64,000 nt of DNA from an uncultured Holophagales bacterium. GTDB taxonomy: Bacteria > Acidobacteriota > Thermoanaerobaculia > Multivoradales > UBA5704. Shown here one piece after another: positions 1 through 64,000 of the stretch. The stretch lies in contig CAWJGT010000024.1 of assembly GCA_963842525.1 (NCBI GenBank), positions 32,001 through 96,000 on the forward strand. The letters run 5' to 3'. Below the pieces are notes generated by a model that was given only the letters and a program-made list of their open reading frames with translations, had not been told where the DNA came from and made no database searches. The first letter of the stretch is position 1, and every line of letters starts with the position of its first letter. Position numbers and translations under genes: made by a program.

Positions 1-31
1 GGCCGCTGAAGAATGGCGATTCTACTACACT

Positions 32-1222
32 TCAGGCACGCGGGGTGAAGCGGCGGACGCGGGGAGTGGCGGCCTGCCCCTGGGCGGCGGGATCGCGGCC
101 GAGGACCTCGGTCTTGATCTCCTCGCGCTGGATCTCGGCGAGGCGCCGTGTGGCCCGGGCCAGACCCCTCTTGCGCATGGCGAGGATGACGAAGAACTCG
201 AGCGCCACCAGGGCGATCCCGAGCGTGGTGTCGCCGGTGAAGGCGACCAGGAGGGCCAGGACGCAGAAGGAGAGGACGACAGCGTAGATCACCGCCACGA
301 TGCGCGAGCGGGCGCCGCCGAAGTGGGAGAGCAGGTGGTGCAGGTGCTGGCGGTCGGCGTGGAAGATGCGCAGGACGCGGCCGGTGAGCGGCCCTTTGGG
401 ACGTTCGAGGAAGCGGACACCCATAACCAGCATTGCGTCCATGACCGGCACGCCGAGCGCCAGGATGGGGACCAGGATGGCCACCGCCGCCGGTGCCTTG
501 AGCGAGGAGTGGACCGTGGCCGCGGCGAGCAGGAAGCCGAGGGTCAGCGCTCCGGAGTCGCCCATGAAGATGCGGGCGGGCTCCCAGTTGTGGCGCAGGA
601 AGCCGATGCAGGAGCCCGCGGTGGCCGCCATCAGCAGCACGGTGCCGGGGTTGCCCTGGACGACGGCATAGACCAGCATGCTGGTCGAGATGATGGCGAC
701 GACGCCGCTGGCCAGGCCGTCGAGCCCGTCGATCAGGTTGATGGCATTGGTCACGGCAACGATCCAGACCACGGAGACGACCGGACCGAGGAGGCCCAGG
801 TAGACCTCGCCCACGAGCGGCAGCCGGAGGACCTCGAACGACCAGCCGATGCGCACCAGAAGACAGGCGGCGACGATCTCGAAGAAGAGCTTCTTGTATG
901 CCGAGACGCCGAGCAGGTCGTCGGCGACGCCGACCAGGAAGACCAGGCCGGTGCCGAGCATCAGCGCCACCATCTCGCCACGGTCCAGGCCTTCCCACTC
1001 GCCGAAGCGCGAGATCCCCGCCAAGCCGGCGCCCAGCGCGAGGCCGATGGCGATTGCGACCCCGCCCAGGCAGGGCACGGCCTTGGCCTGGTGCTTGCGC
1101 TCGTCGGGGTGGTCCAGGGCGCGCAACGCGATGGCGAGGCGCGTCACGGGCGGCACCATCAGGTTGGTGAGGAGGGCGGCGATGACGGCCGCGCCGAGGG
1201 CGTAAAAAAGAATGTCGTCCAT
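32..1222 (-). CDS. wecA: UDP-GlcNAc:undecaprenyl-phosphate GlcNAc-1-phosphate transferase (MraY/WecA/TagO family, initiating transferase)
   Basis: Polytopic membrane ORF with GVADD, NAINLIDGLDGL, IFMGDSG and HADRQHLHH motifs typical of the Glycos_transf_4 family. Confidence 0.9.
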   Translation of the reverse strand: MDDILFYALGAAVIAALLTNLMVPPVTRLAIALRALDHPDERKHQAKAVPCLGGVAIAIGLALGAGLAGISRFGEWEGLDRGEMVALMLGTGLVFLVGVADDLLGVSAYKKLFFEIVAACLLVRIGWSFEVLRLPLVGEVYLGLLGPVVSVVWIVAVTNAINLIDGLDGLASGVVAIISTSMLVYAVVQGNPGTVLLMAATAGSCIGFLRHNWEPARIFMGDSGALTLGFLLAAATVHSSLKAPAAVAILVPILALGVPVMDAMLVMGVRFLERPKGPLTGRVLRIFHADRQHLHHLLSHFGGARSRIVAVIYAVVLSFCVLALLVAFTGDTTLGIALVALEFFVILAMRKRGLARATRRLAEIQREEIKTEVLGRDPAAQGQAATPRVRRFTPRA

Positions 1223-1298
1223 CTACAGCACTACAGCACCAGACTGCCGCGAGAGTCCCGGTGGTGCGTTCCTTTCGTTGACCCTTAGGGGCTTGGCG

Positions 1299-2414
1299 CT
1301 ATTCTGGGGGGAAACGGGGCTGGATGCAAGTCCCGATCTCCTCCAGCGCCTGCGCCACCCCCGCCGGATGGCCCACGTCGATCCTCCTGTATAGGTCTTC
1401 CGGCAGGCCCTCGGCGCAGAGGAGGTGGACGTCCGAGGCCGGGCTGCCGACGAAGAGCACGCGGCGGCCGGAGCGGATGCAGCCGTGGACCTTGGAGGGG
1501 AGGACGTAGCCGACGAACTCGTCGCGCAGGGTGATGAGGTGGGCGTCCGGGGTGACCAGCAGGCGCGGCAGGAGGTCCAGGGGCACGGGCCGGCCGCGGT
1601 GGACCGGCAGCCCCTCGCGGCGCAGGATCTCCTCGACCCGGTCGGCCTTCGCGCCCGCAGCATTGAGCCAGAGGACGACGCGGCCCGAGCCGTCGCGGTG
1701 GTGGCGGCGGTAGCCTTCGACGAACGTTTCGTGGTCGTGGGCGACGCCGAAGTTGCCCGAGTAAAGGAGGACGGCCCGGCCGCGCAGCTCCTCCGGAACC
1801 TCCAGCGGCTCGGTGCCCGGCGGGATCTCGACCGGCGCGGGGTCGCGCTTGAGCACGATCCGCTCCGGACGGACGCCGATCTCCAGCAGGCGCCGCCGCT
1901 GGTCCTCGCCGAGCACCTCGAAGCCATGGACGCGGCGGCGCAGGGCCACGGTCCAGCGCTGGAAGAGCCGCAAAAGCGCGGGCGCGCGGCCCAGCTCGGC
2001 GATCAGGCACTCGGGATGGAAGTCGGTGATGCGGTAGGTGAGCCGCTTCCGGAAGAGGAGGTTGAGCGGCACCAGGAGCTGGATCAGGAAGGGGGGGCTT
2101 CCCGTGAAGAGGACCTCGTCCGCCCGGCGGATCTCGCGGCGCAGCGCCCAGACGAGGCCGAGGTCCGTGCGCAGCGTCCACAGGGCGCGCCGCTTGAAGT
2201 CGGCCCGGTCGTAGAGCGCGGCGCGGCGGCGGACGATGCGCAGCCGGCCGCGGCCGACCGCCTCCTCCTCGACCGAGCCGGCGGTCGAGGAGAGCCCGGC
2301 GAGCACCACGTCCTCGCCGGCGGCGGCGCGCTCGCGGGCGAAGAGCAGGCTGTACTGGCCGACGGCGCCGAAGTCCGGCGGCAGCCAGTCGCAGAGGTAG
2401 AGGAGGCGGTGCAC
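1299..2414 (-). CDS. Glycosyltransferase family 4 (WcaI-like)
   Basis: DWLPPDFGAVGQ N-terminus, TGSPPF, LYSGNFGVAH and VLPSK motifs; GT-B fold. Confidence 0.8.
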   Translation of the reverse strand: MHRLLYLCDWLPPDFGAVGQYSLLFARERAAAGEDVVLAGLSSTAGSVEEEAVGRGRLRIVRRRAALYDRADFKRRALWTLRTDLGLVWALRREIRRADEVLFTGSPPFLIQLLVPLNLLFRKRLTYRITDFHPECLIAELGRAPALLRLFQRWTVALRRRVHGFEVLGEDQRRRLLEIGVRPERIVLKRDPAPVEIPPGTEPLEVPEELRGRAVLLYSGNFGVAHDHETFVEGYRRHHRDGSGRVVLWLNAAGAKADRVEEILRREGLPVHRGRPVPLDLLPRLLVTPDAHLITLRDEFVGYVLPSKVHGCIRSGRRVLFVGSPASDVHLLCAEGLPEDLYRRIDVGHPAGVAQALEEIGTCIQPRFPPE

Positions 2415-2440
2415 CGTGACGGCCCGCGCCGGGAGTCGCG

Positions 2441-3199
2441 TCAGCCTCGAGCCGGGGCCGTTGCTGTGGCCAGCCGGTCGCTGGCCTGCAGCAGCGTCAG
2501 CCCGTGCCGGAGCGCTCGGTCGGAGTGCAGGTGGAGCTGCGAGAGCTCTGGATGGGTGTCGCGCAGCCAGTTGACGAACCGCCGCTCTTCATCCCAGGGC
2601 GCGTACTCCTCGGCGGAGAGCCATCCTTGGGGGCGGTCCGCCGCCCAGACGAGGTGCTCGGGCCGCATGTGGGTGCGCCGCCAGGTCCCGGTGTCGTGGA
2701 CGGCGAGGATCGCGCACGGCGCCAGACAGGGCCACAGCTTCTCGAACGTGGCGACGTTGAGGCCAAGGTCGTGGGCCGCATCCAGGAGGACGAAGTCGAT
2801 CTCTTTCCCTCCCACGTCCGCCGGTACGAAGCTCTCCTGCGGCTTGTGGTGATAGTGGAACTTGCTGGTGCCGGCGAAGAGCCGCGCCGCCATCTGTGCA
2901 GCGCCCTCTGTGACGTCATAGCTGTGGAGCTCGCCGTCGGACGGCAGGGCGAGCAGGAAGTTGAGTGCACTATGGCCGCGGTGGAAGCCGAACTCCACGA
3001 TCACGCGCGGCCGCAGGACGCGCACCAGCGCGAAGAGCAGCAGAGCCTCCTCCCGTTGGATTGGCCCGCAGGCCGCCTCCTCCTTGAAAAACCGGAGGTG
3101 GCTGAGATCCGGCCGGCCAGGGAGGACACCCACGAGCTCGCGCAGCCCGCGCGAGCGTACAAACGCTCGACGAGCCCAGAGCTGAAGCTTCTCGAGCAC
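2441..3199 (-). CDS. Class I SAM-dependent methyltransferase (Methyltransf_24-like)
   Basis: IVEFGFHRGHS SAM-binding motif, IDFVLLDAAH, LAVHD. Confidence 0.8.
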   Translation of the reverse strand: MLEKLQLWARRAFVRSRGLRELVGVLPGRPDLSHLRFFKEEAACGPIQREEALLLFALVRVLRPRVIVEFGFHRGHSALNFLLALPSDGELHSYDVTEGAAQMAARLFAGTSKFHYHHKPQESFVPADVGGKEIDFVLLDAAHDLGLNVATFEKLWPCLAPCAILAVHDTGTWRRTHMRPEHLVWAADRPQGWLSAEEYAPWDEERRFVNWLRDTHPELSQLHLHSDRALRHGLTLLQASDRLATATAPARG

Positions 3200-3208
3200 G
3201 GGGCCGCC

Positions 3209-4228
3209 CTACCGTTCGGTGAGCATTTCCTCGAGGTACCCGCTGACCGCCTCCCGTTCGCGGGACCCGAAGTACCAGTCGATGGTGCGGTGCAGGCCGT
3301 CCATGAACTTCATCCGCGGCTCCCAGCCCAGGAGCTCGCGGGCCAGGCGGTTGCTCGCCACCCGGTTGAGCGGGCCGGTGGGCATGTGGGGGAGGAGCTT
3401 GACCTCCGCGCTGTGGCCGGTATAGCGCAGGACCTCGCGGACCGCGTCGATCACGCGGGTGCGCTCCTCGGTCCCCAGGTTGACCGCGGTGCCGTCGTCG
3501 ATCTTCTCGGCGGCGAGCACCATGCCGCTCACGATGTCGCCCACGTAGGTCCAGTTGCGGATCTGGGTGCCGTCGCCCCAGACCTCGAACGGGTCCTGGC
3601 GCACGAAGGCGCGGGCGATCATGGCGATCACCGCGTGGTTCTCGACGCCCCTTTCCCCATAGACCGTGAAGAACCGGCAGGACGCCGCCTTGAGGCCGAA
3701 GTCGCGGGCGTAGGCCTTGAGGGTCATCTCGGTCATCAGCTTGGCCCAGCCGTACATGTTGTCGGCGTCGTAGGGCGGGCCCACCATCTCCTCGGTGAGG
3801 TAGAGCTCCTGGTCGACGTCGCCCTGGAGGAAGTTGGGGTAGACGCAGCCGGAGGAGGCGAAGACGAATTTGCCGGCGCCGGCCTCGTGGGCGGCCTTGA
3901 TCAGCATGCCGTCCATCGCGAGGTTCTGCGCGCAGGCTGCCTGGTGGAGGTCGACGAAGCCGCGCCCGCCGTGAATGGCGGCGAGGTGGAAGACGACGTC
4001 GATCCCCTCGACCATGCGCTGCGGCACGCCGGGGTGGAGGAGGTCCTCGCGATGGAATTCCACGACGCCGGAATCGAGATGGGTTTGGATGTTGGCGAGC
4101 CTGCCGCTCGTCAGGTCGTCGACCACGCGGATCGAGCGGGCGCCTTTGTCCACGAGCAGGTCGATCAGATGGGAGCTGATGAAGGAGGCCCCCCCGGTGA
4201 CCAGGATGCGCTGCTGAGTCCAATCCAT
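3209..4228 (-). CDS. NAD-dependent nucleotide-sugar epimerase/dehydratase
   Basis: ILVTGGASFISSHL Rossmann motif and YGWAK catalytic YxxxK; start moved to ATG 4228, which follows a GGGAGG SD. Confidence 0.9.
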   Translation of the reverse strand: MDWTQQRILVTGGASFISSHLIDLLVDKGARSIRVVDDLTSGRLANIQTHLDSGVVEFHREDLLHPGVPQRMVEGIDVVFHLAAIHGGRGFVDLHQAACAQNLAMDGMLIKAAHEAGAGKFVFASSGCVYPNFLQGDVDQELYLTEEMVGPPYDADNMYGWAKLMTEMTLKAYARDFGLKAASCRFFTVYGERGVENHAVIAMIARAFVRQDPFEVWGDGTQIRNWTYVGDIVSGMVLAAEKIDDGTAVNLGTEERTRVIDAVREVLRYTGHSAEVKLLPHMPTGPLNRVASNRLARELLGWEPRMKFMDGLHRTIDWYFGSREREAVSGYLEEMLTER

Positions 4229-4292
4229 CGAGGAGACCTCCCTTCGAGAGCTGCCGGGCGGATGAAGCGCGTAGTGTATGCGAGGAAGCCGG

Positions 4293-5207
4293 TCAGCGGT
4301 AGTGCTCGGTGCCATGGCGCAGGGCCGCCCGGCGTCCGGCGAGCTTGTCGGCGAGGTCCTCGGGCCGCCGGACGAGGAGGCGCCCGGCCAGGCGCAGGAG
4401 CAGGATTTCGAAGCGGAGCCGGGCCAGGACGAGCGCGCGCACCAGCCGCGGCCGGCGGATCTTGCCGGACTTGCGCAGCAGCAGCCAACGGGTCTTGTGG
4501 AAGCGCAGGACGCGCTGGCTCGTGGCCTGCGGCGCGCCCGATCCCTGGTGAAAGGCGACGATCTCGGGCGCCGCCTCGACCCGCCAGCCGGCCCGGTGGG
4601 CGCGCATGCAGAGGTCGAGGTCGAGGTCCAGCCAGTCGAAGGCCTCGTCGAAGCCGCCCAGCGCTTCGAAGGCGCTCTTGCGCACCGCCATGGCGCAGGT
4701 GAAGACGCAGAGCGGCGCGCCGCGGTCGAGGAACCGGCGCAGGCGGGCGTGGAGCCGCTGGCCGAGCACGAGGCTGGCCACTCCGGGCTCGGGCTCGCTG
4801 GAGCCGGTGGGCCTCCCCTGGGCGTCGACGGTGGCGAAGCCGAGGATACCGAGGCGCGGGTCCGCGGCGAACCGGCGGAGGGCCGGTCCGGCGAAGCCGG
4901 TCAACGGCCAGGCGTCGGAGTCGAACAGCACCACGACGTCGGCGCCGACGGCTCGGATGCCCAGGTTCAGGGAGCGCACGAGGCCGAGGTTGCGCGGGTT
5001 GACGTGCAGGCGGACGGGCCCGTCCAGGGTTTCCAGCCCGTCCGGCGCCGGGGCGCTCGAATGGTCGTCCACGACGAGGACGTCCAGGGAGCCGTGCAGG
5101 TCCCCGGCGGTGGCGAGCACCTGGCCGAGGCAGCGGCGGGTGAGGTCCCAGGTCTCGTAGTTGGTGACCACCACCCCCACGGTGCGGGGCTCCGAAGGCT
5201 CTTTCAC
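4293..5207 (-). CDS. Glycosyltransferase family 2 (WbbL/rhamnosyltransferase-like)
   Basis: C-terminal part of the 4293..7892 ORF: VVVTNYET, VVDDHS, NLG, LFDSD, GGFDE, DLDLCMR; GTG 5207 overlaps the upstream stop (GTGA). Confidence 0.85.
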   Translation of the reverse strand: MKEPSEPRTVGVVVTNYETWDLTRRCLGQVLATAGDLHGSLDVLVVDDHSSAPAPDGLETLDGPVRLHVNPRNLGLVRSLNLGIRAVGADVVVLFDSDAWPLTGFAGPALRRFAADPRLGILGFATVDAQGRPTGSSEPEPGVASLVLGQRLHARLRRFLDRGAPLCVFTCAMAVRKSAFEALGGFDEAFDWLDLDLDLCMRAHRAGWRVEAAPEIVAFHQGSGAPQATSQRVLRFHKTRWLLLRKSGKIRRPRLVRALVLARLRFEILLLRLAGRLLVRRPEDLADKLAGRRAALRHGTEHYR

Positions 5208-7141
5208 CGGCGGCTCCGCAGGCTCTCCTGGATGAGCTCGGGGCGGACGCAGAAGTGGACGGCCAGGCGCGCCAGGCCCCAGCCCGTCCGGCGGGAGACC
5301 GCGCGCACCGAGGCGGCATTGCGCCGCGGCCAGGACTGGCCTCCCTGGTCGATGCGGAAGCCCGCGCCCAGGTCGCCCGGCCGGCGGGCGCAGAGCCCGT
5401 CGAGCAGCAGGGAGGTCGCGGGCAGGGGGGCGTCCCAGGGCAGGGTCGCGGGCCAGGGGGCCGAGTCGACGCTCACCCCGGGGCGGGCCCTGGGCAGGAA
5501 GACCCGCACGCCGCCGCACACGCGGACCGTCTCCAGGGGCGGGGCCGGCAGCGGGTGGAAGCCATGATCGGGGCCGGGCGGCGTGAAAAAGAGCCGGGCC
5601 AGGGCCGTCCCGGGGGGATCGGCACCCCGGTAGCGGACGCCGTACCAGGCCTGGAATGCGAGAGGCGCCGCGGCCAGCACGAGGACGGCGGGCCCGACGA
5701 GCGCCCGCCGGCGCGCCGCCGCCGCCAGGACCGGCGGCAGGAGCAGCGCCGCGGCCTGGGCGCAGAGCACCCAGAAGAGGAAGAGCCCGTAGCGGAAGGC
5801 GGGGGCGAGGACGAACCAGGCCGGCAGGGCCACGGCCAGGGGCAGCAGGAGGACCGGCGCGTGGCGGGGCCGCGGCCGGCCGGCCGCCAGCCAGAGCGCG
5901 ATCCACACCGCCGTGAGCAGCAGCGGCACGAGGCCTTCGTGCAGGGCGGGGCGGAGCTCGACCCGTAGCCAGTAGGGCAGCCAGTTGGTGGCGTCCTGGT
6001 GCAGCATGCGGTCCCAGGCGCCGGGCGTCCGCGTATAGGCGCGGGTCCACCAGACCATGCCCGTGCCGTGCTCCGCCGGCAGCCGCCAGTCCACGTCGAA
6101 GGCGGCGGCGGTGGAAGGGAAGAGGGGATAGCCGCTGAGCAGGACGTTGCGCGCCAGCCAGGGCACGCCCGCGGCGAGCGCGAAGGCGACGGCTATGACC
6201 AGAGGACGGACGGCGGCGCGGCGCCGCGGCACGAGAGCGGCGCCCAGGACCACGATCCAGGCCGCGGCGGCGAAGATCCCGGCGGTGGCCTTGAGGCATG
6301 GCGTCACCGACAACAGGAGGAGGGCCGCGAACAGGCGCGGCTCGGCCTCCTCGCGCGGGCGGCCGTCGCCCAGGGCCTCGACGGCGAGGCAGCAGGCCGC
6401 GAGCACGGTCAGGCTGGCCGGCACGTCCGTGGTCAGGCTGGAGACCCAGACGCCGTTGCCGCGGTTCACGATCATGACGGCGGGATAGACCAGGACCGCC
6501 GCGAAGAGCCGGCCGGGAGTGGGCATCTCCCGGGAGGCCAGCAGCTCTCCGATGCGGCGGGCGACCAGGAGGAAGAACAGGACCAGCACGAAGCCGTTGG
6601 CGAAGTGGCTGCTCCGGCCGGTCCCCGGACCCTGCTCCAGGAGCGCCGGGAAGAGGAGCCCCGACAGGTTGACGCCGTAGACCGGGTTCAGGTTGGCCAG
6701 GCCGGGGACGACCGGGAAGCTGTCGAACCAGCGGACCAGCGTGAGGTGGTAGTTGGCGCTGTCGTAGCCGGCGCCGGGGCCGGCCGCGCGGTCGGCCACC
6801 CAGAGGGCGAGGAGGGCCGTGAGGACCACCACCGAGCGCGGCCACCGGAAATCCTCGCCTCCCTCCTTCCTGCCCGGGCCGCGGAGTCCGGCCAGCCAGC
6901 CCGCCAGGCTCGCCGCGGCCAGGGCCGCCAGGGCGCGGGCGTCCACCGGCAGCGCGAAGTGCCAGACCTGGAGCGCGGCCAGGGCCGCGGCGTAGCCGAT
7001 CCAGGCGGCGAGGACCAGGTCCGCGGGACCGGACCGGCTCCCGCAGCCGGCGCGCAGGAGGCCCAGCCCCAGACCGGCGCAGAGGAGGAACAGGCCCCCC
7101 CAGACCGCCAGGATGCAGGCCATGGCGAAGGCGAGCGTCAT
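5204..7141 (-). CDS. Polytopic membrane protein, putative GT-C-type (lipid-linked donor) transferase, LIC_10190-like
   Basis: More than 10 hydrophobic segments; YDSANYH...PVVPGLANL and RNVLLSGYPLFP motifs; ATG 7141 overlaps the upstream stop (ATGA). Confidence 0.6.
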   Translation of the reverse strand: MTLAFAMACILAVWGGLFLLCAGLGLGLLRAGCGSRSGPADLVLAAWIGYAAALAALQVWHFALPVDARALAALAAASLAGWLAGLRGPGRKEGGEDFRWPRSVVVLTALLALWVADRAAGPGAGYDSANYHLTLVRWFDSFPVVPGLANLNPVYGVNLSGLLFPALLEQGPGTGRSSHFANGFVLVLFFLLVARRIGELLASREMPTPGRLFAAVLVYPAVMIVNRGNGVWVSSLTTDVPASLTVLAACCLAVEALGDGRPREEAEPRLFAALLLLSVTPCLKATAGIFAAAAWIVVLGAALVPRRRAAVRPLVIAVAFALAAGVPWLARNVLLSGYPLFPSTAAAFDVDWRLPAEHGTGMVWWTRAYTRTPGAWDRMLHQDATNWLPYWLRVELRPALHEGLVPLLLTAVWIALWLAAGRPRPRHAPVLLLPLAVALPAWFVLAPAFRYGLFLFWVLCAQAAALLLPPVLAAAARRRALVGPAVLVLAAAPLAFQAWYGVRYRGADPPGTALARLFFTPPGPDHGFHPLPAPPLETVRVCGGVRVFLPRARPGVSVDSAPWPATLPWDAPLPATSLLLDGLCARRPGDLGAGFRIDQGGQSWPRRNAASVRAVSRRTGWGLARLAVHFCVRPELIQESLRSRR

Positions 7142-9342
7142 GACGGCCGCCCGGCCCGCGGACGCAGGAGCAGATAGCGGGCGTTGGCGAAGAGGAGCGC
7201 CGGATCCTCGTACAGCCCGAGGCCGGCCCGCTCGCGCTCCAGCACCACGAGGTCGGCGCCCAGGACCTCCGCGATCCGCCGCGCCGCCACGGCGTCCACG
7301 GGCTGCGCCAGGTACGCCCCGGCCTGGCGGAGGGCCGAGCGGGCGGCCCGCATGGCCTGTGGGTTGGCGTAGGACAGGGTGACCGGGTCCTTCCACATAT
7401 AAGCCAGCGGGACGTAGAGCTGGCGCAGGAAGTCGAGGTCGTCCGGGATGGCCACCACCTCGCCGGGGCGGCGCAGCGCCTGCAGGGCATGGACCAGCTC
7501 GAGGCGGGCAAGGGGCACCTCGGGGGGCCGTCCACGCAGCAGGCGCAGGCTCGATCCCGAATGCACCGCCATGTCGCGCGCCGAGACGGCCAGCGAGCCG
7601 CCGTAGCAGGCGAGGAGGAGGGCGCAGCCGGCGAGCGCCGCCGCCCGTTCGCCGAAGGCCCCGGCGACCAGGGGCCGGCCGTCCCAGGAGAGGCGCATCC
7701 GGCCGCCGAGGCGGCGTCTTGTCGACCTGTGGCAACGCACCGCCAGCCCCAGGGAGGCGACCAGGAGGACGTCGACGTAGCGCAGGCCGCGGATGAGGTC
7801 GGTCTGAAGCGGCAGCCGGCCCGCCGCCGCGGCCAGCGCCCAGTCGACGGCGGGCACGGCGAAGACCACGAGGCAGAAGCCGGCCAGCGCACCCCAGAAG
7901 AAGCGCAGGCCGTCCCGGCGATCGTTCCGAGATTGGGTGGACCGCAGGGTCTGCCAGGCCAGGAAGGCCAGGACTGCGAAGAAGAGCCAGAACCGCGGGT
8001 GGCCCAGGACCATGTGGAGGGCGTCCGCGTAGAACACCCGCGGCACGAAGCCGGGCCGGAACGCGGCCAGCTCCGCGAGGCCTCCCCCGCCGGCAGGGGC
8101 GGGCTGCTTCGTGACCAGGACGAGGGTGTAGGGGGCCATGACGGCGAGGGTGACCGCCGCGGCCGCCACGGCGCCCGCCAGGCGGGAGCGCAGCGGCGCC
8201 GGCCCCCCCAGCAGGAGCCCCAGCAGGAGGGCTCCCGACAGCACCGGCGAGCTCACGGGGTGCACGTAGAAGAGGAGGGCCGCGGCGCCGGCCGGAAGCC
8301 ACCAGAGGCGCGGCCGGGCACGCACGCGCAGGGCGAGGAGGACGACCCAGGGGAGGAGGGCGGTGAACAGGGTGCGCGGCCGCACCTGGGAGAACGACCA
8401 GTGCTCGTCCGGCGGGTAGCTCGCGGCGAGCAGGGCGAGGCTCAACGTGGCCAGGAAGCCGAACAGCCGGGAGCGCGAGGCCCGGGACAGCAGGAGGTCG
8501 TACCCCACGAGGCCGATCAACGTGCCGAAGAAGGCGAAGACCGCCACGCTGACGTCATAGGGGAAGCCCAGGGCGTGGATGCCGCGGGCGGCGGCCACGT
8601 AGAGGGGGGTGTACCAGGTGAAGTTCCGCGGCTCGGCGAGGAGCGCGTCGCGGGTGAAGGCGGCGGGCCGGTCCAGGGCCGCGGCGAACGAATTGATGGA
8701 CGCGTTGTCGGTGTCCCCGCTCAGCCAGGGGGACCCCGGAAAGTGGGTGACGAACGAGACCGCGGCCAGGGCGAGGTAGAAGAGACCCTTCGCCGTGCCG
8801 GCCAGCGGCCGGAGCCGCGTGCCGGCCCGGAGCCGGATCAGCCGGGAAGCGCAGAGCGCGAGCCCGGCGAGCACGGCCAGGGCAACGGCGAGCCCGGCGC
8901 GGCGGAAGAACGGCTCGCGCGCCGGCGGCACCTCCAGGCGCAGGACGAGGTCCCGCGGGCGAAAGGCCTCCGGCGGCAGCACGACCTCGCAGCGCTCGCG
9001 GACCTGCAGGTAGTCGTCCCGCGGCGACCAGAGCACGGCCCGCCGGTTCGTCTCGAACGTGGCTCGGGACAGCACCCGGGGCGCCGCCACCTCGCCGGTC
9101 CGCCGGTCCACCACCTCGGCCTTGGGAGGCCGGCCGTCCCAGTGCAGGCGGAAGGGCGGCCTCGTCTCCACGGAGCCGCGGAGCAGGCCGCGCCAGGGCT
9201 GGAACACGGCGCGCTCCAGCGGGATCTCGACGACCTCCATGGCGGCCAGCCGGCGGAAGGCGAGACCGGCCGCGATCACGCAGATCCCGGCGGCAAGCAG
9301 GAGGCCGGCCGCAGCCAAGGCGAGGCCGCGCGTCCCGCTCAC
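7138..9342 (-). CDS. Large polytopic membrane protein with an N-terminal extracytoplasmic domain (possible GT-C-like polysaccharide-modifying enzyme)
   Basis: N-terminal TM, a soluble segment, then many TM helices; probable GTG start at 9342 within the 7138..9471 ORF. Confidence 0.55.
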   Translation of the reverse strand: MSGTRGLALAAAGLLLAAGICVIAAGLAFRRLAAMEVVEIPLERAVFQPWRGLLRGSVETRPPFRLHWDGRPPKAEVVDRRTGEVAAPRVLSRATFETNRRAVLWSPRDDYLQVRERCEVVLPPEAFRPRDLVLRLEVPPAREPFFRRAGLAVALAVLAGLALCASRLIRLRAGTRLRPLAGTAKGLFYLALAAVSFVTHFPGSPWLSGDTDNASINSFAAALDRPAAFTRDALLAEPRNFTWYTPLYVAAARGIHALGFPYDVSVAVFAFFGTLIGLVGYDLLLSRASRSRLFGFLATLSLALLAASYPPDEHWSFSQVRPRTLFTALLPWVVLLALRVRARPRLWWLPAGAAALLFYVHPVSSPVLSGALLLGLLLGGPAPLRSRLAGAVAAAAVTLAVMAPYTLVLVTKQPAPAGGGGLAELAAFRPGFVPRVFYADALHMVLGHPRFWLFFAVLAFLAWQTLRSTQSRNDRRDGLRFFWGALAGFCLVVFAVPAVDWALAAAAGRLPLQTDLIRGLRYVDVLLVASLGLAVRCHRSTRRRLGGRMRLSWDGRPLVAGAFGERAAALAGCALLLACYGGSLAVSARDMAVHSGSSLRLLRGRPPEVPLARLELVHALQALRRPGEVVAIPDDLDFLRQLYVPLAYMWKDPVTLSYANPQAMRAARSALRQAGAYLAQPVDAVAARRIAEVLGADLVVLERERAGLGLYEDPALLFANARYLLLRPRAGRPS

Positions 9343-9388
9343 GGCGCGGCCCGCCGCGACACGGCCTTGGCCGGATCGGATAAATCCA

Positions 9389-10159
9389 TCATGCTCCGGC
9401 GGGCGGCACGGCGAGGGTGTTCCACGGGGGCACCGCCAGCGGCTGTCGGAGGTCCGGAGCTGCTGCCGCATCGAACAGGGTATAGCTGTGTCGGCGGAGC
9501 AGATCGCCCACGGCTCTGCTGTTCGCCTCGGTGACCTCGAGGAGAAGGACCGGCCGGACCATGGACAGCAGCCGCTCCGCGCCCTGGAGGCATAGGTCTT
9601 CGGCCCCTTCCACGTCGATCTTAACCAGCCCGGGAGCCGGAAACCAGTCCAGGAGCCCGTCGAGGGTGACCGTCACTACCTTGCGGGTCTCGCGCTGGCC
9701 GCCGGTCTGGGTGGAGCCGGGGAGGCTCTGCAGGTAATTGCCGGCCCGCCCGCGCTCGGCAATGCAAAGCTCGGCAATCCCGGGGCGGTCGGCCACAGCG
9801 GCAGCGAGGACATCGACTGGCGCATAGCTCGGACCGGCTGTGGCTGCGGACCGGCGCACCAGGGCGGCCAGCCAGTCGTCCGCCTCGACGGCCAGGACGC
9901 GGCCGAAGGGGCCGGCGCGGTGGGCTGCGGCGAAGGCGAAGAGGCCGACGTTTGCGCCCACGTCCCATACCGTCGCACCCGGATTCACCAGATCCCTTGC
10001 CCACTGCAGCAGAAGGGGGTCGACCTGGGCGAGGTCCCGCCTCCACAGCTTGAGGGCCGCGTCCGGAGAGACGTACAGCGCGTGCCCGCCGTGCTCACTG
10101 GGCAGCCGTCGGCGCAGGACGCGGCCCCGGCTCAGCTTTTCGAGGAGGGATCGGATCAA
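9389..10159 (-). CDS. FkbM-family methyltransferase
   Basis: VWDVGANVGLF, LVKIDVEGAE, RPVLLLEV. Confidence 0.9.
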   Translation of the reverse strand: MIRSLLEKLSRGRVLRRRLPSEHGGHALYVSPDAALKLWRRDLAQVDPLLLQWARDLVNPGATVWDVGANVGLFAFAAAHRAGPFGRVLAVEADDWLAALVRRSAATAGPSYAPVDVLAAAVADRPGIAELCIAERGRAGNYLQSLPGSTQTGGQRETRKVVTVTLDGLLDWFPAPGLVKIDVEGAEDLCLQGAERLLSMVRPVLLLEVTEANSRAVGDLLRRHSYTLFDAAAAPDLRQPLAVPPWNTLAVPPAGA

Positions 10160-10165
10160 CGTCCA

Positions 10166-11926
10166 TCAACTCCGGGAGACCACGACGTCCCCCAACACCA
10201 GGCGGTCCATGCGGGTGCGCAGGAAGCAGTCCAGCGCCTCGGCGGGCGTGTTGACGATGGGCTCGTTCTCGTTGAAGGAGGTGTTGAGCACCATGGGCAC
10301 GCCGGTCCGCTCCTCGAAGGCGCGGATCAGCTTCCAGTAGCGCGGGTTGGCCCGCCGCGACACGGTCTGCAGTCGTCCGGTGCCGTCCACGTGGGTGACG
10401 GCGGGGATCAGGGGCCGCTTCTCGGGCCGGATCGGATAGACCTTGATCATGAACGGGTCCGGATGGTCGATGGTGAACCACGTCGCCCGTGCGCTCCTCC
10501 AGGACCGAGGGGGCGAACGGTCGGAAGGACTCCCGGCGCTTGATCTTGAGGTTGAGGAGGTCCTTCATGTCCGCCCGCCGCGGATCGGCCAGGATCGAGC
10601 GGTTGCCGAGGGCCCGCGGCCCCCATTCCGAGCGTCCCTGGTACCAGCCGACGACCTCGCCGCGGGCGAGAGCCTCGGCGGTCTCCACTGCCAGGCGGTC
10701 CTCGTCAGGGACCGCCTCGACACGGACCTCCCCCCACCTGCCGTCCATTCCCCCCGACTCCGGGAGCCCCGCGGCGATCGCCTTGCGGATCTCCGCCTCG
10801 CCGTATGCCGGACCCCAGGAGCAGTGCTCCATGACGAAGCCGTTCCGTGGCGCGCCGAGCACGGCGTGGTGGACCCAGAGGGCCGCTCCCAGGGAGGTGC
10901 CGGCGTCGCCGGCCGCGGCCTGGATGTAAACGTCCTGGACGTCCGTCCGGTCGAAGAGCTTGCCGTTGGCGAGCGAGTTCATGGCGCAGCCGCCGGCCAG
11001 GGCCAGGCGCGACAGGCCGGTCCGCCTCTGGAGGGCGCGCACCAGGGCGAAGAAGCGCTCCTCGTAGACGGCCTGGAGCGAGGCGGCGAGGTCCTTGTGG
11101 CGTTGCGTCAGCTCCTCGTCCGGGCGCCGGGCCGGCCCCAGGAGCTCCTCCAGCGCCGGGGTGAAGACCCGGCCGAGCTCGGGGTAGCCGTCCTCCCAGG
11201 TCATGTCCACGCCCTCGGAGAGGTGGCGGAAGTAGCGGAGGTCGAGCCGGAACGTGCCGTCCGGCCGCGCGGGCACGACCTGCCGGAGCTCGGCGGCGAA
11301 CGCGGGCTCGCCGTAGGCCGCGAGCCCCATCACCTTGTACTCGTCGCCGAAGCCGGGGAAGCCCGAGGAACTGGGTGACCGCCGTGTAGAAGAGCCCCAG
11401 CGAGTGGGGGAAGTGGACCCGATCGAGGACCTCGACCGAGTTGCCGCGGCCCACGGCCATCATCGGGGAGACGAAATCGCCGAAGCCGTCGACCGTCAGG
11501 CACATCGCCTCCTCGAACGGCGAGCAGAAGAAGGCCGAGGCCACGTGGGCCAGGTGGTGCTCGACGGAATGGAGACGCGGCGAGCGTCCGAAGACGGCGG
11601 CGACCCGCTCCTCCAGCGACTGCACCTGGGCCAGGTTGCGCGCGCGGCCGGCCGCGCGGCGCAGGCGACCGCGGGTGCGAGAGGGCGAGCAGGGCCTTGC
11701 GCAGCAGGTAGGCGCGCGGCTGGCGCGACACCGCCAACGCGGAGACGTCCTCCATCCGGCCGCCCAGCTCGCCCAGGCAGAAGCGCAGGGCCTGCTCCGG
11801 GAACCCCGCCCAGTGCTTGATCCGCCGGAACCGTTCCTCCTCGACGCCGGCCACGAACCGGCCGTCCGCCACCGCCGCGGCCGAGGCGTCCGCATGAAAC
11901 GCGCTGATCCCGAGGATGCGCGTCAT
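10166..11926 (-). CDS. O-carbamoyltransferase (NodU/CmcH/TobZ family), broken by three +1 frameshifts (~11665, ~11363, ~10481)
   Basis: ILGISAFHADAS, EEERFRRIKH, EHHLAH, DGFGD, EYKVMGLAAYG, GPRALGNRSILADPR, KRRESFRPFAP and LNTSFNENEPIV are spread over four ORFs; removing one base at each site restores a single frame. Confidence 0.88.
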
Positions 11927-12850
11927 GCCTTTTCCCCCTCTCCCGGAGGTCGGGAGGGCGGTTGGGAGAGGGGGTCAGGGGGTGAGGGGCTCAACATCTC
12001 CTCCAAGCGCACGTCGACGATCAATCGGAACCAGAAGGCCTGGAGGAAATGGAAGACGAAGCCGTTCTTGCCGTCCAGGAACCCGAACAGGAAGAGATAC
12101 CTGTAGACGAAGTAGAGGAACGGCCGGACGTAGAGGGGCATCCGGTACCAGCGGGTCTTGAGCCAGAGCACCCGCTCGTCGGGCGTGCCGAAGAGGCGTG
12201 GCGCAATGCGCCAGGGCAGGCCGCGCCGCCGCTCCACCTCCTCGCGGGCGAAGGCTTCGGCATAGCGCAGGTGCTTCTGGAGATAGAAGAAAATCGCGTC
12301 CTCCTTGCGGTTCCATTCCTCCAGGGGCGTGCGCAGGCGCCCGACCGGGCCGCTCACGTAGACCCGGGTGTCCTGCTCCACCGGGTCGAGCTCTGCCCTT
12401 CCCGCTGCGGAAGAGCTTGAGGAGGACCTTGCTGCCGTAGCCGCCGAACCGGATCGGCTTGCCACGGAAGATCTGCCGGCGGCGGATGTAGAAGCCGTCC
12501 ATATCCAGGTCAGGCCGGGCGAGCACGGCCGCGATCTCTTCGCGCAGCTCCGGGGTCAGGGCCTGGTCCGCTTCGAGGATCAGGATCCACTCGTTGCGGA
12601 TGGGCAGGTTGTCGAGCCCCCACTGGAAGATCCAGGGGATGATGCGGCCGTGCTCGTAGGGGAGGTTGCGTACTTCGTTCGCATAGCGGCGCGCGATCTC
12701 GATCGTCCGGTCCTCGCTCTCCGAATCGATCACGAAGACCTGGTCGGCGAAGCCGTGGACGCTCTGGAGCGAGCGCTCGATGTTGGCCTCTTCGTTGCGG
12801 GTCGTGAAGAGGACGGTCAGGGGGGCGCGGAGCCGCGGAGCCTCGTTCAC
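11923..12850 (-). CDS. Glycosyltransferase family 2 (beta-1,4-glucosyltransferase-like), one +1 frameshift near 12398
   Basis: TTRNEEANI, VIDSES and WILILEAD in one frame; FYLQKHLRYA and GFLDGKNGFVFHFLQAFWFR in the next; GTGA and ATGA overlaps at both ends. Confidence 0.82.
11934..11990 (-). repeat. ~55-bp GC-rich palindromic (REP-like) element, copy 1
   Basis: Minus strand CCCCTCACCCCCTGACCCCCTCTCCCAACCGCCCTCCCGACCTCCGGGAGAGGGGG; stem CCCCCTCTCCC/GGGAGAGGGGG; closely similar to the copy at 14967. Confidence 0.75.
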
Positions 12851-13800
12851 GCCCCGGTCGCCTGGCGTTCTTCCGGCCGGCAGGCCAGGACCGTGATGAA
12901 CCGTTCGCGTCGCGTGATCCGGGCGCGAATCCGCACGAAACCGGCGGCGTCCAGGAGCCTCGTCGACGACTCGACGGAATGGTGGGCCACGTGGATGGGC
13001 AGCTCGAGATAGCCCAGAAACGGCGAGGAAGCGAGGTCCTCCACCTCCAGCCACGGGTAGATGGAGGGGAAGGTCATCACCAGCAGCCCGCCCGGTCGCA
13101 GCAGCCGGTGGAGCTCCTGCAGGAGGTCCAGGGGGGCCACGAGGTGCTCGAAGACATGCTCGAGGCGGACGCAGTCCAGGGAGGCTGCAGCGAGGCGCGC
13201 CAAGTCCCCAGGAGGGATGACCCGGATCCCCTGGGCTGCCAGCTCCCTCCCCCTCTCGCTGTTGGCCGCGATGTCGTAACCGGCCAGGTGGGAATACCCC
13301 AGGAGCCGCAAGGCCAGGAGCCACGAGCCGCTGCCGTACCCGTAGTCGAGGATGCTGGCGTCCCTGGGCAGGGTGAGAGGGATGCCCAGGGTGAACGTCA
13401 CCGTTTTCCGGGTCAGGGCCTCGGCAAGGGCCGCCACGAGGGAGCGGGCGTTGTTGACCCACCCCGGATGGGTGAGGTGGAGATAGCGCAGGCGGGCCAG
13501 CGCGTACTTCAGGGAGCCCACCTCCTGCCCCGGGTGGTCGCCCGCGGCCTGGTAGTAGGCGTAGTCGCTTGTATAGAAGCGTTCCAGCACGGCCTCGGAC
13601 GGTGTCGGATGGACGAAGCCCAGGCGGCAGCGGCTACAGAGCCGGAGCTCGATAGGACAGGCTGGCGGTCCGGCCGTCGTCCTGGTAGGTCGATTCGCCC
13701 TGGAGCAGTACGCGGGTGTTGGCGAGCGTGCAGTCGGGCTCAAGACAGAAGCGATTGACGGGCAACCTCGGATGTTCCTCCAGATCGGGCTTTAGAATAG
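12847..13800 (-). CDS. Class I SAM-dependent methyltransferase with an N-terminal Cys motif (zinc-ribbon-like); probable +1 frameshift near 13655, start uncertain
   Basis: LCSRCRLGFVHP, ILDYGYGSG, LEHVFEHL; the N-terminal CLEPDC segment lies in the adjacent frame (13634..13990 ORF). Confidence 0.72.
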
Positions 13801-13829
13801 AACGAACCCCTGCCTCCGTCGAGCCGGGC

Positions 13830-14972
13830 TCAACGGGCCTCTCCGCCGCGGATGCGGGCGGCGGCCTGCAGCAGGCCCCGCCAGGTGGCGGCGTAGTCCC
13901 AGGCGGCGAGGACGGCCCGGTTGTGCTCGCGGACCTGCTCGGGCCGGAGCAGCAGGGCCTCGTCGATCCGCCGGCCGAGCTCGCCGTCATTGCCGGCCTC
14001 GTAGGTGGAGCCGTTCTTCCCCGGCGTGATCAGATCGAGGGCCGCGCCGACCCGGGAGGAGGTGATGACCGGCAGGCCGCAGGCCAGGGCTTCGGCCACC
14101 GAGACGCCCCAGCGCTCCTCCCGCGCGGGATGGAGGAAGAGGTCCGACGCCGCATAGACCGAGGGCAGCTCCGGATAGGGCACGTAGCCGAGGAAGACGA
14201 CGCGCAGGAGACCCCGTTCGCGGACGAACCGCTCGAGCTCGGGGCGTTCCGGGCCGTCTCCCGCGAGGACCAGCCAGATGCCCGGATCGTAGCGCCGCGC
14301 AAAGGCGCGGAGGAGATCCCACGGCGCCTCCCGCGGGTGGAGCTTGGCCACACAGAGGAGCACGCGGGCGTCCGCCGGCACGCCCCACGACGCCCGCACC
14401 GCCGCCCGTTGCTCGGGCGAGAGGGCCGAGCGCCGGCGGAAGCCGGCCACGTCCACGGCATAGGGAAAGAGGGCCGTGCGCTCCTCGGGGACGCCGAAGT
14501 GGCGAAGATAGCGGAGGGTCAGCGTCCCGACGCCGAAAAAGAGGCGGTACATCCGCTTCAGATAGAGGGCGAAGAGCAGCCGCCTGGTGTGCTCGCGGGG
14601 CGGCGGCGTCTCGAAGAGGGCGGAGTCGAGGCGCAGGCCGGTCGGGCTGCCGGCCAGCCGCGCCATCGCAGCCGCTTGCAGATAGGCCTTGTGGGTGTAG
14701 CCGTTGACGATGACGAGGTCGTTGCGCTCCCGCCGCAACTCGCGGGCGAGCCAGCGGATCCGCCCCTGCGCCGGGCAGACCGCGTGATCGTAGCCGCTCA
14801 GCAGGTCGAACCCCCAGGACACGGTGTGGCCGAGCTCGGGATCGAAGACGGGCTGGTCGAGGCGGGGCTCGGTATAGATCACGCGCAGCCGGTTGTCCGG
14901 ATCGGTGGCCGCATAGCGGTACAGGGGGACCTCGAACTGGGTGGGACGTTCGACGACGAAGGAGAGCCTCAC
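13830..14972 (-). CDS. Glycosyltransferase family 4
   Basis: LLCVAKLHPRE, LAGDGPER, EERWGVSVAEALACGLPVI; GTG 14972 overlaps the upstream stop. Confidence 0.88.
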   Translation of the reverse strand: MRLSFVVERPTQFEVPLYRYAATDPDNRLRVIYTEPRLDQPVFDPELGHTVSWGFDLLSGYDHAVCPAQGRIRWLARELRRERNDLVIVNGYTHKAYLQAAAMARLAGSPTGLRLDSALFETPPPREHTRRLLFALYLKRMYRLFFGVGTLTLRYLRHFGVPEERTALFPYAVDVAGFRRRSALSPEQRAAVRASWGVPADARVLLCVAKLHPREAPWDLLRAFARRYDPGIWLVLAGDGPERPELERFVRERGLLRVVFLGYVPYPELPSVYAASDLFLHPAREERWGVSVAEALACGLPVITSSRVGAALDLITPGKNGSTYEAGNDGELGRRIDEALLLRPEQVREHNRAVLAAWDYAATWRGLLQAAARIRGGEAR

Positions 14973-15020
14973 CCCCTGGCCCCCTCTCCCATCGCTCTCC
15001 CCCCGACCGGGAGAGGGGGG
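14967..15020 (+). repeat. ~55-bp palindromic (REP-like) element, copy 2, opposite orientation to copy 1
   Basis: CCTCACCCCCTGGCCCCCTCTCCCATCGCTCTCCCCCCGACCGGGAGAGGGGGG. Confidence 0.75.
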
Positions 15021-16156
15021 ACGTTGCTGGCGCGGATGTGGTGATAGGCGGCTTCCATCTCGGCGGCGACGGCCTCCCATCTGAAGCGCCGCCTTGCTGC
15101 CTCGGCTCCTCGTCGGCCCATGGCGTCCGTGGCGGCGGGATCGGCGAGGAGGTCTCGGAGGGCGGCGCCGAGACGGCTCGGCTCTCCCTCGACGACCACA
15201 CCCGCACCCTCCTCCTGGACGACCGCGGCGAGGCCGACCTCAGGGGTGACGACGACGGGGCGGCCTGCGGCCATGGATTCCAGGGCGGAGTTGCCGAAAT
15301 TCTCGGAGTAGGAGGGGAGGACCAGGGCGATGGCGCGGTGGAGGAGCGCTGCCTTGTCCGCACCGTCGACCGGGCCGAGGAAGACCACGCGATCGGCGAC
15401 TCCCACCTCCCTGGCGAGGGACTCCAGCTTCGGCCGGTATCCCTCCTCGTCGTTGCCGGCGAGGGCGAGGGTGGCGCCGGGGACGTGGGCCAGGGCGGGG
15501 ATCAGTCGGTCGAGCCCCTTCTTCCAGCTCAGGCGTCCCAGGAAGAGGAAGAACGGCTCCCGGACCGGGATGGAGAGCCCGTCGCCGTCCGGGTCCGGAT
15601 CGATCCCGTTCGGGACCACGAAGACCGGCGGCATCGGCAGGCCGAGGCGCGCCGCCTCGTCCGCCTCCAGCCCGGTCGTGGCATGGAGCCCCGCCGCCCG
15701 GGCCAGCGTATGGCGCTCGAACAGCCGGATCCACAGCGCCTTGCGCCACCGCCCCCGCCGCCGCAGGAGATCGGACACCAGCATGCCGCGCGGTGCGAGC
15801 AGATACGGCACGCCGGCCCGTTCCGCCGCCCGCGCCGCCGCCGTCGTCGGCCACAGGAACACCGAGTGGAGATGGACCAGGTCGAATCTCCCGATCTGTT
15901 CCTTCAAGGCCCTACCCATCGCCGGCGACCTGTACAGCCGCCGCGGCGCGCGCACCGGGAAGTACCAGACCTCCACGCCATCCACCTCGACCGCCTCTCC
16001 AACCCGCACCGCGCCATCCGTATCCACGTCCGTCGTGAACACCGTCACCGCATGCCCCCGCGCCGCCAGCGCCCGGCACAACCCATGGACCGACCGGATC
16101 GGCCCCCCATGTTTCCACGCCGGCACGTACGTCGGTACCACATGCAGAAGCCTCAC
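14969..16156 (-). CDS. Glycosyltransferase family 4
   Basis: VRLLHVVPTYVPAWKHGGP, FLGRLSWKKGLD, SENFGNSALESMAAGRPVV; C-terminal part of the 14969..17452 ORF. Confidence 0.88.
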   Translation of the reverse strand: MRLLHVVPTYVPAWKHGGPIRSVHGLCRALAARGHAVTVFTTDVDTDGAVRVGEAVEVDGVEVWYFPVRAPRRLYRSPAMGRALKEQIGRFDLVHLHSVFLWPTTAAARAAERAGVPYLLAPRGMLVSDLLRRRGRWRKALWIRLFERHTLARAAGLHATTGLEADEAARLGLPMPPVFVVPNGIDPDPDGDGLSIPVREPFFLFLGRLSWKKGLDRLIPALAHVPGATLALAGNDEEGYRPKLESLAREVGVADRVVFLGPVDGADKAALLHRAIALVLPSYSENFGNSALESMAAGRPVVVTPEVGLAAVVQEEGAGVVVEGEPSRLGAALRDLLADPAATDAMGRRGAEAARRRFRWEAVAAEMEAAYHHIRASNVPPLPVGGRAMGEGARG

Positions 16157-17346
16157 GGCAGGAAGCCTCGCAGCAGAGCCGCCAGCCGCTGGTGGTAGGC
16201 CGGCCACGTCGCCGCCTCTGCCGCCCGCCGGCAGGCATCCCGCATCGCCCGCACCTCGCCGGGGTGGCGTGCGCACCAGAGCATCCTTTCGGCCAGGGCC
16301 GGCACGTCGCCGACCTGCACCACCCAGCCCGTCTCCCCCTCGCGCACCAGCTCCTTGGCGCCGACCATCTCCGAGACCAGGACCGGCACGCCCGCGGCGA
16401 GTGCCTCCGTCACTACCATCGCATAGGAGTCGTTGCGCGACGGCAGCACCAGGCAGTCGGCGCGCCGCAGCTCCGCGGCAAGGCCCTGTTGGTCCTTGGT
16501 GCCGGTTGCCACGATCCGTTCGTCCCGGCGCTCCGCCAGCAGGTGCGCGGCATCGCCCGGCGGGCCGACGATGCGCAACCGGACCCCCGGTTGCGCCACC
16601 CGGGCGAAGGCGTCGAGCAGCAGGTCGAACCCTTTGCGGTGGATCGAGGCGCCGGCGAACAGGAAGGTGAAGCCGTCCGGGTCGGCCTCCCCGTCCTGTC
16701 GCGGCGTGAACAGCTCCACGTCGGCGCCTAGAGGCATGGCGTGGACCTTCTCTGGCGGAACGCCCGCCTCCAGGTAGGTCTGGCGGGCGAGCTCCGAGAC
16801 GGTCAGGACATGAGAGGCGAGGGCGATCTCCTCGTCCTTGACGAGGGCGATCCGGCGGTGGAGGGTCGGCGGGTCCGTGGTGCCGTGCAGCCGGTCCTGG
16901 GCCGCGTGGTGGATCGACGGCGCGTCGAGAATCGTGGCCATCCCCAGCCGGCGGGCCTCGCGGAAGGTGTCCAGAGCCGAGATCTCGCAGGCGAGGACCG
17001 CGCCGGCCCGTGCATCCGCCAGGGAGGCCGCCGCCCAGCGGTCGAACAGCCGGCAGGCCCGGAAATCGTTCCAGGCGGCGGCGCGGGCCGGGAGCCAGGC
17101 GTCGCCCAGGCGGCGCAGGGCCGGCGTCACGGGGAACCAGCGCACCAGGGCCGGGTCCAGAGGCACGGGGGCGTAGCGGCCGAGCCGTGCGCGCAGAGGG
17201 CCGGGGACCCTCCGGACCTGCTCCTCCAGCACGGGCACGCCCGCCCAGTAGCCGGCGAGCATCCCGGCCTTCTGGAGGCCGAGCGCCGCCTGGTGTGAAT
17301 GCTGCCGCCCCGGATGGGTGACGACGATGCGGGGAGCACCGCTCAA
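16153..17346 (-). CDS. Glycosyltransferase family 4
   Basis: VTHPGRQHS, FLFAGASIHRKG, DSYAMVVTEALAAGVPV; TTG 17346 overlaps the upstream stop. Confidence 0.85.
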   Translation of the reverse strand: MSGAPRIVVTHPGRQHSHQAALGLQKAGMLAGYWAGVPVLEEQVRRVPGPLRARLGRYAPVPLDPALVRWFPVTPALRRLGDAWLPARAAAWNDFRACRLFDRWAAASLADARAGAVLACEISALDTFREARRLGMATILDAPSIHHAAQDRLHGTTDPPTLHRRIALVKDEEIALASHVLTVSELARQTYLEAGVPPEKVHAMPLGADVELFTPRQDGEADPDGFTFLFAGASIHRKGFDLLLDAFARVAQPGVRLRIVGPPGDAAHLLAERRDERIVATGTKDQQGLAAELRRADCLVLPSRNDSYAMVVTEALAAGVPVLVSEMVGAKELVREGETGWVVQVGDVPALAERMLWCARHPGEVRAMRDACRRAAEAATWPAYHQRLAALLRGFLP

Positions 17347-18809
17347 GGCCGGAGCCTTTCCACGGAACGGAGGTGGTGGGGCACCGGCAGCCTCTCGCCG
17401 GCGGGGCCGGGCACCCGCGGGCGCGCCCGGACGGCCGGCGCGCCTGGAGCACTTGGAGCCATCGCCGGGACGGTCTGCCGGTCGAGGCGGACGATCAGCA
17501 TCAGGAGGCCGGCGAGGAACCAGTAGTAGACCCCCGAGGTCACGTCGAACACCACGCCGCCGGGGAGGGACGCCAGGAAGAAGAGGAAGCAGGCCACGGC
17601 CAGCGAGCGGTGGAACCGGGTGCGCAGGCGCAGGACCTGGCGGAAGGCGAAGACGACCAGCGCGACCCGGGTCGCGTAGACGAGGAAGAACCCCAGGGGG
17701 CCCAGCTCGATCATCACCCGCACGGACTCCGCCTCGTGCACCATCCCGCGGAGCCAACTGTAGGGCACCAGTCCCGGCGTCACCGCGGCGGCGGTTTGGT
17801 GGGTCGACCCGATCCCGAAGCCGAAGAGGTCGATGGCTTCCAGGGCGCGGAAGGGCGCGGTCCAGGGCGCCAGGGCACGATCGACGATCTCCTGGCCCGA
17901 GCCGGCCACCCGTTCCTGGAAGGCCCCGATGGCCGCGGAGCCCGTGACGCTCACCAGGGCGGCCAGGATGGCCACGCCGACGATGATGCGCCCCGCCGTT
18001 GCGCCGCGCTGCTTCTCCCGCCCCACGGCCAGGCGCCAGTAGACCGGGAAGAGGGCGGCCAGGACCACGATCGGGCCGCGCGAGCCGGTCATGAACATGC
18101 CGAGGACCGTCATGCCCAGCGCCAGGTAGGTCTTCAGGTTGCCCCGGAAGCGCCAGCCGGTCATGCCCAGGACGGCCAGCAGCAGGAAGGCGGTGACGAT
18201 CAGGTAGGCGGCATAGCCCGAGATGAAGGAGAAGGTCGCGGTCACGCGCACGAAGGTCGAGCTGCCGAACGTGACCACGTAGTCGGTCTCCGAGCGGGCA
18301 TAGGTGTTGAGGATGCTGGAGGCCGGGCTGAAGAACTGCGCCATGGCCAGGGCCCCGACCGGGATCGAGATCAACAGGTAGCGCCGCAGGAAGCGGGCGA
18401 GGGCGGCGTCGGAAGGCAGGGTCGCCGGGACGATGAAGAGAAGGGGCACGTAGAAGAAGTAGGCCTTGAAGCCCAGGATTCCCACCAGCAGGTTCGGCAG
18501 GTTCGGATTGAAGATCTCCAGAAGCCCGAAGAGGACGCTCAGCGCAATGGTCCCATAGAGGAGAGGAGCCGAAGGGAGCCAGTCCACCTGAGTCTGCCTC
18601 CTCCGGGTCAGAAAACCGGCGTAGGCGGCGAGGAGGAGGACGTCCTTGGCGAAGTAGATGAGATCCTGCGCCCCGGGGAACAGCCACTTGCGGATGGCGC
18701 CCTCGAAGATCAGCAGCACCATGGCGATCTGGATGGCCAACCGCCAGCGGCGGAAGGCCCAGAGCGCGACGCCGGCGCCGGCCACAAGGAGGAGGATGCG
18801 GATGCTCAT
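17343..18809 (-). CDS. Wzy-like polysaccharide polymerase (O-antigen polymerase/ligase superfamily)
   Basis: About 10 TM segments, FEGAIRKW, RVTATFSF, MTGSRG, GFGIG, IELGPLGF; lies inside a glycosyltransferase operon that also encodes a flippase. Confidence 0.7.
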   Translation of the reverse strand: MSIRILLLVAGAGVALWAFRRWRLAIQIAMVLLIFEGAIRKWLFPGAQDLIYFAKDVLLLAAYAGFLTRRRQTQVDWLPSAPLLYGTIALSVLFGLLEIFNPNLPNLLVGILGFKAYFFYVPLLFIVPATLPSDAALARFLRRYLLISIPVGALAMAQFFSPASSILNTYARSETDYVVTFGSSTFVRVTATFSFISGYAAYLIVTAFLLLAVLGMTGWRFRGNLKTYLALGMTVLGMFMTGSRGPIVVLAALFPVYWRLAVGREKQRGATAGRIIVGVAILAALVSVTGSAAIGAFQERVAGSGQEIVDRALAPWTAPFRALEAIDLFGFGIGSTHQTAAAVTPGLVPYSWLRGMVHEAESVRVMIELGPLGFFLVYATRVALVVFAFRQVLRLRTRFHRSLAVACFLFFLASLPGGVVFDVTSGVYYWFLAGLLMLIVRLDRQTVPAMAPSAPGAPAVRARPRVPGPAGERLPVPHHLRSVERLRP

Positions 18810-19834
18810 CGTCGTCTGCGCCCTTCCAGGGCCTCCTCGAACACCTCCAGGTAACGCCGGGCCACGGCGGCGGCGGTGTGCTCCGCCAGGTGGGCAGGGG
18901 CGTGCCGCAGCATCTCCGCCTGGGCCTGGGGCGAGCCCAGGACCTCCGCGAGGACCCCGGCCAGCGCCGCGCTGTCGCCGTTCGGAAAGGTCCGCCCGCA
19001 GGGACCCATGGCTTCGCGCAGCCCTCCCCGCTCGGAGCCCACGACGACGCAGCCACAGGCGATCCCTTCGAGCGCGACGATACCGAACGGCTCCTCGTAG
19101 CGCGAGGGGGCAACCAGGACGCGGTGCTCGTTGAGCAGCCTGACGAGCTCCTCGCCGGTCCGGGTCCCCGGGAAGCGCACCTGCGCGTCGAGCCCGAGGC
19201 GCGCCGCCTGCGCCTGGAGGGCCGGTGCCTCGGGGCCTTCGCCCACCACGGACAGATTCGGCCGCAGCCCCTCCCGGGCGAGCCGGCCGAGGGCGTCGAG
19301 CAGGACGTCCACCCCCTTGTCCGAGACGAGGCGGCCGAGGAATATCAGGTCGCGGCGGCGCTCCACCTCCGGCAGCCGCCGGAACAGCTCGTCCCGGTAG
19401 GGATTGGCGATGACGACCGACGGCGTGCTCAGGTCCGCCGCGATGGCCTCGCTCACCGCGACCGATCCCGCGGCGCGGCGCAGGAGGAGCCGCTTGAGCC
19501 GGTCCTGCCAGGCGATGCGGCCGTCGCCGCGCCGGTACCAACTGTGGTGGGACACCACCCAGGGGCGGCGGACGAGGAGCAGCGGCCACAGCCCGCGCAG
19601 GCTGACGTTGGGCTGGAGGAAGAGGTCGCACCCGCGGGCCAGCCGCAGCAGCTCCCCGGGAGACGGACGCCGGACGACCCGGTACGGAAAACGGTCCGGC
19701 TCGCCGGCCGGCGTCGTCGTGGCCACGACCACCTCCTGGCCCAGGCGCACCAGCTCGCCGGCCAAGGTGGCCACATGGATTTCCAGGCCCCCGATCCAGG
19801 GCAGGAAGGCGCGGGTGGAGATGAGGATCCTCAT
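18806..19834 (-). CDS. Glycosyltransferase family 4
   Basis: MRILIS...GGLE, FLGRLVSDKGVD, EEPFGIVALEGIACG. Confidence 0.88.
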   Translation of the reverse strand: MRILISTRAFLPWIGGLEIHVATLAGELVRLGQEVVVATTTPAGEPDRFPYRVVRRPSPGELLRLARGCDLFLQPNVSLRGLWPLLLVRRPWVVSHHSWYRRGDGRIAWQDRLKRLLLRRAAGSVAVSEAIAADLSTPSVVIANPYRDELFRRLPEVERRRDLIFLGRLVSDKGVDVLLDALGRLAREGLRPNLSVVGEGPEAPALQAQAARLGLDAQVRFPGTRTGEELVRLLNEHRVLVAPSRYEEPFGIVALEGIACGCVVVGSERGGLREAMGPCGRTFPNGDSAALAGVLAEVLGSPQAQAEMLRHAPAHLAEHTAAAVARRYLEVFEEALEGRRRR

Positions 19835-20894
19835 GCGGGCCGCAGCAGATCCGCCAGGGCCACGGCATGCCGGCCGAGGCCGTGGCCGCCGTACCAGGCG
19901 CGGGCGGCATCGGCCGTGCCCTGCAGCGCGCCTGGGTCCGGAGGCCGTCCCGGAGAGAGATAGTGCCGCCCCGCCTCCAAGCCCTGCACGGGCGGCACGG
20001 AGGTGGTGCAGAGGGTGGCCAGGCCGTGGGCGCAGAAGGCCGCGAACACCGACGACTTGGGGAGGAAGTCCGCCGGATAGGCGAGGAACCCGGCGCGCGC
20101 GCGCAGCAGCGCCGCGCTCATCTCCGCGGCGGGGAGCACGCCGAGGTGGACGCGCGGCACCGCGCCTGGACCGGGCGTCGGCGCCGCGACCGGCGGCCCG
20201 GCGTCGGCGACCTCCTCGATGCCCAGGGCCCGGCAGGCGGCCTCCAGCTCCTCGGCATGGTCGCGGTAGACGCGCAGGCGGTTGCCGGCGCTGCCGAAGA
20301 CGAGCATCCGCGGCGGGCGCTCCGCCAGGGGCGGCACCGCCGCGGGCTCCCCCAGCGAGGAGGCCGCCGGCAGGACGGCCGCGGCAGGCCGCCAGCGCCG
20401 CAGGAGGCGGGCGTACAGGTCCAGGCTGGTGGCCGTGGCGTCGCTGGCGCGCGCCAGCCGGGCCGCCAGGCGTCGCTGCACGGGCGAGAGCCAGAACGAG
20501 CTCTGCCAGGGCCGGCCCGTGGCATAGACCTCGTGGAAGAAGGTGACCAGGCGGCAGCCGTCCGCCTCGGCGCGCCACCTCTCCAGGCCATGGACCAGCC
20601 AGGTGGGGCAGCCTCGGGGCTGGTATCCGTAGCCGACGTAGTGGACGAGGACGGCGGCCGGCTCCGCCGCCGTGCCGCCGCGCCACTCCCGCAGCAGCTC
20701 CAGGAGAGCCCCGGCGTCGCGGGCGCGCAACACGGCTGCGGTCCCCTCTTCGGACGGCGCCGGGCGCCAGGAGGGATCGGCCACGGCGAACCGCACCTCG
20801 CCGAGCGCGCCCAGCGGCCCAGCCAGGGAGAGGGCGTAGCTGCCCACCCCGTCGGCAGCCGGGGGAGAGTCGGCACGATCTGCATCAGCCGCAT
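19831..20894 (-). CDS. Glycosyltransferase (GT-B, family 1/4-like), frameshift near 20862 in a C/G run
   Basis: MRLMQIVPTLP in one frame; DGVGSYA, HYVGYGYQPRGCP, FHEVY and KSSVFAAFCAHG in the next. Confidence 0.72.
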
Positions 20895-22033
20895 GCCCGC
20901 AGCTCCGCGAGCCAGCTTTGGTAGACCGCCGCCAGCCGCGCCACGGCGTCCGTCCAGCGCAACGGCTGGACCCGGCGCCGGCCGGCCGCGGCCACGCTCC
21001 GGCGCAGGGGCTCGTCGAGCGCCAGCCGCCGCAGGGCCCGGTAAAGGGCCGGGGAGGCGGACCCGTCGAGGAGCACCGCCTCCTCCTCGTGGCGCAGCGC
21101 GGCGGCGAAGCCCACGGGCGAGGCGACCAGGGCGCAGCCGCAGGCCATGGCCTCGGCGGCGGCCAGCCCGAAGCTCTCGTAGACCGAGGGCAGGATGGCG
21201 ATCGAGAACCGCCGGTAGAGGGCGCGCAGGCCGTCGCGGCGGTCGGCGAAGGGGACCACCTCGATGCGCGGCAGGACATCGGCCGGGAACCATTCCGCGG
21301 GGTCGAACCGGTCCCCGACGCCCACCAGGATGAGCTTCCAGGCCGGCAGCTCGCGCAGCAGGAGCGGCAGGTCGCGGGCGATCAGGTCCACACCCTTGCG
21401 CGGGATCCAGGAGCCGCAATAGCCGATCACGGGCTCGCGGGCCAGGTCGTCGTCGAGTCCCAGGTATTCGTCCGGGAGCGGGTTGTCGAGAGCGAGGATC
21501 CGCTCGGGAGGGGCGTAGCCCTGGCGCAAGGCGTAGTCGCGGTCGAAGCCGGCCACGGTCACCAGGGCGTCGGCGCGCCGGAACCCGGCGGCGAAGAGAC
21601 GGGAGTGATCGAGGTGGTACCAGGCGTCCCCGCCGCCGGCAAGGCGGCCGTCCGCCCGTGCCGCGGCCAGGATCTCGGCGGAATGCGTCTCCAGACCGTT
21701 TGAATGCGAGACGACCAGGAATGGCCGTCCATGCCGCCCATGCCGGCGATACCGTCGGGTGAGCCGGGCGATGGCGAGCCAGGCCTCGCCGCCCCAGAGC
21801 TCCACCACGTCGTAGTCTTCTCCGTCCAGGCGCCGGGAGACGGCCAGGGCCATGCCCAGGGCCTGCCGGTAGCGGATCGCCCGCGAGAGCCGCGGCAGGA
21901 CCTCGTACTCGGGCGGACCGTAGAGGTCCACGCCGTGCCCCAGCGCGCGGAGACCCTGCGCATACCGCGAGGTCACGTATCCGGAGCCCAGGCTCTCGTC
22001 GAGGGGGCAGTTGCTGAGGCTCAGAATGCGCAC
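20885..22033 (-). CDS. Glycosyltransferase family 4
   Basis: GSWIPRKG, YESFGLAAAEAMACGCALV. Confidence 0.88.
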   Translation of the reverse strand: MRILSLSNCPLDESLGSGYVTSRYAQGLRALGHGVDLYGPPEYEVLPRLSRAIRYRQALGMALAVSRRLDGEDYDVVELWGGEAWLAIARLTRRYRRHGRHGRPFLVVSHSNGLETHSAEILAAARADGRLAGGGDAWYHLDHSRLFAAGFRRADALVTVAGFDRDYALRQGYAPPERILALDNPLPDEYLGLDDDLAREPVIGYCGSWIPRKGVDLIARDLPLLLRELPAWKLILVGVGDRFDPAEWFPADVLPRIEVVPFADRRDGLRALYRRFSIAILPSVYESFGLAAAEAMACGCALVASPVGFAAALRHEEEAVLLDGSASPALYRALRRLALDEPLRRSVAAAGRRRVQPLRWTDAVARLAAVYQSWLAELRACG

Positions 22034-22046
22034 ATCCGTCCCGTCG

Positions 22047-23003
22047 TCAAAGCGACCCCAGGAGGGCGCGCAGGGGGAGCCGCCAGCGCGCCCGTCCGTG
22101 CTGGGCCGAGAAATAGGGAGCCAGGCGCCAGCCGCTGCGCACGGCCCGCCAGCGCCCCCGGCGCTCCAGCCCCCCGCGGTAGAAGGCGACGAGCTCGTCG
22201 AGGACGGCGCGGTCGGCGTCGTCCAGCAGGGCCAGGCCGCGGGCGTCCCCGAGGCGGGCCAGCTCCCCCTGGCAGAGGCTCCGCCAGCCGGCGCTGTAAC
22301 TGCGTCCGAAGACCGTCAGGAGGCCGGCGCGCCGGTGCCGGACCGGGTCCGGATAGGTCATGCTGGCCGGGTGGCGCCGGTAGGTCTGGAGCCGCTCGTC
22401 CAGGTAGCGGATGCCGCCCAGCTTCGCGGCCACCAGGGCGAGCCAGCCGTCGTGGAAAACCTGGTGCGGCGGAATGGGCAGGGCGTGGCGGACCAGATCG
22501 CGGCGGAACATCAGCGTATGGCTCACCACCCAGTTCTCGGCCAGCAGGTGGCGCGCAGGCCGGCCGCTGCCGCGGGTGCGGGCGAAATCCACGACATTGG
22601 CGAACGAGCCGTCGATTCCCACCGCGCCCTGCTCGTCCACGTACTCCTGACCGTTGCAGTAGATCAGGGTGTGATCGCCGATCCCGCCGGCCAGCCGCTC
22701 GATCTTCTCCGGCTTCCAGAGGTCGTCCTGATCGCAGAGGGCGATGAGCTCTCCCCGGCACAATGCAATGACGCGCTCGAAATTCCTCACCAGCCCCAGG
22801 TTGCGCGGGTTGACCTCGTAGCGCAGGCCGTGGCGGCGGGCGGCATCCGCCAGGATCTCCCGCGTGCCGTCCGTGGAGGCGTCGTCGCTCGCCACCACCT
22901 CCAGATTCTTCCAGGTCTGCGCATAGAGGGTGTCGAGCTGCTGGCGCAGGTAGCGCTCTCCGTTGCAGGTGGCGAGGGCGACCGAGACGAGAGGCTGGCT
23001 CAA
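22047..23003 (-). CDS. Glycosyltransferase family 2 (rhamnosyltransferase-like)
   Basis: VSVALATCNGERYL, SDDASTD, LCDQDD, HDGW. Confidence 0.9.
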   Translation of the reverse strand: MSQPLVSVALATCNGERYLRQQLDTLYAQTWKNLEVVASDDASTDGTREILADAARRHGLRYEVNPRNLGLVRNFERVIALCRGELIALCDQDDLWKPEKIERLAGGIGDHTLIYCNGQEYVDEQGAVGIDGSFANVVDFARTRGSGRPARHLLAENWVVSHTLMFRRDLVRHALPIPPHQVFHDGWLALVAAKLGGIRYLDERLQTYRRHPASMTYPDPVRHRRAGLLTVFGRSYSAGWRSLCQGELARLGDARGLALLDDADRAVLDELVAFYRGGLERRGRWRAVRSGWRLAPYFSAQHGRARWRLPLRALLGSL

Positions 23004-23671
23004 GGCTTGCGCGCGCAGGTGCGGAACTGGAAGACGAAGAGGTCGTGCAGCCGGCGGAAGGTCAGGAGGTCGAGGGCCTTGTGCCGCAGGCCGTAGGCCC
23101 CCATGTTCTCCTCCATGGCCTCGACGACCAGGCCGGCCTGCTCGAAGAGCTCGCGGACGTTCTTGCGGCAGAAGAAGCGCAGGTGCGAGCGGTCGAGGAG
23201 CCCGGCCGGCTGGTAGCGGAAGTCACCCTGGAGGACGATGGTCCGCAGTGCCCGGTGGTTGCGCACATTGGGGATGCTGCTGAGCAGGAGCCCCCCGGGC
23301 TTCAGGAGGCCCGCCAGCAGCGAGACCACCCGCCAGGGGTCGACCAGATGCTCCAGCACGTCCGCGCAAAGGACGGCGTCGAAGCCGCGCGGGAGGGAGG
23401 CCGCGTCCAGGCTCTCGATGTTCCCGCGCAGGAAGAGGTCGACGTCCGGCGGTTCCCCGGCCGCGGCGGAGGGGGCCACGATGTCGATGCCCGCCACGTA
23501 ATCGGCGAGGCGAAGGGCCTTGGCGGCGCGCAGGGTGGCGCCGTCCCCGGCGCCGAGCTCCAGGAGGCGCAGGCCGCCGCCGCGGGGCAGCATGTCCAGG
23601 AGGTCGGTCCGCGCGGCAGTGAAATACCCGCGGTCCTTGCCTTCGTAGAGCCGGGCCGTGGCGTCGGTCAT
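23000..23671 (-). CDS. Class I SAM-dependent methyltransferase
   Basis: LLELGAGDG, DVLEHLVDPW, GLLDRSHLRFF. Confidence 0.88.
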   Translation of the reverse strand: MTDATARLYEGKDRGYFTAARTDLLDMLPRGGGLRLLELGAGDGATLRAAKALRLADYVAGIDIVAPSAAAGEPPDVDLFLRGNIESLDAASLPRGFDAVLCADVLEHLVDPWRVVSLLAGLLKPGGLLLSSIPNVRNHRALRTIVLQGDFRYQPAGLLDRSHLRFFCRKNVRELFEQAGLVVEAMEENMGAYGLRHKALDLLTFRRLHDLFVFQFRTCARKP

Positions 23672-24870
23672 GGCGGCGCTATTTTCTGCCAGCCTTCGCG
23701 ATAGACGTCCAGGGTCCGGCGCGCGATGTCCGGCCAGGAGTGGAGGGCCGCCACCCGCAGGCTGTCCTCCGAGAGCGCGGCCCAGCGCTCGGGGGGCAGG
23801 GTCAGGATCTCGGCGACCCGGGCGGCGAAGGCCTCGGTGTCCCCGACCGGCACCATGGTGGAGATGGACTGGTGGCGCAGCGTGTCCCGCGGGCCGGGGG
23901 CGTCGTAGGCCACCGTGGGAAGGCCGGCGGCGACCTTCTCCAGCACCGAGAAGCCGAACCCCTCCAGGTAGCCGGGAAAGGCGCCCAGCGTCGCCCGGGA
24001 GAGCAGGCCCGGCAGCTCGTCGCTGTCGAAGGAAGGAACCACCTCCAGGGCGGCCTGGTCTTCCGGCGGGAAGCTCCGCAGCACGAGGTCGCGCCCGAGG
24101 CCGGTGCCGAGGAAGGCGAAGCGCGCCTGCGGAACCCTCTGCCGCACGCTCCGCACGATGCGCGGCCAGTCGCGGGCGCCCTTGCGCGGGTTCCAGGTCC
24201 CCACGAAGGCCACCGTCCGGCTGGCCAGCCGCTCGGCGACGCCGGCCCGGGCGCGCAGGAAGTCGGACCGCCGCGCCGCCGAGAGGCCGAAGGGGAACAT
24301 CACCGTCTTGCCGCCGTGCCCCATGGCGGCCACGGCGGCGAGATCGTCGCGGTTCGAGACGTTGATCAGGTCGGCGTGGCGGAAGCTGCGCTCCGCGTCG
24401 CGCAGCCGGCGGCGGTGCCCCGGCAGGGTCAACAGCCGGTGGACCCCGCGCCGCAGGCTCGGCGGCTCGGGCCAGCTCCGGGCGGCCTGGCGGTCGAACT
24501 CCTCGTAGGCGGGGATCAGGCCCACGGACCGGGCCACCAGCAGCCCCGGGAAGCCGAGCCGGCTCTTGGGGAACGGCAGGTCGGTCTGGTTGGCGTCGAT
24601 GACGTCGAAGCGCCGGCCGTGGGCGCGCACGAAGGCGGCGGCCCGGGCGGCGAAGCTGAGGTTGGTGCGCAGCATCCCTTCGATCCGGCCGGCCTTGCCC
24701 GGGAGAAAGGGAGCCGTCCGCGGGAAGGCGTCCTCGAAGCTGAATTTCTCCACCTGGCAGCCGAGCTCGCGCAGCTCGTCGGACAGCTCGATCTGGGCCC
24801 GCGGCCCTCCCAGGTTGCGCGTCCAGGGGGTGTGGATGACCATCAGCAGGCGCAGTCCCGGAAGGCTCAC
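23668..24870 (-). CDS. Glycosyltransferase family 4
   Basis: FVGTWNPRKG, EGFGFSVLEKVAAGLPTVAYD; GTG 24870 overlaps the upstream stop. Confidence 0.85.
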   Translation of the reverse strand: MSLPGLRLLMVIHTPWTRNLGGPRAQIELSDELRELGCQVEKFSFEDAFPRTAPFLPGKAGRIEGMLRTNLSFAARAAAFVRAHGRRFDVIDANQTDLPFPKSRLGFPGLLVARSVGLIPAYEEFDRQAARSWPEPPSLRRGVHRLLTLPGHRRRLRDAERSFRHADLINVSNRDDLAAVAAMGHGGKTVMFPFGLSAARRSDFLRARAGVAERLASRTVAFVGTWNPRKGARDWPRIVRSVRQRVPQARFAFLGTGLGRDLVLRSFPPEDQAALEVVPSFDSDELPGLLSRATLGAFPGYLEGFGFSVLEKVAAGLPTVAYDAPGPRDTLRHQSISTMVPVGDTEAFAARVAEILTLPPERWAALSEDSLRVAALHSWPDIARRTLDVYREGWQKIAPP

Positions 24871-25763
24871 CGCTCCGCCCCGGGTCCCAGGCCCAGGCGC
24901 AGGGCCAGGGCGTCCCGCCAGAAGAGGTGCCGCACCTGGCCCACGTAGTGTCGCGCCGCCCAGGTCCGGCCCTTGAAGGAGGGCGCCAGGGAGAACCGGT
25001 CCGTCTCGTCCAGGGCGATCTCGCCGGCGGGCCAGGTCCGCGCCCCGAGCTGACGGTCCGCCTCGGCCAGGATCGTCTGCTCGGTCACGCCGATCCCCCT
25101 CTCGGCCGCATAGTCGAGCAACGGCCCCACGTCGCAGGCGTCCAGAAAGCGCCCGGCGGCGAAGAGGAAGCCGGCGCAGAAGAAGGGCGGGCTGGCCAGG
25201 CCGGGCAGGGTGCCCGGCACCAGCTCGGGGTCGTAGGAGGGCTGGTAGTCCGGCGACATGACGAGGCGGGGACTGCTCTCCGCCAGCAGGCCCTCCAGAG
25301 TGGGTGGGACGCGGAACCAGAGGAGGTCGACATCGCAATAGAGCGTCGGCCCTTCCGCCGCGCTGGTGACGACCGCCGCCATCTTGCGGCCCATGGCGTC
25401 GCGTTGCGCAAACCGCGCCAGGGAGCCCTGCCCGTCGAGACCTGCCAGGACATGGTCCCACGGCAGCAGCTCCCACGGGCCGGGCCACCAGCCCAGCGCC
25501 GCGCGGGCCTGCTGGAGATCGACAGTGCCGTCCGAGACGACCCGCAGGCGAGGCAGGCGCGGCCAGGACCGGCAGAGGGACAGCAGGGATTCCCGGAGCA
25601 TCTCGAGGTGGCGCTGGCCGCTGAGCGTCAGGTAGGTCAGCTCCATCATCTCCGGGGCGGGCCGGACCCGCGGCTTCGGCAGCGGCAGGGCCAGGGCGGT
25701 CCGCCGGTAGAGGGCCGACGAGCGGTAGGCCGCAGAGCGCAGCAGGCGCCGCGCCACGGTCAT
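24867..25763 (-). CDS. Nucleotide-diphospho-sugar transferase (GT-A, GT8-like)
   Basis: VVSDG, LYCDVDLLWF (DxD), FCAG, TEQTI, ARHYVG; ATG 25763 overlaps the upstream stop. Confidence 0.62.
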   Translation of the reverse strand: MTVARRLLRSAAYRSSALYRRTALALPLPKPRVRPAPEMMELTYLTLSGQRHLEMLRESLLSLCRSWPRLPRLRVVSDGTVDLQQARAALGWWPGPWELLPWDHVLAGLDGQGSLARFAQRDAMGRKMAAVVTSAAEGPTLYCDVDLLWFRVPPTLEGLLAESSPRLVMSPDYQPSYDPELVPGTLPGLASPPFFCAGFLFAAGRFLDACDVGPLLDYAAERGIGVTEQTILAEADRQLGARTWPAGEIALDETDRFSLAPSFKGRTWAARHYVGQVRHLFWRDALALRLGLGPGAER

Positions 25764-26734
25764 GCCAGGAGCCTCCGGTAGGCGTCCATCGTCTCCCGCA
25801 GCCCGGTCTCCAGATCGATCCGCGGCGTCCAGCCGAGGCGCCGCTCGATGCGGCCGGTGTCGCAGAGAAAGTCGCCGGTCTCCACCTTGCGGAAGCCCTC
25901 CGGCCAGGGAACGTCCTCGATGCGGCCGGAGCCGGCCACGGCCACGATCCGCTCGGCCATCTCGCGCAGGCTCACGGAGGCGCCATAGCCCACGTTCAGG
26001 GTCTCGCCGACCGCCCGCTCGTCGGCGCCGGCGCGCAGCAGGGCGGCGGCCACGTCCGCGGCGTGCACGTAGTCCCGGAGCTGGGGGCCGCCGCCGTAGA
26101 GGCGGATGGGCTCGTCGCGGAGTGCGGCCATGACGAAGCGGTTGACAATGCCGTATTCGGTGCGGCGCGGGAGCTGGAACGGCCCGTAGGGGTTGGTCAG
26201 GCGCAGGATCGTATAGGGGATGCCGTGGTGCTCCCAGTACAGGCGGTGATAGTGCTCCACGGTGAGCTTGTGCAGGCCGTAGAGGCTGGTCGGCCGCGGC
26301 GGGTGGTCCTCGCCGACCGGCGCCGGGCCGGTGACGCCGTAGACCAGACGGCTCGAGGCGAAGACCACGCGGGGAGGGTCCGGCATCCCGCGCAGGCAGT
26401 CCAGGAGGTTGAGATGGCCGGCGATGTTCCCTTCCATGTCGGTCCGCGCCTCCCGCAGGCTCTTGACCGCCCCCGACTCCCCAGCGAGGTTGATCACCAC
26501 GTCCAGCCCCTCCAGCCATCCCGGCATTCCCTGGGGATCGGCGATGTCGCCCTGCACGACGTCCAGCCGCCGGCCGCTTGCGACGCGGTCGAGCCAGCGC
26601 AGGGCGAGGGGGTCGAGCGACCGGTTGAGGATGCTGACCTCCGCGCCGGCCTCCAGCAGCGGCCCCACCAGGTTGAGGCCGAGGAAGCCGAGCCCCCCGG
26701 TGATGAGCACCCGCCGTCCCCACAGGTCGTCCAT
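25760..26734 (-). CDS. NAD-dependent nucleotide-sugar epimerase/dehydratase
   Basis: VLITGGLGFLG, SLYGLHK (YxxxK), RLTNPYGP. Confidence 0.9.
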   Translation of the reverse strand: MDDLWGRRVLITGGLGFLGLNLVGPLLEAGAEVSILNRSLDPLALRWLDRVASGRRLDVVQGDIADPQGMPGWLEGLDVVINLAGESGAVKSLREARTDMEGNIAGHLNLLDCLRGMPDPPRVVFASSRLVYGVTGPAPVGEDHPPRPTSLYGLHKLTVEHYHRLYWEHHGIPYTILRLTNPYGPFQLPRRTEYGIVNRFVMAALRDEPIRLYGGGPQLRDYVHAADVAAALLRAGADERAVGETLNVGYGASVSLREMAERIVAVAGSGRIEDVPWPEGFRKVETGDFLCDTGRIERRLGWTPRIDLETGLRETMDAYRRLLA

Positions 26735-26750
26735 GCCTTCTCTCGTCGCC

Positions 26751-27542
26751 TCAGGGCATCCAGGCCCGGGCCTGGTGCAGAAGCCTGCGGAGCCGCAGGG
26801 TGAGCCGGTCCAGCAGGAAGAGGTTGAGGCGGGCGCCCGGGCCGAGGGGGTTGCGCCGCCGGTTGATGAACAGGGTATCGCCGTGGTGGCCCGACGGCCG
26901 CGACATCACGACGCAGGTGAAGCCCATCCGCCGCAGCCGCCGCTTCAGCGCGGGGATGCGGCCGGCGTCGAAGCCCTCCAGGAAGTCGTGCAGCTCGACG
27001 GTGATCTGCCCGATCCGCCGCAGGGTCTCGTCGGAGGTCGCCGCGAGGACCGCGATCTCGGCCCCTTCGATGTCCAGCTTGAGGAGGTCGGCGCTGTCGA
27101 GGCCCGCCTCGCGCAGGAAGCCCTCCAGCGTGGAGAGCCGCGCCGCCAGGGTCCCCTGGCTGCCGGAGGCGCGGGCGAGCGGCTCGTAGAGGCTGTGGGC
27201 CTGGGGGTTGCCCGAGAGGTGGAGGACCGCCTCGCCATCGGCGCCTCCCAGGGCGAGGGGGAAACGCCGCAGGTGCGGGCCCTCGGCGATCTGGTCCAGC
27301 AGCGCGGGGACCGGCTCCAGCGCGTAGCAGCGGCAGCCGAAGCGGTCTGCCAGCTCGCGGGAGAAGGCGCCGGTGTGGGCTCCGGCGTCGATCGCCACCG
27401 CGGCCTTGGCCAGGCCCGGCGCGAACACGTGGTGCCCGTGGACGGCGACGAGCCCGGCGGCCCGGCTCTGCAGGCGCGCGCCGGCGTCGGCGAGCCGCCC
27501 GGGCAGCGACCTCACGCGGGCGAGGAGCGAGCGCTCAGGCAT
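26751..27542 (-). CDS. FkbM-family methyltransferase
   Basis: IDAGAHTG, LLKLDIEGAE, QITVELH. Confidence 0.88.
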   Translation of the reverse strand: MPERSLLARVRSLPGRLADAGARLQSRAAGLVAVHGHHVFAPGLAKAAVAIDAGAHTGAFSRELADRFGCRCYALEPVPALLDQIAEGPHLRRFPLALGGADGEAVLHLSGNPQAHSLYEPLARASGSQGTLAARLSTLEGFLREAGLDSADLLKLDIEGAEIAVLAATSDETLRRIGQITVELHDFLEGFDAGRIPALKRRLRRMGFTCVVMSRPSGHHGDTLFINRRRNPLGPGARLNLFLLDRLTLRLRRLLHQARAWMP

Positions 27543-28839
27543 GGCGCCAGCGGACCCAGGACGGGCGGCGGAATCCGAGCTCCAGCAGCACCACCTGGAG
27601 GGCCAGCGCGGTGACCGCGCTCAGCAGGGTGAACCGCAGGACTCCGGACGTGGTGGACAGGGGCACGATCTGGACGAAGACGACCTGGGCGGCGAGCTCC
27701 AGGACCACTGTGACGGTCTGGAAGCGGGTCCAGCCGCGGGCGAAGTTGACGCTCATGACATAGCTGCCCAGGAGGGCCACCCCGGACCCGGCGACGATCA
27801 GCAGCAGCTCCCGGTGGAGGCCCTTGTAGTTGGGGCCGAGGAGCATCAGGAAGAGCTGCGGCAGCAGGGCGGCGGCGGCGAGCAGGGCGAGCGCGGCCAG
27901 GGCGAGCAGCAGGCCGTACTGCAGGCAGCGGCGCCGGTACCGCGCGTCCTCGGTAATCGCGGCCAGGCGCGGCAGGAGGACCGCGCCGATCAACCCGGAG
28001 AGGAGCCCCACGATCAGCCCCAGCCGGCTGAGGGCTCCCACCTCCGCCACGTTGCGCGCCTCGCCGAACGTGGCGGCGAGCCAGACCACCAGCGGGCCCT
28101 GGATGGAAAAGAAGAGCGCGCCGGGCAGCGTCGGCAGGAGATAGCGGACGACGCGCAGCCGGAACGGCTTCAGATCAGGGCTGGTCGCCGGGGGATGGGC
28201 GAGCTCGGAATCGGCGAGCCGCGACACGAGCAGGGAGCCGGCCGCGGAGACCAGGACGGCCAGCCAGGCCTGAAGCAGGGCGGCGGCCACCAGGGCCGTG
28301 GCCAGGACGAGCCGCAGGGCGGCGCCCAGGAGCTCGGCCCGGTAGGACGGGTTGTAGCGGCCATGGAGCCGCAGGGCCAGCAGGTGCAGCGACGAGGCGA
28401 TCTGGAACCAGACGCCCAGGAGGATGCCGGCCAGGGCCGCCAGCGACTCGACGGTGCCGAACCCCTTGGCCGAGGCCATGAGGGGGAATGCCACCAGGAC
28501 GGCCAGGGCGCCGGCGGCGAAGACCCCGCGCCGCAGGGAGAGCACGGCGCGGAAGTAGTCGCCGAAGGGCTCCCCCGTGCTCTTCGTCTCGCGGAAGAAG
28601 TGGAGGAGCGACGCCGTGCTCCCCAGGTCGGTGGCGAAGGAGAAGAAGTTGAGGATCGAGGTGGCCAGGGTGTAGAAGGCGAACTCGCGCACCGGCAGGA
28701 AGTTGATGAAGAGCAGGCCGGTGGCGATCCCGAGGAGCTGGGTCAACGTCTGGGCGGTGAAATACGCCGACAGGATCCCTACCCATTCCCGTGCTTTCGC
28801 CGCCAGCGGCGGCAGCGCCGCCTCGCCTCGCAGGCTCAA
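27535..28839 (-). CDS. wzx: Wzx-type flippase / polysaccharide biosynthesis transporter
   Basis: About 12 TM segments, MOP-exporter-like pattern (EFAFYTLA...DLG, LLGPNY); TTG 28839 overlaps the asnB stop. Confidence 0.68.
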   Translation of the reverse strand: MSLRGEAALPPLAAKAREWVGILSAYFTAQTLTQLLGIATGLLFINFLPVREFAFYTLATSILNFFSFATDLGSTASLLHFFRETKSTGEPFGDYFRAVLSLRRGVFAAGALAVLVAFPLMASAKGFGTVESLAALAGILLGVWFQIASSLHLLALRLHGRYNPSYRAELLGAALRLVLATALVAAALLQAWLAVLVSAAGSLLVSRLADSELAHPPATSPDLKPFRLRVVRYLLPTLPGALFFSIQGPLVVWLAATFGEARNVAEVGALSRLGLIVGLLSGLIGAVLLPRLAAITEDARYRRRCLQYGLLLALAALALLAAAALLPQLFLMLLGPNYKGLHRELLLIVAGSGVALLGSYVMSVNFARGWTRFQTVTVVLELAAQVVFVQIVPLSTTSGVLRFTLLSAVTALALQVVLLELGFRRPSWVRWRHA

Positions 28840-30590
28840 ATCCCCATCTCCGCCAGGACCCGCAGCGCCAGCCGCCGCGACTGGTCCCCCAGGCTCCTCC
28901 GGCCGCCGCGACCCGGCTCCAGCCACTCCAGGACCGGGATGTAGAACCCGGTCTTCGGCCGCTCCCAGAGGGCCGCCGGCAGCTCGGGAGCGGCCTGCCG
29001 GACGAGCGCCGCCTTGCCCCGGCTCCGTGCCGGCTCGAAGCTGTGCGCCGCGAGCTGTGCCCGCAGCACGGGGTCCACCAGCGGCACCCGCAGCTCCACG
29101 GAATGGGCCATCGAGGCCCAGTCCGAGTCGCGCAGGAGCTGGTTGCGCATGTACAGCGCCGTCTCCATCCGGTGGACGGCGAGCCATGGGTCGGTTGCGC
29201 CGGCGTGAGCGGCGTCCGCCGCCACCACCGGGTCGTACGCCCGCAGCCCCTCCTCGGCCCGGTCGCGGCCCAGGATCCCGGGCAGCTCCTCGGGGAGGAA
29301 CAGGCCCCGGCGGAGAAAATAGGCTCCAGCGAGCGTTCGGCCATGGCGGAGAAGCCCGCGGAGCTTGGGGCGCCCGGCGGCGAGCCGGCTGGCGAGCGGC
29401 CAGAGGGCGGGCACGACCGGCGTCCGTGCCATCCGGTCCGCCTTCGCCACGATCTCCGGGACGTCCCGGAACGAGGGATAGCTGCCGAAGAGCTCGTCGC
29501 CGCCCAGGCCGGAGAGGACCACCTTGAGCCCAGCCTCGTGCGCCGCCCGGCTCACCACGTAGGTGTTGAGGCCGTCGATGCTCGGCTGGTCCATGGCCGC
29601 GATCGCGGCGGGCCAGAGGCCGGCGAAATCCGCCCGGCCCACCCGGCGCTCGACGTGGCGGGTGCCCAGGGCTCGCGCGACCTCCGCGGCGAGCGGGCCC
29701 TCGTCCTGCGGCGTACCGTCGAGGACGTCGAAGCGTAGCGTGAAGGTAGCCGGCGGCTCGGGCAGGTGGCGGCGGGCCAGGGCCGCGATCAGGCCCGAGT
29801 CCAGACCGGCGGAGAGGAAGATCGCCACCGGCACGTCCGAAACCAGGTGGGCGCGCACCGCGTCCTCCACCGCCGCCGCGGGCGGGAGAGGCTCCTTCGG
29901 TACGTCCTCGCCGAACCGGTACCAGGCCTGCGGCTCGCCCACCCGGTTGCCCTCGACCGTGAGGAAGCTCCCGGCCGGCAGGGAGCGGACCGCGCGCCGG
30001 ATCGTGAGCGGCTCGGGGACCGAGCCCCAGAGCAGGAACCCGCAGAGCCCGGCCGGGTCGACATCCAGGGAGACCCCGCCGCCCTGCTCCAGGGCTTTCA
30101 CCTGCGAGGCGAAGCGGAGGAATCCTCCCCCGGCCGAGTAATAGAGTGGCTTGATCCCCAGGGCATCGCGCGCCAGGAGGAGGCGCCGCTCTTCGTCGTC
30201 CCAGATCGCCAGGGCGAACATGCCGCGAAGCCTGGGCAGCATCGCCTCGCGTTCGAGGAGGTAGAGATAGAGGAGGACCTCGGTGTCGCTCTTCGAATGG
30301 AAGCGGACGCCCTTGACGGCCAGCTCCTGCCGCAGCTCGCGGAAGTTGTAGATCTCGCCATTCAAAACGATGACGAACCGGCCTTCCGGGGTCGTCATCG
30401 GCTGGTGACCGGCCTCGGAGAGGTCGAGGATGGCGAGGCGCCGGCTGGCGAGCGACGCGTGCTCCGAGATCCAGGCCCCGGCGTCGTCCGGACCGCGCGC
30501 GGTCATGGCCTCGCGCGTACGGATCACCTCGTCGCGGTCGATCGGCGGAGCGTCGGGCCCCAGGCGGACGATGCCGTTAATTCCGCACAT
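28836..30590 (-). CDS. asnB: Asparagine synthase (glutamine-hydrolysing)-type amidotransferase, polysaccharide-associated
   Basis: MCGING N-terminal nucleophile Cys, RGPD, RRLAILDLS, NGEIYN, LSAGLDS, SGLGGDELF, SMAHSVELRVP. Confidence 0.92.
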   Translation of the reverse strand: MCGINGIVRLGPDAPPIDRDEVIRTREAMTARGPDDAGAWISEHASLASRRLAILDLSEAGHQPMTTPEGRFVIVLNGEIYNFRELRQELAVKGVRFHSKSDTEVLLYLYLLEREAMLPRLRGMFALAIWDDEERRLLLARDALGIKPLYYSAGGGFLRFASQVKALEQGGGVSLDVDPAGLCGFLLWGSVPEPLTIRRAVRSLPAGSFLTVEGNRVGEPQAWYRFGEDVPKEPLPPAAAVEDAVRAHLVSDVPVAIFLSAGLDSGLIAALARRHLPEPPATFTLRFDVLDGTPQDEGPLAAEVARALGTRHVERRVGRADFAGLWPAAIAAMDQPSIDGLNTYVVSRAAHEAGLKVVLSGLGGDELFGSYPSFRDVPEIVAKADRMARTPVVPALWPLASRLAAGRPKLRGLLRHGRTLAGAYFLRRGLFLPEELPGILGRDRAEEGLRAYDPVVAADAAHAGATDPWLAVHRMETALYMRNQLLRDSDWASMAHSVELRVPLVDPVLRAQLAAHSFEPARSRGKAALVRQAAPELPAALWERPKTGFYIPVLEWLEPGRGGRRSLGDQSRRLALRVLAEMGI

Positions 30591-31689
30591 GCGATGTCAC
30601 CAGCTTCTCGATCAGCGGCCGGATCTGTTCCGTGAACCGCTCGGCGCCGAACCGCTCGCGCCAGCGCCGCTGCCCGGCCTCGCCCATCCGCCGCGCCAGC
30701 CCGGGCTGGCCGAGCAGGGTTGCGAGCGCGGAGGCCAGCTCCTCCGGGTCCTGGCCGACGAGCAGACCGGTCGCACCGTCCTCCACGATCTCCTCGGCCG
30801 CGCTGCCGCGGGCGGCCAGGCACGCCTTGCCGGCGCGCATCGCCTCCAGGAAGACCAGTCCGAACCCTTCTCCCAAGCTGGGCATGACGAAGGCGGCGCA
30901 GCGCCTGTAGAGCTCCATGAGGGTAGCTTCGGCGACGAATCCGGTGAAGACCGCGCTCTCCGCGAGCCCCAGCGCTGACGCCTTCGCCTCCAGCCGCAGC
31001 CGGTCGCCGCCGTCTCCCGCCAGGACGAGACGGGCGCCGGGATGGACGGCGAGGAGGCGCGGCATGGCCTCCAGAAGCTGATCATGGCCCTTGTAGCGCT
31101 CGGTCGGCGCCATCCTCCCGACGACGAGCAAGAAACCCTCGCCGAGGCGGCCGAGCAGGGCCTCGTCGGGCTGCCCGGAGGGGCCGCGCTCCTCGAGGGC
31201 CAGCGGCACGACGGCCGCGCCGTTCAAGCCGGGGCAGAAGGGGCGCGCCCGGCCGACCGTGTATTCCGAGAACGCGAGCTGGACCGCGGCGTTCGCCAGT
31301 GCCCGCCGGCGGCTCCAGCCCAGGGGCTGCCAGACCTCGATGCCGTGCAGGGCGACGAGGTAGGGAGCCCGCCGCCGGGCCGGCAGCCAGGCCTGGATGC
31401 GCGCCGGCCCGAGCAGGTCGTAGACGCAGGCACAGCGCCGGTCCCGCCACTGCCGCCGCCAGACCGCCAGGGCGAGAGCGCGCTGCCCGCGGGGATCACC
31501 ATCGAAATACCGCGCCGGAGAACGATCCGGCGCGCCAGATCGTCCCAGGGCCAGGACCTCGAAATTGACTCCCCATTGGCGGGTGAGCCCGGCGCAGGTC
31601 CGCGCCAGGAGCCGTCCAGCCAAGGCCCGGCCGCCGCCGTCCAGGTCCAGGCCGGCGGAGATGAAGACGAGGTCGCGTTTGGCTTGCAT
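30577..31689 (-). CDS. Glycosyltransferase family 4 (PimA/PimB-like)
   Basis: LHGIEVW, VGRMAPTERYKGHD, EGFGLVFLEAMRAGK; start at ATG 31689. Confidence 0.85.
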   Translation of the reverse strand: MQAKRDLVFISAGLDLDGGGRALAGRLLARTCAGLTRQWGVNFEVLALGRSGAPDRSPARYFDGDPRGQRALALAVWRRQWRDRRCACVYDLLGPARIQAWLPARRRAPYLVALHGIEVWQPLGWSRRRALANAAVQLAFSEYTVGRARPFCPGLNGAAVVPLALEERGPSGQPDEALLGRLGEGFLLVVGRMAPTERYKGHDQLLEAMPRLLAVHPGARLVLAGDGGDRLRLEAKASALGLAESAVFTGFVAEATLMELYRRCAAFVMPSLGEGFGLVFLEAMRAGKACLAARGSAAEEIVEDGATGLLVGQDPEELASALATLLGQPGLARRMGEAGQRRWRERFGAERFTEQIRPLIEKLVTSHVRN

Positions 31690-31769
31690 TATCGTCCAGA
31701 CAGGCTCCGCCCCCTTCGGTGTACATCGGAGACGACACCGCCGGGGAATGGAAGCTCGCGGCGGGCTGC

Positions 31770-32351
31770 TCAGCCCGCGATGCGGAACCTGCGGCTGCGG
31801 CCGGGCCGCACGGGAGCGAGCACCTCCCGGTCCAGCTCCGCCGCCACCGATTGTCGCAGCAGAGAGATCGAGACCACCAGGCGCATCCGCCCCTTTTCCC
31901 GCAGCACCGTGCCCGTCCACCCCTGGAACGGGCCGTCGACGATCTCCACCTCGTCGCCCGGCTCGATCCAGGGATGCGGCACCAGCGGCGCGCCCGAGAG
32001 CTGCAGGCGCCACAGGCTGGCGAGCTCTTCGTGCAGGCGCTCCTGGTCCTGGACCGGCAGCACCTGGACGATCAGGTTGCTCTCCAGGGTCGTCCGGCGC
32101 GCCGCGGCGGCGCCGCGGAAGAAGAGATAGCCGGGGAACAGCGGCAGGTGCGACACGAACGTCCGACCCGCGCGCCGCACCTGCTTTTCGGCCTGGGGCA
32201 GATAGAATCCTACCCCCTGCTCCTTCAGGTGGCGCGCCAGCCCCTTCTCCTGCCGGCTCCGTACGTACACCGCCCACCAGGGACGGTCCACCGGCGACAG
32301 CTCGAACAGGTTGGGGGGGAAGCAGTCGACTTCGCGCTTGAGGATCGGCAC
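31770..32351 (-). CDS. Specialised NusG paralog (RfaH/UpxY/TaA-type transcription antiterminator)
   Basis: WWAVYVRSRQEK, PLFPGYLF (NGN domain), GDEVEIVDGPFQG (KOW); first gene of the long polysaccharide operon. Confidence 0.88.
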   Translation of the reverse strand: MPILKREVDCFPPNLFELSPVDRPWWAVYVRSRQEKGLARHLKEQGVGFYLPQAEKQVRRAGRTFVSHLPLFPGYLFFRGAAAARRTTLESNLIVQVLPVQDQERLHEELASLWRLQLSGAPLVPHPWIEPGDEVEIVDGPFQGWTGTVLREKGRMRLVVSISLLRQSVAAELDREVLAPVRPGRSRRFRIAG

Positions 32352-32416
32352 GTCGGGCTGAGGCTCTACTCCAAAGTTACGGCAGCAACAGATATCCGCG
32401 AAAACGCGGCAGTATT

Positions 32417-32668
32417 GTGTCAGAAGGGCGGGGGCAAGACAAGGAGGGGGTCGCAATCCGTGACGACCTCCTCGCAGCCGTCGACCGCGCCGCGCAATCG
32501 CGTGGCGAGTCCAGGAACCGGTTCGTCATCCAAGTGCTCCAGCAGGCCGTTCGTGCGCGCCGTGATGCCGAGGTTACAAAGCGTCTGAACGATCTCTTTG
32601 CCGATGTCGAGCCCAGGGAAGAACAGGCGCGCACGGTCTCCGGAGGGTTCCTGTCGGCGATCTGCTAG
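32417..32668 (+). CDS. CopG-like ribbon-helix-helix protein, probable orphan or degenerate antitoxin
   Basis: GVAIRDDLLAAVDRAAQSRGESRNRFVIQVLQQAV matches the RHH beta-alpha-alpha pattern; N- and C-termini look eroded; no toxin gene follows. Confidence 0.55.
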   Translation: MSEGRGQDKEGVAIRDDLLAAVDRAAQSRGESRNRFVIQVLQQAVRARRDAEVTKRLNDLFADVEPREEQARTVSGGFLSAIC

Positions 32669-32742
32669 GCCGGTAGTCCCGGCCGAGCGCCATGGCGTCG
32701 CATGAAGAGGATACACCAGGAAGGCAAGGGGCACTCGTTCCC

Positions 32743-35271
32743 TCAACCCAACTCGTCGGCCGCCGGCAGGCCGAGTGCCGCCGCGCTCGCGCGGGCACGC
32801 AGCAGAAGCGTTCGTAGCTGCTCCAGAGGAACATCTCGCATCGCGTTCCATTGCCGATAGGCCTCCGGCTGGTGCTGCGCCAGCTTCTCGAAGGTGGCCA
32901 TCAGGTTGGGGTCTTCGAGGCGGACGATCAGCCGGTGAGCGAAGCGTTGCGCGAGGCTGACGTGGACCGGGCTTTCGTGATGAAAGGGGCTCGCGGGCGG
33001 GGATGGAGCGAAGCCATAGCCCGGTTGCCCGTCGAGATCGCGTGCCTGGTGTGCGAGGGCGCGGACAGAAAGGTGAATGAAGACCACGCTCTTCAGGGAC
33101 CTGGATGATACGCCGAGGAGCTCGGCCGCTGCGACGATCACTTTTGAATAGAGCACGAGCCGGCCTGTCGTGTCGTATTGACCAAGGAGGTTCCCCGTCA
33201 CCAACTCGCGGCGGTCCAGTCGCTCTCGGAGAAGGCGCCGCAAACCAGCAGCGGACGTCAGCAGCTTCCTGCCTTTGTCTCCAAGGTTCTTCTCGGCTTC
33301 CTCCAGAGTTACATGCCAGTTCCGCCGATCTTTCCTCAGTAGCTCTTCCCACAGAAGGAAAGGGGGCGTCTCATCGGAAAGCCCGAGGTTCTCGGCTTGG
33401 TCGCTATGACGCCGGTGGAGCCATTCAATGGGCGCCCAATCCTCGCGCTCGTCCGAGTGCTCGTCGTCTGCACGTCGCGAAGCCAGAATCTGACCTCCGG
33501 CGAGCGCGATCCGGTCAGGGTCGTAGCGGAGACCCATCAGGTCTTCGGCTAAGAGGCGATAGCCAGCCAGGCAAGGAGCTTGGCCTCGGTATTGGGTGTA
33601 TTTCAGAACCGCCTCGACCGGGAGGCGCCAGAAGAGTGGCGCGAATAGATCCTTCGCAACCCAATGATCCAGGTCTCCTCTGAACGGCCAATCATCCTTG
33701 AATTCGCGGTGCCACCGAACGGGAGCGGAAGGTGAAGCCTGGTGCAGAATGCGCGCCGCGAGCTCAGGCTCCTCTGTGGCTGCCAGCCCGTCGAGAACCC
33801 TGCGAGCTCGTGTGGGTCGCCAGGGTGGAATCCGGTGGACCGCCGCAACTGCGGCCATGTTTTCCCGCCACTCGCTGATCAGCCACGCCACGGCCTCGAC
33901 ATGACCATGGCGCAAGGAATCGAGCATCGCATCGACGGACTGATCCCCCACATCTGGGAGAAGGTCGAACTCTCTGGGCAAAGGCGGGTCCCATCGATCG
34001 GTGGGCCGTAGCGCGGCCTCGGCAGGACGACGGGCGTAGATCCGGCGCTCCACTCCATCCTTCTCGTTGCGGCAAAGGAGCACCAGACAACGCACGGTGG
34101 TGCTTTTATCCCAGAAAACCTTCGCCGCGTCCGCCTCCTCCTCTGTGACGTACTCCACAGCCATCAACGGTCGGCCGGCGTCGCTGTGGCAGACGAGGTC
34201 GGCGTAACGACTGCCTCGGGGACGATGCCCCTCAGATCCGTACAGAACCCCTTCCTCGATCGCGGATTCGTCCCAGGGAGCAAGGATATCGAAGAAACCG
34301 TGTTGCTCCCTCCGCCTGGTAAGATCCTCCTTGAGGGAGGCGACAGCCTCCAAACGCCCCAGCGCATCCTGGGCACGCTGGGCGGAGGAGGGAAAAAGCT
34401 CTCGGAACAACTCCAAGTACGACTTGTAGAGAGGGGAAAAAGCGCTCGCGGTGCTCTCACCACCAACGACTCGGTCCGCCGCGCCATGCATTTCATCATG
34501 GGGGAGGACGAAGGGCTTGCGTTCCTTGGCCTTTTTTTCCCTGGCTTCGCGTTCCTCCCCGAGCGCAAGCAGCCTTTCTACACCTGCCGCGAAAGGTCCC
34601 TCGCCGGGAGGCGAGGATGTCGCTCGGGCGAGCACCGGTACGATCCGGACCCGCCGCCGTTCTTTGGGTCTCGGCGCTGACTTCACCGCCTCAGCCACGG
34701 TGAGGGTCCCGTCCAGCGACTCCTGATTTGCAACGAACATGCAGACGACGGTGTCGGCGAGAATCGTGGTTGCAAGCCCCCCGAGCTCCGTCACTCCGGT
34801 GCGGGCATCGATCAAAAGGTAGTCCGGTTTGAGCTCCTCCTCGAGGCGAGCGTGCAAGTCGAGCAGGGGTAGCAGCCCTTGTCCGCTCGGATCGTCGAAG
34901 CGGACCTGCTCTCCAAGCTGCTTGAGCGCCGCCCAGTAGACCCGGTCCGGGGCCGGTCCCGCGGGCATCAGCCGCAGCCAGCCGCCCGAGCCCGGAGGCA
35001 CCGGGACCTCGATCATGTGTTCTTCCAGCGGAGGGGGAGACAGGGCTCCTTGAGCCGTCGCGACCAGGTAGGGAACGGCGCCGCCCATCCTCTCCGACGC
35101 ACCTTCATGGCTCGCCGCGCGGCCCAGCTTGTAGTGCAGCCCAGGTGCCTCGAAGTCGAGATCGAGGGCCACCACGCCCCTGCCGAGCGAAGCCAGAAAG
35201 CGCGCTGCGTTCGCCAGGAGCAGTGAGCGCCCGACTCCTCCCTTGTACGAGTAGAAGGCCAGCGTCTCCAC
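32743..35271 (-). CDS. Multidomain ParA/MinD-like P-loop ATPase (KGGVGR variant) with degenerate REase-like and zincin-like C-terminal domains
   Basis: FYSYKGGVGRS Walker A variant, LDLDFEAPGL, YLLIDARTG; later ADLVC...PLMAVEY and LLGQY...LVLY...VVFIHLSVRALAH...LAQ. Confidence 0.75.
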   Translation of the reverse strand: METLAFYSYKGGVGRSLLLANAARFLASLGRGVVALDLDFEAPGLHYKLGRAASHEGASERMGGAVPYLVATAQGALSPPPLEEHMIEVPVPPGSGGWLRLMPAGPAPDRVYWAALKQLGEQVRFDDPSGQGLLPLLDLHARLEEELKPDYLLIDARTGVTELGGLATTILADTVVCMFVANQESLDGTLTVAEAVKSAPRPKERRRVRIVPVLARATSSPPGEGPFAAGVERLLALGEEREAREKKAKERKPFVLPHDEMHGAADRVVGGESTASAFSPLYKSYLELFRELFPSSAQRAQDALGRLEAVASLKEDLTRRREQHGFFDILAPWDESAIEEGVLYGSEGHRPRGSRYADLVCHSDAGRPLMAVEYVTEEEADAAKVFWDKSTTVRCLVLLCRNEKDGVERRIYARRPAEAALRPTDRWDPPLPREFDLLPDVGDQSVDAMLDSLRHGHVEAVAWLISEWRENMAAVAAVHRIPPWRPTRARRVLDGLAATEEPELAARILHQASPSAPVRWHREFKDDWPFRGDLDHWVAKDLFAPLFWRLPVEAVLKYTQYRGQAPCLAGYRLLAEDLMGLRYDPDRIALAGGQILASRRADDEHSDEREDWAPIEWLHRRHSDQAENLGLSDETPPFLLWEELLRKDRRNWHVTLEEAEKNLGDKGRKLLTSAAGLRRLLRERLDRRELVTGNLLGQYDTTGRLVLYSKVIVAAAELLGVSSRSLKSVVFIHLSVRALAHQARDLDGQPGYGFAPSPPASPFHHESPVHVSLAQRFAHRLIVRLEDPNLMATFEKLAQHQPEAYRQWNAMRDVPLEQLRTLLLRARASAAALGLPAADELG

Positions 35272-35277
35272 GGTCGA

Positions 35278-35694
35278 TCAGGCCGCCAGCCCGAAGGCGC
35301 CGCCCTGTTGGAGCCGGCGAGCCAGGACGCGAGCGTCGTCTACGCCGTGATGTCTTGCCGCGTAACGAAACCGGCTGGCGAGGGTCTGCGCATCCTCCTC
35401 CAGGATTGCGCGAAGCGCGGTCCGCAGGGTCTTGGGGGCGTGCTCCTCGGCGAGATAGCGCTGGGCCAGGGTCTGGGCGCGGGCGTAGTCCCGGGCCTTC
35501 AGTGCCGCCCGCACCGCACCTCGCCGGGCGATACGCCCTTCCGGCTGCGCGACGGGGAGGGCCGCCGCCAGCTCCTCCTCGAGCGACGAAACCTCCGCCC
35601 AGGCCAGTGGCGCGGAGCTGACTCCGTGCTCTTCGAGCTGTTCGGCGCGCCAGATAGCGGCGGTGACGAGCGAGTGCAGCACATCGGTGCTCAC
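35278..35694 (-). CDS. Small alpha-helical (TPR-like) protein of unknown function
   Basis: 138 aa from GTG 35694 (GTGA overlap with the upstream gene); amphipathic helices (AWAEVSSLEEELA, IARRGAVRAALKARDYARAQTLAQRYL). Confidence 0.7.
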   Translation of the reverse strand: MSTDVLHSLVTAAIWRAEQLEEHGVSSAPLAWAEVSSLEEELAAALPVAQPEGRIARRGAVRAALKARDYARAQTLAQRYLAEEHAPKTLRTALRAILEEDAQTLASRFRYAARHHGVDDARVLARRLQQGGAFGLAA

Positions 35695-36212
35695 GGCCGC
35701 CTCGCCTTGGTTGAATGGAGAGCTGCCGCGGGCTCTTCGAACCCTACGACGCCGGCCCACCTTTGATCCACGTCCTCACTATTTGCAACCTGGCCGAGCT
35801 TCTCGGCGAGCCTGGGTGCGATCTCCCCACGGTCGACGCCACTGACTTCCAGCGCGACGACCTGGCGCGTACCCTCGCTCGTCTTTTCAAGAAGCCAATC
35901 GGCGTGCTCCTCGCGCTGCATCCGCCGCACGACGCGCCAGCCTCGATCCCGGTGCGCCAGAGCAAGCGCGACCGCCTCGGCGCCGTCCTCCGTCACTCGG
36001 TTGTAGTCATGTTGGTCCAGGCTGGCGAGATCGGAGCTGGCCCAAGAGAGCACCCCCTGGGTCACGACGCGCTCGAGATCCAGGCTGATCGCTGCTGGAG
36101 ACCCATGGCCGTTTCGCTGCAGGCCGAGTGCGGCGCGAGCCGTCATTACGAGGACGAGGTCTTCGGGTAGTCGTGGATGCATCTCGTGAAGCTCGCCGAG
36201 GTTGATCTCCAT
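35691..36212 (-). CDS. Putative PD-(D/E)xK restriction-endonuclease-fold protein (E...D...ExS variant)
   Basis: 173 aa from ATG 36212 (3' part of the 35691..36860 ORF): TEDGAEAVA helix, HADWLL, VALEVSG, RLAEKLGQV, VVGFEEP. Confidence 0.6.
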   Translation of the reverse strand: MEINLGELHEMHPRLPEDLVLVMTARAALGLQRNGHGSPAAISLDLERVVTQGVLSWASSDLASLDQHDYNRVTEDGAEAVALALAHRDRGWRVVRRMQREEHADWLLEKTSEGTRQVVALEVSGVDRGEIAPRLAEKLGQVANSEDVDQRWAGVVGFEEPAAALHSTKARRP

Positions 36213-36222
36213 ACCACTGAAT

Positions 36223-36286
36223 CTTCGCCGGTTTTGGTGCGGCGAAGCAACCCCCGAGCCAGAGCGTCCAGAGCGTCGCTGGGGGT
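36223..36286. other. Two adjacent hairpins plus a 9-bp direct repeat at the cysQ/island junction
   Basis: CTTCGCCG-N9-CGGCGAAG (36223-36247); ACCCCC(G)AGC...GCTGGGGGT enclosing CCAGAGCGT x2. Confidence 0.45.
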
Positions 36287-36289
36287 CCC

Positions 36290-37084
36290 TCAACCAGCCC
36301 CTGCCGCCGCCCGCCGGGCGATCTCCTCTTCGATCTCCGGCAGGAGCTGCGGCGGGGTGGCGATCAGGCTCGAGAGGAGCGGCTTCGGACGGTTGAAGCG
36401 GTGCTCCTCGGGGCTGCCGGCCACGATGGCGCCGCCGGCGGCGAGGACGAGGGCTACGCCCGCTGCCACGTCCCACTCGTGCTTGGGGACGAGGGTCCAG
36501 GTGGCGTCCGCCTGGCCGGAGGCGACCAGGCCCAGCTTGTAGGCGACCGAGCCGCAGGGCCGGATGGTGAACAGGTCCTCGCGGTAGCCTTCCCACTCCT
36601 TCCGCTTCACCTCGCTCCGGCTGGCCACGACGGTCGCGCCGGCGAGCCCCGGCCGGCCGCTGACGTTCACCGGCTGGCCGTTGCGGGTCACCCCCATTCC
36701 CCTGGCCCCCACGATCCGCTCGCCGGTCGCCGGGTTGCAGATCCCGCCGGCCACCGGCTCGCCGTCGACCACCAGGCCCACCGAGACGCACCACTCCGGG
36801 ATCCCCTCGACGAACTCGCGGGTGCCGTCGAGCGGGTCCACCACCCAGGCCCGCCGGCAATCGACCCGCGACAGGTCGTCCCGCGTCTCCTCCGAGAGCC
36901 AGCCCTCGCCGTCCTGCGGCAGGATGCGTTTCAACAGGGCATCCACAGCCAAATCCGCCTCGGTGACCGGGTCGTCCCCCTGCTTGCGCTTGGCTTCGAT
37001 ATCGCCGGGGGTGAAGCGCTGGAAGAGGGTGTACGCCTCCTCCAGCGCCCGTTCGATACGCGCCAGCTCGGCGCTCCAGCTCAC
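36290..37084 (-). CDS. cysQ: 3'(2'),5'-bisphosphate nucleotidase (PAP phosphatase, inositol monophosphatase family)
   Basis: DPVTEAD, WLSEE, VDPLDGTREF, VVASRS, KHEWDVAAG; coupled to the sat-cysC gene. Confidence 0.88.
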   Translation of the reverse strand: MSWSAELARIERALEEAYTLFQRFTPGDIEAKRKQGDDPVTEADLAVDALLKRILPQDGEGWLSEETRDDLSRVDCRRAWVVDPLDGTREFVEGIPEWCVSVGLVVDGEPVAGGICNPATGERIVGARGMGVTRNGQPVNVSGRPGLAGATVVASRSEVKRKEWEGYREDLFTIRPCGSVAYKLGLVASGQADATWTLVPKHEWDVAAGVALVLAAGGAIVAGSPEEHRFNRPKPLLSSLIATPPQLLPEIEEEIARRAAAGAG

Positions 37085-38871
37085 TGAGCCACCATGCTGG
37101 GTCCCAGATACCCCTCGCGCTCCAGGTGCAGCAGGATCTCCTGCGCCGCCTCCTCGGGGGAGAGCTGCGTGGTGTCGATCACCAGGTCGGCGTCGGCCGG
37201 CTCCTCGTAGGGGTCGGAGATACCGGTGAACTCCTTGAGGATGCCGGCGCGCGCCTTGGCGTAGAGCCCCTTGCGGTCGCGCTCCTCGCAGGTCTCGATC
37301 GGCGTGGCCACGTGGACCAGCATGAAGCCGCCGCCCGGCTCGATCAGGTGCCGCACCTCCTTGCGCACGGTGTCGTAGGGCGCGATCGGCGCGCAGATGG
37401 CGATGCCGCCGTTCTTGGTGATCTCCGAGGCCACGTAGCCGATGCGGCGGATGTTGATGTCGCGGTGCTCCTTGGAGAAATTCAGCTCCGAAGAGAGGTT
37501 CTTGCGCACGATGTCGCCGTCAAGGAGGGTCACCGGCCGCCCGCCCGCCTCCAGGAGCTTGACCAGCAGGACGCTCGCGATCGTCGACTTGCCGGCGCCC
37601 GACAGGCCGGTGAGGAAGACCGTGAAGCCCTGCTGGTGGCGCGGCGGATGGGTGCGCCGCAGCTCGTCGGCCACCTCGGGGAAGGTGAACCAGCCCGGCA
37701 GATCGCGCCCCTCCTGCAGGCGCTTGCGCAGCTCCGTGCCCGAGATGTCCAGCGTCCGTGAGCCTGCCGGCACCTCGTCCTGCGGCAGGTAGGTGTCGAG
37801 GTCCTCCACGTAGCTGAGCATCTGGAACGGCACCATCTCGACTCCCAGCTCCTCCTGGTGCTGGCGCAGCAGCTCCTGGGCGTCGTACGGGCCGTAGAAC
37901 GGCTTGCCCTGGGAGTCGTTGCCGGGGCCGGCATGGTCGCGGCCGACGATGAAATGGGTGCAGCCGTAGTTCTTGCGGATGAGGGCGTGCAGCACCGCCT
38001 CGCGCGGTCCGCCCATGCGCATGGCGAGCGGCAGCAGCGCCAGCTTCGCCGTGTGCTGCGGGAAGCGGTGCAGGACCGCCTGGTAGCAGCGCACCCGGGT
38101 GTAGTGGTCGAGGTCGCCCGGCTTGGTCATGCCCACGGTGGGGTGGATCAGGAGGTTGGCCCGCGCCTCTTTGGCCGCCCGCAGCGTCAGCTCGCAGTGC
38201 GCCCGGTGCATGGGGTTGCGGGTCTGGAAGGCCACCACCCGGCGCCAGCCCTCGCGGGCGATTTCGGTCCGCAGCTCGGCCGGGGCCGGGCGCAGCGCGC
38301 GGAAGTCGTAGTGCACGGGGAGCTGGAGCCCTTCGAGCCGGCCGCCGAGAGCCACCGGATGCGTGCGGTCGAGCAGGTACGCCACACCGGGGTGCTTGCG
38401 GTCGAGGGTGCCGAAGGTCGCCTGGGCGCTCGCCTCGCGGTCGAGGTCCCAGATCTCGTCGACGTGCAGGGCGGCCAGCATGACCCCCTCCGGGTCGCGC
38501 AGCGCCAGCACGCTGGTGCCCTGGCGCAGCTTGCCGGCCAGCTCGCGCGGGACGTCGAGCAGGATCGGGATCGGCCACAGGGTGCCGTCGGCCAGGCGCA
38601 TCCGCTCGCAGACCGCATCGTGATCGGCCTTGCCCATGAAGCTGCGGAGCGGCGAAAAGCCGCCGTTGAGCAGCAGCTCCAGGTCGCAGAGCTGGCGTCC
38701 GGTCAGGTCCCAGGAGGACCAGTCGCGGGACGCCGCCTTCAGCTCGGCGGCGCGGTCGGCGGTGGCCAGGAGGTCCACGAGCTCGCCGCCGTGGGGCTCG
38801 ATCAGATGGCTCGCCGGGCCGTCGGACGGCCGGTCGGAGCTCGGAATCGGAAATGGGGCAACGTTGGTCAT
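37081..38871 (-). CDS. sat: Bifunctional sulfate adenylyltransferase / adenylylsulfate kinase (Sat-CysC, PAPS synthesis)
   Basis: VAFQTRNPMHRAH, HFIVGRDHAG, then TGLSGAGKST, LDGDIVR, KGLYAKARAG, FTGISDPYE. Confidence 0.95.
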   Translation of the reverse strand: MTNVAPFPIPSSDRPSDGPASHLIEPHGGELVDLLATADRAAELKAASRDWSSWDLTGRQLCDLELLLNGGFSPLRSFMGKADHDAVCERMRLADGTLWPIPILLDVPRELAGKLRQGTSVLALRDPEGVMLAALHVDEIWDLDREASAQATFGTLDRKHPGVAYLLDRTHPVALGGRLEGLQLPVHYDFRALRPAPAELRTEIAREGWRRVVAFQTRNPMHRAHCELTLRAAKEARANLLIHPTVGMTKPGDLDHYTRVRCYQAVLHRFPQHTAKLALLPLAMRMGGPREAVLHALIRKNYGCTHFIVGRDHAGPGNDSQGKPFYGPYDAQELLRQHQEELGVEMVPFQMLSYVEDLDTYLPQDEVPAGSRTLDISGTELRKRLQEGRDLPGWFTFPEVADELRRTHPPRHQQGFTVFLTGLSGAGKSTIASVLLVKLLEAGGRPVTLLDGDIVRKNLSSELNFSKEHRDINIRRIGYVASEITKNGGIAICAPIAPYDTVRKEVRHLIEPGGGFMLVHVATPIETCEERDRKGLYAKARAGILKEFTGISDPYEEPADADLVIDTTQLSPEEAAQEILLHLEREGYLGPSMVAQ

Positions 38872-38990
38872 CGGGTGTTCCTTTTTTGCACAAAAGATGG
38901 CAATGGATCGGATAGGTCCCCCGGGGCCGGTGCGGCGCGGGAATTCCCTCGGACGCTTTAGAGGTGCCGGCAGGGCAGGGAAGAGGGACG

Positions 38991-39035
38991 AAAACCCCCC
39001 GGCCGCCCCTTGGTTGCAATCCCGGGGCCGGCGGG
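38991..39035 (-). terminator. Possible intrinsic terminator after the export operon
   Basis: On the minus strand an imperfect GC stem (CCGGCCCC...GGGGCGGCCGG) is followed by GGGG-TTTT, just downstream of the 39052 stop. Confidence 0.35.
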
Positions 39036-39051
39036 TGGAAGAGCGGAGGCG

Positions 39052-39705
39052 CTACGGCCGGGCGGGCGAGGGCTCCGGATCCTCGTCGGTGACGATCACA
39101 CCGATGACGCCGCTCGCGAAGGCGGGCACGAGGATCTTCGAGCGGTCCCACCAGACCACGGCGCAGGGGCCGCAGACGTCGTCCGAGCGCCGGATCCCCT
39201 GGGAGTTGATGCGGGTGACGATCCCCTTGCAGAGGAAGCCCACCACCTTGGCCCCCTGCTGCTCCGGCCGGGTCTCCCCGATCGTGAGGTTCTCGGCGAC
39301 CCCCCGCTCCTTCGGGCTCAGGCGGATCTCGCAGCCGTCGTCGACCGGGGCCTTTTTGGCCTCCGACCGGGCGCCGATGCGGCCCGCGGCGTCCACCATG
39401 GCGACGTAGTACTCGATCTCGGTGTTGCGCTTCTCGGGCTTCGCCGGGATACCCCACAAGCGCCGTCCGGGCTCGGACTCCATGGCCACCCAGTAGAAGT
39501 CGGTGGAGTCGTGGTTCTTCCAGCGGAAGTAGAGCCGCGGCGTCTGGCCGACCGGGTCCGCGGAGAGCGTCGCCCGGATCACGGCGTTGTCCTCCTGCGG
39601 CACGCACTTCAGCTCGTCGAGCGCCACGGTTGGCCCCGGCTGGGCCTGCGCGACGGCGCAGGTCAGCAGAAGGCAGGCAGGGATCAGGACCTTCCGGATG
39701 TTCAT
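39052..39705 (-). CDS. Secreted Cys-containing protein with a C-terminal hydrophobic segment and an acidic-SPxxP tail
   Basis: Signal peptide MNIRKVLIPACLLLTCAVAQA; several Cys; ends ILVPAFASGVIGVIVTDEDPEPSPARP. Confidence 0.65.
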   Translation of the reverse strand: MNIRKVLIPACLLLTCAVAQAQPGPTVALDELKCVPQEDNAVIRATLSADPVGQTPRLYFRWKNHDSTDFYWVAMESEPGRRLWGIPAKPEKRNTEIEYYVAMVDAAGRIGARSEAKKAPVDDGCEIRLSPKERGVAENLTIGETRPEQQGAKVVGFLCKGIVTRINSQGIRRSDDVCGPCAVVWWDRSKILVPAFASGVIGVIVTDEDPEPSPARP

Positions 39706-39750
39706 GGCGGATCTCTCCTCAGAGAGTACATTCTACACCAAGGAGGGACG

Positions 39751-40797
39751 TCAAGGCTGACGCCGCCCAGAATTGCTCGGCACCGTGCCACCGCCGGCGG
39801 CCGGAGGCTCGCTGCCGAGGATCTTCTTCGTATACGAATCGATGTACGGGCTCCGTTGCAAATTGGGCAGGGAGCGCCGGAGCGCCTCGGCCGCCGCCTG
39901 CGCCTTGCCCGACTCGTAGAGGGAGACGGCGAGATAGAACAGCCGCTCCGGCTCGTCCTCGCCGGGCCCGCCGCCGTTCTGGAGGTAGGCGGCGGCCTCC
40001 TGCCAGCGCGACACCCGGTAGGCGGCCTCGCCGGCCAGGTGATGCGCTTCCCTGGAGTCGGGGTGCGCGTCGGCCACCTCGCGGGCGAGCTGGAAGGCCT
40101 GCCGCAGGTCGCGTGCCTTCTCCTTTTCCGCCAGGAGCTGCTTCGCCGTCGCCAGCTTCTTCTGCTCCTCTTCGGTGATCGGCGATGTGGGCCGCGGCCC
40201 GGCCGGAGCGACGGCAGGGGGTGTGGTGTTTGCGGGGTCCGCGGTCGTCCCGGGCGGCGCGGCGGGCGGGCTCGCCGCGGGCGGCTGGCTGCGGGGCTGC
40301 TCCCGGCCCCTCCGGTCCTGGACGGCGCCTTTGGCTGTCTGGGCCTCCGGCTTGCGCCCTGCCAGGGTGCGGAAGGCGGGCGGCGATCCGGCCAGGGTCG
40401 CCGCGGGAATGAGCGCGGCCAGCCGCGCCTCCAGGGCGCCGCGGACCTCCGGCGGGAGAGTGCTCTGGCTGTACGCCTGGAACCGCTCCTCCAGCACGAC
40501 GAGGCGCCGGAAGGTCTCGCGGAACCCCTCCCGGTCCGTGGCCTTGTCCTGGGCCAGGGCGAGGCGGGCGAGGCACTCCGCCAGCGCCACCGGCTCGTCG
40601 AGCATGCCGAAACAGGCCAGGCGCAGGCTCCTCGCCGCGATAGGGAAATTACCGCGGTCGTACTCGTGGATGCCGTCGCGCAGCAGCTCGAAGTAGGAGG
40701 GGTCGATGGCCCGCAGCGGGGCCGGGCTCAGCAGGACGGCAGCCAGGGCGGCGGCGCAGAGGACGAGTCTTGGCTTGATGGGCTTGATTGGCTTCAT
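39751..40797 (-). CDS. Secreted/periplasmic TPR-like protein with a Pro/Ala-rich linker
   Basis: Signal peptide, helical N-domain, PPAASPPAAPP linker, TPR-like C-terminus (AHHLAGEAAYR, LFYLAVSLYESGK). Confidence 0.7.
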   Translation of the reverse strand: MKPIKPIKPRLVLCAAALAAVLLSPAPLRAIDPSYFELLRDGIHEYDRGNFPIAARSLRLACFGMLDEPVALAECLARLALAQDKATDREGFRETFRRLVVLEERFQAYSQSTLPPEVRGALEARLAALIPAATLAGSPPAFRTLAGRKPEAQTAKGAVQDRRGREQPRSQPPAASPPAAPPGTTADPANTTPPAVAPAGPRPTSPITEEEQKKLATAKQLLAEKEKARDLRQAFQLAREVADAHPDSREAHHLAGEAAYRVSRWQEAAAYLQNGGGPGEDEPERLFYLAVSLYESGKAQAAAEALRRSLPNLQRSPYIDSYTKKILGSEPPAAGGGTVPSNSGRRQP

Positions 40798-41546
40798 GCT
40801 TCACCTTCAAGGAGGTCCGGGGGAGGCGGCAGCGGCCGGTCCTCGATCACGGCGCGGGGGTGATCGAGGGTCAGCCGCTGCGCCATCTCTTCGCTCCAGC
40901 GCGCGGCGATCGTCTCGTAGGCGCGGCGCAGGCCGGGCGGGCGGCGGGCGGTGTCGTGCGAGTCGCTGGCCACGTAATGGACGAGCCCGTCCTCCAGCAG
41001 GCGGTGCGCGTCCAGCATGGGCCGGCGGCCGAAGTCGCCGGTGACGCTCATCGCCGTCACCTGCACGGTCGCGCCCAGGCGGACGAGGCGCTCCACCAGG
41101 CCCGGATCTGACCCCAGCCAGGGGATGAGCTCGGGATGGGCCAGGATCGGCCGCCAGCCGGCGACCGCGGTCTCGTGGACCAGGTGGAAGGCCTCGTCCG
41201 GGGTGCCGTGGACGGCGAGCTCGAGGAGCAGGTAGCGCGAGCCGGCGAGGCTCAGGATACCGCCGTCCGGCAGGCGCTGCACCTCGTCGAGGACCTCCGC
41301 GTCGGCGTGGACCTCGCCGCCCAGCAGCACGCGGAAACCGTCGCCCACCGCCTCCTGGAGCTCGCGGGCGAGGGCGCGCAGCCGGTCCCGGTCGTCGTTC
41401 CACCAGATGCCGCGGCGCTGGTGCGGGGTCGCCACCATGGCCTCGCAGCCCTGGGCGGCGGCCAGCCGGCACATGGCGACGGCCTCGGCGAGGCTCTGGG
41501 CGCCGTCGTCGACCCCCGGGAGGATATGGCAGTGCAGGTCGATCAT
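40794..41546 (-). CDS. PHP-family protein-tyrosine phosphatase (CpsB/CapC/YwqE type)
   Basis: MIDLHCHILPGVDDGA, VATPH, ILAHPE, VASDSH; ATG overlaps the wzc stop. Confidence 0.92.
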   Translation of the reverse strand: MIDLHCHILPGVDDGAQSLAEAVAMCRLAAAQGCEAMVATPHQRRGIWWNDDRDRLRALARELQEAVGDGFRVLLGGEVHADAEVLDEVQRLPDGGILSLAGSRYLLLELAVHGTPDEAFHLVHETAVAGWRPILAHPELIPWLGSDPGLVERLVRLGATVQVTAMSVTGDFGRRPMLDAHRLLEDGLVHYVASDSHDTARRPPGLRRAYETIAARWSEEMAQRLTLDHPRAVIEDRPLPPPPDLLEGEA

Positions 41547-43870
41547 CAGGCGGCGGATCCGGCCTTCGACCCGCTCTCTTCCGCCCCGTACCCGTAGGAC
41601 TCGTACTCGCGATAGCCGCGGGGGACGCCCGCCTGGAGGGACCGGTACCGGTTGAGGACGGCGCCGAGGATCTTGATGTCCGCCTGCCGCAGGCGGTCGC
41701 GGACGAGGCGGGCCTCGTCCCGCGTCACCTTTTTGCAGCGCAGGGTCAGCACCACGCCGTCGGCGGCGATGCCGACCAGGGTGGCGTCGGTGACCGCCAG
41801 GGCGGGCGGCGTGTCGATGACGATGGACTCGAAGCGGGCGCGCAGCGCGCGGAGCGTCTCCCGCATACGGTCGGAGGAGATCAGCTCGGACGGGTTGGGT
41901 GGCGTCGGCCCGGAGGGGATCACCCAGAGGTTCGGCACCTCGGTGGGCAGGATCACCTCGTCGAGCTCCGCGGAGCCGGTCAGGGCGTTGACCAGGCCTA
42001 TCCGGTTGGAGACGTGGAAGACCTGGTGCAGGCGCGGCTTGCGCAGGTCGCAGTCGACGAGCACGACCGGGCGGCCGAGCTGGGCGAGGACCACCGCCAT
42101 GTTGGCGGCGGTGGCGGTCTTGCCCTCGCCGGCCACCGCCGAGGTCACGGCGATGACCTTGAGCTCGCGGGCGGTCGACAGCAGCAGGGCGGTGCGCAGC
42201 GAGCGGTAGGACTCGGAGATCAGCGTGCGCGGCCTCTCGTGCGGCACCAGCTCGATCTGCGGCGGCGACGAAGGGGGTGCCTTCTTCTTCTCCAGCCAGC
42301 CGGCGGGCGTCGAGCGGCTCGCCCGGACGCGCGGGCGCTCTCCCGACGGCGGGTTGCCGTACCCGGAGGCGGAGTAGTAGCCGTAGGCCTTGCCGACGTC
42401 GGCGATGTCCTGGATCACGGCCAGCGTCGGCAGCCCCAGGCGCCGCTCGACCTCCTCGGCCGTCTTGATCGTGCGGTCGAGGAACTCGATCAGCAGGGCG
42501 CCGCCGATGCCGAGCAGCAGGCCGAAGAGCAGGCCGTAGGTCAGGTCCTTGCGCAGGGCGGGGCGGAACGGGCCGTCCGGCACCAGGGCGTAGTCGATGA
42601 TGCGGATGTTCGACTCGCGCGTGTCCTGCATGCGGGCCGCCACATCGGTCTCCGACTGCTGCTTCAGCAGCTCGTTGAGCAGCGTGCGGCGGGAATCGAT
42701 CTCGACCCTGAGGTTGGTGAACTGGACGGCGGCCGAGCTCTGGTCCATGGCATTGCGCTTGGACGCCTCGAGCTCGTTGTTCAGCGACTGCTCCTGGCGC
42801 AGCACGGTCTGGTACTCGGACCACGCCGTGCTGCGGGCCTTGCTCACCATCTCGCGGATGACCTCGTCGACGTGCTGCTGTCCCTTCTCGATCTCGGCGC
42901 GCAGCGAGACCATCTCGGGCCAATCCGGCTTGAAGGTCTTGAGATTGGTCTCGTACTGGCTCTCGAGCCCGAGCTGCCGCGTCCGCAGGCCGCCGACCAC
43001 GCCCGGGGCCAGGCTGTCGGCCACGGTCTCGGCGGGGGCCGTGGTGATCTCGTGATATCTCGCCTCTTTCTGGATGCGCGCCTTCTTGGCGTCCATCAGG
43101 CTGGTGTTGAGCGACTCGAGACGCTGCAGGAGCACGTTCTGGCCGGGCTCCAGGACCACGATGTCGCTGCGCCGGCTGAAGGCCTGGAGCTGGGCCTCCT
43201 TGTCCGAGATCTCCTGCTTCAGGCTCTCGATCTGCGAGCCCAGGAACGTCGAGGCCTTGCCGGCCGAGGTGTAGCGGTCTTCCACCCCCATGTCGATGAA
43301 CGACTCCCCGAAGGCGTTGGCCGCCCGGGCCGCGAACTCGGGGGAGGCGGAGGAGAACGACAGCCGCACGAGCTGGGTGTTGCGCACCGGCTCGACCGAC
43401 AGGCCGCCCTTGACCTGGCTCGCCAGCCGGCCCAGGGTCGCCTCATCGTCCTCGGCCGTCGTGGCACGGGCGCCTCCCCGCTCCGGTCCGGCTCCCGGAT
43501 TGAAGCTCGGGTCCTCCATCAGGTCGAGCTTCTTGACCACCCGCTCGGCGAGGCCGCGGCTCTGCAGCAGCTCGTACTGGGTGGGGTAGAACTCCAGGTT
43601 CCAGAAGTTCTCGAACCACGGGCTCTGGCCGGTCCCCACCGGCGCCATGTTGCGGCGCTCGATCTGGATGGTCGACGTCGCCATGTACTGCTTGGGGGTG
43701 ATGGCGAAATGGACGGCGGCGGCGACCAGGGAGACGAGGCAGGCCACGGCCACCAGCTTCCAGTGGCGGCGCACCATGCCGAGGTATTCGGACAGGTTGA
43801 AGTCGAATTCCGTCTCCGGCCCGAAGCCGAGATCGTCCTGGGATGGGGCCGGGGAAGGCTGGGAAATCAA
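41546..43870 (-). CDS. wzc: Polysaccharide co-polymerase / bacterial tyrosine kinase (Wzc/GumC)
   Basis: Two TMs flanking a coiled-coil periplasmic domain, ESYRSLRT, GEGKT, DCDLRKP, IDTPP, Tyr-rich tail GYREYESYGY. Confidence 0.92.
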   Translation of the reverse strand: MISQPSPAPSQDDLGFGPETEFDFNLSEYLGMVRRHWKLVAVACLVSLVAAAVHFAITPKQYMATSTIQIERRNMAPVGTGQSPWFENFWNLEFYPTQYELLQSRGLAERVVKKLDLMEDPSFNPGAGPERGGARATTAEDDEATLGRLASQVKGGLSVEPVRNTQLVRLSFSSASPEFAARAANAFGESFIDMGVEDRYTSAGKASTFLGSQIESLKQEISDKEAQLQAFSRRSDIVVLEPGQNVLLQRLESLNTSLMDAKKARIQKEARYHEITTAPAETVADSLAPGVVGGLRTRQLGLESQYETNLKTFKPDWPEMVSLRAEIEKGQQHVDEVIREMVSKARSTAWSEYQTVLRQEQSLNNELEASKRNAMDQSSAAVQFTNLRVEIDSRRTLLNELLKQQSETDVAARMQDTRESNIRIIDYALVPDGPFRPALRKDLTYGLLFGLLLGIGGALLIEFLDRTIKTAEEVERRLGLPTLAVIQDIADVGKAYGYYSASGYGNPPSGERPRVRASRSTPAGWLEKKKAPPSSPPQIELVPHERPRTLISESYRSLRTALLLSTARELKVIAVTSAVAGEGKTATAANMAVVLAQLGRPVVLVDCDLRKPRLHQVFHVSNRIGLVNALTGSAELDEVILPTEVPNLWVIPSGPTPPNPSELISSDRMRETLRALRARFESIVIDTPPALAVTDATLVGIAADGVVLTLRCKKVTRDEARLVRDRLRQADIKILGAVLNRYRSLQAGVPRGYREYESYGYGAEESGSKAGSAA

Positions 43871-44709
43871 AAGAACGACTCCTTGACGTAGACGACGTCG
43901 CCCTGCTGCAGCTCGATGTCGGGGTCCTTCCCCGCGAGGATCCGCTTGTAGTCGGCGGTCAGCTCCGAGGCGATGCCGTGCAGGTTGCGCTTGATGATGA
44001 CCTTCTTGCCGGCGCGGTCGGTCAGGCCGCCGGTGCGCGCGATGGCGGTGAGCAGGGAGATGCGCTCCGAGCTCTTGAACGAGACCGAGCCGGGCTCCTG
44101 CACCTCGCCCATGCAGTAGACCACCACCTCCACCGCCACGGGCACGTTGATCAGGTCGCCGGCGAAGATCGGGATGTTGACCCGGGGGTCGGCGCGCGCC
44201 ATGAGGTCCTGCACGGAGACCGCGACCTGGTCGGAAAGACCGTTGTCGGACCGGCGCAGCACATAGACGACGCCGCCGTTGCCATCGGCGAGGCCGCCGG
44301 CGGCGGTGAGCGCCTCGAGCAGGGTCCAGCGCCCCGACAGGGCGAGGCTGCCGGGCTGCCGGACGGCGCCGATCACCGAGATCGGGCGCGAGCGGTACTC
44401 CAGCACCTGCACCGAAACGGAGGCGCGGTTCAGCAGCTTCTCCTCCAGGGCCTCCTTGATCTTCTGGGCCGCCTGGGTCTCGGTCAGACCCGCCACCTCC
44501 ACGTCTCCCACCAGGGGCAGGGAGACGGTGCCGTCCTCGGCGACGCGCCGGCTGACGTTGAGCTGCTCGGTCTCGAAGACCTTGATCTCCAAAAGGTCCC
44601 GGGGGCCGATCCGGTAGGACGGGTTCTTGTCCGGAGCCTGTCCGGACGCGGGGCCGGCCAGCAGAACGAGGGAGAGGACGACGGAGGTGAGGCTGACTAT
44701 CTGCTTCAT
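43867..44709 (-). CDS. wza: Polysaccharide export protein (OPX/Wza family, Poly_export + SLBB domains), short non-lipoprotein type
   Basis: YRIGPRDLLEIKVF, DGTVSLPLVGDV, GAVRQPG, AGGL; SPI-type signal without a lipobox Cys; ends DVVYVKESFF. Confidence 0.88.
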   Translation of the reverse strand: MKQIVSLTSVVLSLVLLAGPASGQAPDKNPSYRIGPRDLLEIKVFETEQLNVSRRVAEDGTVSLPLVGDVEVAGLTETQAAQKIKEALEEKLLNRASVSVQVLEYRSRPISVIGAVRQPGSLALSGRWTLLEALTAAGGLADGNGGVVYVLRRSDNGLSDQVAVSVQDLMARADPRVNIPIFAGDLINVPVAVEVVVYCMGEVQEPGSVSFKSSERISLLTAIARTGGLTDRAGKKVIIKRNLHGIASELTADYKRILAGKDPDIELQQGDVVYVKESFF

Positions 44710-44779
44710 TGTAGAAAGCTTACCGCCCTATAGCATACACGGAACACCGGTCCCCGGTCCAGAGGGGGCTCCTAAAGCC

Positions 44780-46042
44780 CTAAAGCCGGCCCAGGATGAC
44801 GGTGACGCCTCCGGACACGTAGGAGCGATCCTGACCGGTGTCGGCGACGAAGTTGCTGCGCAGGGCCCGCGCGATCACCTGGATGGAGCCGGGGAAGATG
44901 ATGCGGAGAGAGCCGCCATAGGAGGTGACGTCGTCGGTCCGCTCCGGCCTGCCGGAGAAGGCGGAGATGAAGTCGTCGGTCCCGATCTCCCCGAAGGCGC
45001 GCACCGATGCCTGCTCCGTCAAGTTCACCTCGAAGGCCAGCCCCTGGCGGCGGTCGTCGAGGTAGGCGTAGCTGGGCGAGAGCGAATAGACCAGGTTGCG
45101 GTTCGCGTAGGTCCAGACCTCGATCCGCTGCCGCGGGCGCAAGGAGACGATCACGCTGCCGGTGACGCCGTCGAAATCCACGAAGCGCGAGGCGTTGCGG
45201 GCCTCCAGGGAGCGCGCGGCGACGTCGAGCTGGACGAAGAAATGGCGGCGGTCGACCAGCGCTTCCAGCACCGGGGCGGTGCCGGTGTTCGAGGCGTCGA
45301 GGAGCGGGTGCGTGAACTCGACCTGCGAGCGCTCGACCCCCACGCCCACCATCCATCCCTCCCGCGGCCGCCAGCGCACCCCCGTACGCGCCACCAGCTC
45401 CTCGCGGTCCAGCAGCCCGAGGTCCCGTTGCGGATCGCCCTCCTCCTCGTCCGTCAGGTTCTCCTGTTGGACGTGCGAGATCCTGGCGAAGGCGGAGAAA
45501 TGGCCGGTCGGCCTCACCTCGGTGGTCACCGCGATCCGGTCGTTCCGCGCATTGACCAGCCGCGGCAGCTCGGGGGTGAGGATCTGCAACTGCTCGTCCC
45601 GCTCCGCCAGCGCCTCCAGGGTCATGCGATTGAAGAACCCGTACGTGGTGAGCCCGAAGCGCTGGTTCACGCGCCGCTGCTCGGACCGTTCGCGCCACCA
45701 GACGTACTCGGGCAGGACGTGGGGCACCCAGACGACCTTGTCGCCGGTCCGCAGATAGGCGCGGAGCCCCGCGCTGAGGGTGGCCGTGAAGTCCGCGTTG
45801 TCGTTCCCGGTCTGGAAGAAGTCGCGCACGTAAGCCACATTGCGCAAGCCGGCCGACGGGGTCACGCGCAACGCGCCCAGGTGGAAGCGCGCGGTCTCCA
45901 CCTCGCGGTCCAACTGCGTCTTGCGGTCTACGGGGCGGTCATCCAGCCCTCCAGGTTCCGTATACTGGATGAATTGTGCCCGGGCGCTACCCGCAGTCAC
46001 GACGAGTGCTGCAATAGAGAAAGTCAGGATTCTCAGACGCAT
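44780..46042 (-). CDS. Outer-membrane beta-barrel protein of the polysaccharide export locus
   Basis: Signal peptide MRLRILTFSIAALVVTAGSARA, many amphipathic beta-strand segments; first gene of the wza-wzc operon. Confidence 0.7.
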   Translation of the reverse strand: MRLRILTFSIAALVVTAGSARAQFIQYTEPGGLDDRPVDRKTQLDREVETARFHLGALRVTPSAGLRNVAYVRDFFQTGNDNADFTATLSAGLRAYLRTGDKVVWVPHVLPEYVWWRERSEQRRVNQRFGLTTYGFFNRMTLEALAERDEQLQILTPELPRLVNARNDRIAVTTEVRPTGHFSAFARISHVQQENLTDEEEGDPQRDLGLLDREELVARTGVRWRPREGWMVGVGVERSQVEFTHPLLDASNTGTAPVLEALVDRRHFFVQLDVAARSLEARNASRFVDFDGVTGSVIVSLRPRQRIEVWTYANRNLVYSLSPSYAYLDDRRQGLAFEVNLTEQASVRAFGEIGTDDFISAFSGRPERTDDVTSYGGSLRIIFPGSIQVIARALRSNFVADTGQDRSYVSGGVTVILGRL

Positions 46043-46106
46043 GGTGTCTCCACGAACGATCTCCGCCACGATGGATCCGGTCGCTGCCGAGCCGAAGGGT
46101 AGCGCG

Positions 46107-47591
46107 ATGATACGCCATGCCGGTCTCGCGCTGACCGGCCTGCTGGCGGTGCTGCTGGCCTGGGCCCCGCTGCCGTTCGGCGGCGTCACGCCCTGGGCGG
46201 TGGCCCTTCTGCAGGCGCTCTCGCTCGCCGCCCTGGCCCTGGCGGCGTGGGCCGTCGCCCGCCCGGCGGCCCTGCGGCCCGCGGCCTTCCCGGCGGCGGC
46301 TCTCGGCGCCGTGGCCCTGCTCGGCCTCCTGCAGGCGCTCGCCTGGCCGCCGGCCCTCGTCTCCCGGATTTCGCCCGGGCACGCCGCGGCCTGGCGGCAG
46401 GCCGCCGTGCTCCCCGGCGTGGAGGCGGACGGCGGGCCGCGGCTGACCCTGGCCCCCGGGGCGTCGCGGGCCGCGGCACGGACCTGGGCCGCTGCTGCGG
46501 CCTGCCTGCTGGCCGGTGCGGCGGTGGGCCGGCGGCGCGCCCGGCGGCGCTGGCTCGCCGGAGCCGTGCTGGCCGGGGCGCTCTTCCAGGTCTTCTTCGG
46601 CGCGCAGCAGTGGTTCGCGCGCTCTTCTTCCCTCTGGGGGGTGGACATCCCGCGCAGCCCCCGCCTGCACGGCACCTTCGTCAACCCGAACCACCTGGCG
46701 CTCTACCTCGAGATGGCTCTGGCCGTCGCCTTCGCCGCGGTGTGGTGGGGGGCCCGCCGCGCCCGCAAGGAGCCGCTGGTCGAGCGGCGGGTGATCCTGC
46801 TGGCGATCCCCGGCCTGCTCTGGCTCACCCTGTTCACCGGGCTCGCCTTCACCGGGTCGCGCGGCGGCCTGCTGGCCGCGGTGGCGGGTGTCGGTGCGCA
46901 AGGGCTGCTCGTCGCGGCCGTGCGCCGCCGCTGGCGCTCGGCCGTTCTGGGGTTGGGCGCCGCCGCGGCGGGGATCGCCGTGGTGGCGGCGGTAGGCCTG
47001 CGCGAGGGGCTCGGGAGGATCCTGACCACCACCGCGGGCGACGCGAGCTGGGGCGCTCGGTGGCGGGAGTACGGCGCCGTGGTCGACCTCTGGCAGCGGT
47101 TCCCGGCCACTGGGACGGGGCTCGGCACATTCCGCGAGGCCTTCCCCGCGGTGCAGCCTCCGGATCTCCAGGGGACCTGGTGGCACGCCCACAGCGACCT
47201 GCTGGAGCTGCTGGCCACGACCGGCGTCCTGGGCCTCCTGCTGCTCGCGGCCGGGCTCGTCCCCCTGGTCCTGCGCCTGGCCGCGGTGCTCTCCGGCGCG
47301 GGTCGCTCGGAGGACCGCGCGGCGGCGCTGGCCGTCCTCGGCGCGCTCGCCGCCGTCGGTGTCCACGAGGTCCTCGACTTCGGTCTGACGATGCCGGGCA
47401 ACGCCCTGACCCTGGCGGTGCTGGCCGGCGCTGCCGTGGTCGTCGAAGTGTCCGGCGCCTCAGCGCAGGCGGACGGCCCCCGGCACCAACCTGCCGCCGC
47501 CCACGGAGCCGATCTCCAGGAGGTGCAGCCCCGGCCGCAGGGTGAGGTCCAGGGCCAGGGGCCGCGCCGGAAACACCGGAAACGCTCCTAG
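46107..47591 (+). CDS. O-antigen ligase family protein (WaaL/Wzy_C)
   Basis: APLPFGGV, GTFVNPNHLA, FTGSRGG, GTGLGTF, HAHSDLLE, DFGLTMPGNA. Confidence 0.85.
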   Translation: MIRHAGLALTGLLAVLLAWAPLPFGGVTPWAVALLQALSLAALALAAWAVARPAALRPAAFPAAALGAVALLGLLQALAWPPALVSRISPGHAAAWRQAAVLPGVEADGGPRLTLAPGASRAAARTWAAAAACLLAGAAVGRRRARRRWLAGAVLAGALFQVFFGAQQWFARSSSLWGVDIPRSPRLHGTFVNPNHLALYLEMALAVAFAAVWWGARRARKEPLVERRVILLAIPGLLWLTLFTGLAFTGSRGGLLAAVAGVGAQGLLVAAVRRRWRSAVLGLGAAAAGIAVVAAVGLREGLGRILTTTAGDASWGARWREYGAVVDLWQRFPATGTGLGTFREAFPAVQPPDLQGTWWHAHSDLLELLATTGVLGLLLLAAGLVPLVLRLAAVLSGAGRSEDRAAALAVLGALAAVGVHEVLDFGLTMPGNALTLAVLAGAAVVVEVSGASAQADGPRHQPAAAHGADLQEVQPRPQGEVQGQGPRRKHRKRS

Positions 47592-49128
47592 CACGGCGCC
47601 GTCCAGCCGCGGCTCGACGATCGCGCCGTTTTCCGGCACCTCGTCGAGCTGCACCTCGATGCCGCGCGCCGGACCGTCGATCAGCATCTCCAGGCGGGCG
47701 CTCTCCCGCTGCCAGGTCCAGGCCCAGGCCGGCCATTCGCGCGCCTGGAGCTTCGCGCAGCTTGCCCTCGGCTTGCAGCCCGGCGCCGATGTCGCCGCCG
47801 GCCCTGGCCAGCTCGCGGCGTGCCAGCCAGTAGGCGGGCCGCCGCCACCAGGAGGCGTGGGCCAGGTCGAGCGCGGCCTTCGCTTCGTCGAAGCGCTGCC
47901 GCTGGGTCATGACGCGCGCCTTCGCCACCAGGTAGGGGGCCCAGGGCTCGCTCCAGAGAGTTTCCGAGCGCCGTTCCAGATCCAGGGCCCCGGGGAGGTC
48001 GCCGGCGAAGAGAAAGGCCATGGCCTCCTGCGGGGGCGAGGCATCGCCCGCCAGGCGTGCCAGGCGCTTGAGGGCAGGAGGGGAAAGAGGGCAGCCGGCG
48101 AATTGGCACCTCTTCACGACCCAGTCGAGCTGCCGGCCGAGCCGCTCCGCCGTCTCGGTACCGACCGGGCCGGCGGGGCAGTCCGTCAGGGCCGCGTTCA
48201 ACAGGTCCTGATCGCGCGGATCCGGGCGCACCTCGCCGGCAACGGCGAGATAGTGGCCGCGCGCCTCGCGCAGGTGCCCCTGGTCGAGATGCTCGTTGGC
48301 CTCGGCGAGCCGGGTCTGGAGCTGCGCCCGCAGCGTCCGGTCCCAGCCCACCTGGGCGGCGCGGAACCCCGTCCAGTCGCCGCGGCTGGCGAAGAGCTGC
48401 TGCACCCGCTCCCAGGCCCGCGGGTCCGGGGGGAGCGCGGACACCAGGGTCTGCTTGTCGGTGGCCGCGGCGAGCCAGGGATCGAGGAACGTCCTGAGGT
48501 CCTCCGGGTCGCGCAGCAGCTCGGCCACCAGGATGCGGGTGCGCTCCCGTTTGCGCGGCGAGAGGGCCGGCCAGATCTGCAGGTAGGCCGCGGCCAGGAG
48601 GCGGAGCGGCTCGCGCTTGGCCGGCGCCAGGCGGCGGGCCGCGAGGAGCGGCTCCTCCCAGTGCTCCGGCGTGGTGAAGAGGCGCGGGTCGCGGGCGTTG
48701 GCCCACCCCTGCCAGGTGGCGGCGCCGAGGACCATGGCGGCCTCCCACGAGACCGGCCGGCGTGCCAGGACCTCGCCCGCCTGCCGCGCCGTCTCCTCCA
48801 GCCGGGCGGCGCTCTGCCGCAGCTCCGCCCGCCCCTCCGGCGTCGCCGGGTCGAGAGAACCGGCGCGCTTCATCTCGCTCGCCAACACCGCCCGGGCCGC
48901 CCGCAGCCGCACGCCGTCCGGGTCCGGCTCACGCGCCAGCTCCCGCGCCAGACGCGGGTCGACCCGCACTCCCGAGCGTTCGAGCCAGGCGGTCTGCGCC
49001 TCCCGCTCGCCGCGCAGGGTGTGATGGCGGGAGACCGCGAGCAGCGCCAGGACGGTCGCGAAAGCGGCGCAGGCGAGGCGCAGAGCCAGGGGGAGCACGG
49101 CTCCATCGTACCGCACCGGTTCCCCCAT
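47460..49128 (-). CDS. Membrane-anchored helical/TPR-like hypothetical protein, +1 frameshift near 47757
   Basis: N-terminal TM then helical repeats; removing one base joins ...AEGKL to AKLQAREWPAWAWTW...MLIDGPARG (47460..47687 ORF). Confidence 0.6.
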
Positions 49129-49296
49129 GGCATCATGGCGCCGGAGGTTTGTACGAGTTGACCTGCACCTCGGCGCAGAGAGCCCCTTTTTCAGCAGAGT
49201 GAGGCCAGGGCTCGGCGAGCTTCGCCCCGTGACGCTCTCGGGTGAGCCCTGTGCCGGAGCGGGCGGGGTGGGCTCCGGCGCGTTATCCTCCTTTCG

Positions 49297-50502
49297 ATGC
49301 CCCGTGCGATCCGCTTCTCACCGCCTGCCCTCCAGGTACCGCCTGAGGTGCGGTGGATGCTGCTGCGTGCCTTCGGGCCAGTGGGAGAGCCTGGCCCCGC
49401 GGTCGATCCCCAGGCGGCACTGGCGGCGGCGCGCCGGTTCGAGATGTCGCCGCGGATCGCCGCCCGTCAGGGGAGGGAGCGCCTTGCCGCGGAGCTGGGG
49501 GCCGAGGGCGCGTTCGGCTTCCACCGCGACCAGGCTGGCGCAACCGCCCAGGGCCTGCGCCTCCAGGGCCTCGTCCAGGACGTCGCGACGGTGGCGGCCG
49601 AGCTTTCCATGCCGCTGGTGCTCCTCAAGTTCGCCGCCCTGGAGGCCTCCGGCCCCGGAGCCCTCGGCCGGCGGGCGGCCGGGGACGTCGACCTCCTGGT
49701 CCCGGCCGGTCGCGCCGGCGAGCTGCGGCGCACCCTGCTCGACCGCGGCTGGCAGGGCTCCGGCCTGCCCGACGCCGAGCACCAGCTCGCCGCTCTTTCC
49801 CATCCGCTGGGCGGGGTCGTCGAGATTCACCGGCTGGTCCTGGGGGTCCGCCTGGACGGGATCGCCTCGGCCACGGCGGAGGCGCTGGAGGGCCGCGGCC
49901 TGCTGGCGCCGGTGCCCGGGATGGCCGGCCGCTGCTTCGTCCCGTCCAGGGAGGTGCAGGCGGCGCACACGCTGGTGCATGGCCTCGGGCAGCACGGCTG
50001 GTGGCCCGATTCCTACCCCCTGCTCAAGATGGTGGCCGACCTGATCGACCTCGGGCTCCATGAGGACGAGAACCTCGCCCGGCGCGCGGGCGGACTGGTG
50101 GCGCGGGACGTCGCCGCATCCGAGGCCGAGGCCGTTCGCCGGTTGTGCGCCGCGCTCGCCCTGGGGTCCGACCTCACCACGGGCGAGACCGGCGAGGCGG
50201 TGGTCCTGCGGCACATCCTGGCGGGCCGGCTCGACGAGCGCTATGCCGCCTCGCTCCGCATGGGCCTCTTCCGGACACAGCCGAGCGACCGCCCCGAGCC
50301 GGTGCGGCTGGCCCGGTCGCTGCTCGCCGCCGTCTTCCTCACCCGCGCCCAAATCGATGCGATCTACGGCCCTCCCCGCCGTCCGATCGGCTATCTGGCC
50401 CGCCGCGTCGCCCGCCCGTTCAACCTCCTGGTCCGCCTGGTCCGCTACGGCGCGCGTTCCGCATGGCTGAAAATCTGTGGTATCCTCTTTTCAGTATTCT
50501 AA
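49297..50502 (+). CDS. Nucleotidyltransferase family protein (NTP_transf_5-like)
   Basis: LVLLKFAAL, RAAGDVDLLVP, VVEIH, HTLVHGLGQH, ADLIDL. Confidence 0.72.
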   Translation: MPRAIRFSPPALQVPPEVRWMLLRAFGPVGEPGPAVDPQAALAAARRFEMSPRIAARQGRERLAAELGAEGAFGFHRDQAGATAQGLRLQGLVQDVATVAAELSMPLVLLKFAALEASGPGALGRRAAGDVDLLVPAGRAGELRRTLLDRGWQGSGLPDAEHQLAALSHPLGGVVEIHRLVLGVRLDGIASATAEALEGRGLLAPVPGMAGRCFVPSREVQAAHTLVHGLGQHGWWPDSYPLLKMVADLIDLGLHEDENLARRAGGLVARDVAASEAEAVRRLCAALALGSDLTTGETGEAVVLRHILAGRLDERYAASLRMGLFRTQPSDRPEPVRLARSLLAAVFLTRAQIDAIYGPPRRPIGYLARRVARPFNLLVRLVRYGARSAWLKICGILFSVF

Positions 50503-50546
50503 CGCTCTTGGAAGTTTCTAGAGGTATCTACGCCGGGGGGCTCGAG

Positions 50547-50783
50547 GTGAGGGGAAGAGCTCCGGAGTACCCGCCGAGTCAGGGTTCGTCCAGGCTGCTC
50601 CGCCCGTGCACGGTCTGTGGCAGGCCGCCCGCCGCCAGCGTCCAGGTTGGCGCCGGCCGCGCCGGCCTGATGCTCGGCTGGATCGAATGCCGAGGGTGCG
50701 GCCGCAAAACTGCAGACAATCAAAGCTTCGAAGAGGCGTGCCGGGAGTGGAACGCCATCCAGGCGGCGGCAGCGCCGTCGTAG
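50547..50783 (+). CDS. Lar/RalR-like restriction-alleviation zinc-ribbon protein
   Basis: LRPCTVCG...WIECRGCG...EEACREWN matches the Lar family pattern (PCPFCG...C..CG...A...WN); start uncertain (GTG 50547). Confidence 0.55.
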   Translation: MRGRAPEYPPSQGSSRLLRPCTVCGRPPAASVQVGAGRAGLMLGWIECRGCGRKTADNQSFEEACREWNAIQAAAAPS

Positions 50784-50795
50784 CGGGCGGCTCGA

Positions 50796-51134
50796 TCAGG
50801 TTGATCCCGGCTCCGAAGGCCCGCCGGGCTCGGGGGCCGCGGACATGTGCTCCAGCGCCTTCTGGATGCGCGCCGGATCCCCTTCCTCCAGCGGGTTGGG
50901 AAAGACAGCCTGGAAGAAGTTGGCCGGCGGGATGCCGACGGCCTCCAGGATGTCGAGGAGCTGCCGGAGCTTGAGCTCCCGCGAGCCGTGGAAAAGGCGG
51001 CTCAGATAGCCGCTGTGGTTGCTGAAGCCCATCCGCCGCTCGACCTCGCGGTTCGAGAGGCTGGCGAATCGGATCGAGGCCTGCAGCATCTTCCGGATTC
51101 GGGCGACTTCGCCCGCAGTTTTAACATCTCTCAT
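50796..51134 (-). CDS. Xre/Cro-like helix-turn-helix DNA-binding protein
   Basis: [48 protein letters not shown]; ATG 51134; divergent from kaiC. Confidence 0.7.
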
Positions 51135-51268
51135 TGTCTGAGGAGAGTACAACAGGTTGCGGGCTTCGGGGAAATCCCCCGTCGGGGCGGCCCGGCGGAT
51201 GTGCTGGTCGTCCCAGCCCGGCCGTGGCATACTCAGATCGTCGGGGGAGGGCCTTGAGCACGAACACC

Positions 51269-53006
51269 ATGGAGAATCGAACAGCGCCGCTTCACACGCC
51301 CGTGCAGGCTCCCACCGGGATCGCCAAGGCCGCGACCGGGATCGCCGGCCTGGACGAGATCACGGCGGGCGGGCTCCCGGCCGGGCGCCCCACCCTGGTC
51401 TGCGGTAGCGCCGGGTGCGGCAAGACCCTGATGGCCATGGAGTTCCTCGTCCGCGGCGCGACGCAATTCGGTGAGCCGGGCGTCCTCGTCAGCTTCGAGG
51501 AGAGCCCCGAGGAGCTGGCCGCCAACGTGCGCTCCCTCGGTTTCGACGTCGCAGAGCTGGAGCGCCAGGGCAAGCTCGTGATCGAGTACGTGCACGTCGA
51601 GCGCAGCGAGATCGAGGAGACGGGCGAGTACGACCTCGAGGGGCTGTTCATCCGCCTCGGCTACGCCATCGACTCGGTCGGCGCCAAGCGGGTCGTGCTC
51701 GATACCCTGGAGGTCCTTTTCGGGGGACTGCCCAACGAGGGCATCCTGCGGTCCGAGCTGCGCCGGCTGTTCCGCTGGCTCAAGGACAGGGGGGTGACCG
51801 CCGTGATCACCGCCGAGCGCGGCGAAGGGGCGCTGACCCGCCACGGCCTCGAGGAGTATGTCTCCGACTGCGTCATCCTGCTCGACCACCGGGTGACCGA
51901 GCAGCTCGCCACCCGCCGGCTGCGCGTGGTGAAGTACCGCGGCAGCATCCACGGCACCAATGAATACCCGTTCCTGATCGACGAGCGCGGCATCGAGGTG
52001 CTGCCCATCACCTCCCTCGGCCTGACGCACGGGGCGCCCGCCGAGCGGATCCCGACGGGCGTTTCGGGCCTCGACGAGATGCTGGGCGGACAGGGCTTCT
52101 TCCGCGGCAGCAGCGTCCTGGTCTCGGGCCGGGCGGGGACCGGCAAGACCAGCCTGGCCGCCCATTTCGTCGACGCCGCCTGCAGGCGCGGCGAGCGTTG
52201 CATCTATTTCGCCTTCGAGGAGTCGGCGCGCCAGGTCGTCCGCAACATGCGGTCCGTCGGCATCGACCTCCAGCCCTGGCTGGACCAGGGGCTGCTCCGG
52301 TTCCACGCCGCCCGCCCGACGCTGCACGGCCTGGAGCGGCACCTGGTGACGATCTACAAGGAGGTCCGGGACTTCCAGCCGAGGGCGGTGGTGCTCGACC
52401 CGATCACCAACTTCCTCTCCGTGGGCACGTCGGAGGACGTCAAGGCCATGCTGATGCGCCTGGTGGACCTCCTCAAGGCGCACGAGATCACGGGCGTGTT
52501 CAACAGCCTCACCCACGGACTGGACCTGGAGACGACGGACGTCGGTATCTCGTCGATCATGGACGCCTGGCTGCTGGTGCGCGAGGTGGAGACCAACGGA
52601 GAGCGCAACCGGCTGATCAGCGTCATCAAATCGCGCGGCATGGCCCACTCCAACCAGGTGCGCGAGCTGGTGCTCACCAGCGAAGGCGTCCGGTTGGTCG
52701 AGGTCTACCTGGGAGAGGGCGGCGCCCTCACCGGGGCGGCCCGCCTGGCACAGGAAGCGCAGGAGAGGGCGGCCGTCGTGGAGCGTCGCCGGCAGATCGA
52801 GCTGCGGCAGCGGGACCTGGAGCGCAAACGCCAGGCGCTGGAGGCCCGGATCACCGCCCTGCGCCTGGAGTTCGAACGCCGAGCAGGACGAGGCGGAGCG
52901 TATCCTCTCCGAAGAGAGGACGCGGGAGGAACAGCTCCTGGAGGACCGGAGGGACATGGCCAGGATGCGGCGAACCGAAGCTCCCTCCCCGGAGAGGAGG
53001 ACCTGA
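51269..53006 (+). CDS. kaiC: Circadian clock-type ATPase/kinase KaiC (double domain, C-terminal coiled coil); a +1 insertion at ~52877 makes it read into kaiB
   Basis: GSAGCGKT and GRAGTGKT Walker A motifs, two FEES motifs, [30 protein letters not shown]; deleting C52877 gives [11 protein letters not shown]...RRT-stop at 53004-53006. Confidence 0.93.
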
Positions 53007-53344
53007 TGATGACGCACGAGAGCGAGAAGAAGGACGTTCAGCCGCCACCCAATCCCGGAACCGAGGGTGAGTTCTGGGACCTGCGCCTCTACGTCGCCGG
53101 CCAGACGCCGAAGTCGGTCGCCGCGCTGGCGAACCTGAGACAATTCTGCGACCAGCACCTGGCCGGCCAGTACCGGATCGAGGTGATCGATCTGGTCGCC
53201 AACCCGCACCTCGCGCGCAGCGACCAGATCCTGGCGATCCCGACCCTGGTGCGCCGCCTGCCGCAGCCGATCCGCAAGATCATCGGCGACCTCTCCAACT
53301 CCGAGCGCGTCCTGGTGGGACTCGACATCCGGCCGCGGGGCTGA
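53006..53344 (+). CDS. kaiB: KaiB protein
   Basis: [41 protein letters not shown]; GGAGG SD; ATG overlaps the corrected kaiC stop. Confidence 0.93.
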
Positions 53345-53347
53345 GCC

Positions 53348-53683
53348 GTGATGACCGGCGAGCCCCGAGACGTTGCGGCGGGTGAGCGGGTCCCTCCTGC
53401 TGACGGCGAGAGCTTCGCGCTCTGTCTCTACGTGACCGGAGCGACGTCGGGCTCGAGCCGCGCCGTCGCCTGCCTCAAGGGGTTCTGCGAGGAGTACCTG
53501 CAGGGCCACTACGCTCTGGAAGTGATCGACATCTACCAGCAGCCCGACCTTGCCGAAGGGGATCGGATCTTCGCCACGCCGACGTTGATCAAGAAGTTTC
53601 CTTTCCCCCCGCGGCGCCTGGTGGGCGATCTTTCGGACCCGCAGCGGCTGCTGACCGGACTCGGCATGCAGCGCCGGACCTGA
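53348..53683 (+). CDS. kaiB: Second KaiB-like protein
   Basis: LCLYVTGATSGS, LEVIDIYQQP, FATPTLIKKFPFPPRRLVGDLS. Confidence 0.88.
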   Translation: MMTGEPRDVAAGERVPPADGESFALCLYVTGATSGSSRAVACLKGFCEEYLQGHYALEVIDIYQQPDLAEGDRIFATPTLIKKFPFPPRRLVGDLSDPQRLLTGLGMQRRT

Positions 53684-53695
53684 GAGGGACCTGGA

Positions 53696-55813
53696 ATGGC
53701 CGAGACGTCGTACGACCCCAACCTGGAGCTCGAAGACCTCCGCTCCCGCCTCCAGGAGGCCGAGGAGACCTTGCGCGCGATCCGCCATGGCGAGGTGGAC
53801 GCCCTCGTCGTCACGGAGCAGGGGAGCGGCGGCGAGAAGGTCTACACCCTCAAGAGCGCCGACCGGCCGTACCGGCTGATGATCGAAGGGATGCGGCAGG
53901 GCGCGGTCACCCTGACCCGGACGGGGGTCGTCCTGTACTGCAACGCCTGCTTCGCCGGCTTGGTCAAGGCCCCGCTGAGCAGCCTCGCCGGCTCGTCCCT
54001 GCTGCCGGTTCTCGACCTGGCGAGCCAGGCCCTCTTCCAGGCGCTCCTCGCGGAAGGGGAGGGGCAGGCCGAGGTCGAGCTGCGCGCTTCCGACGGTGTC
54101 CGCGTGCCGTCCTACCTCTCCCTGACCACCCTGCCGCTGATCGACGACGAGGAACCCGTTCTCTGCCTCGTGGTGACGGACCTGACGGAGCAGAAGCGCA
54201 ACGAGCAGATCGTCGCCGACGAGAGGCTCACCCGCTCGATCCTGGAAGAGGTCGCCGAGGCCATGGTCGTCTGCGACCGGCAGGGCAGGATCCTGCGGAC
54301 CAGCCGCGAGATCCACCGCCTGAGCGAGAGGCACGTCCTGTACGAGCCCTTCGTCGAGGCCTTCCCGCTGGAGCTTCCGCGACCCCGTGTACCCGGACGT
54401 CGAGTCCTTCCTCTCCCAGCCGCTGGCCGGCCGCCGCGTGCGCGGGCTGGAGGCGAGCCTCTCCGGCCCGGAGCGGCGGCTCGACCTGATCGTCTCGGCG
54501 AGCCCCTTCTGGGGCCCGGAGCAGCGCATCGAGGGCTGCGTCGTCACCTTTATCGACATCACCGAGCGGCGGCAGGCCGAGCGGGAGCTGGAGCGCGCCT
54601 GGGCTGCGGCCGAGGCCATGAACGAGGCGAAGGACCGTTTCCTGGCGACCCTCAGCCACGAGCTGCGCACGCCGCTGACTCCGGTCCTGGCCACCGTCTC
54701 CAGCCTGGAGGCCAGCAGCGACGAGCTCCGCCCCGCCTGCTCGACGACCTGTCGATGATCCGGCGCAATATCGAGCTGGAAGCGCGCCTGATCGACGACC
54801 TCCTGGACCTGACGCGGATCAGCCGGGGCAAGCTCGAGCTGCAGCGCCAGGCGACCGACCTGCGGCAGGTCCTCGAGCACACGATCCGGACCTGCTGCGG
54901 CGAGCACGCCGCCTCCGGCCGGCTCTCCCTGGAGGTCGATCTCGCCAGCTCTGCGGGGACCCTGTGGGCCGATCCTTCCCGCCTGACCCAGGTGTTCTGG
55001 AACCTCCTCAACAACGCGGTCAAGTTCACGCCCGAAGGCGGGCGCATCCAGGTGCGCTCCTGGCGCGACGAGCTGGCGCCGGTGCCCCCGGCGCCCCCGG
55101 AGATCATCGTCGAGGTCTCCGACACGGGTCAGGGGATCGAGGAGGAGCTGCTGCCGCGCATCTTCAACGCCTTCGAGCAGGGGGAGCCAAACTCGGCACG
55201 GCAGGCGGGCCTCGGCCTCGGGCTCGCCATCAGCCGGGCCATCGTCGAGCTGCACGGCGGCGAGATCTCGGCCCGGAGCGGCGGCAGTGGACAAGGCGCC
55301 ACGTTCACCGTCCGTCTGCCGGTCGGCCGCGTGCCGGCGGTGTCCATGCCGGCGACAGAGGTGCCAGGGCTGGAAGCGCTGCCCGCTTCCTCGTCCCAGC
55401 CGTTGCGCCCCTTGCACATCCTGCTCGTCGAGGATCACCAGGACACGGCCCACGCCCTGGGCGAGCTGCTGCGGATCTGCGGGCACCGTGTCTCGATCGC
55501 CGGCAGCGTGACGGAGGCGCTGGCGGAGGTCCGTGGCCCCGCGGCGCAGGACGGAGCGCGCGGCATCGACCTCGTCATCAGCGATCTCGGGCTGCCGGAC
55601 GGCAGCGGGCTGGAGCTGATGCGCGAGCTGTCCAACCGCCACGGCCTGCGCGGGATCGCCCTGAGCGGCTACGGCATGGAGGAGGACGTCCGGAAGAGCC
55701 GCGACGCCGGCTTCCTGATGCACATCACCAAGCCGGTCAACCTCCAGGTGCTGGAGGAGGCGATCCTCCGCACCACGGCCACGTCCGAGGTGACCGCTCC
55801 GTCGCGGTCCTGA
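53696..55813 (+). CDS. PAS-domain hybrid sensor histidine kinase/response regulator; two compensating indels (~54378, ~54733)
   Basis: AEETLRAIRHGEVDALVV N-terminus, PAS segments; H-box FLATLSHELRTPL lies in the 54387..54758 frame; NAVKFT, DTGQG, GLGLGL, REC ILLVED...ISDLGLPD...TKP. Confidence 0.9.
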   Translation: MAETSYDPNLELEDLRSRLQEAEETLRAIRHGEVDALVVTEQGSGGEKVYTLKSADRPYRLMIEGMRQGAVTLTRTGVVLYCNACFAGLVKAPLSSLAGSSLLPVLDLASQALFQALLAEGEGQAEVELRASDGVRVPSYLSLTTLPLIDDEEPVLCLVVTDLTEQKRNEQIVADERLTRSILEEVAEAMVVCDRQGRILRTSREIHRLSERHVLYEPFVEAFPLELPRPRVPGRRVLPLPAAGRPPRARAGGEPLRPGAAARPDRLGEPLLGPGAAHRGLRRHLYRHHRAAAGRAGAGARLGCGRGHERGEGPFPGDPQPRAAHAADSGPGHRLQPGGQQRRAPPRLLDDLSMIRRNIELEARLIDDLLDLTRISRGKLELQRQATDLRQVLEHTIRTCCGEHAASGRLSLEVDLASSAGTLWADPSRLTQVFWNLLNNAVKFTPEGGRIQVRSWRDELAPVPPAPPEIIVEVSDTGQGIEEELLPRIFNAFEQGEPNSARQAGLGLGLAISRAIVELHGGEISARSGGSGQGATFTVRLPVGRVPAVSMPATEVPGLEALPASSSQPLRPLHILLVEDHQDTAHALGELLRICGHRVSIAGSVTEALAEVRGPAAQDGARGIDLVISDLGLPDGSGLELMRELSNRHGLRGIALSGYGMEEDVRKSRDAGFLMHITKPVNLQVLEEAILRTTATSEVTAPSRS

Positions 55814-55816
55814 GCC

Positions 55817-55852
55817 CCCTCGATTCCCTCGATTCCCTCGATTCCCTCGATT
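55817..55852. repeat. 9-bp tandem repeat (CCCTCGATT)x4 between convergent genes
   Basis: Four perfect units fill almost the whole gap between the kinase stop and the thioredoxin stop. Confidence 0.9.
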
Positions 55853-56717
55853 ACCGGCCCGCCTTGCCCGCGCCCCCGCTCAGGACTTTGTTCAGCGACG
55901 CCTCCGGCTTCGTCCAGTCGTTGCTGTCGACGATGCGGCCGATCTCCTTCCCATTGACGTAGACGACCGCGGTCGGCACCCCTTTGACGTTGAGGCGCTG
56001 CACCTCGGGATCCTGCCAGGCCGCGGGCGGCTTCGGCAGGCCAAAGTACTCGAACTGGACCTTGGAGCCCTTGAGCTCGTCCTCGACGCGGAGGAGGTGC
56101 GGCAGGTTCTCCTTGCAGTGGGGGCACCACGAGCCGAAGAAGACCCGCACCCGCACCGGCTGCGCCTGCTTGCGCAACGCCGCGAGCATCTGCGGATTGG
56201 GCTTGTAGACGCTCGCGCCCCGCACGTACTCGGGGCTGTGCGCCTTGAGCTCGGCGGCCTTCTTGAGACCCACCAGCGGCGGCCTGGGGACCAGGCTCGC
56301 CGGCTTGCCCTGGGAGGTGAACGTCACCCTCTCGCCCGTCACCTGGAACTTCCCCTGGGGTGTCAGCGCGGCATCGGCCAGCAGGTCGACCGTGCCGTCC
56401 GGCTTCTTGGCGACTTTCAGGAGGCTGACCGTCTGGACCTTCATCCCGTCCCGCGGTGTCAGCAGGACGGGGGAGGGCAGGGCGGAGCCGATGATCAGGT
56501 AGGCCGGGATGCTGTCGCTGCGGTAGATCTGGGCACCCTGGTCCGCCTGGCCGTTGACCAGGAGCGTGTAATCGCCGGTCGGCGCAAAGCCGCGCAGCAC
56601 GCTGTCGGAGGGGGTCCCCTGCGCGCGGGCAGGGACACCCGGCAGGGCCGCAAGGAGGGCCGGAAGGGCGAGGGCGAGCAGGGCCGCTGCGCGGAGGAAA
56701 GCTCGGTTGTGCGTCAT
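55851..56717 (-). CDS. Secreted thioredoxin-fold protein
   Basis: Signal peptide, FFGSWCPHC, GVPT cis-Pro loop, GKEIGRI. Confidence 0.82.
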   Translation of the reverse strand: MTHNRAFLRAAALLALALPALLAALPGVPARAQGTPSDSVLRGFAPTGDYTLLVNGQADQGAQIYRSDSIPAYLIIGSALPSPVLLTPRDGMKVQTVSLLKVAKKPDGTVDLLADAALTPQGKFQVTGERVTFTSQGKPASLVPRPPLVGLKKAAELKAHSPEYVRGASVYKPNPQMLAALRKQAQPVRVRVFFGSWCPHCKENLPHLLRVEDELKGSKVQFEYFGLPKPPAAWQDPEVQRLNVKGVPTAVVYVNGKEIGRIVDSNDWTKPEASLNKVLSGGAGKAGR

Positions 56718-57709
56718 GTCGTTGACCTTTCGAAAAGGGAAGCAGCCGCGATCTGAGAGAGAGGCGGCAGGCCGGCATAGGTCTCGGTCACCCGGCCGTC
56801 CTTCACCCGGAAGGCGCGCGGCAGGCGCCGGTAGAGCGGCCGTAGCAGCGCCGCGGGCGTCTCGACCACCGCGAACGCGGGGCCCCGGGTCCAGCGGAAG
56901 GTGAAAAGCTTCTCCGGCGCTGAGGAGCTCAGCATCCAGACCCGCGGACCGCCGGGTTGGCTGGCGTAGGCGTTGAGCGAGTCCATCGCCGTGCCCAGGG
57001 CGGGATCGTCCACGTCCGCGATGATCACCAGGTGCTCGCCCCGCAGCAGGCCGGCGGCGACAGTGCTCAGGCAGACCGGCGGATCGTCGCCGGCGCAGAT
57101 CTCATCGATGCGGACCCCGGGGCGCAGCCGCGTCGCCAGATCGTCCACGGGCAGCTCCGGCGCTTTCCAGGCGAACAGCGCCACGGCGACGGCGGCGAGG
57201 CTGACGGCCGCGGTCCGCACGGGAGGGAAGCGCGTTCCCTGCCGGTCGCGGCCCAGGAAGGCCAGGGCCAGGGGAGGCGCCAGGAGCAGGAGATCCTGCC
57301 AGAAGGCCTCCGCCGGCGTGCGTTGCACCAGGTTGCCGAAACAGCCGCAGCCGGCCTCCTCGCTGCGCAGGCCGTGCGCGGTGAGGTACCAGGCGCGGCC
57401 GGTGAGGAGCAGGAAGAAGGCCACCAGGAGGGCCGTGGGGACGAGCACCCAGAGCCGGCGCACGCCCAGCAGGAGCGCGAGCCCCAGCCCGGCTTCCAGC
57501 GCCAGGGCGATCAGCACCACGGCCTCGGCGGAGAGCAGGACGTCCAGCTTCTCCAGGCGGATCTGCTCCACGAACGAGGCCGGGTCGAGAGCCTTGCCCC
57601 AGACGGCGATCAGGAAGACCATGCCCAGCAGCACGCCGGCGATCGTCCCCACCCAGAAGAAGCGGGGGTGGCGGTCCGAAGCGATGGGGGCGGTGCTGAC
57701 CGATTCCAT
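56714..57709 (-). CDS. MauE/DoxX-family redox-associated membrane protein
   Basis: TM segments with EAGLGLALLLG and AGCGCFG; coupled to the thioredoxin gene (ATGA). Confidence 0.75.
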   Translation of the reverse strand: MESVSTAPIASDRHPRFFWVGTIAGVLLGMVFLIAVWGKALDPASFVEQIRLEKLDVLLSAEAVVLIALALEAGLGLALLLGVRRLWVLVPTALLVAFFLLLTGRAWYLTAHGLRSEEAGCGCFGNLVQRTPAEAFWQDLLLLAPPLALAFLGRDRQGTRFPPVRTAAVSLAAVAVALFAWKAPELPVDDLATRLRPGVRIDEICAGDDPPVCLSTVAAGLLRGEHLVIIADVDDPALGTAMDSLNAYASQPGGPRVWMLSSSAPEKLFTFRWTRGPAFAVVETPAALLRPLYRRLPRAFRVKDGRVTETYAGLPPLSQIAAASLFERSTT

Positions 57710-57806
57710 GGCATTCTCATCGTAAGCGGTGGCTCGCACCGCTGCAACTCGGTGTCCCCAGCCAGAACACGGCGGGGTTCCTTCCTGATTCCCCCTCCTG
57801 CCAACC

Positions 57807-60668
57807 TCACCCCACCGCGGCCATCGCCTCCCGTTCCGGCCAGCGTAGATGGCGCCGCAGCTCGTCGGCGGTGGGGCTTTCGGCGTGGTCCAGGAACGGC
57901 TCGAGCGGGCCGGAGTAGAGGAGCTCGCCGCCGTGCGTGCCGCCGCCGGGGCCCAGGTCGACGATCCAGTCGCAGCGCGCGATCAGGTCCGGGCTGTGCT
58001 CGACCAGCACCACGCCGTCGCCCCGCTGCACCAGCCGGCGCAGCGTGTGGTAGAGGAGGTCGATGTCGGCCAGGTGGAGGCCTGTCGTCGGCTCGTCGAA
58101 GAGGAAGAGCCGCGGCCTCTCCGCGGCCGGCCGGTCGAGGAAGCTCGCCAGCTTGAGCCGTTGCGCCTCGCCGCCCGACAGGGTCGAGGTCGGCTGGCCG
58201 AGCCGCAGGTAGCCGAGCCCGACCTCCGTGAGGACGCGCAGCCGCCGGCAGAGGCGCTTCTGGTCGGCGAAGAAGTCCTGGGCCGCGTCCACCGTCAGCT
58301 CCAGGACCTCGGCGATGTTGCGGCCCTTGACGCGGACGGCCAGCACCTCGGGGCGGAAGCGGTGCCCCTGGCAGGTCTCGCACCGTACGGTCACCGGCGC
58401 CATGAACTGCATGTCGACCTCGGTGATCCCGGTCCCCTCGCAGGTCGGGCAGCGCCCGCGTTCCACGTTGAACGAGAAGTGCGCCGGCGTGATCCGGCGC
58501 GCCCGGGCCTCCGAGGTGCCGGCGAAGATCTTGCGGATCTCGTCGTAGGCCTTGATGTAGGTGATCGGGTTCGACCGGCTCGACCGCCCGAGAGGCCGCT
58601 GGTCGACCAGGGTCACGTCCTCCAGCCCGTCGAGCCCCAGCAGGGCGTCGCACGGGCCGGGCTCGACGTCCACCACCCCGCGCGCCCTCTGGTAGGTACC
58701 GTAGAGGACGTTTTCGACCAGGGTCGACTTGCCCGACCCGGAGACCCCGGTCACGGCCACCAGGGCGCCGAGGGGGAAGTCCACGTCGACGCCCTTGAGG
58801 TTGTGGGCGCGGGCGCCGCGGATGGAGATCTGGGGCAGAGAGGAGATTTCCTGGTCCAGGCTCTCCCAGCCCTGCTCGCGCCGGAAGCGGGCCATGTGCC
58901 GGCGGGCCGGAGTCGGCGGGCGCTCGCGCAGATAGCGGCCGGTCAGCGACTCCTCGCAGGCCAGAATGGCCTCGATCGGGCCCTCGGCCACCACCTGCCC
59001 GCCGCGCTCGCCGGCCGCCGGACCTAAATCGATGACGTGGTCGGCGCCGCGGATGAGCGTCCGGTCGTGCTCCACGACCAGGACCGTGTTGCCCCGCTTC
59101 GCGAGGTCGCGGAGCAGACCGAGGAGGCGCTCGCTGTCCTGGGGGTGGAGACCGATGGTCGGCTCGTCGAGCACGTAGAGGGTGCTGGTCAGTCCGGAGC
59201 CGAGGGCCGCGGCCAGGTGGATGCGCTGCGTCTCACCGCCGGAGAGGGTGCGCGCCTGCCGGTCCAGGGTCAGGTAGTCGAGCCCTACACGGTGGAGCAC
59301 CTCGATGCGCTCGGTCAGCTCGTCGATCAGGTGGCTCGCGACCTCGCGCTGGCGGTCCGTCCACCGCCGCTCGCGCAGCCAGGCGCGGAGCTGCTCGACG
59401 CTCAGCGCCGCCAGCTCGGGCAGGGTCTTCCCCTCCAGCAGGACCGCCAGGGCCTCCGGCTGGAGGCGGGTCCCGCCGCAGTCGGGGCATGGGTTGTAGG
59501 CCCGGTAGCGGGCGAGGAGCACGCGCACGTGGACCTTGTAGGTGCGCCCCTCCAGCCATTCGAAGAACTCGTCCAGGTTACTGAACTTGCCGCCGCCGCT
59601 CCACACCCAGGCGCGGTCCTCCTCCGGCAGCTCGCCCCAGGGGACATCGAGAGCGACACCCCGCTTGCGGCAGGCCTTGAGGAGGTCGTCGTAGAGCTCC
59701 TCGTAGGCCGGCGTGTTCCACGGCGCGATGGGGCGCTCGGAGAGGGTCCGCCGGGGATCGGGGACGACCCGCTCGCGGTCGATGCCGATGACGCGGCCGA
59801 ACCCCTGGCAGGTCGGGCAGGCCCCGAGCGGGGAGTTGAACGAGAAGAGGGCCGGCGTCGGCCGCCGCACGGTCTCGCCGCAGACCGCGCAGGAGAGCTC
59901 GCGGCTGTAGTAGCGGACCCCGCGCGGGCCGCGGGCCTCGACCCGGCCGCCGGTCATCTTCCAGGCCTGCTCGAGCGTGTCGAGGATGCGTGCCGTGGCA
60001 TCGGCGCGAGCCGGGAAGCGGCCGAGGACCAGCGGCAGCGGGTCGAGCCGGGCCGGCCACTTCGTCCCCGGCTCCATGCGGACGACCTCTTCGCCGTCGA
60101 GCCGCCGCTGGAATCCCTGGCGAATCAGCTCGGCCAGGGCCTGGTCGGCTCCCTGGTTGCTCCCCCGGTCGATCCCCTTGGGGGGCCGCGGGAGCCGCAC
60201 CACCAGCAGGAACGGGTCGCCGGCCGCGCCCGCGGCCAGATCGACCGCGGCCTCCTCAGTCGTGAACGTCCGCGCCGGCCCGTGCCCATGCGGGCAGCCC
60301 ACCTCGCCGAGATGGGTGTAGAGGAGGCGCAGGACGTCCATCACCTCGGTGATCGTCCCCACGGTCGAACGGGCGTTGCGCACCGCGTTCTTGGCTTCGA
60401 GGGCCACGGCGGGCAGGATGTTGTCGATGGAGTCGACCGGCGGACGTTCCATCTGGTCGAGGAACTGCCGTGCGTAGGTGGACATCGACTCGACGAACCG
60501 CCGCTGCCCTTCGGCAAAGACGGTGTCGAAAGCGAGGGAGGACTTGCCGGCTCCGGACGGACCGGTCACCACGGTGACCGCCCGGTGGGGAATCCGGCAA
60601 CTGATCCCTTTCAGGTTGTGCGTACGGGCACGTTCGACGAGGATGGACGGCGTCTTCGACATCTGCAA
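57807..60668 (-). CDS. uvrA: Excinuclease ABC subunit A (UvrA family, probably a second/paralogous type)
   Basis: ARTHNLK, GPSGAGKSSLAFDT, FSFNSPLGACPTC, LSGGETQR, DEPTIGLH, GVSGSGKST, LSGGEAQR, DEPTTGLH. Confidence 0.93.
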   Translation of the reverse strand: MQMSKTPSILVERARTHNLKGISCRIPHRAVTVVTGPSGAGKSSLAFDTVFAEGQRRFVESMSTYARQFLDQMERPPVDSIDNILPAVALEAKNAVRNARSTVGTITEVMDVLRLLYTHLGEVGCPHGHGPARTFTTEEAAVDLAAGAAGDPFLLVVRLPRPPKGIDRGSNQGADQALAELIRQGFQRRLDGEEVVRMEPGTKWPARLDPLPLVLGRFPARADATARILDTLEQAWKMTGGRVEARGPRGVRYYSRELSCAVCGETVRRPTPALFSFNSPLGACPTCQGFGRVIGIDRERVVPDPRRTLSERPIAPWNTPAYEELYDDLLKACRKRGVALDVPWGELPEEDRAWVWSGGGKFSNLDEFFEWLEGRTYKVHVRVLLARYRAYNPCPDCGGTRLQPEALAVLLEGKTLPELAALSVEQLRAWLRERRWTDRQREVASHLIDELTERIEVLHRVGLDYLTLDRQARTLSGGETQRIHLAAALGSGLTSTLYVLDEPTIGLHPQDSERLLGLLRDLAKRGNTVLVVEHDRTLIRGADHVIDLGPAAGERGGQVVAEGPIEAILACEESLTGRYLRERPPTPARRHMARFRREQGWESLDQEISSLPQISIRGARAHNLKGVDVDFPLGALVAVTGVSGSGKSTLVENVLYGTYQRARGVVDVEPGPCDALLGLDGLEDVTLVDQRPLGRSSRSNPITYIKAYDEIRKIFAGTSEARARRITPAHFSFNVERGRCPTCEGTGITEVDMQFMAPVTVRCETCQGHRFRPEVLAVRVKGRNIAEVLELTVDAAQDFFADQKRLCRRLRVLTEVGLGYLRLGQPTSTLSGGEAQRLKLASFLDRPAAERPRLFLFDEPTTGLHLADIDLLYHTLRRLVQRGDGVVLVEHSPDLIARCDWIVDLGPGGGTHGGELLYSGPLEPFLDHAESPTADELRRHLRWPEREAMAAVG

Positions 60669-60748
60669 CCGCGACCAGGGAATCTCAACGTGGGTTTGCC
60701 AGGGGTCATTCCACCGCGTCCTCGGAGAACGCGGAGCGGACTATCATA

Positions 60749-60778
60749 CCTCACCCTTGGCCCCTCTCCCGGCGGGGG
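60749..60778 (+). repeat. Short degenerate copy of the CCTCACCC..CCCCTCTCCC palindromic element
   Basis: CCTCACCCTTGGCCCCTCTCCCGGCGGGGG, intergenic between uvrA and the small peptide ORF. Confidence 0.45.
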
Positions 60779-60820
60779 CCGGATCACCACCAGCGGGCCC
60801 TCTCCCCCCTACTTTGCCGG

Positions 60821-61051
60821 ATGAGCACGCGCGACGTCGTCCGCCTGGAGATCGAGGAGCTGGAGCGCCGGACCGCGCTGGAACGCCGATCCCGAGGACC
60901 TGCACGCACCCCTCCACTCGAGCGAGGGATTTCACGACCTCCTTGTCCCGGGCGTCAGCCAAGACACCAGAGAGCGCTCGTCTGGCAGCGCCTGGCCGCA
61001 GCTGACGGGGAGGATGGCGGGGACGAGTTCCGCCAAGCCTTCGGACGGTAA
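60821..61051 (+). CDS. Small ORF with an ExLExR-type N-terminal motif (possible peptide precursor)
   Basis: MSTRDVVRLEIEELERRTA; directly upstream of and co-oriented with the TPR protein; C-terminal frame uncertain. Confidence 0.4.
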   Translation: MSTRDVVRLEIEELERRTALERRSRGPARTPPLERGISRPPCPGRQPRHQRALVWQRLAAADGEDGGDEFRQAFGR

Positions 61052-61120
61052 CGGTATATAATCAACGCTGATTCCCGGTCTATGGGGTGCACCCGCCGAG
61101 ATGTCACCAGGAGAGTCGAG

Positions 61121-64000
61121 ATGTGCTTCGATCGGCGTTTCTTCACCGCAATTCTGGCCGTGATTTGCCTTGCAGGTCTCGCCTTTGCCGAGAAACCGCC
61201 TTCTCTGCCGCCGCAAGAGTTGATTGACAGGTACCAGGCCGCACGCCGGGAAGGTCGGCCCGAGGCCGCTGCCGAGCTCGTTGCCGATCATCGCTACGTG
61301 GTTGAGTCCCTCGTAACTCTACTTCTCAACAGCGCAGTACAGAGCGAGGCCGAGGGAAATCTTGAGGAGGCTGGCGTTTGGAGGAATTTGGCTCATGGCT
61401 TCGCGGAAGACCACTCCCGGATATTCGGCAGCTCCGTACTGACCCGGCAGGTCAAGATCTACGAAGGATGGAGTATGGAGCAGAAGGGAAAGAAGGTCCA
61501 AGCCCTCCTGATCGGCACCCTTGCCGAGCAAGGGGCTGCGGTCGGCAACTACGAGGCTGCCCTTGCAGGGTGGCACCAGGAGCGAATTCTGCTCCGCGAG
61601 ATCGGCGACCGTTGGGGAGAGGGATCGGCTCTGAGCAACATGATAGCGGTATATTACTACCAGGGCGAGTACTCGGAGGCTCTGCGCCAAGGCGAGGCTG
61701 CCCTGGCAATTGCCCGGGAAATTGGGGACCGCTGGGGCGAAGGAATCATCCTGGGAAACGTCGGCCTGTCCTACACTGAACTCGGCGAGTTCTCCAAAGC
61801 GCTCGAACTTCATCAGCAGGCTCTGGCGATTAAGAGGGACGCGGGCGACCGCGAGGGAGAAGGCATCTCGCTAGCGTCCTTGGGTCAACTCTACAACAAC
61901 ATGGGCCGGTACAAGGAGGCCGTCGAGTTTGACCTCCAAGCCCTGCCGGCTCTGCTGGAGAAGGGAAATCCATTCGCGCGAGGAATCCTGATCTCCAATC
62001 TCGGACTTGTCTATATGAATCTTGGCGATACCGAGAAGGCCCGAGCCTCTCTGGAGGAAGCTCTAGCTCTCCAGAAAGAGAGCGGCGACCGGCGGGGTCG
62101 TTCCGCGACGCTTCTCCATCTCGGTCGACTCGAACAACAGCAGGGGAAGCCCATCGAGGCACGGCAGCACATCGAACAAAGTCTGGCTCTTACCCGGGAG
62201 ATCGGCATCCGTGAGGGCGAGGCGCAGGCGCTACAGCAGTTAGGTAATCTTGAGGCTGGCCAGGGAAGCTCCGTCGAGGCGAAAAAGAGATACACCCAGG
62301 CTCTGGAGATCAGCCAAGCGATCGGCACCCGCGACAGGGAGGCCAGCCTTCTGCTTGACTTAGGTAACATCGCGGAATATGGAGGCTATCGGGAAGCGTT
62401 GGAGCTCTACAACAAGGGCCTCGATACCTACCGTCAACTCGGCAACCGCTCTGGAGAGGGAGACGCTCTCCTCGCTGTGGGTGGTACGTACCTCGACATC
62501 GGCGAAAGCGCGAAGGCGCGGGAGTTTCTCGGTCGTAGCCTTGAGGTACAACGAGCCGTAGGGGACCGCGAGGGGGAGGCTCGTGCCCTCGAGGGTCTGG
62601 GCGTCCTCGAACGCGAATTGGGCCGTGTCCGTGAGGCCGTCGGGCTGCACGAGCAGGCGCTCGCCATTTTCCGTTCCCTTGGGTACCGTGCGGGCGAAGA
62701 GCGGGCGCTGACGAATCTCGGCGTTGCCAACCGGCGGCTCGGTGACTTTGAACGGAGCCTGCGCTTCCACCGCGAGGCCCTGGACATTGCTGGCCAGATT
62801 GGAGACCGCCGTGGTGCCGCCGACGCCCTCGGCAATATTGCAAGCGCTCTTATGCGCCAGGGGCTCTTTGAGGAGGCTCTTGAAGCCGCCCAGCAAAGCC
62901 TGGAGATCTTCCGGTCTGTGGGAGATCGCGAGGGGGAGTCAGGGGCCCTTGCAAATCTTGGCGTCCTTGAGATGTACCGCGGCGCCTACACGCAAGCCAC
63001 GCAACTCCTTCTTGAGGCATTGGCTCTGGCGAAATCCACGGGATCCAACGCTAGTGCTGGGTCTACTCTAGGCAGCCTAGCCCAGCTCTCACACCATCTA
63101 GGCGACTATCCGCGGGCGCTGCGCACGGCGCAGGAAGCCCTTGATGTCTTCCGTCAAACCGGACATGCGGAACGGCAGTCAGACACTTTAAACCTTGTCG
63201 GGTCCCTCCACCACAGGCTCAATCATCCGGAACAGGCGTTGGAGTCCTTTCAAGAAGCGCTAGCACTAGATCGGGCCAGCGGCAACCGACCAGGGGAGGC
63301 CGCCACTTTGATCAATATGGCGGCGATCCACATTGCGGAAGGTCGGCGGGATGAGGCCCTCAAGCACCTATACGCGAGCTTGGAGATCGCACACGATTTG
63401 AGTCTCCCTCGGGAGGAAGGAACCGCCCGCAACTCGATAGCGGATATCCACTTTGAGCAGGGACATATCCAGCAGTCGTTCGAAGAGGCATCCAAGGCTT
63501 TGAGCCTTGCCCGTCAACTCGGAGGAAGCGAGGACATCTGGAGAAGTATGGTTCGGGTCGGGCGTTGTCTTGAGAGGCTCGGTCGGATCTCGGAGGCTCT
63601 GGACTACTACCGTCAAGCCGTAGCCGCGATCGAGACTCTGCGCGGAAATGTGCGTGCGGAGCGCGAGAGGACATGGTTTTTCGTCTCCCGGGCTTATGCA
63701 TACCGGTTCCTTGTGAGCCTACTCATTGCCCAGCATGAGGCCGACCCGTCGAAGGGGTACGGCCGCGAGGCCTTCCGCTACGTCCAGTTGGCGAAGTCCC
63801 GCGCCCTACGCGATCTGCTGGAAGGCACCAGCGCCAGCATGAGCACGGGCGTGCCCCCCTCCATGTTGGAACGCAAACGCGAGCTTGGGCTTAGAATCAC
63901 AGCCCTTTGAATCAGAGATGCGGCGGAAATCTGTGGACGCTCTGGAATCCCAGGACTCCGAGACCCTTCGGCACCTTCGTTCGGAAATCGACGAGTTCCG
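61121..64000 (+). CDS. Large secreted TPR-repeat protein, probably a TPR-CHAT protease; stop at 63910 is probably a +1 frameshift artefact; continues beyond the window
   Basis: AGGAG SD, signal peptide MCFDRRFFTAILAVICLAGLAFA, many ~40-aa TPRs (GDRxGE...LxNLG), AFRYVQLAKSRALRDLL; removing one T at ~63906 continues as ALESEMRRKS...LRSEIDEF. Confidence 0.8.

Follow-up and report, generated by a model that had tools for sequence, protein, structure and literature searches.

A three-gene cassette of an Arg-P-loop ParA-like ATPase, a REase-like protein and a small partner is a candidate TA-ParA module

Within the window, the 64,000-nucleotide stretch of DNA analysed here, we found three genes in the same orientation, which encode a REase-like protein (gene 1), a small partner (gene 2) and a multidomain ParA-like ATPase (gene 3) (Table 1). 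The stop codon of gene 1 and the start codon of gene 2 overlap in a GTGA sequence, and a gap of 6 nt separates the stop codon of gene 2 from the start of gene 3, in agreement with the tight linkage described in the initial annotation; the three starts are consistent with the lengths of hundreds of homologues. The lower GC content that had been reported for the genes relative to their flanks (0.70-0.76) also holds, most clearly between 32250 and 35000 (0.60-0.67 in 500-nt windows) and only slightly over genes 1 and 2 (about 0.69-0.70).

Table 1. Positions in the window of the cassette genes, their domains and key residues, and the strain-specific segment
Feature	Position	Strand	Description	Basis
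Gene 1	35691-36212	-	173 aa, ATG start; predicted toxin/effector	ORF and translation
Gene 2	35278-35694	-	138 aa, GTG start; no known family; predicted antitoxin/adaptor	
Gene 3	32743-35271	-	842 aa, GTG start; Arg-P-loop ParA-like ATPase with three-part C-terminal tail	
REase-like core of gene 1	35694-36011	-	residues 68-173	alignment A2, AF2 model, VIA fold matches
Invariant residues of gene 1	E75 35988-35990; D105 35898-35900; E122 35847-35849; K138 35799-35801	-		alignment A2
ParA-like module of gene 3	34387-35271	-	residues 1-295; kept in all cassette loci, including short forms	
Walker A of gene 3	35224-35244	-	K10-G-G-V-G-R15-S16, Arg for P-loop Lys	translation, alignment A1
Second REase-like domain (gene 3)	33967-34386	-	residues 296-435	model m8e245a33a669, VIA, alignment A4
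Helical-repeat region (gene 3)	33547-33939	-	residues 445-575 (about)	model m8e245a33a669, VIA
Zincin-like (metallopeptidase-fold) domain (gene 3)	32773-33621	-	residues 551-833 (about)	VIA, model residues 256-538
Lost HExxH site (gene 3)	33061-33075	-	H733-L-S-V-R737 in the window	alignment A4, columns about 515-525
Strain-specific segment	32373-36302	.	cassette plus small ORF 32417-32668	blastn against same-genus genome G004

The cassette lies on a GC-poor segment of 3.9 kb that is missing from a genome of the same genus (G004), in which 1.25 kb of DNA unrelated to the window segment separates the cysQ-like gene from the NusG-like one. By blastn, homology between the two genomes stops at 36303 and restarts at 32372, a break which demonstrates that the cassette interrupts its locus, as previously proposed; its flanks in the window comprise Inositol_P (CysQ-like), ATP-sulfurylase/APS kinase and NusG-like genes according to a Pfam scan. 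The small ORF 32417-32668, formerly considered an antitoxin remnant, gave no Pfam match at 1e-5, and no homologue of it adjoins the other cassettes. Gene 1 is present in 8 of 41 related genomes (E<=1e-3), no close copy of it occurs in the 5 same-genus genomes examined, and at 1e-10 its profile matches 3 of 301 genomes sampled from the phylum. We conclude that the cassette is accessory and patchily distributed across phyla, and that its three genes were horizontally acquired as one.

We scored the co-occurrence of the three genes by tblastn and by profile HMMs over 80 fetched genome loci. In 38 of them, from several phyla, the ATPase gene is immediately preceded by genes 1 and 2, on its own strand and in the order seen in the window; another 36 harbour other KGGVGR ATPase families with neither gene 1 nor gene 2. 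Four loci are truncated by the edge of their contig, two of them with the end of gene 2 still visible, and only two are exceptional: L006, with only a gene 2 fragment, and L034, with neither gene. Adjacent locus tags in public homologue names are consistent with this arrangement. The trio is a conserved unit with a fixed gene order, and the co-occurrence on which the initial annotation had made its proposal depend is strong. The host operon around the cassette is a different one at almost all loci (thiC, glcDEF-like genes, carboxylase subunits, cysQ), and the flanking genes are mostly housekeeping. PADLOC matched 13 of 127 flanking ORFs from 25 loci at E<=1e-10, only 3 of which are specific by our own reading (Avs2 in L008, PDC-M32A in L027 and a second KGGVGR ATPase in L019). 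The enrichment near defence genes that had been put forward as a check was not seen in this sample.

Among the three genes, conservation is highest for gene 1, with near homologues 64-84% identical; we found 501 homologues at E<=1e-3 among the candidates, and 1626 cluster representatives at the same threshold. Its AF2 model (pLDDT 96.4) consists of an N-terminal subdomain (residues 1-67, with invariant H12, H36 and W57) and of a region whose modelled secondary structure (H70-90, E93-97, E106-112, E115-126, H132-142, E150-157) corresponds to the core alpha-beta-beta-beta-alpha-beta fold of PD-(D/E)xK nucleases. The top 10 VIA matches, and most of the others shown, are PD-(D/E)xK enzymes aligned to residues 68-173 (rmsd 2.8-5.1, 83-118 residues aligned), with Z-scores of 4-6.6 that lie in the middling range by the tool's scale; Foldseek gave weak matches to the same fold. 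One fold match is to a homing endonuclease, I-Ssp6803I (Z 5.0). The E...D...LEVSG pattern first seen in the window recurs throughout the family, E75, D105 and E122-V-S124-G125 being invariant in 35 sequences down to 38% identity, as is R134 (alignment A2). The C-terminal 100 residues of gene 1 are predicted by the model to form a REase-like fold with an invariant acidic triad. Of the earlier assignment to the PD-(D/E)xK nucleases, the fold stands but the canonical Lys of the D...(D/E)xK motif does not: S124, invariant in the 35 sequences, takes its place. Lys migration is known in PD-(D/E)xK enzymes, and gene 1 may be a variant nuclease in which K138 or R134, both on the helix that follows, stands in for it, or may be no nuclease at all.

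For gene 2, 436 homologues were found at E<=1e-3 among the candidates, most of those listed being 135-139 aa long, and R16, E39, G53, A56, R57, G59 and A64 are invariant (alignment A3). It has no Pfam, NCBIfam or PADLOC match at E<=1 and no match below E 0.27 to PDB sequences, and these same resources revealed no DNA-binding or known antitoxin domain. The PADLOC check suggested in the initial annotation left gene 1, like gene 2, without a model (E<=1). The label 'helical/TPR-like' formerly given to gene 2 has an automatic Atlas cluster name as its sole basis, and one homologue is named 'ParB-like' in public annotation. In the cassette the predicted toxin gene precedes that of the predicted antitoxin, an order which is the less common one among type II toxin-antitoxin pairs.

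Residues 2-195 of gene 3 match NF047398 (AAA_KGGVGR, 'KGGVGR-motif variant AAA ATPase') at 3.8e-36 and 125 bits against a cut-off of 90, a domain model without function that spans a quarter of gene 3 and is silent on genes 1 and 2. The Walker A motif is followed by D37-x-D39 and by P43-G44; in 14 sequences R15 is nearly invariant, and D37, D39, P43 and G44 are invariant (alignment A1). Gene 3 shares the ParA/MinD fold, the signature Lys K10 and Walker B with ParABS and MinDE, but it differs from them by the Arg in place of the P-loop Lys, the long tail and the accessory distribution, and no ParB, MinE or centromere partner was found for it. We rejected its assignment to the partition or MinD ATPases, whose NCBIfam models reach only 12-15 bits where their cut-offs require 180-213, and which have Lys where gene 3 has Arg.

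ParA/MinD ATPases with small partners position many cargos, and the trio could in principle be a housekeeping positioning system of this type with two cargo adaptors, unrelated to conflict. The polysaccharide and sulfate locus around it in the window and the 'ParB-like' name of one gene 2 homologue would agree with such a role. However, the surroundings are different at every locus, the same-genus genomes lack the cassette, it is rare in the phylum (3 of the 301 sampled), the P-loop Lys is replaced by Arg, relatives bear immune-type tails, and neither gene 1 nor gene 2 matched ParB or any other Pfam family. We consider this role very improbable.

After the ATPase, gene 3 continues with a second REase-like domain, a helical repeat and a zincin-like domain, and this four-part architecture, together with the NF047398 score, substantiates the earlier description of a multidomain KGGVGR ATPase. 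The second REase-like domain (model residues 1-150) matched 3ijm (Z 8.6), 9y1l (Z 8.3), the HsdR N-terminus 3h1t (Z 8.3) and TT1808 (Z 7.9) in VIA, and 3 of 21 members gave weak HSDR_N_2 Pfam matches. It has conserved E340, D358 and E373, and the canonical Lys is absent (alignment A4). The helical region matched helical-repeat proteins (Z 6-7.4), an arrangement so common that the matches define the fold class only. The zincin-like domain matched DPP III 5zum (Z 9.0, rmsd 3.9, 163 residues aligned), 3cmn (Z 8.5), LTA4H 5fwq (Z 7.5), and several M1 aminopeptidases and BepA (Z 6.4-6.6). HExxH is absent from the 10 rows of alignment A4 nearest the window, and the zincin-like domain of the window copy is, as judged from its residues, predicted to be catalytically dead. 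A sister clade of 10 distant rows (L026-L045) has a HET/HHA-type H-E-x-x-H, reading H-E-T-x-H at this position, except in L028 (HHAVY) and L037 (HMTVY).

The tail is a modular part of gene 3, subject to loss or exchange. Twelve cassette loci lack it, an absence for which the tree requires at least three separate events, and the tblastn matches of these short forms end at about residues 290-325; in L038 it is swapped for TIR and NACHT. Other KGGVGR ATPases bear NACHT, TPR, caspase-like, FGE-sulfatase and WD40 tails, and those of the same genome adjoin a TIR gene, or a C-N hydrolase and wHTH pair.

Since both REase-like domains lack the Lys and the zincin-like domain appears to be dead, the ATPase may be the only conventional active site of the window copy. 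The REase-like domains might then be binding modules that have kept their acidic residues, with genes 1 and 2 as adaptors and the ParA as the effector, for example as a multimer coating or sequestering invading DNA; the interception of DNA by ParA multimers is proposed for other ParA systems in a passage of a preprint by Li, Burroughs and Aravind (22 Oct 2026, bioRxiv 10.64898/2026.10.19.760177). On the other hand, the E-D-E triad of gene 1 is invariant across the 35 sequences down to 38% identity, as in a selected metal site, and gene 1 is better conserved than its two partners (64-84% among near homologues). The Lys migration known in PD-(D/E)xK enzymes also argues against mere binding, which we regard as unlikely.

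The surroundings of the cassette could instead point to a chiefly selfish addiction or homing element rather than an immune one, in which the REase-like proteins would serve its own insertion or post-segregational killing and whose persistence would reflect the difficulty of losing it. The cassette stands alone between or inside unrelated housekeeping operons, different at nearly every locus, and direct repeats of the upstream gene bracket it in 4 of the 34 loci tested (L009, 377 bp, 89%; L011, 196 bp, 88%; L037, 307 bp, 94%; L026, 34 bp, 100%). The empty site of G004 retains a 147-bp duplicate of the cysQ 3' end, degraded copies occur in L025 and L030, and the gene 1 fold matches include I-Ssp6803I. 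However, the repeats are confined to those four loci and have the geometry of a single homologous crossover of any circular fragment, the window ends share only a 10-nt identity, which is within chance, and the unit contains no integrase or transposase. Furthermore, no gene 1 copy was found in 72,556 plasmids or 50,697 phages, and the swap of the ParA tail for TIR-NACHT in L038 points to immune logic. Considering both sides, a chiefly selfish nature seems improbable to us. The repeats of 196-377 bp in three loci and the leftover cysQ fragment at the empty site suggest a further, quite unlikely, scenario: an integrase-free small mobile unit that enters the 3' region of unrelated housekeeping genes and carries a replacement target end, its REase-like domain(s) serving homing-like spread and the immune triad doubling as a selfish element.

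Our preferred reading is a conflict module of a class that the same preprint defines as 'TA-ParA' ternary systems (bioRxiv 10.64898/2026.10.19.760177). According to its passages on the class, these combine an Arg-P-loop ParA, fused to sensors (TPR, SAVED, inactive metallopeptidase and NACHT module are named), with a toxin-antitoxin pair, in a three-gene neighbourhood with strong gene-order conservation across many phyla, and include a REase-toxin subtype. The ParA clade concerned, ConB2, is marked by Arg for the second Walker A Lys (KGGxGR[ST]) and by PG downstream of the sensor-1 DxD. The cassette resembles this class in its ConB2-type ParA (KGGVGRS with NF047398 above cut-off, and PG at P43-G44 after D37-x-D39), in its variable putative sensor tail (zincin-like without HExxH in the window, TIR and NACHT in L038, absent in 12 loci), in its three-gene unit (38 of 80 loci from several phyla, none of the 36 with other KGGVGR ATPases) and, at the fold level only, in its REase-superfamily predicted toxin with a partner (gene 1, Z 4-6.6). 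We think it likely that the cassette belongs to the TA-ParA class. Therefore, the term 'undescribed' used in the initial annotation no longer applies, as REase toxins and inactive-metallopeptidase sensors both figure in the preprint. We infer that its REase subtype probably corresponds to the gene 1 family, the main text being without detail on this subtype or its antitoxin. The preprint passages describing the class do not mention a second REase-like domain in the ParA tail, a sister clade with an intact HExxH zincin, the repeated loss of the whole tail or direct-repeat flanks, all of which distinguish the cassette or its family.

Two other known systems were compared. The ATPase domain of gene 3 matches PADLOC PDC-M28B (9.8e-22), and we rejected membership of PDC-M28, as only profile positions 130-306 of 438 match and genes 1 and 2, with no PADLOC match, do not supply the M28A partner. 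STAND/NLR-like defence proteins (Avs, NACHT) follow the same logic, with an NTPase switch linking a sensor tail to a lethal effector, and the fusion of the L038 ParA to TIR and NACHT is a tie to them. Unlike in STAND proteins, however, the switch of the cassette is a SIMIBI-class ParA fold rather than an AAA+ STAND, and the predicted effector is encoded apart from the switch and has a presumed inhibitor.

Considering all the above results, we propose, with a probability of about 0.6, that the cassette is a horizontally acquired TA-ParA module, in which a ParA-like NTPase switch would govern a toxin-antitoxin pair. At rest, gene 2 would keep gene 1 inactive. The gene 3 tail, with its REase-like domain, helical repeat and dead zincin, would sense an invasion signal, perhaps foreign DNA or a phage protein, and nucleotide-dependent dimerisation or remodelling of the ParA domain would free gene 1, which would then cut nucleic acid and stop the infected cell (abortive infection). 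This entire chain, from restraint by gene 2 and sensing by the tail to release by ParA and cutting, is tentative, and we would place it somewhat short of even odds. The persistence of tail-less short forms with intact genes 1 and 2 fits poorly with the sensor being essential. The sensor/switch/effector mechanism of TA-ParA systems is a computational prediction in the preprint, and the class, this cassette included, is predicted from comparative genomics only. The original idea of a sensor ATPase, a small partner and a nuclease effector agrees with the anatomy of the cassette and with the TA-ParA model, and falls short at the nuclease, where the canonical Lys is missing.

The cassette opens no new class; for now it contributes a single well-dissected case to one that comparative genomics alone has revealed. 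If our model is right, it would be a compact immune switch with a ParA fold at its core rather than a STAND or AAA+ ATPase, made of three small parts that are easily expressed and mutated. Moreover, the family provides natural controls, with the tail present or absent, the zincin motif live or dead, and one TIR-NACHT tail, which could reveal the role of the Arg-P-loop ParA and what it senses.

The three genes that the initial annotation had singled out were found on the minus strand, co-oriented and as tightly linked as it had claimed, and the lower GC content that it had described as clearest across the ATPase gene was recovered, with values going down to 0.60-0.67 in gene 3 compared with 0.70-0.76 in the flanks. 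A NusG-like gene borders the cassette at one end; at the other come a gene for a CysQ-like phosphatase and one for a bifunctional ATP-sulfurylase/APS kinase. The window holds no tRNA gene. We found no sigma-70-like promoter, terminator-like sites occurred about as often as expected (3 observed, 2.6 expected), and the 96-nt leader folds no better than its shuffles (z = -0.23). A tandem and an inverted repeat upstream of gene 1 may serve as an operator or, alternatively, mark where the cysQ transcript ends. Separately, a small ORF convergent with gene 3 looked ribbon-helix-helix-like by eye; it had no Pfam match at 1e-5 and no homologue adjoining the cassette in the other 80 loci studied, and on these grounds we rejected it as a component of the system.

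Positions of the cassette, its surroundings and related loci (gene 3 tail regions are numbered along the model of residues 296-842)
Feature	Location	Position	Strand	Details
Gene 1, REase-like protein	window	35691-36212	minus	173 aa
Gene 2, small partner	window	35278-35694	minus	138 aa; GTG start overlapping gene 1 stop as GTGA
Gene 3, KGGVGR ParA-like ATPase	window	32743-35271	minus	842 aa; GTG start 6 nt past gene 2 stop
Strain-specific segment	window	32373-36302
Tandem 9-nt repeat, GACGCTCTG x2	window	36260-36277	minus	gene 1 leader (36213-36289)
Perfect 8-bp inverted repeat, CTTCGCCG/CGGCGAAG	window	36223-36247	minus	9-nt loop; gene 1 leader (36213-36289)
Small ORF	window	32417-32668	plus	83 aa; inside strain-specific segment
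Tail, REase-like region	gene 3 tail model	1-150
Tail, helical repeat	gene 3 tail model	150-280		from the VIA search
Tail, zincin-like region	gene 3 tail model	256-538
Duplicate of cysQ 3' end	L100 (G004 contig C157)	2789-2935		147 bp; = window 36308-36454, 76% identity
Direct repeat	L009	365-741 and 4565-4941		377 bp, part of thiC
Direct repeat	L011	1745-1940 and 6399-6594		196 bp, part of thiC
Direct repeat	L037	995-1301 and 4924-5230		307 bp, phosphoesterase gene
Direct repeat	L026	7002-7035 and 11384-11417		34 bp
Second KGGVGR ATPase gene	L019	1493-2422		47% identity to gene 3 residues 1-324
Decayed cassettes	L025 and L030	about 7100-8800
Genes 1 and 2 followed by ParA with TIR_2 and NACHT tail	L038	3496-6299		ORF runs off contig
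TIR-domain gene	L095 (G000 contig C1)	4743-6011		overlaps start of next gene
ParA-nSTAND1-TPR-S gene	L095 (G000 contig C1)	6008-9595		1195 aa
C-N hydrolase	L096 (G000 contig C23)	3841-5217
Winged-helix (wHTH) protein	L096 (G000 contig C23)	5235-6206
ParA with WD40 repeats at end	L096 (G000 contig C23)	6203-11389		1728 aa
Remote gene 1 relative	L098 (G013 contig C64)	5998-6549	minus
Gene 1 homologue and following ORF	L099 (G017 contig C1)	6880-8238		42% identity to gene 1; ORF of 284 aa

Each of the three genes has hundreds of metagenome relatives, with matching contig sizes and adjacent locus tags. An alignment of gene 3 relatives led us to 80 genome loci, in which we looked for all three proteins by tblastn and for genes 1 and 2 also by profile HMM. 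In 38 of the 80, genes 1 and 2 stand immediately upstream of the ATPase with order and strand kept, which agrees with the proposal that the three form one system. A further 36 carry other KGGVGR ATPase families and neither gene 1 nor gene 2, four are cut by contig ends (L003, L018, L024 and L028, the end of gene 2 being still visible in two), and two are exceptions: a gene 2 fragment only in L006, and neither gene found in L034. Many rows of the HMMs were drawn from these same loci, which match by construction; nine loci outside those rows also match (L004, L010, L013, L014, L017, L023, L025, L030 and L041). By their bin labels, carriers of the cassette belong to Acidobacteriota, Verrucomicrobiota, Planctomycetota, Alpha- and Betaproteobacteria, Actinomycetota and, in one case, Thaumarchaeota. 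Since a Verrucomicrobiota/Planctomycetota group is nested within Acidobacteriota groups in the tree of the ParA module, we conclude that the cassette moves between phyla. In two Bryobacterales genomes the cassette is decayed, with gene 1 truncated, gene 2 split across two frames and the ATPase start disrupted. Locus L019 has an additional KGGVGR ATPase gene immediately before gene 1, and its cassette is thus flanked by ParA genes at either end.

Closer to the window, gene 1 is an accessory gene. A search of 41 related genomes at E<=1e-3 finds it in 8, and the five genomes of the same genus lack a close copy (best matches 25-29% identity). Across a sample of 301 genomes from the phylum, the family profile at 1e-10 matches 3. 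A distance of 1.25 kb separates the CysQ-like from the NusG-like gene in G004, a genome of the same genus; homology to the window ends at 36303 and picks up again at 32372, so the segment between is strain-specific. Its absence between these two genes in G004 bears out the earlier view of an interrupted locus. At the cassette-free site the 3' end of cysQ is present a second time, some 560 nt past the gene, whose ORF is there about 50 residues longer than in the window, and this cysQ-side site appears to be a place of recurrent insertion.

In 4 of the 34 loci tested the cassette is flanked on both sides by directly repeated parts of the upstream gene (88-100% identity); in the two thiC cases, L009 and L011, the ATPase gene is followed by a fragment of thiC. 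These repeats and the cysQ duplicate of G004 match the leftovers expected from the single crossover of a circular fragment, and we treat them as a lead. We found no recombinase belonging to, or inside, the cassette unit, and gene 1 had no tblastn match in plasmid and phage collections. A 10-nt identity, TCCCTCAACC, is present at both cassette ends in the window; because chance alone can account for it in 5.7 kb of such GC-rich sequence, we rejected it as evidence of a target duplication. Toxin-antitoxin, IS or integrase genes lie nearby in L007, L008, L015, L016, L019 and L039. On the whole, the flanks consist mostly of housekeeping genes that differ from locus to locus. PADLOC matched 13 of 127 flanking ORFs at E<=1e-10 (25 loci, with the last six cassette loci left out), mostly through generic domains (OmpA/MotB, DEAD helicase, ABC, sigma-54 activator); by our reading three matches are specific, namely Avs2 in L008, PDC-M32A in L027 and the second KGGVGR ATPase in L019. 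The flanking genes therefore do not support a defence island, nor the suggested enrichment of the trio near defence genes.

The AlphaFold2 model of gene 1, built from 35 sequences, has a pLDDT of 96.4. Foldseek returned nothing at E<=0.001 against the PDB, its weak rows being nucleases of one fold, and the best profile match to sequences of solved structures had an E of 0.42. Usable structure rows came from structure comparison with VIA, which for residues 68-173 lists almost exclusively PD-(D/E)xK proteins: alkaline exonuclease 3syy (Z 6.6, rmsd 2.8, 98 residues aligned), Hjc (Z 5.7), tRNA splicing endonucleases (Z about 5), I-Ssp6803I (Z 5.0), and Cas4, lambda exonuclease and HamA (Z 4.3-4.5). 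By the tool's own guidance such Z-scores are of middling strength, and our REase-like assignment, which agrees with that of the initial annotation, draws on the uniformity of the match list and on the acidic motif. Invariant in the 35 sequences are E75 (helix 1), D105 (beginning of strand 2) and E122-x-S124 (strand 3). The canonical lysine position is thus a serine, and R134 and K138 on the next helix, also invariant, might stand in for it. Lysine migration occurs in the PD-(D/E)xK superfamily. The gene 1 family is large, with 1626 representatives at E<=1e-3, or 677 at the stricter 1e-10, and almost all are stand-alone proteins of about 165-175 aa. Remote relatives (25-29% identity) with no adjoining ParA occur in L098, where the next gene encodes a 382-aa protein with no Pfam match, and in the related genomes G004, G005, G006 and G009.

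At E<=1 gene 2 matches no Pfam, NCBIfam or PADLOC model, its profile reaches a best E of 0.27 against PDB sequences, and the ESM Atlas contains only unnamed look-alike clusters; we infer its role from the position of the gene. When gene 1, ParA residues 1-300 and gene 2 were predicted as a complex, a control with a replaced ParA chain scored equally high. In L099, a gene 1 homologue preceded by a gene for a 1730-aa vWA protein is followed by an ORF whose first 94 residues resemble gene 2 and whose remainder matches AdoMet decarboxylase (8.9e-8), with no ParA found in 16 kb.

Residues 2-195 of gene 3 match NF047398, 'KGGVGR-motif variant AAA ATPase', with 125 bits against a cut-off of 90, and the ATPase part of PDC-M28B is its sole PADLOC match. 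Together with a tail of three regions, this upholds the description of a multidomain KGGVGR ParA-like ATPase. The tail model (residues 296-842) has a pLDDT of 82.8. Its profile found no match at E<=10 among sequences of solved structures, Foldseek found nothing at E<=0.001 in the PDB, and Pfam searches of the tail alone gave only noise apart from HSDR_N_2, which three of the 21 members matched (best E 0.017). By VIA, the first region resembles REase-fold proteins (3ijm, Z 8.6; 9y1l, Z 8.3; HsdR N-terminus, Z 8.3; TT1808, Z 7.9) and the last one zincins (DPP III, Z 9.0; 3cmn, Z 8.5; LTA4H, Z 7.5; M1 aminopeptidases and BepA, Z about 6.5). The zincin-like assignment is supported by the tail alignment, where H-E-T-x-H-A-x-x-H, with a conserved H-E-x-L-A-Q after it, prevails in a more distant clade (L026-L045). 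In the window's clade the residues are H-L-S-V-R, and therefore the peptidase site is dead in this clade and probably alive in its sister. We also considered whether the REase-like domains of gene 1 and of the tail are paralogues; with an hhalign probability of 0.12, no such relation is detectable.

The tail is modular. The ATPase is only 270-323 aa long in 12 cassette loci, L004 among them, and is followed there by unrelated DNA, often coding on the other strand, and the ParA tree requires at least three separate changes for this absence (five by parsimony). In L038, whose genes 1 and 2 share about 39% identity with those of the window, TIR_2 and NACHT domains replace the REase-helical-zincin tail. 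The other KGGVGR ATPases among the 80 loci have NACHT plus FGE-sulfatase, caspase-like peptidase or TPR tails.

A literature text search on the KGGVGR motif returned nothing relevant, and one on nSTAND1/TPR-S gave noise. A preprint of 22 October 2026 (Li, Burroughs and Aravind, bioRxiv 10.64898/2026.10.19.760177), however, defines a ParA clade, ConB2, in which arginine takes the place of the lysine of Walker A and sensor-1 is followed by a PG motif. In its TA-ParA systems a type II toxin-antitoxin pair is joined by a ParA whose fused sensor varies: TPR in most cases, otherwise SAVED, an inactive metallopeptidase or a NACHT module. Of its six toxin subtypes, (iv) is the REase superfamily. The preprint presents nothing experimental. 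The window's trio shows every testable feature of the class. Since documentation of the REase subtype is confined to supplementary figures, we infer from these features, with a probability of roughly three in four, that the trio belongs to this subtype. Consequently, the outline of sensor, partner and nuclease in the initial annotation stands, and its description of the system as undescribed does not.

The window's own genome holds two further KGGVGR ParA genes. One, in L095, forms with its TIR-domain neighbour a pair that shares the 'TIR-ParA' layout of the preprint; the other, in L096, is part of a trio that agrees with TA-ParA subtype (i) as outlined there.

The preprint proposes that the ParA switch would reorganise the toxin-antitoxin pair once the sensor detects an invader, a mechanism that is a published, purely computational hypothesis. 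Beyond the passages that set out this class, the family described here adds a second REase-like domain, a split between apparently live and dead zincin sites, repeated loss of the tail, a TIR-NACHT variant and flanking repeats.
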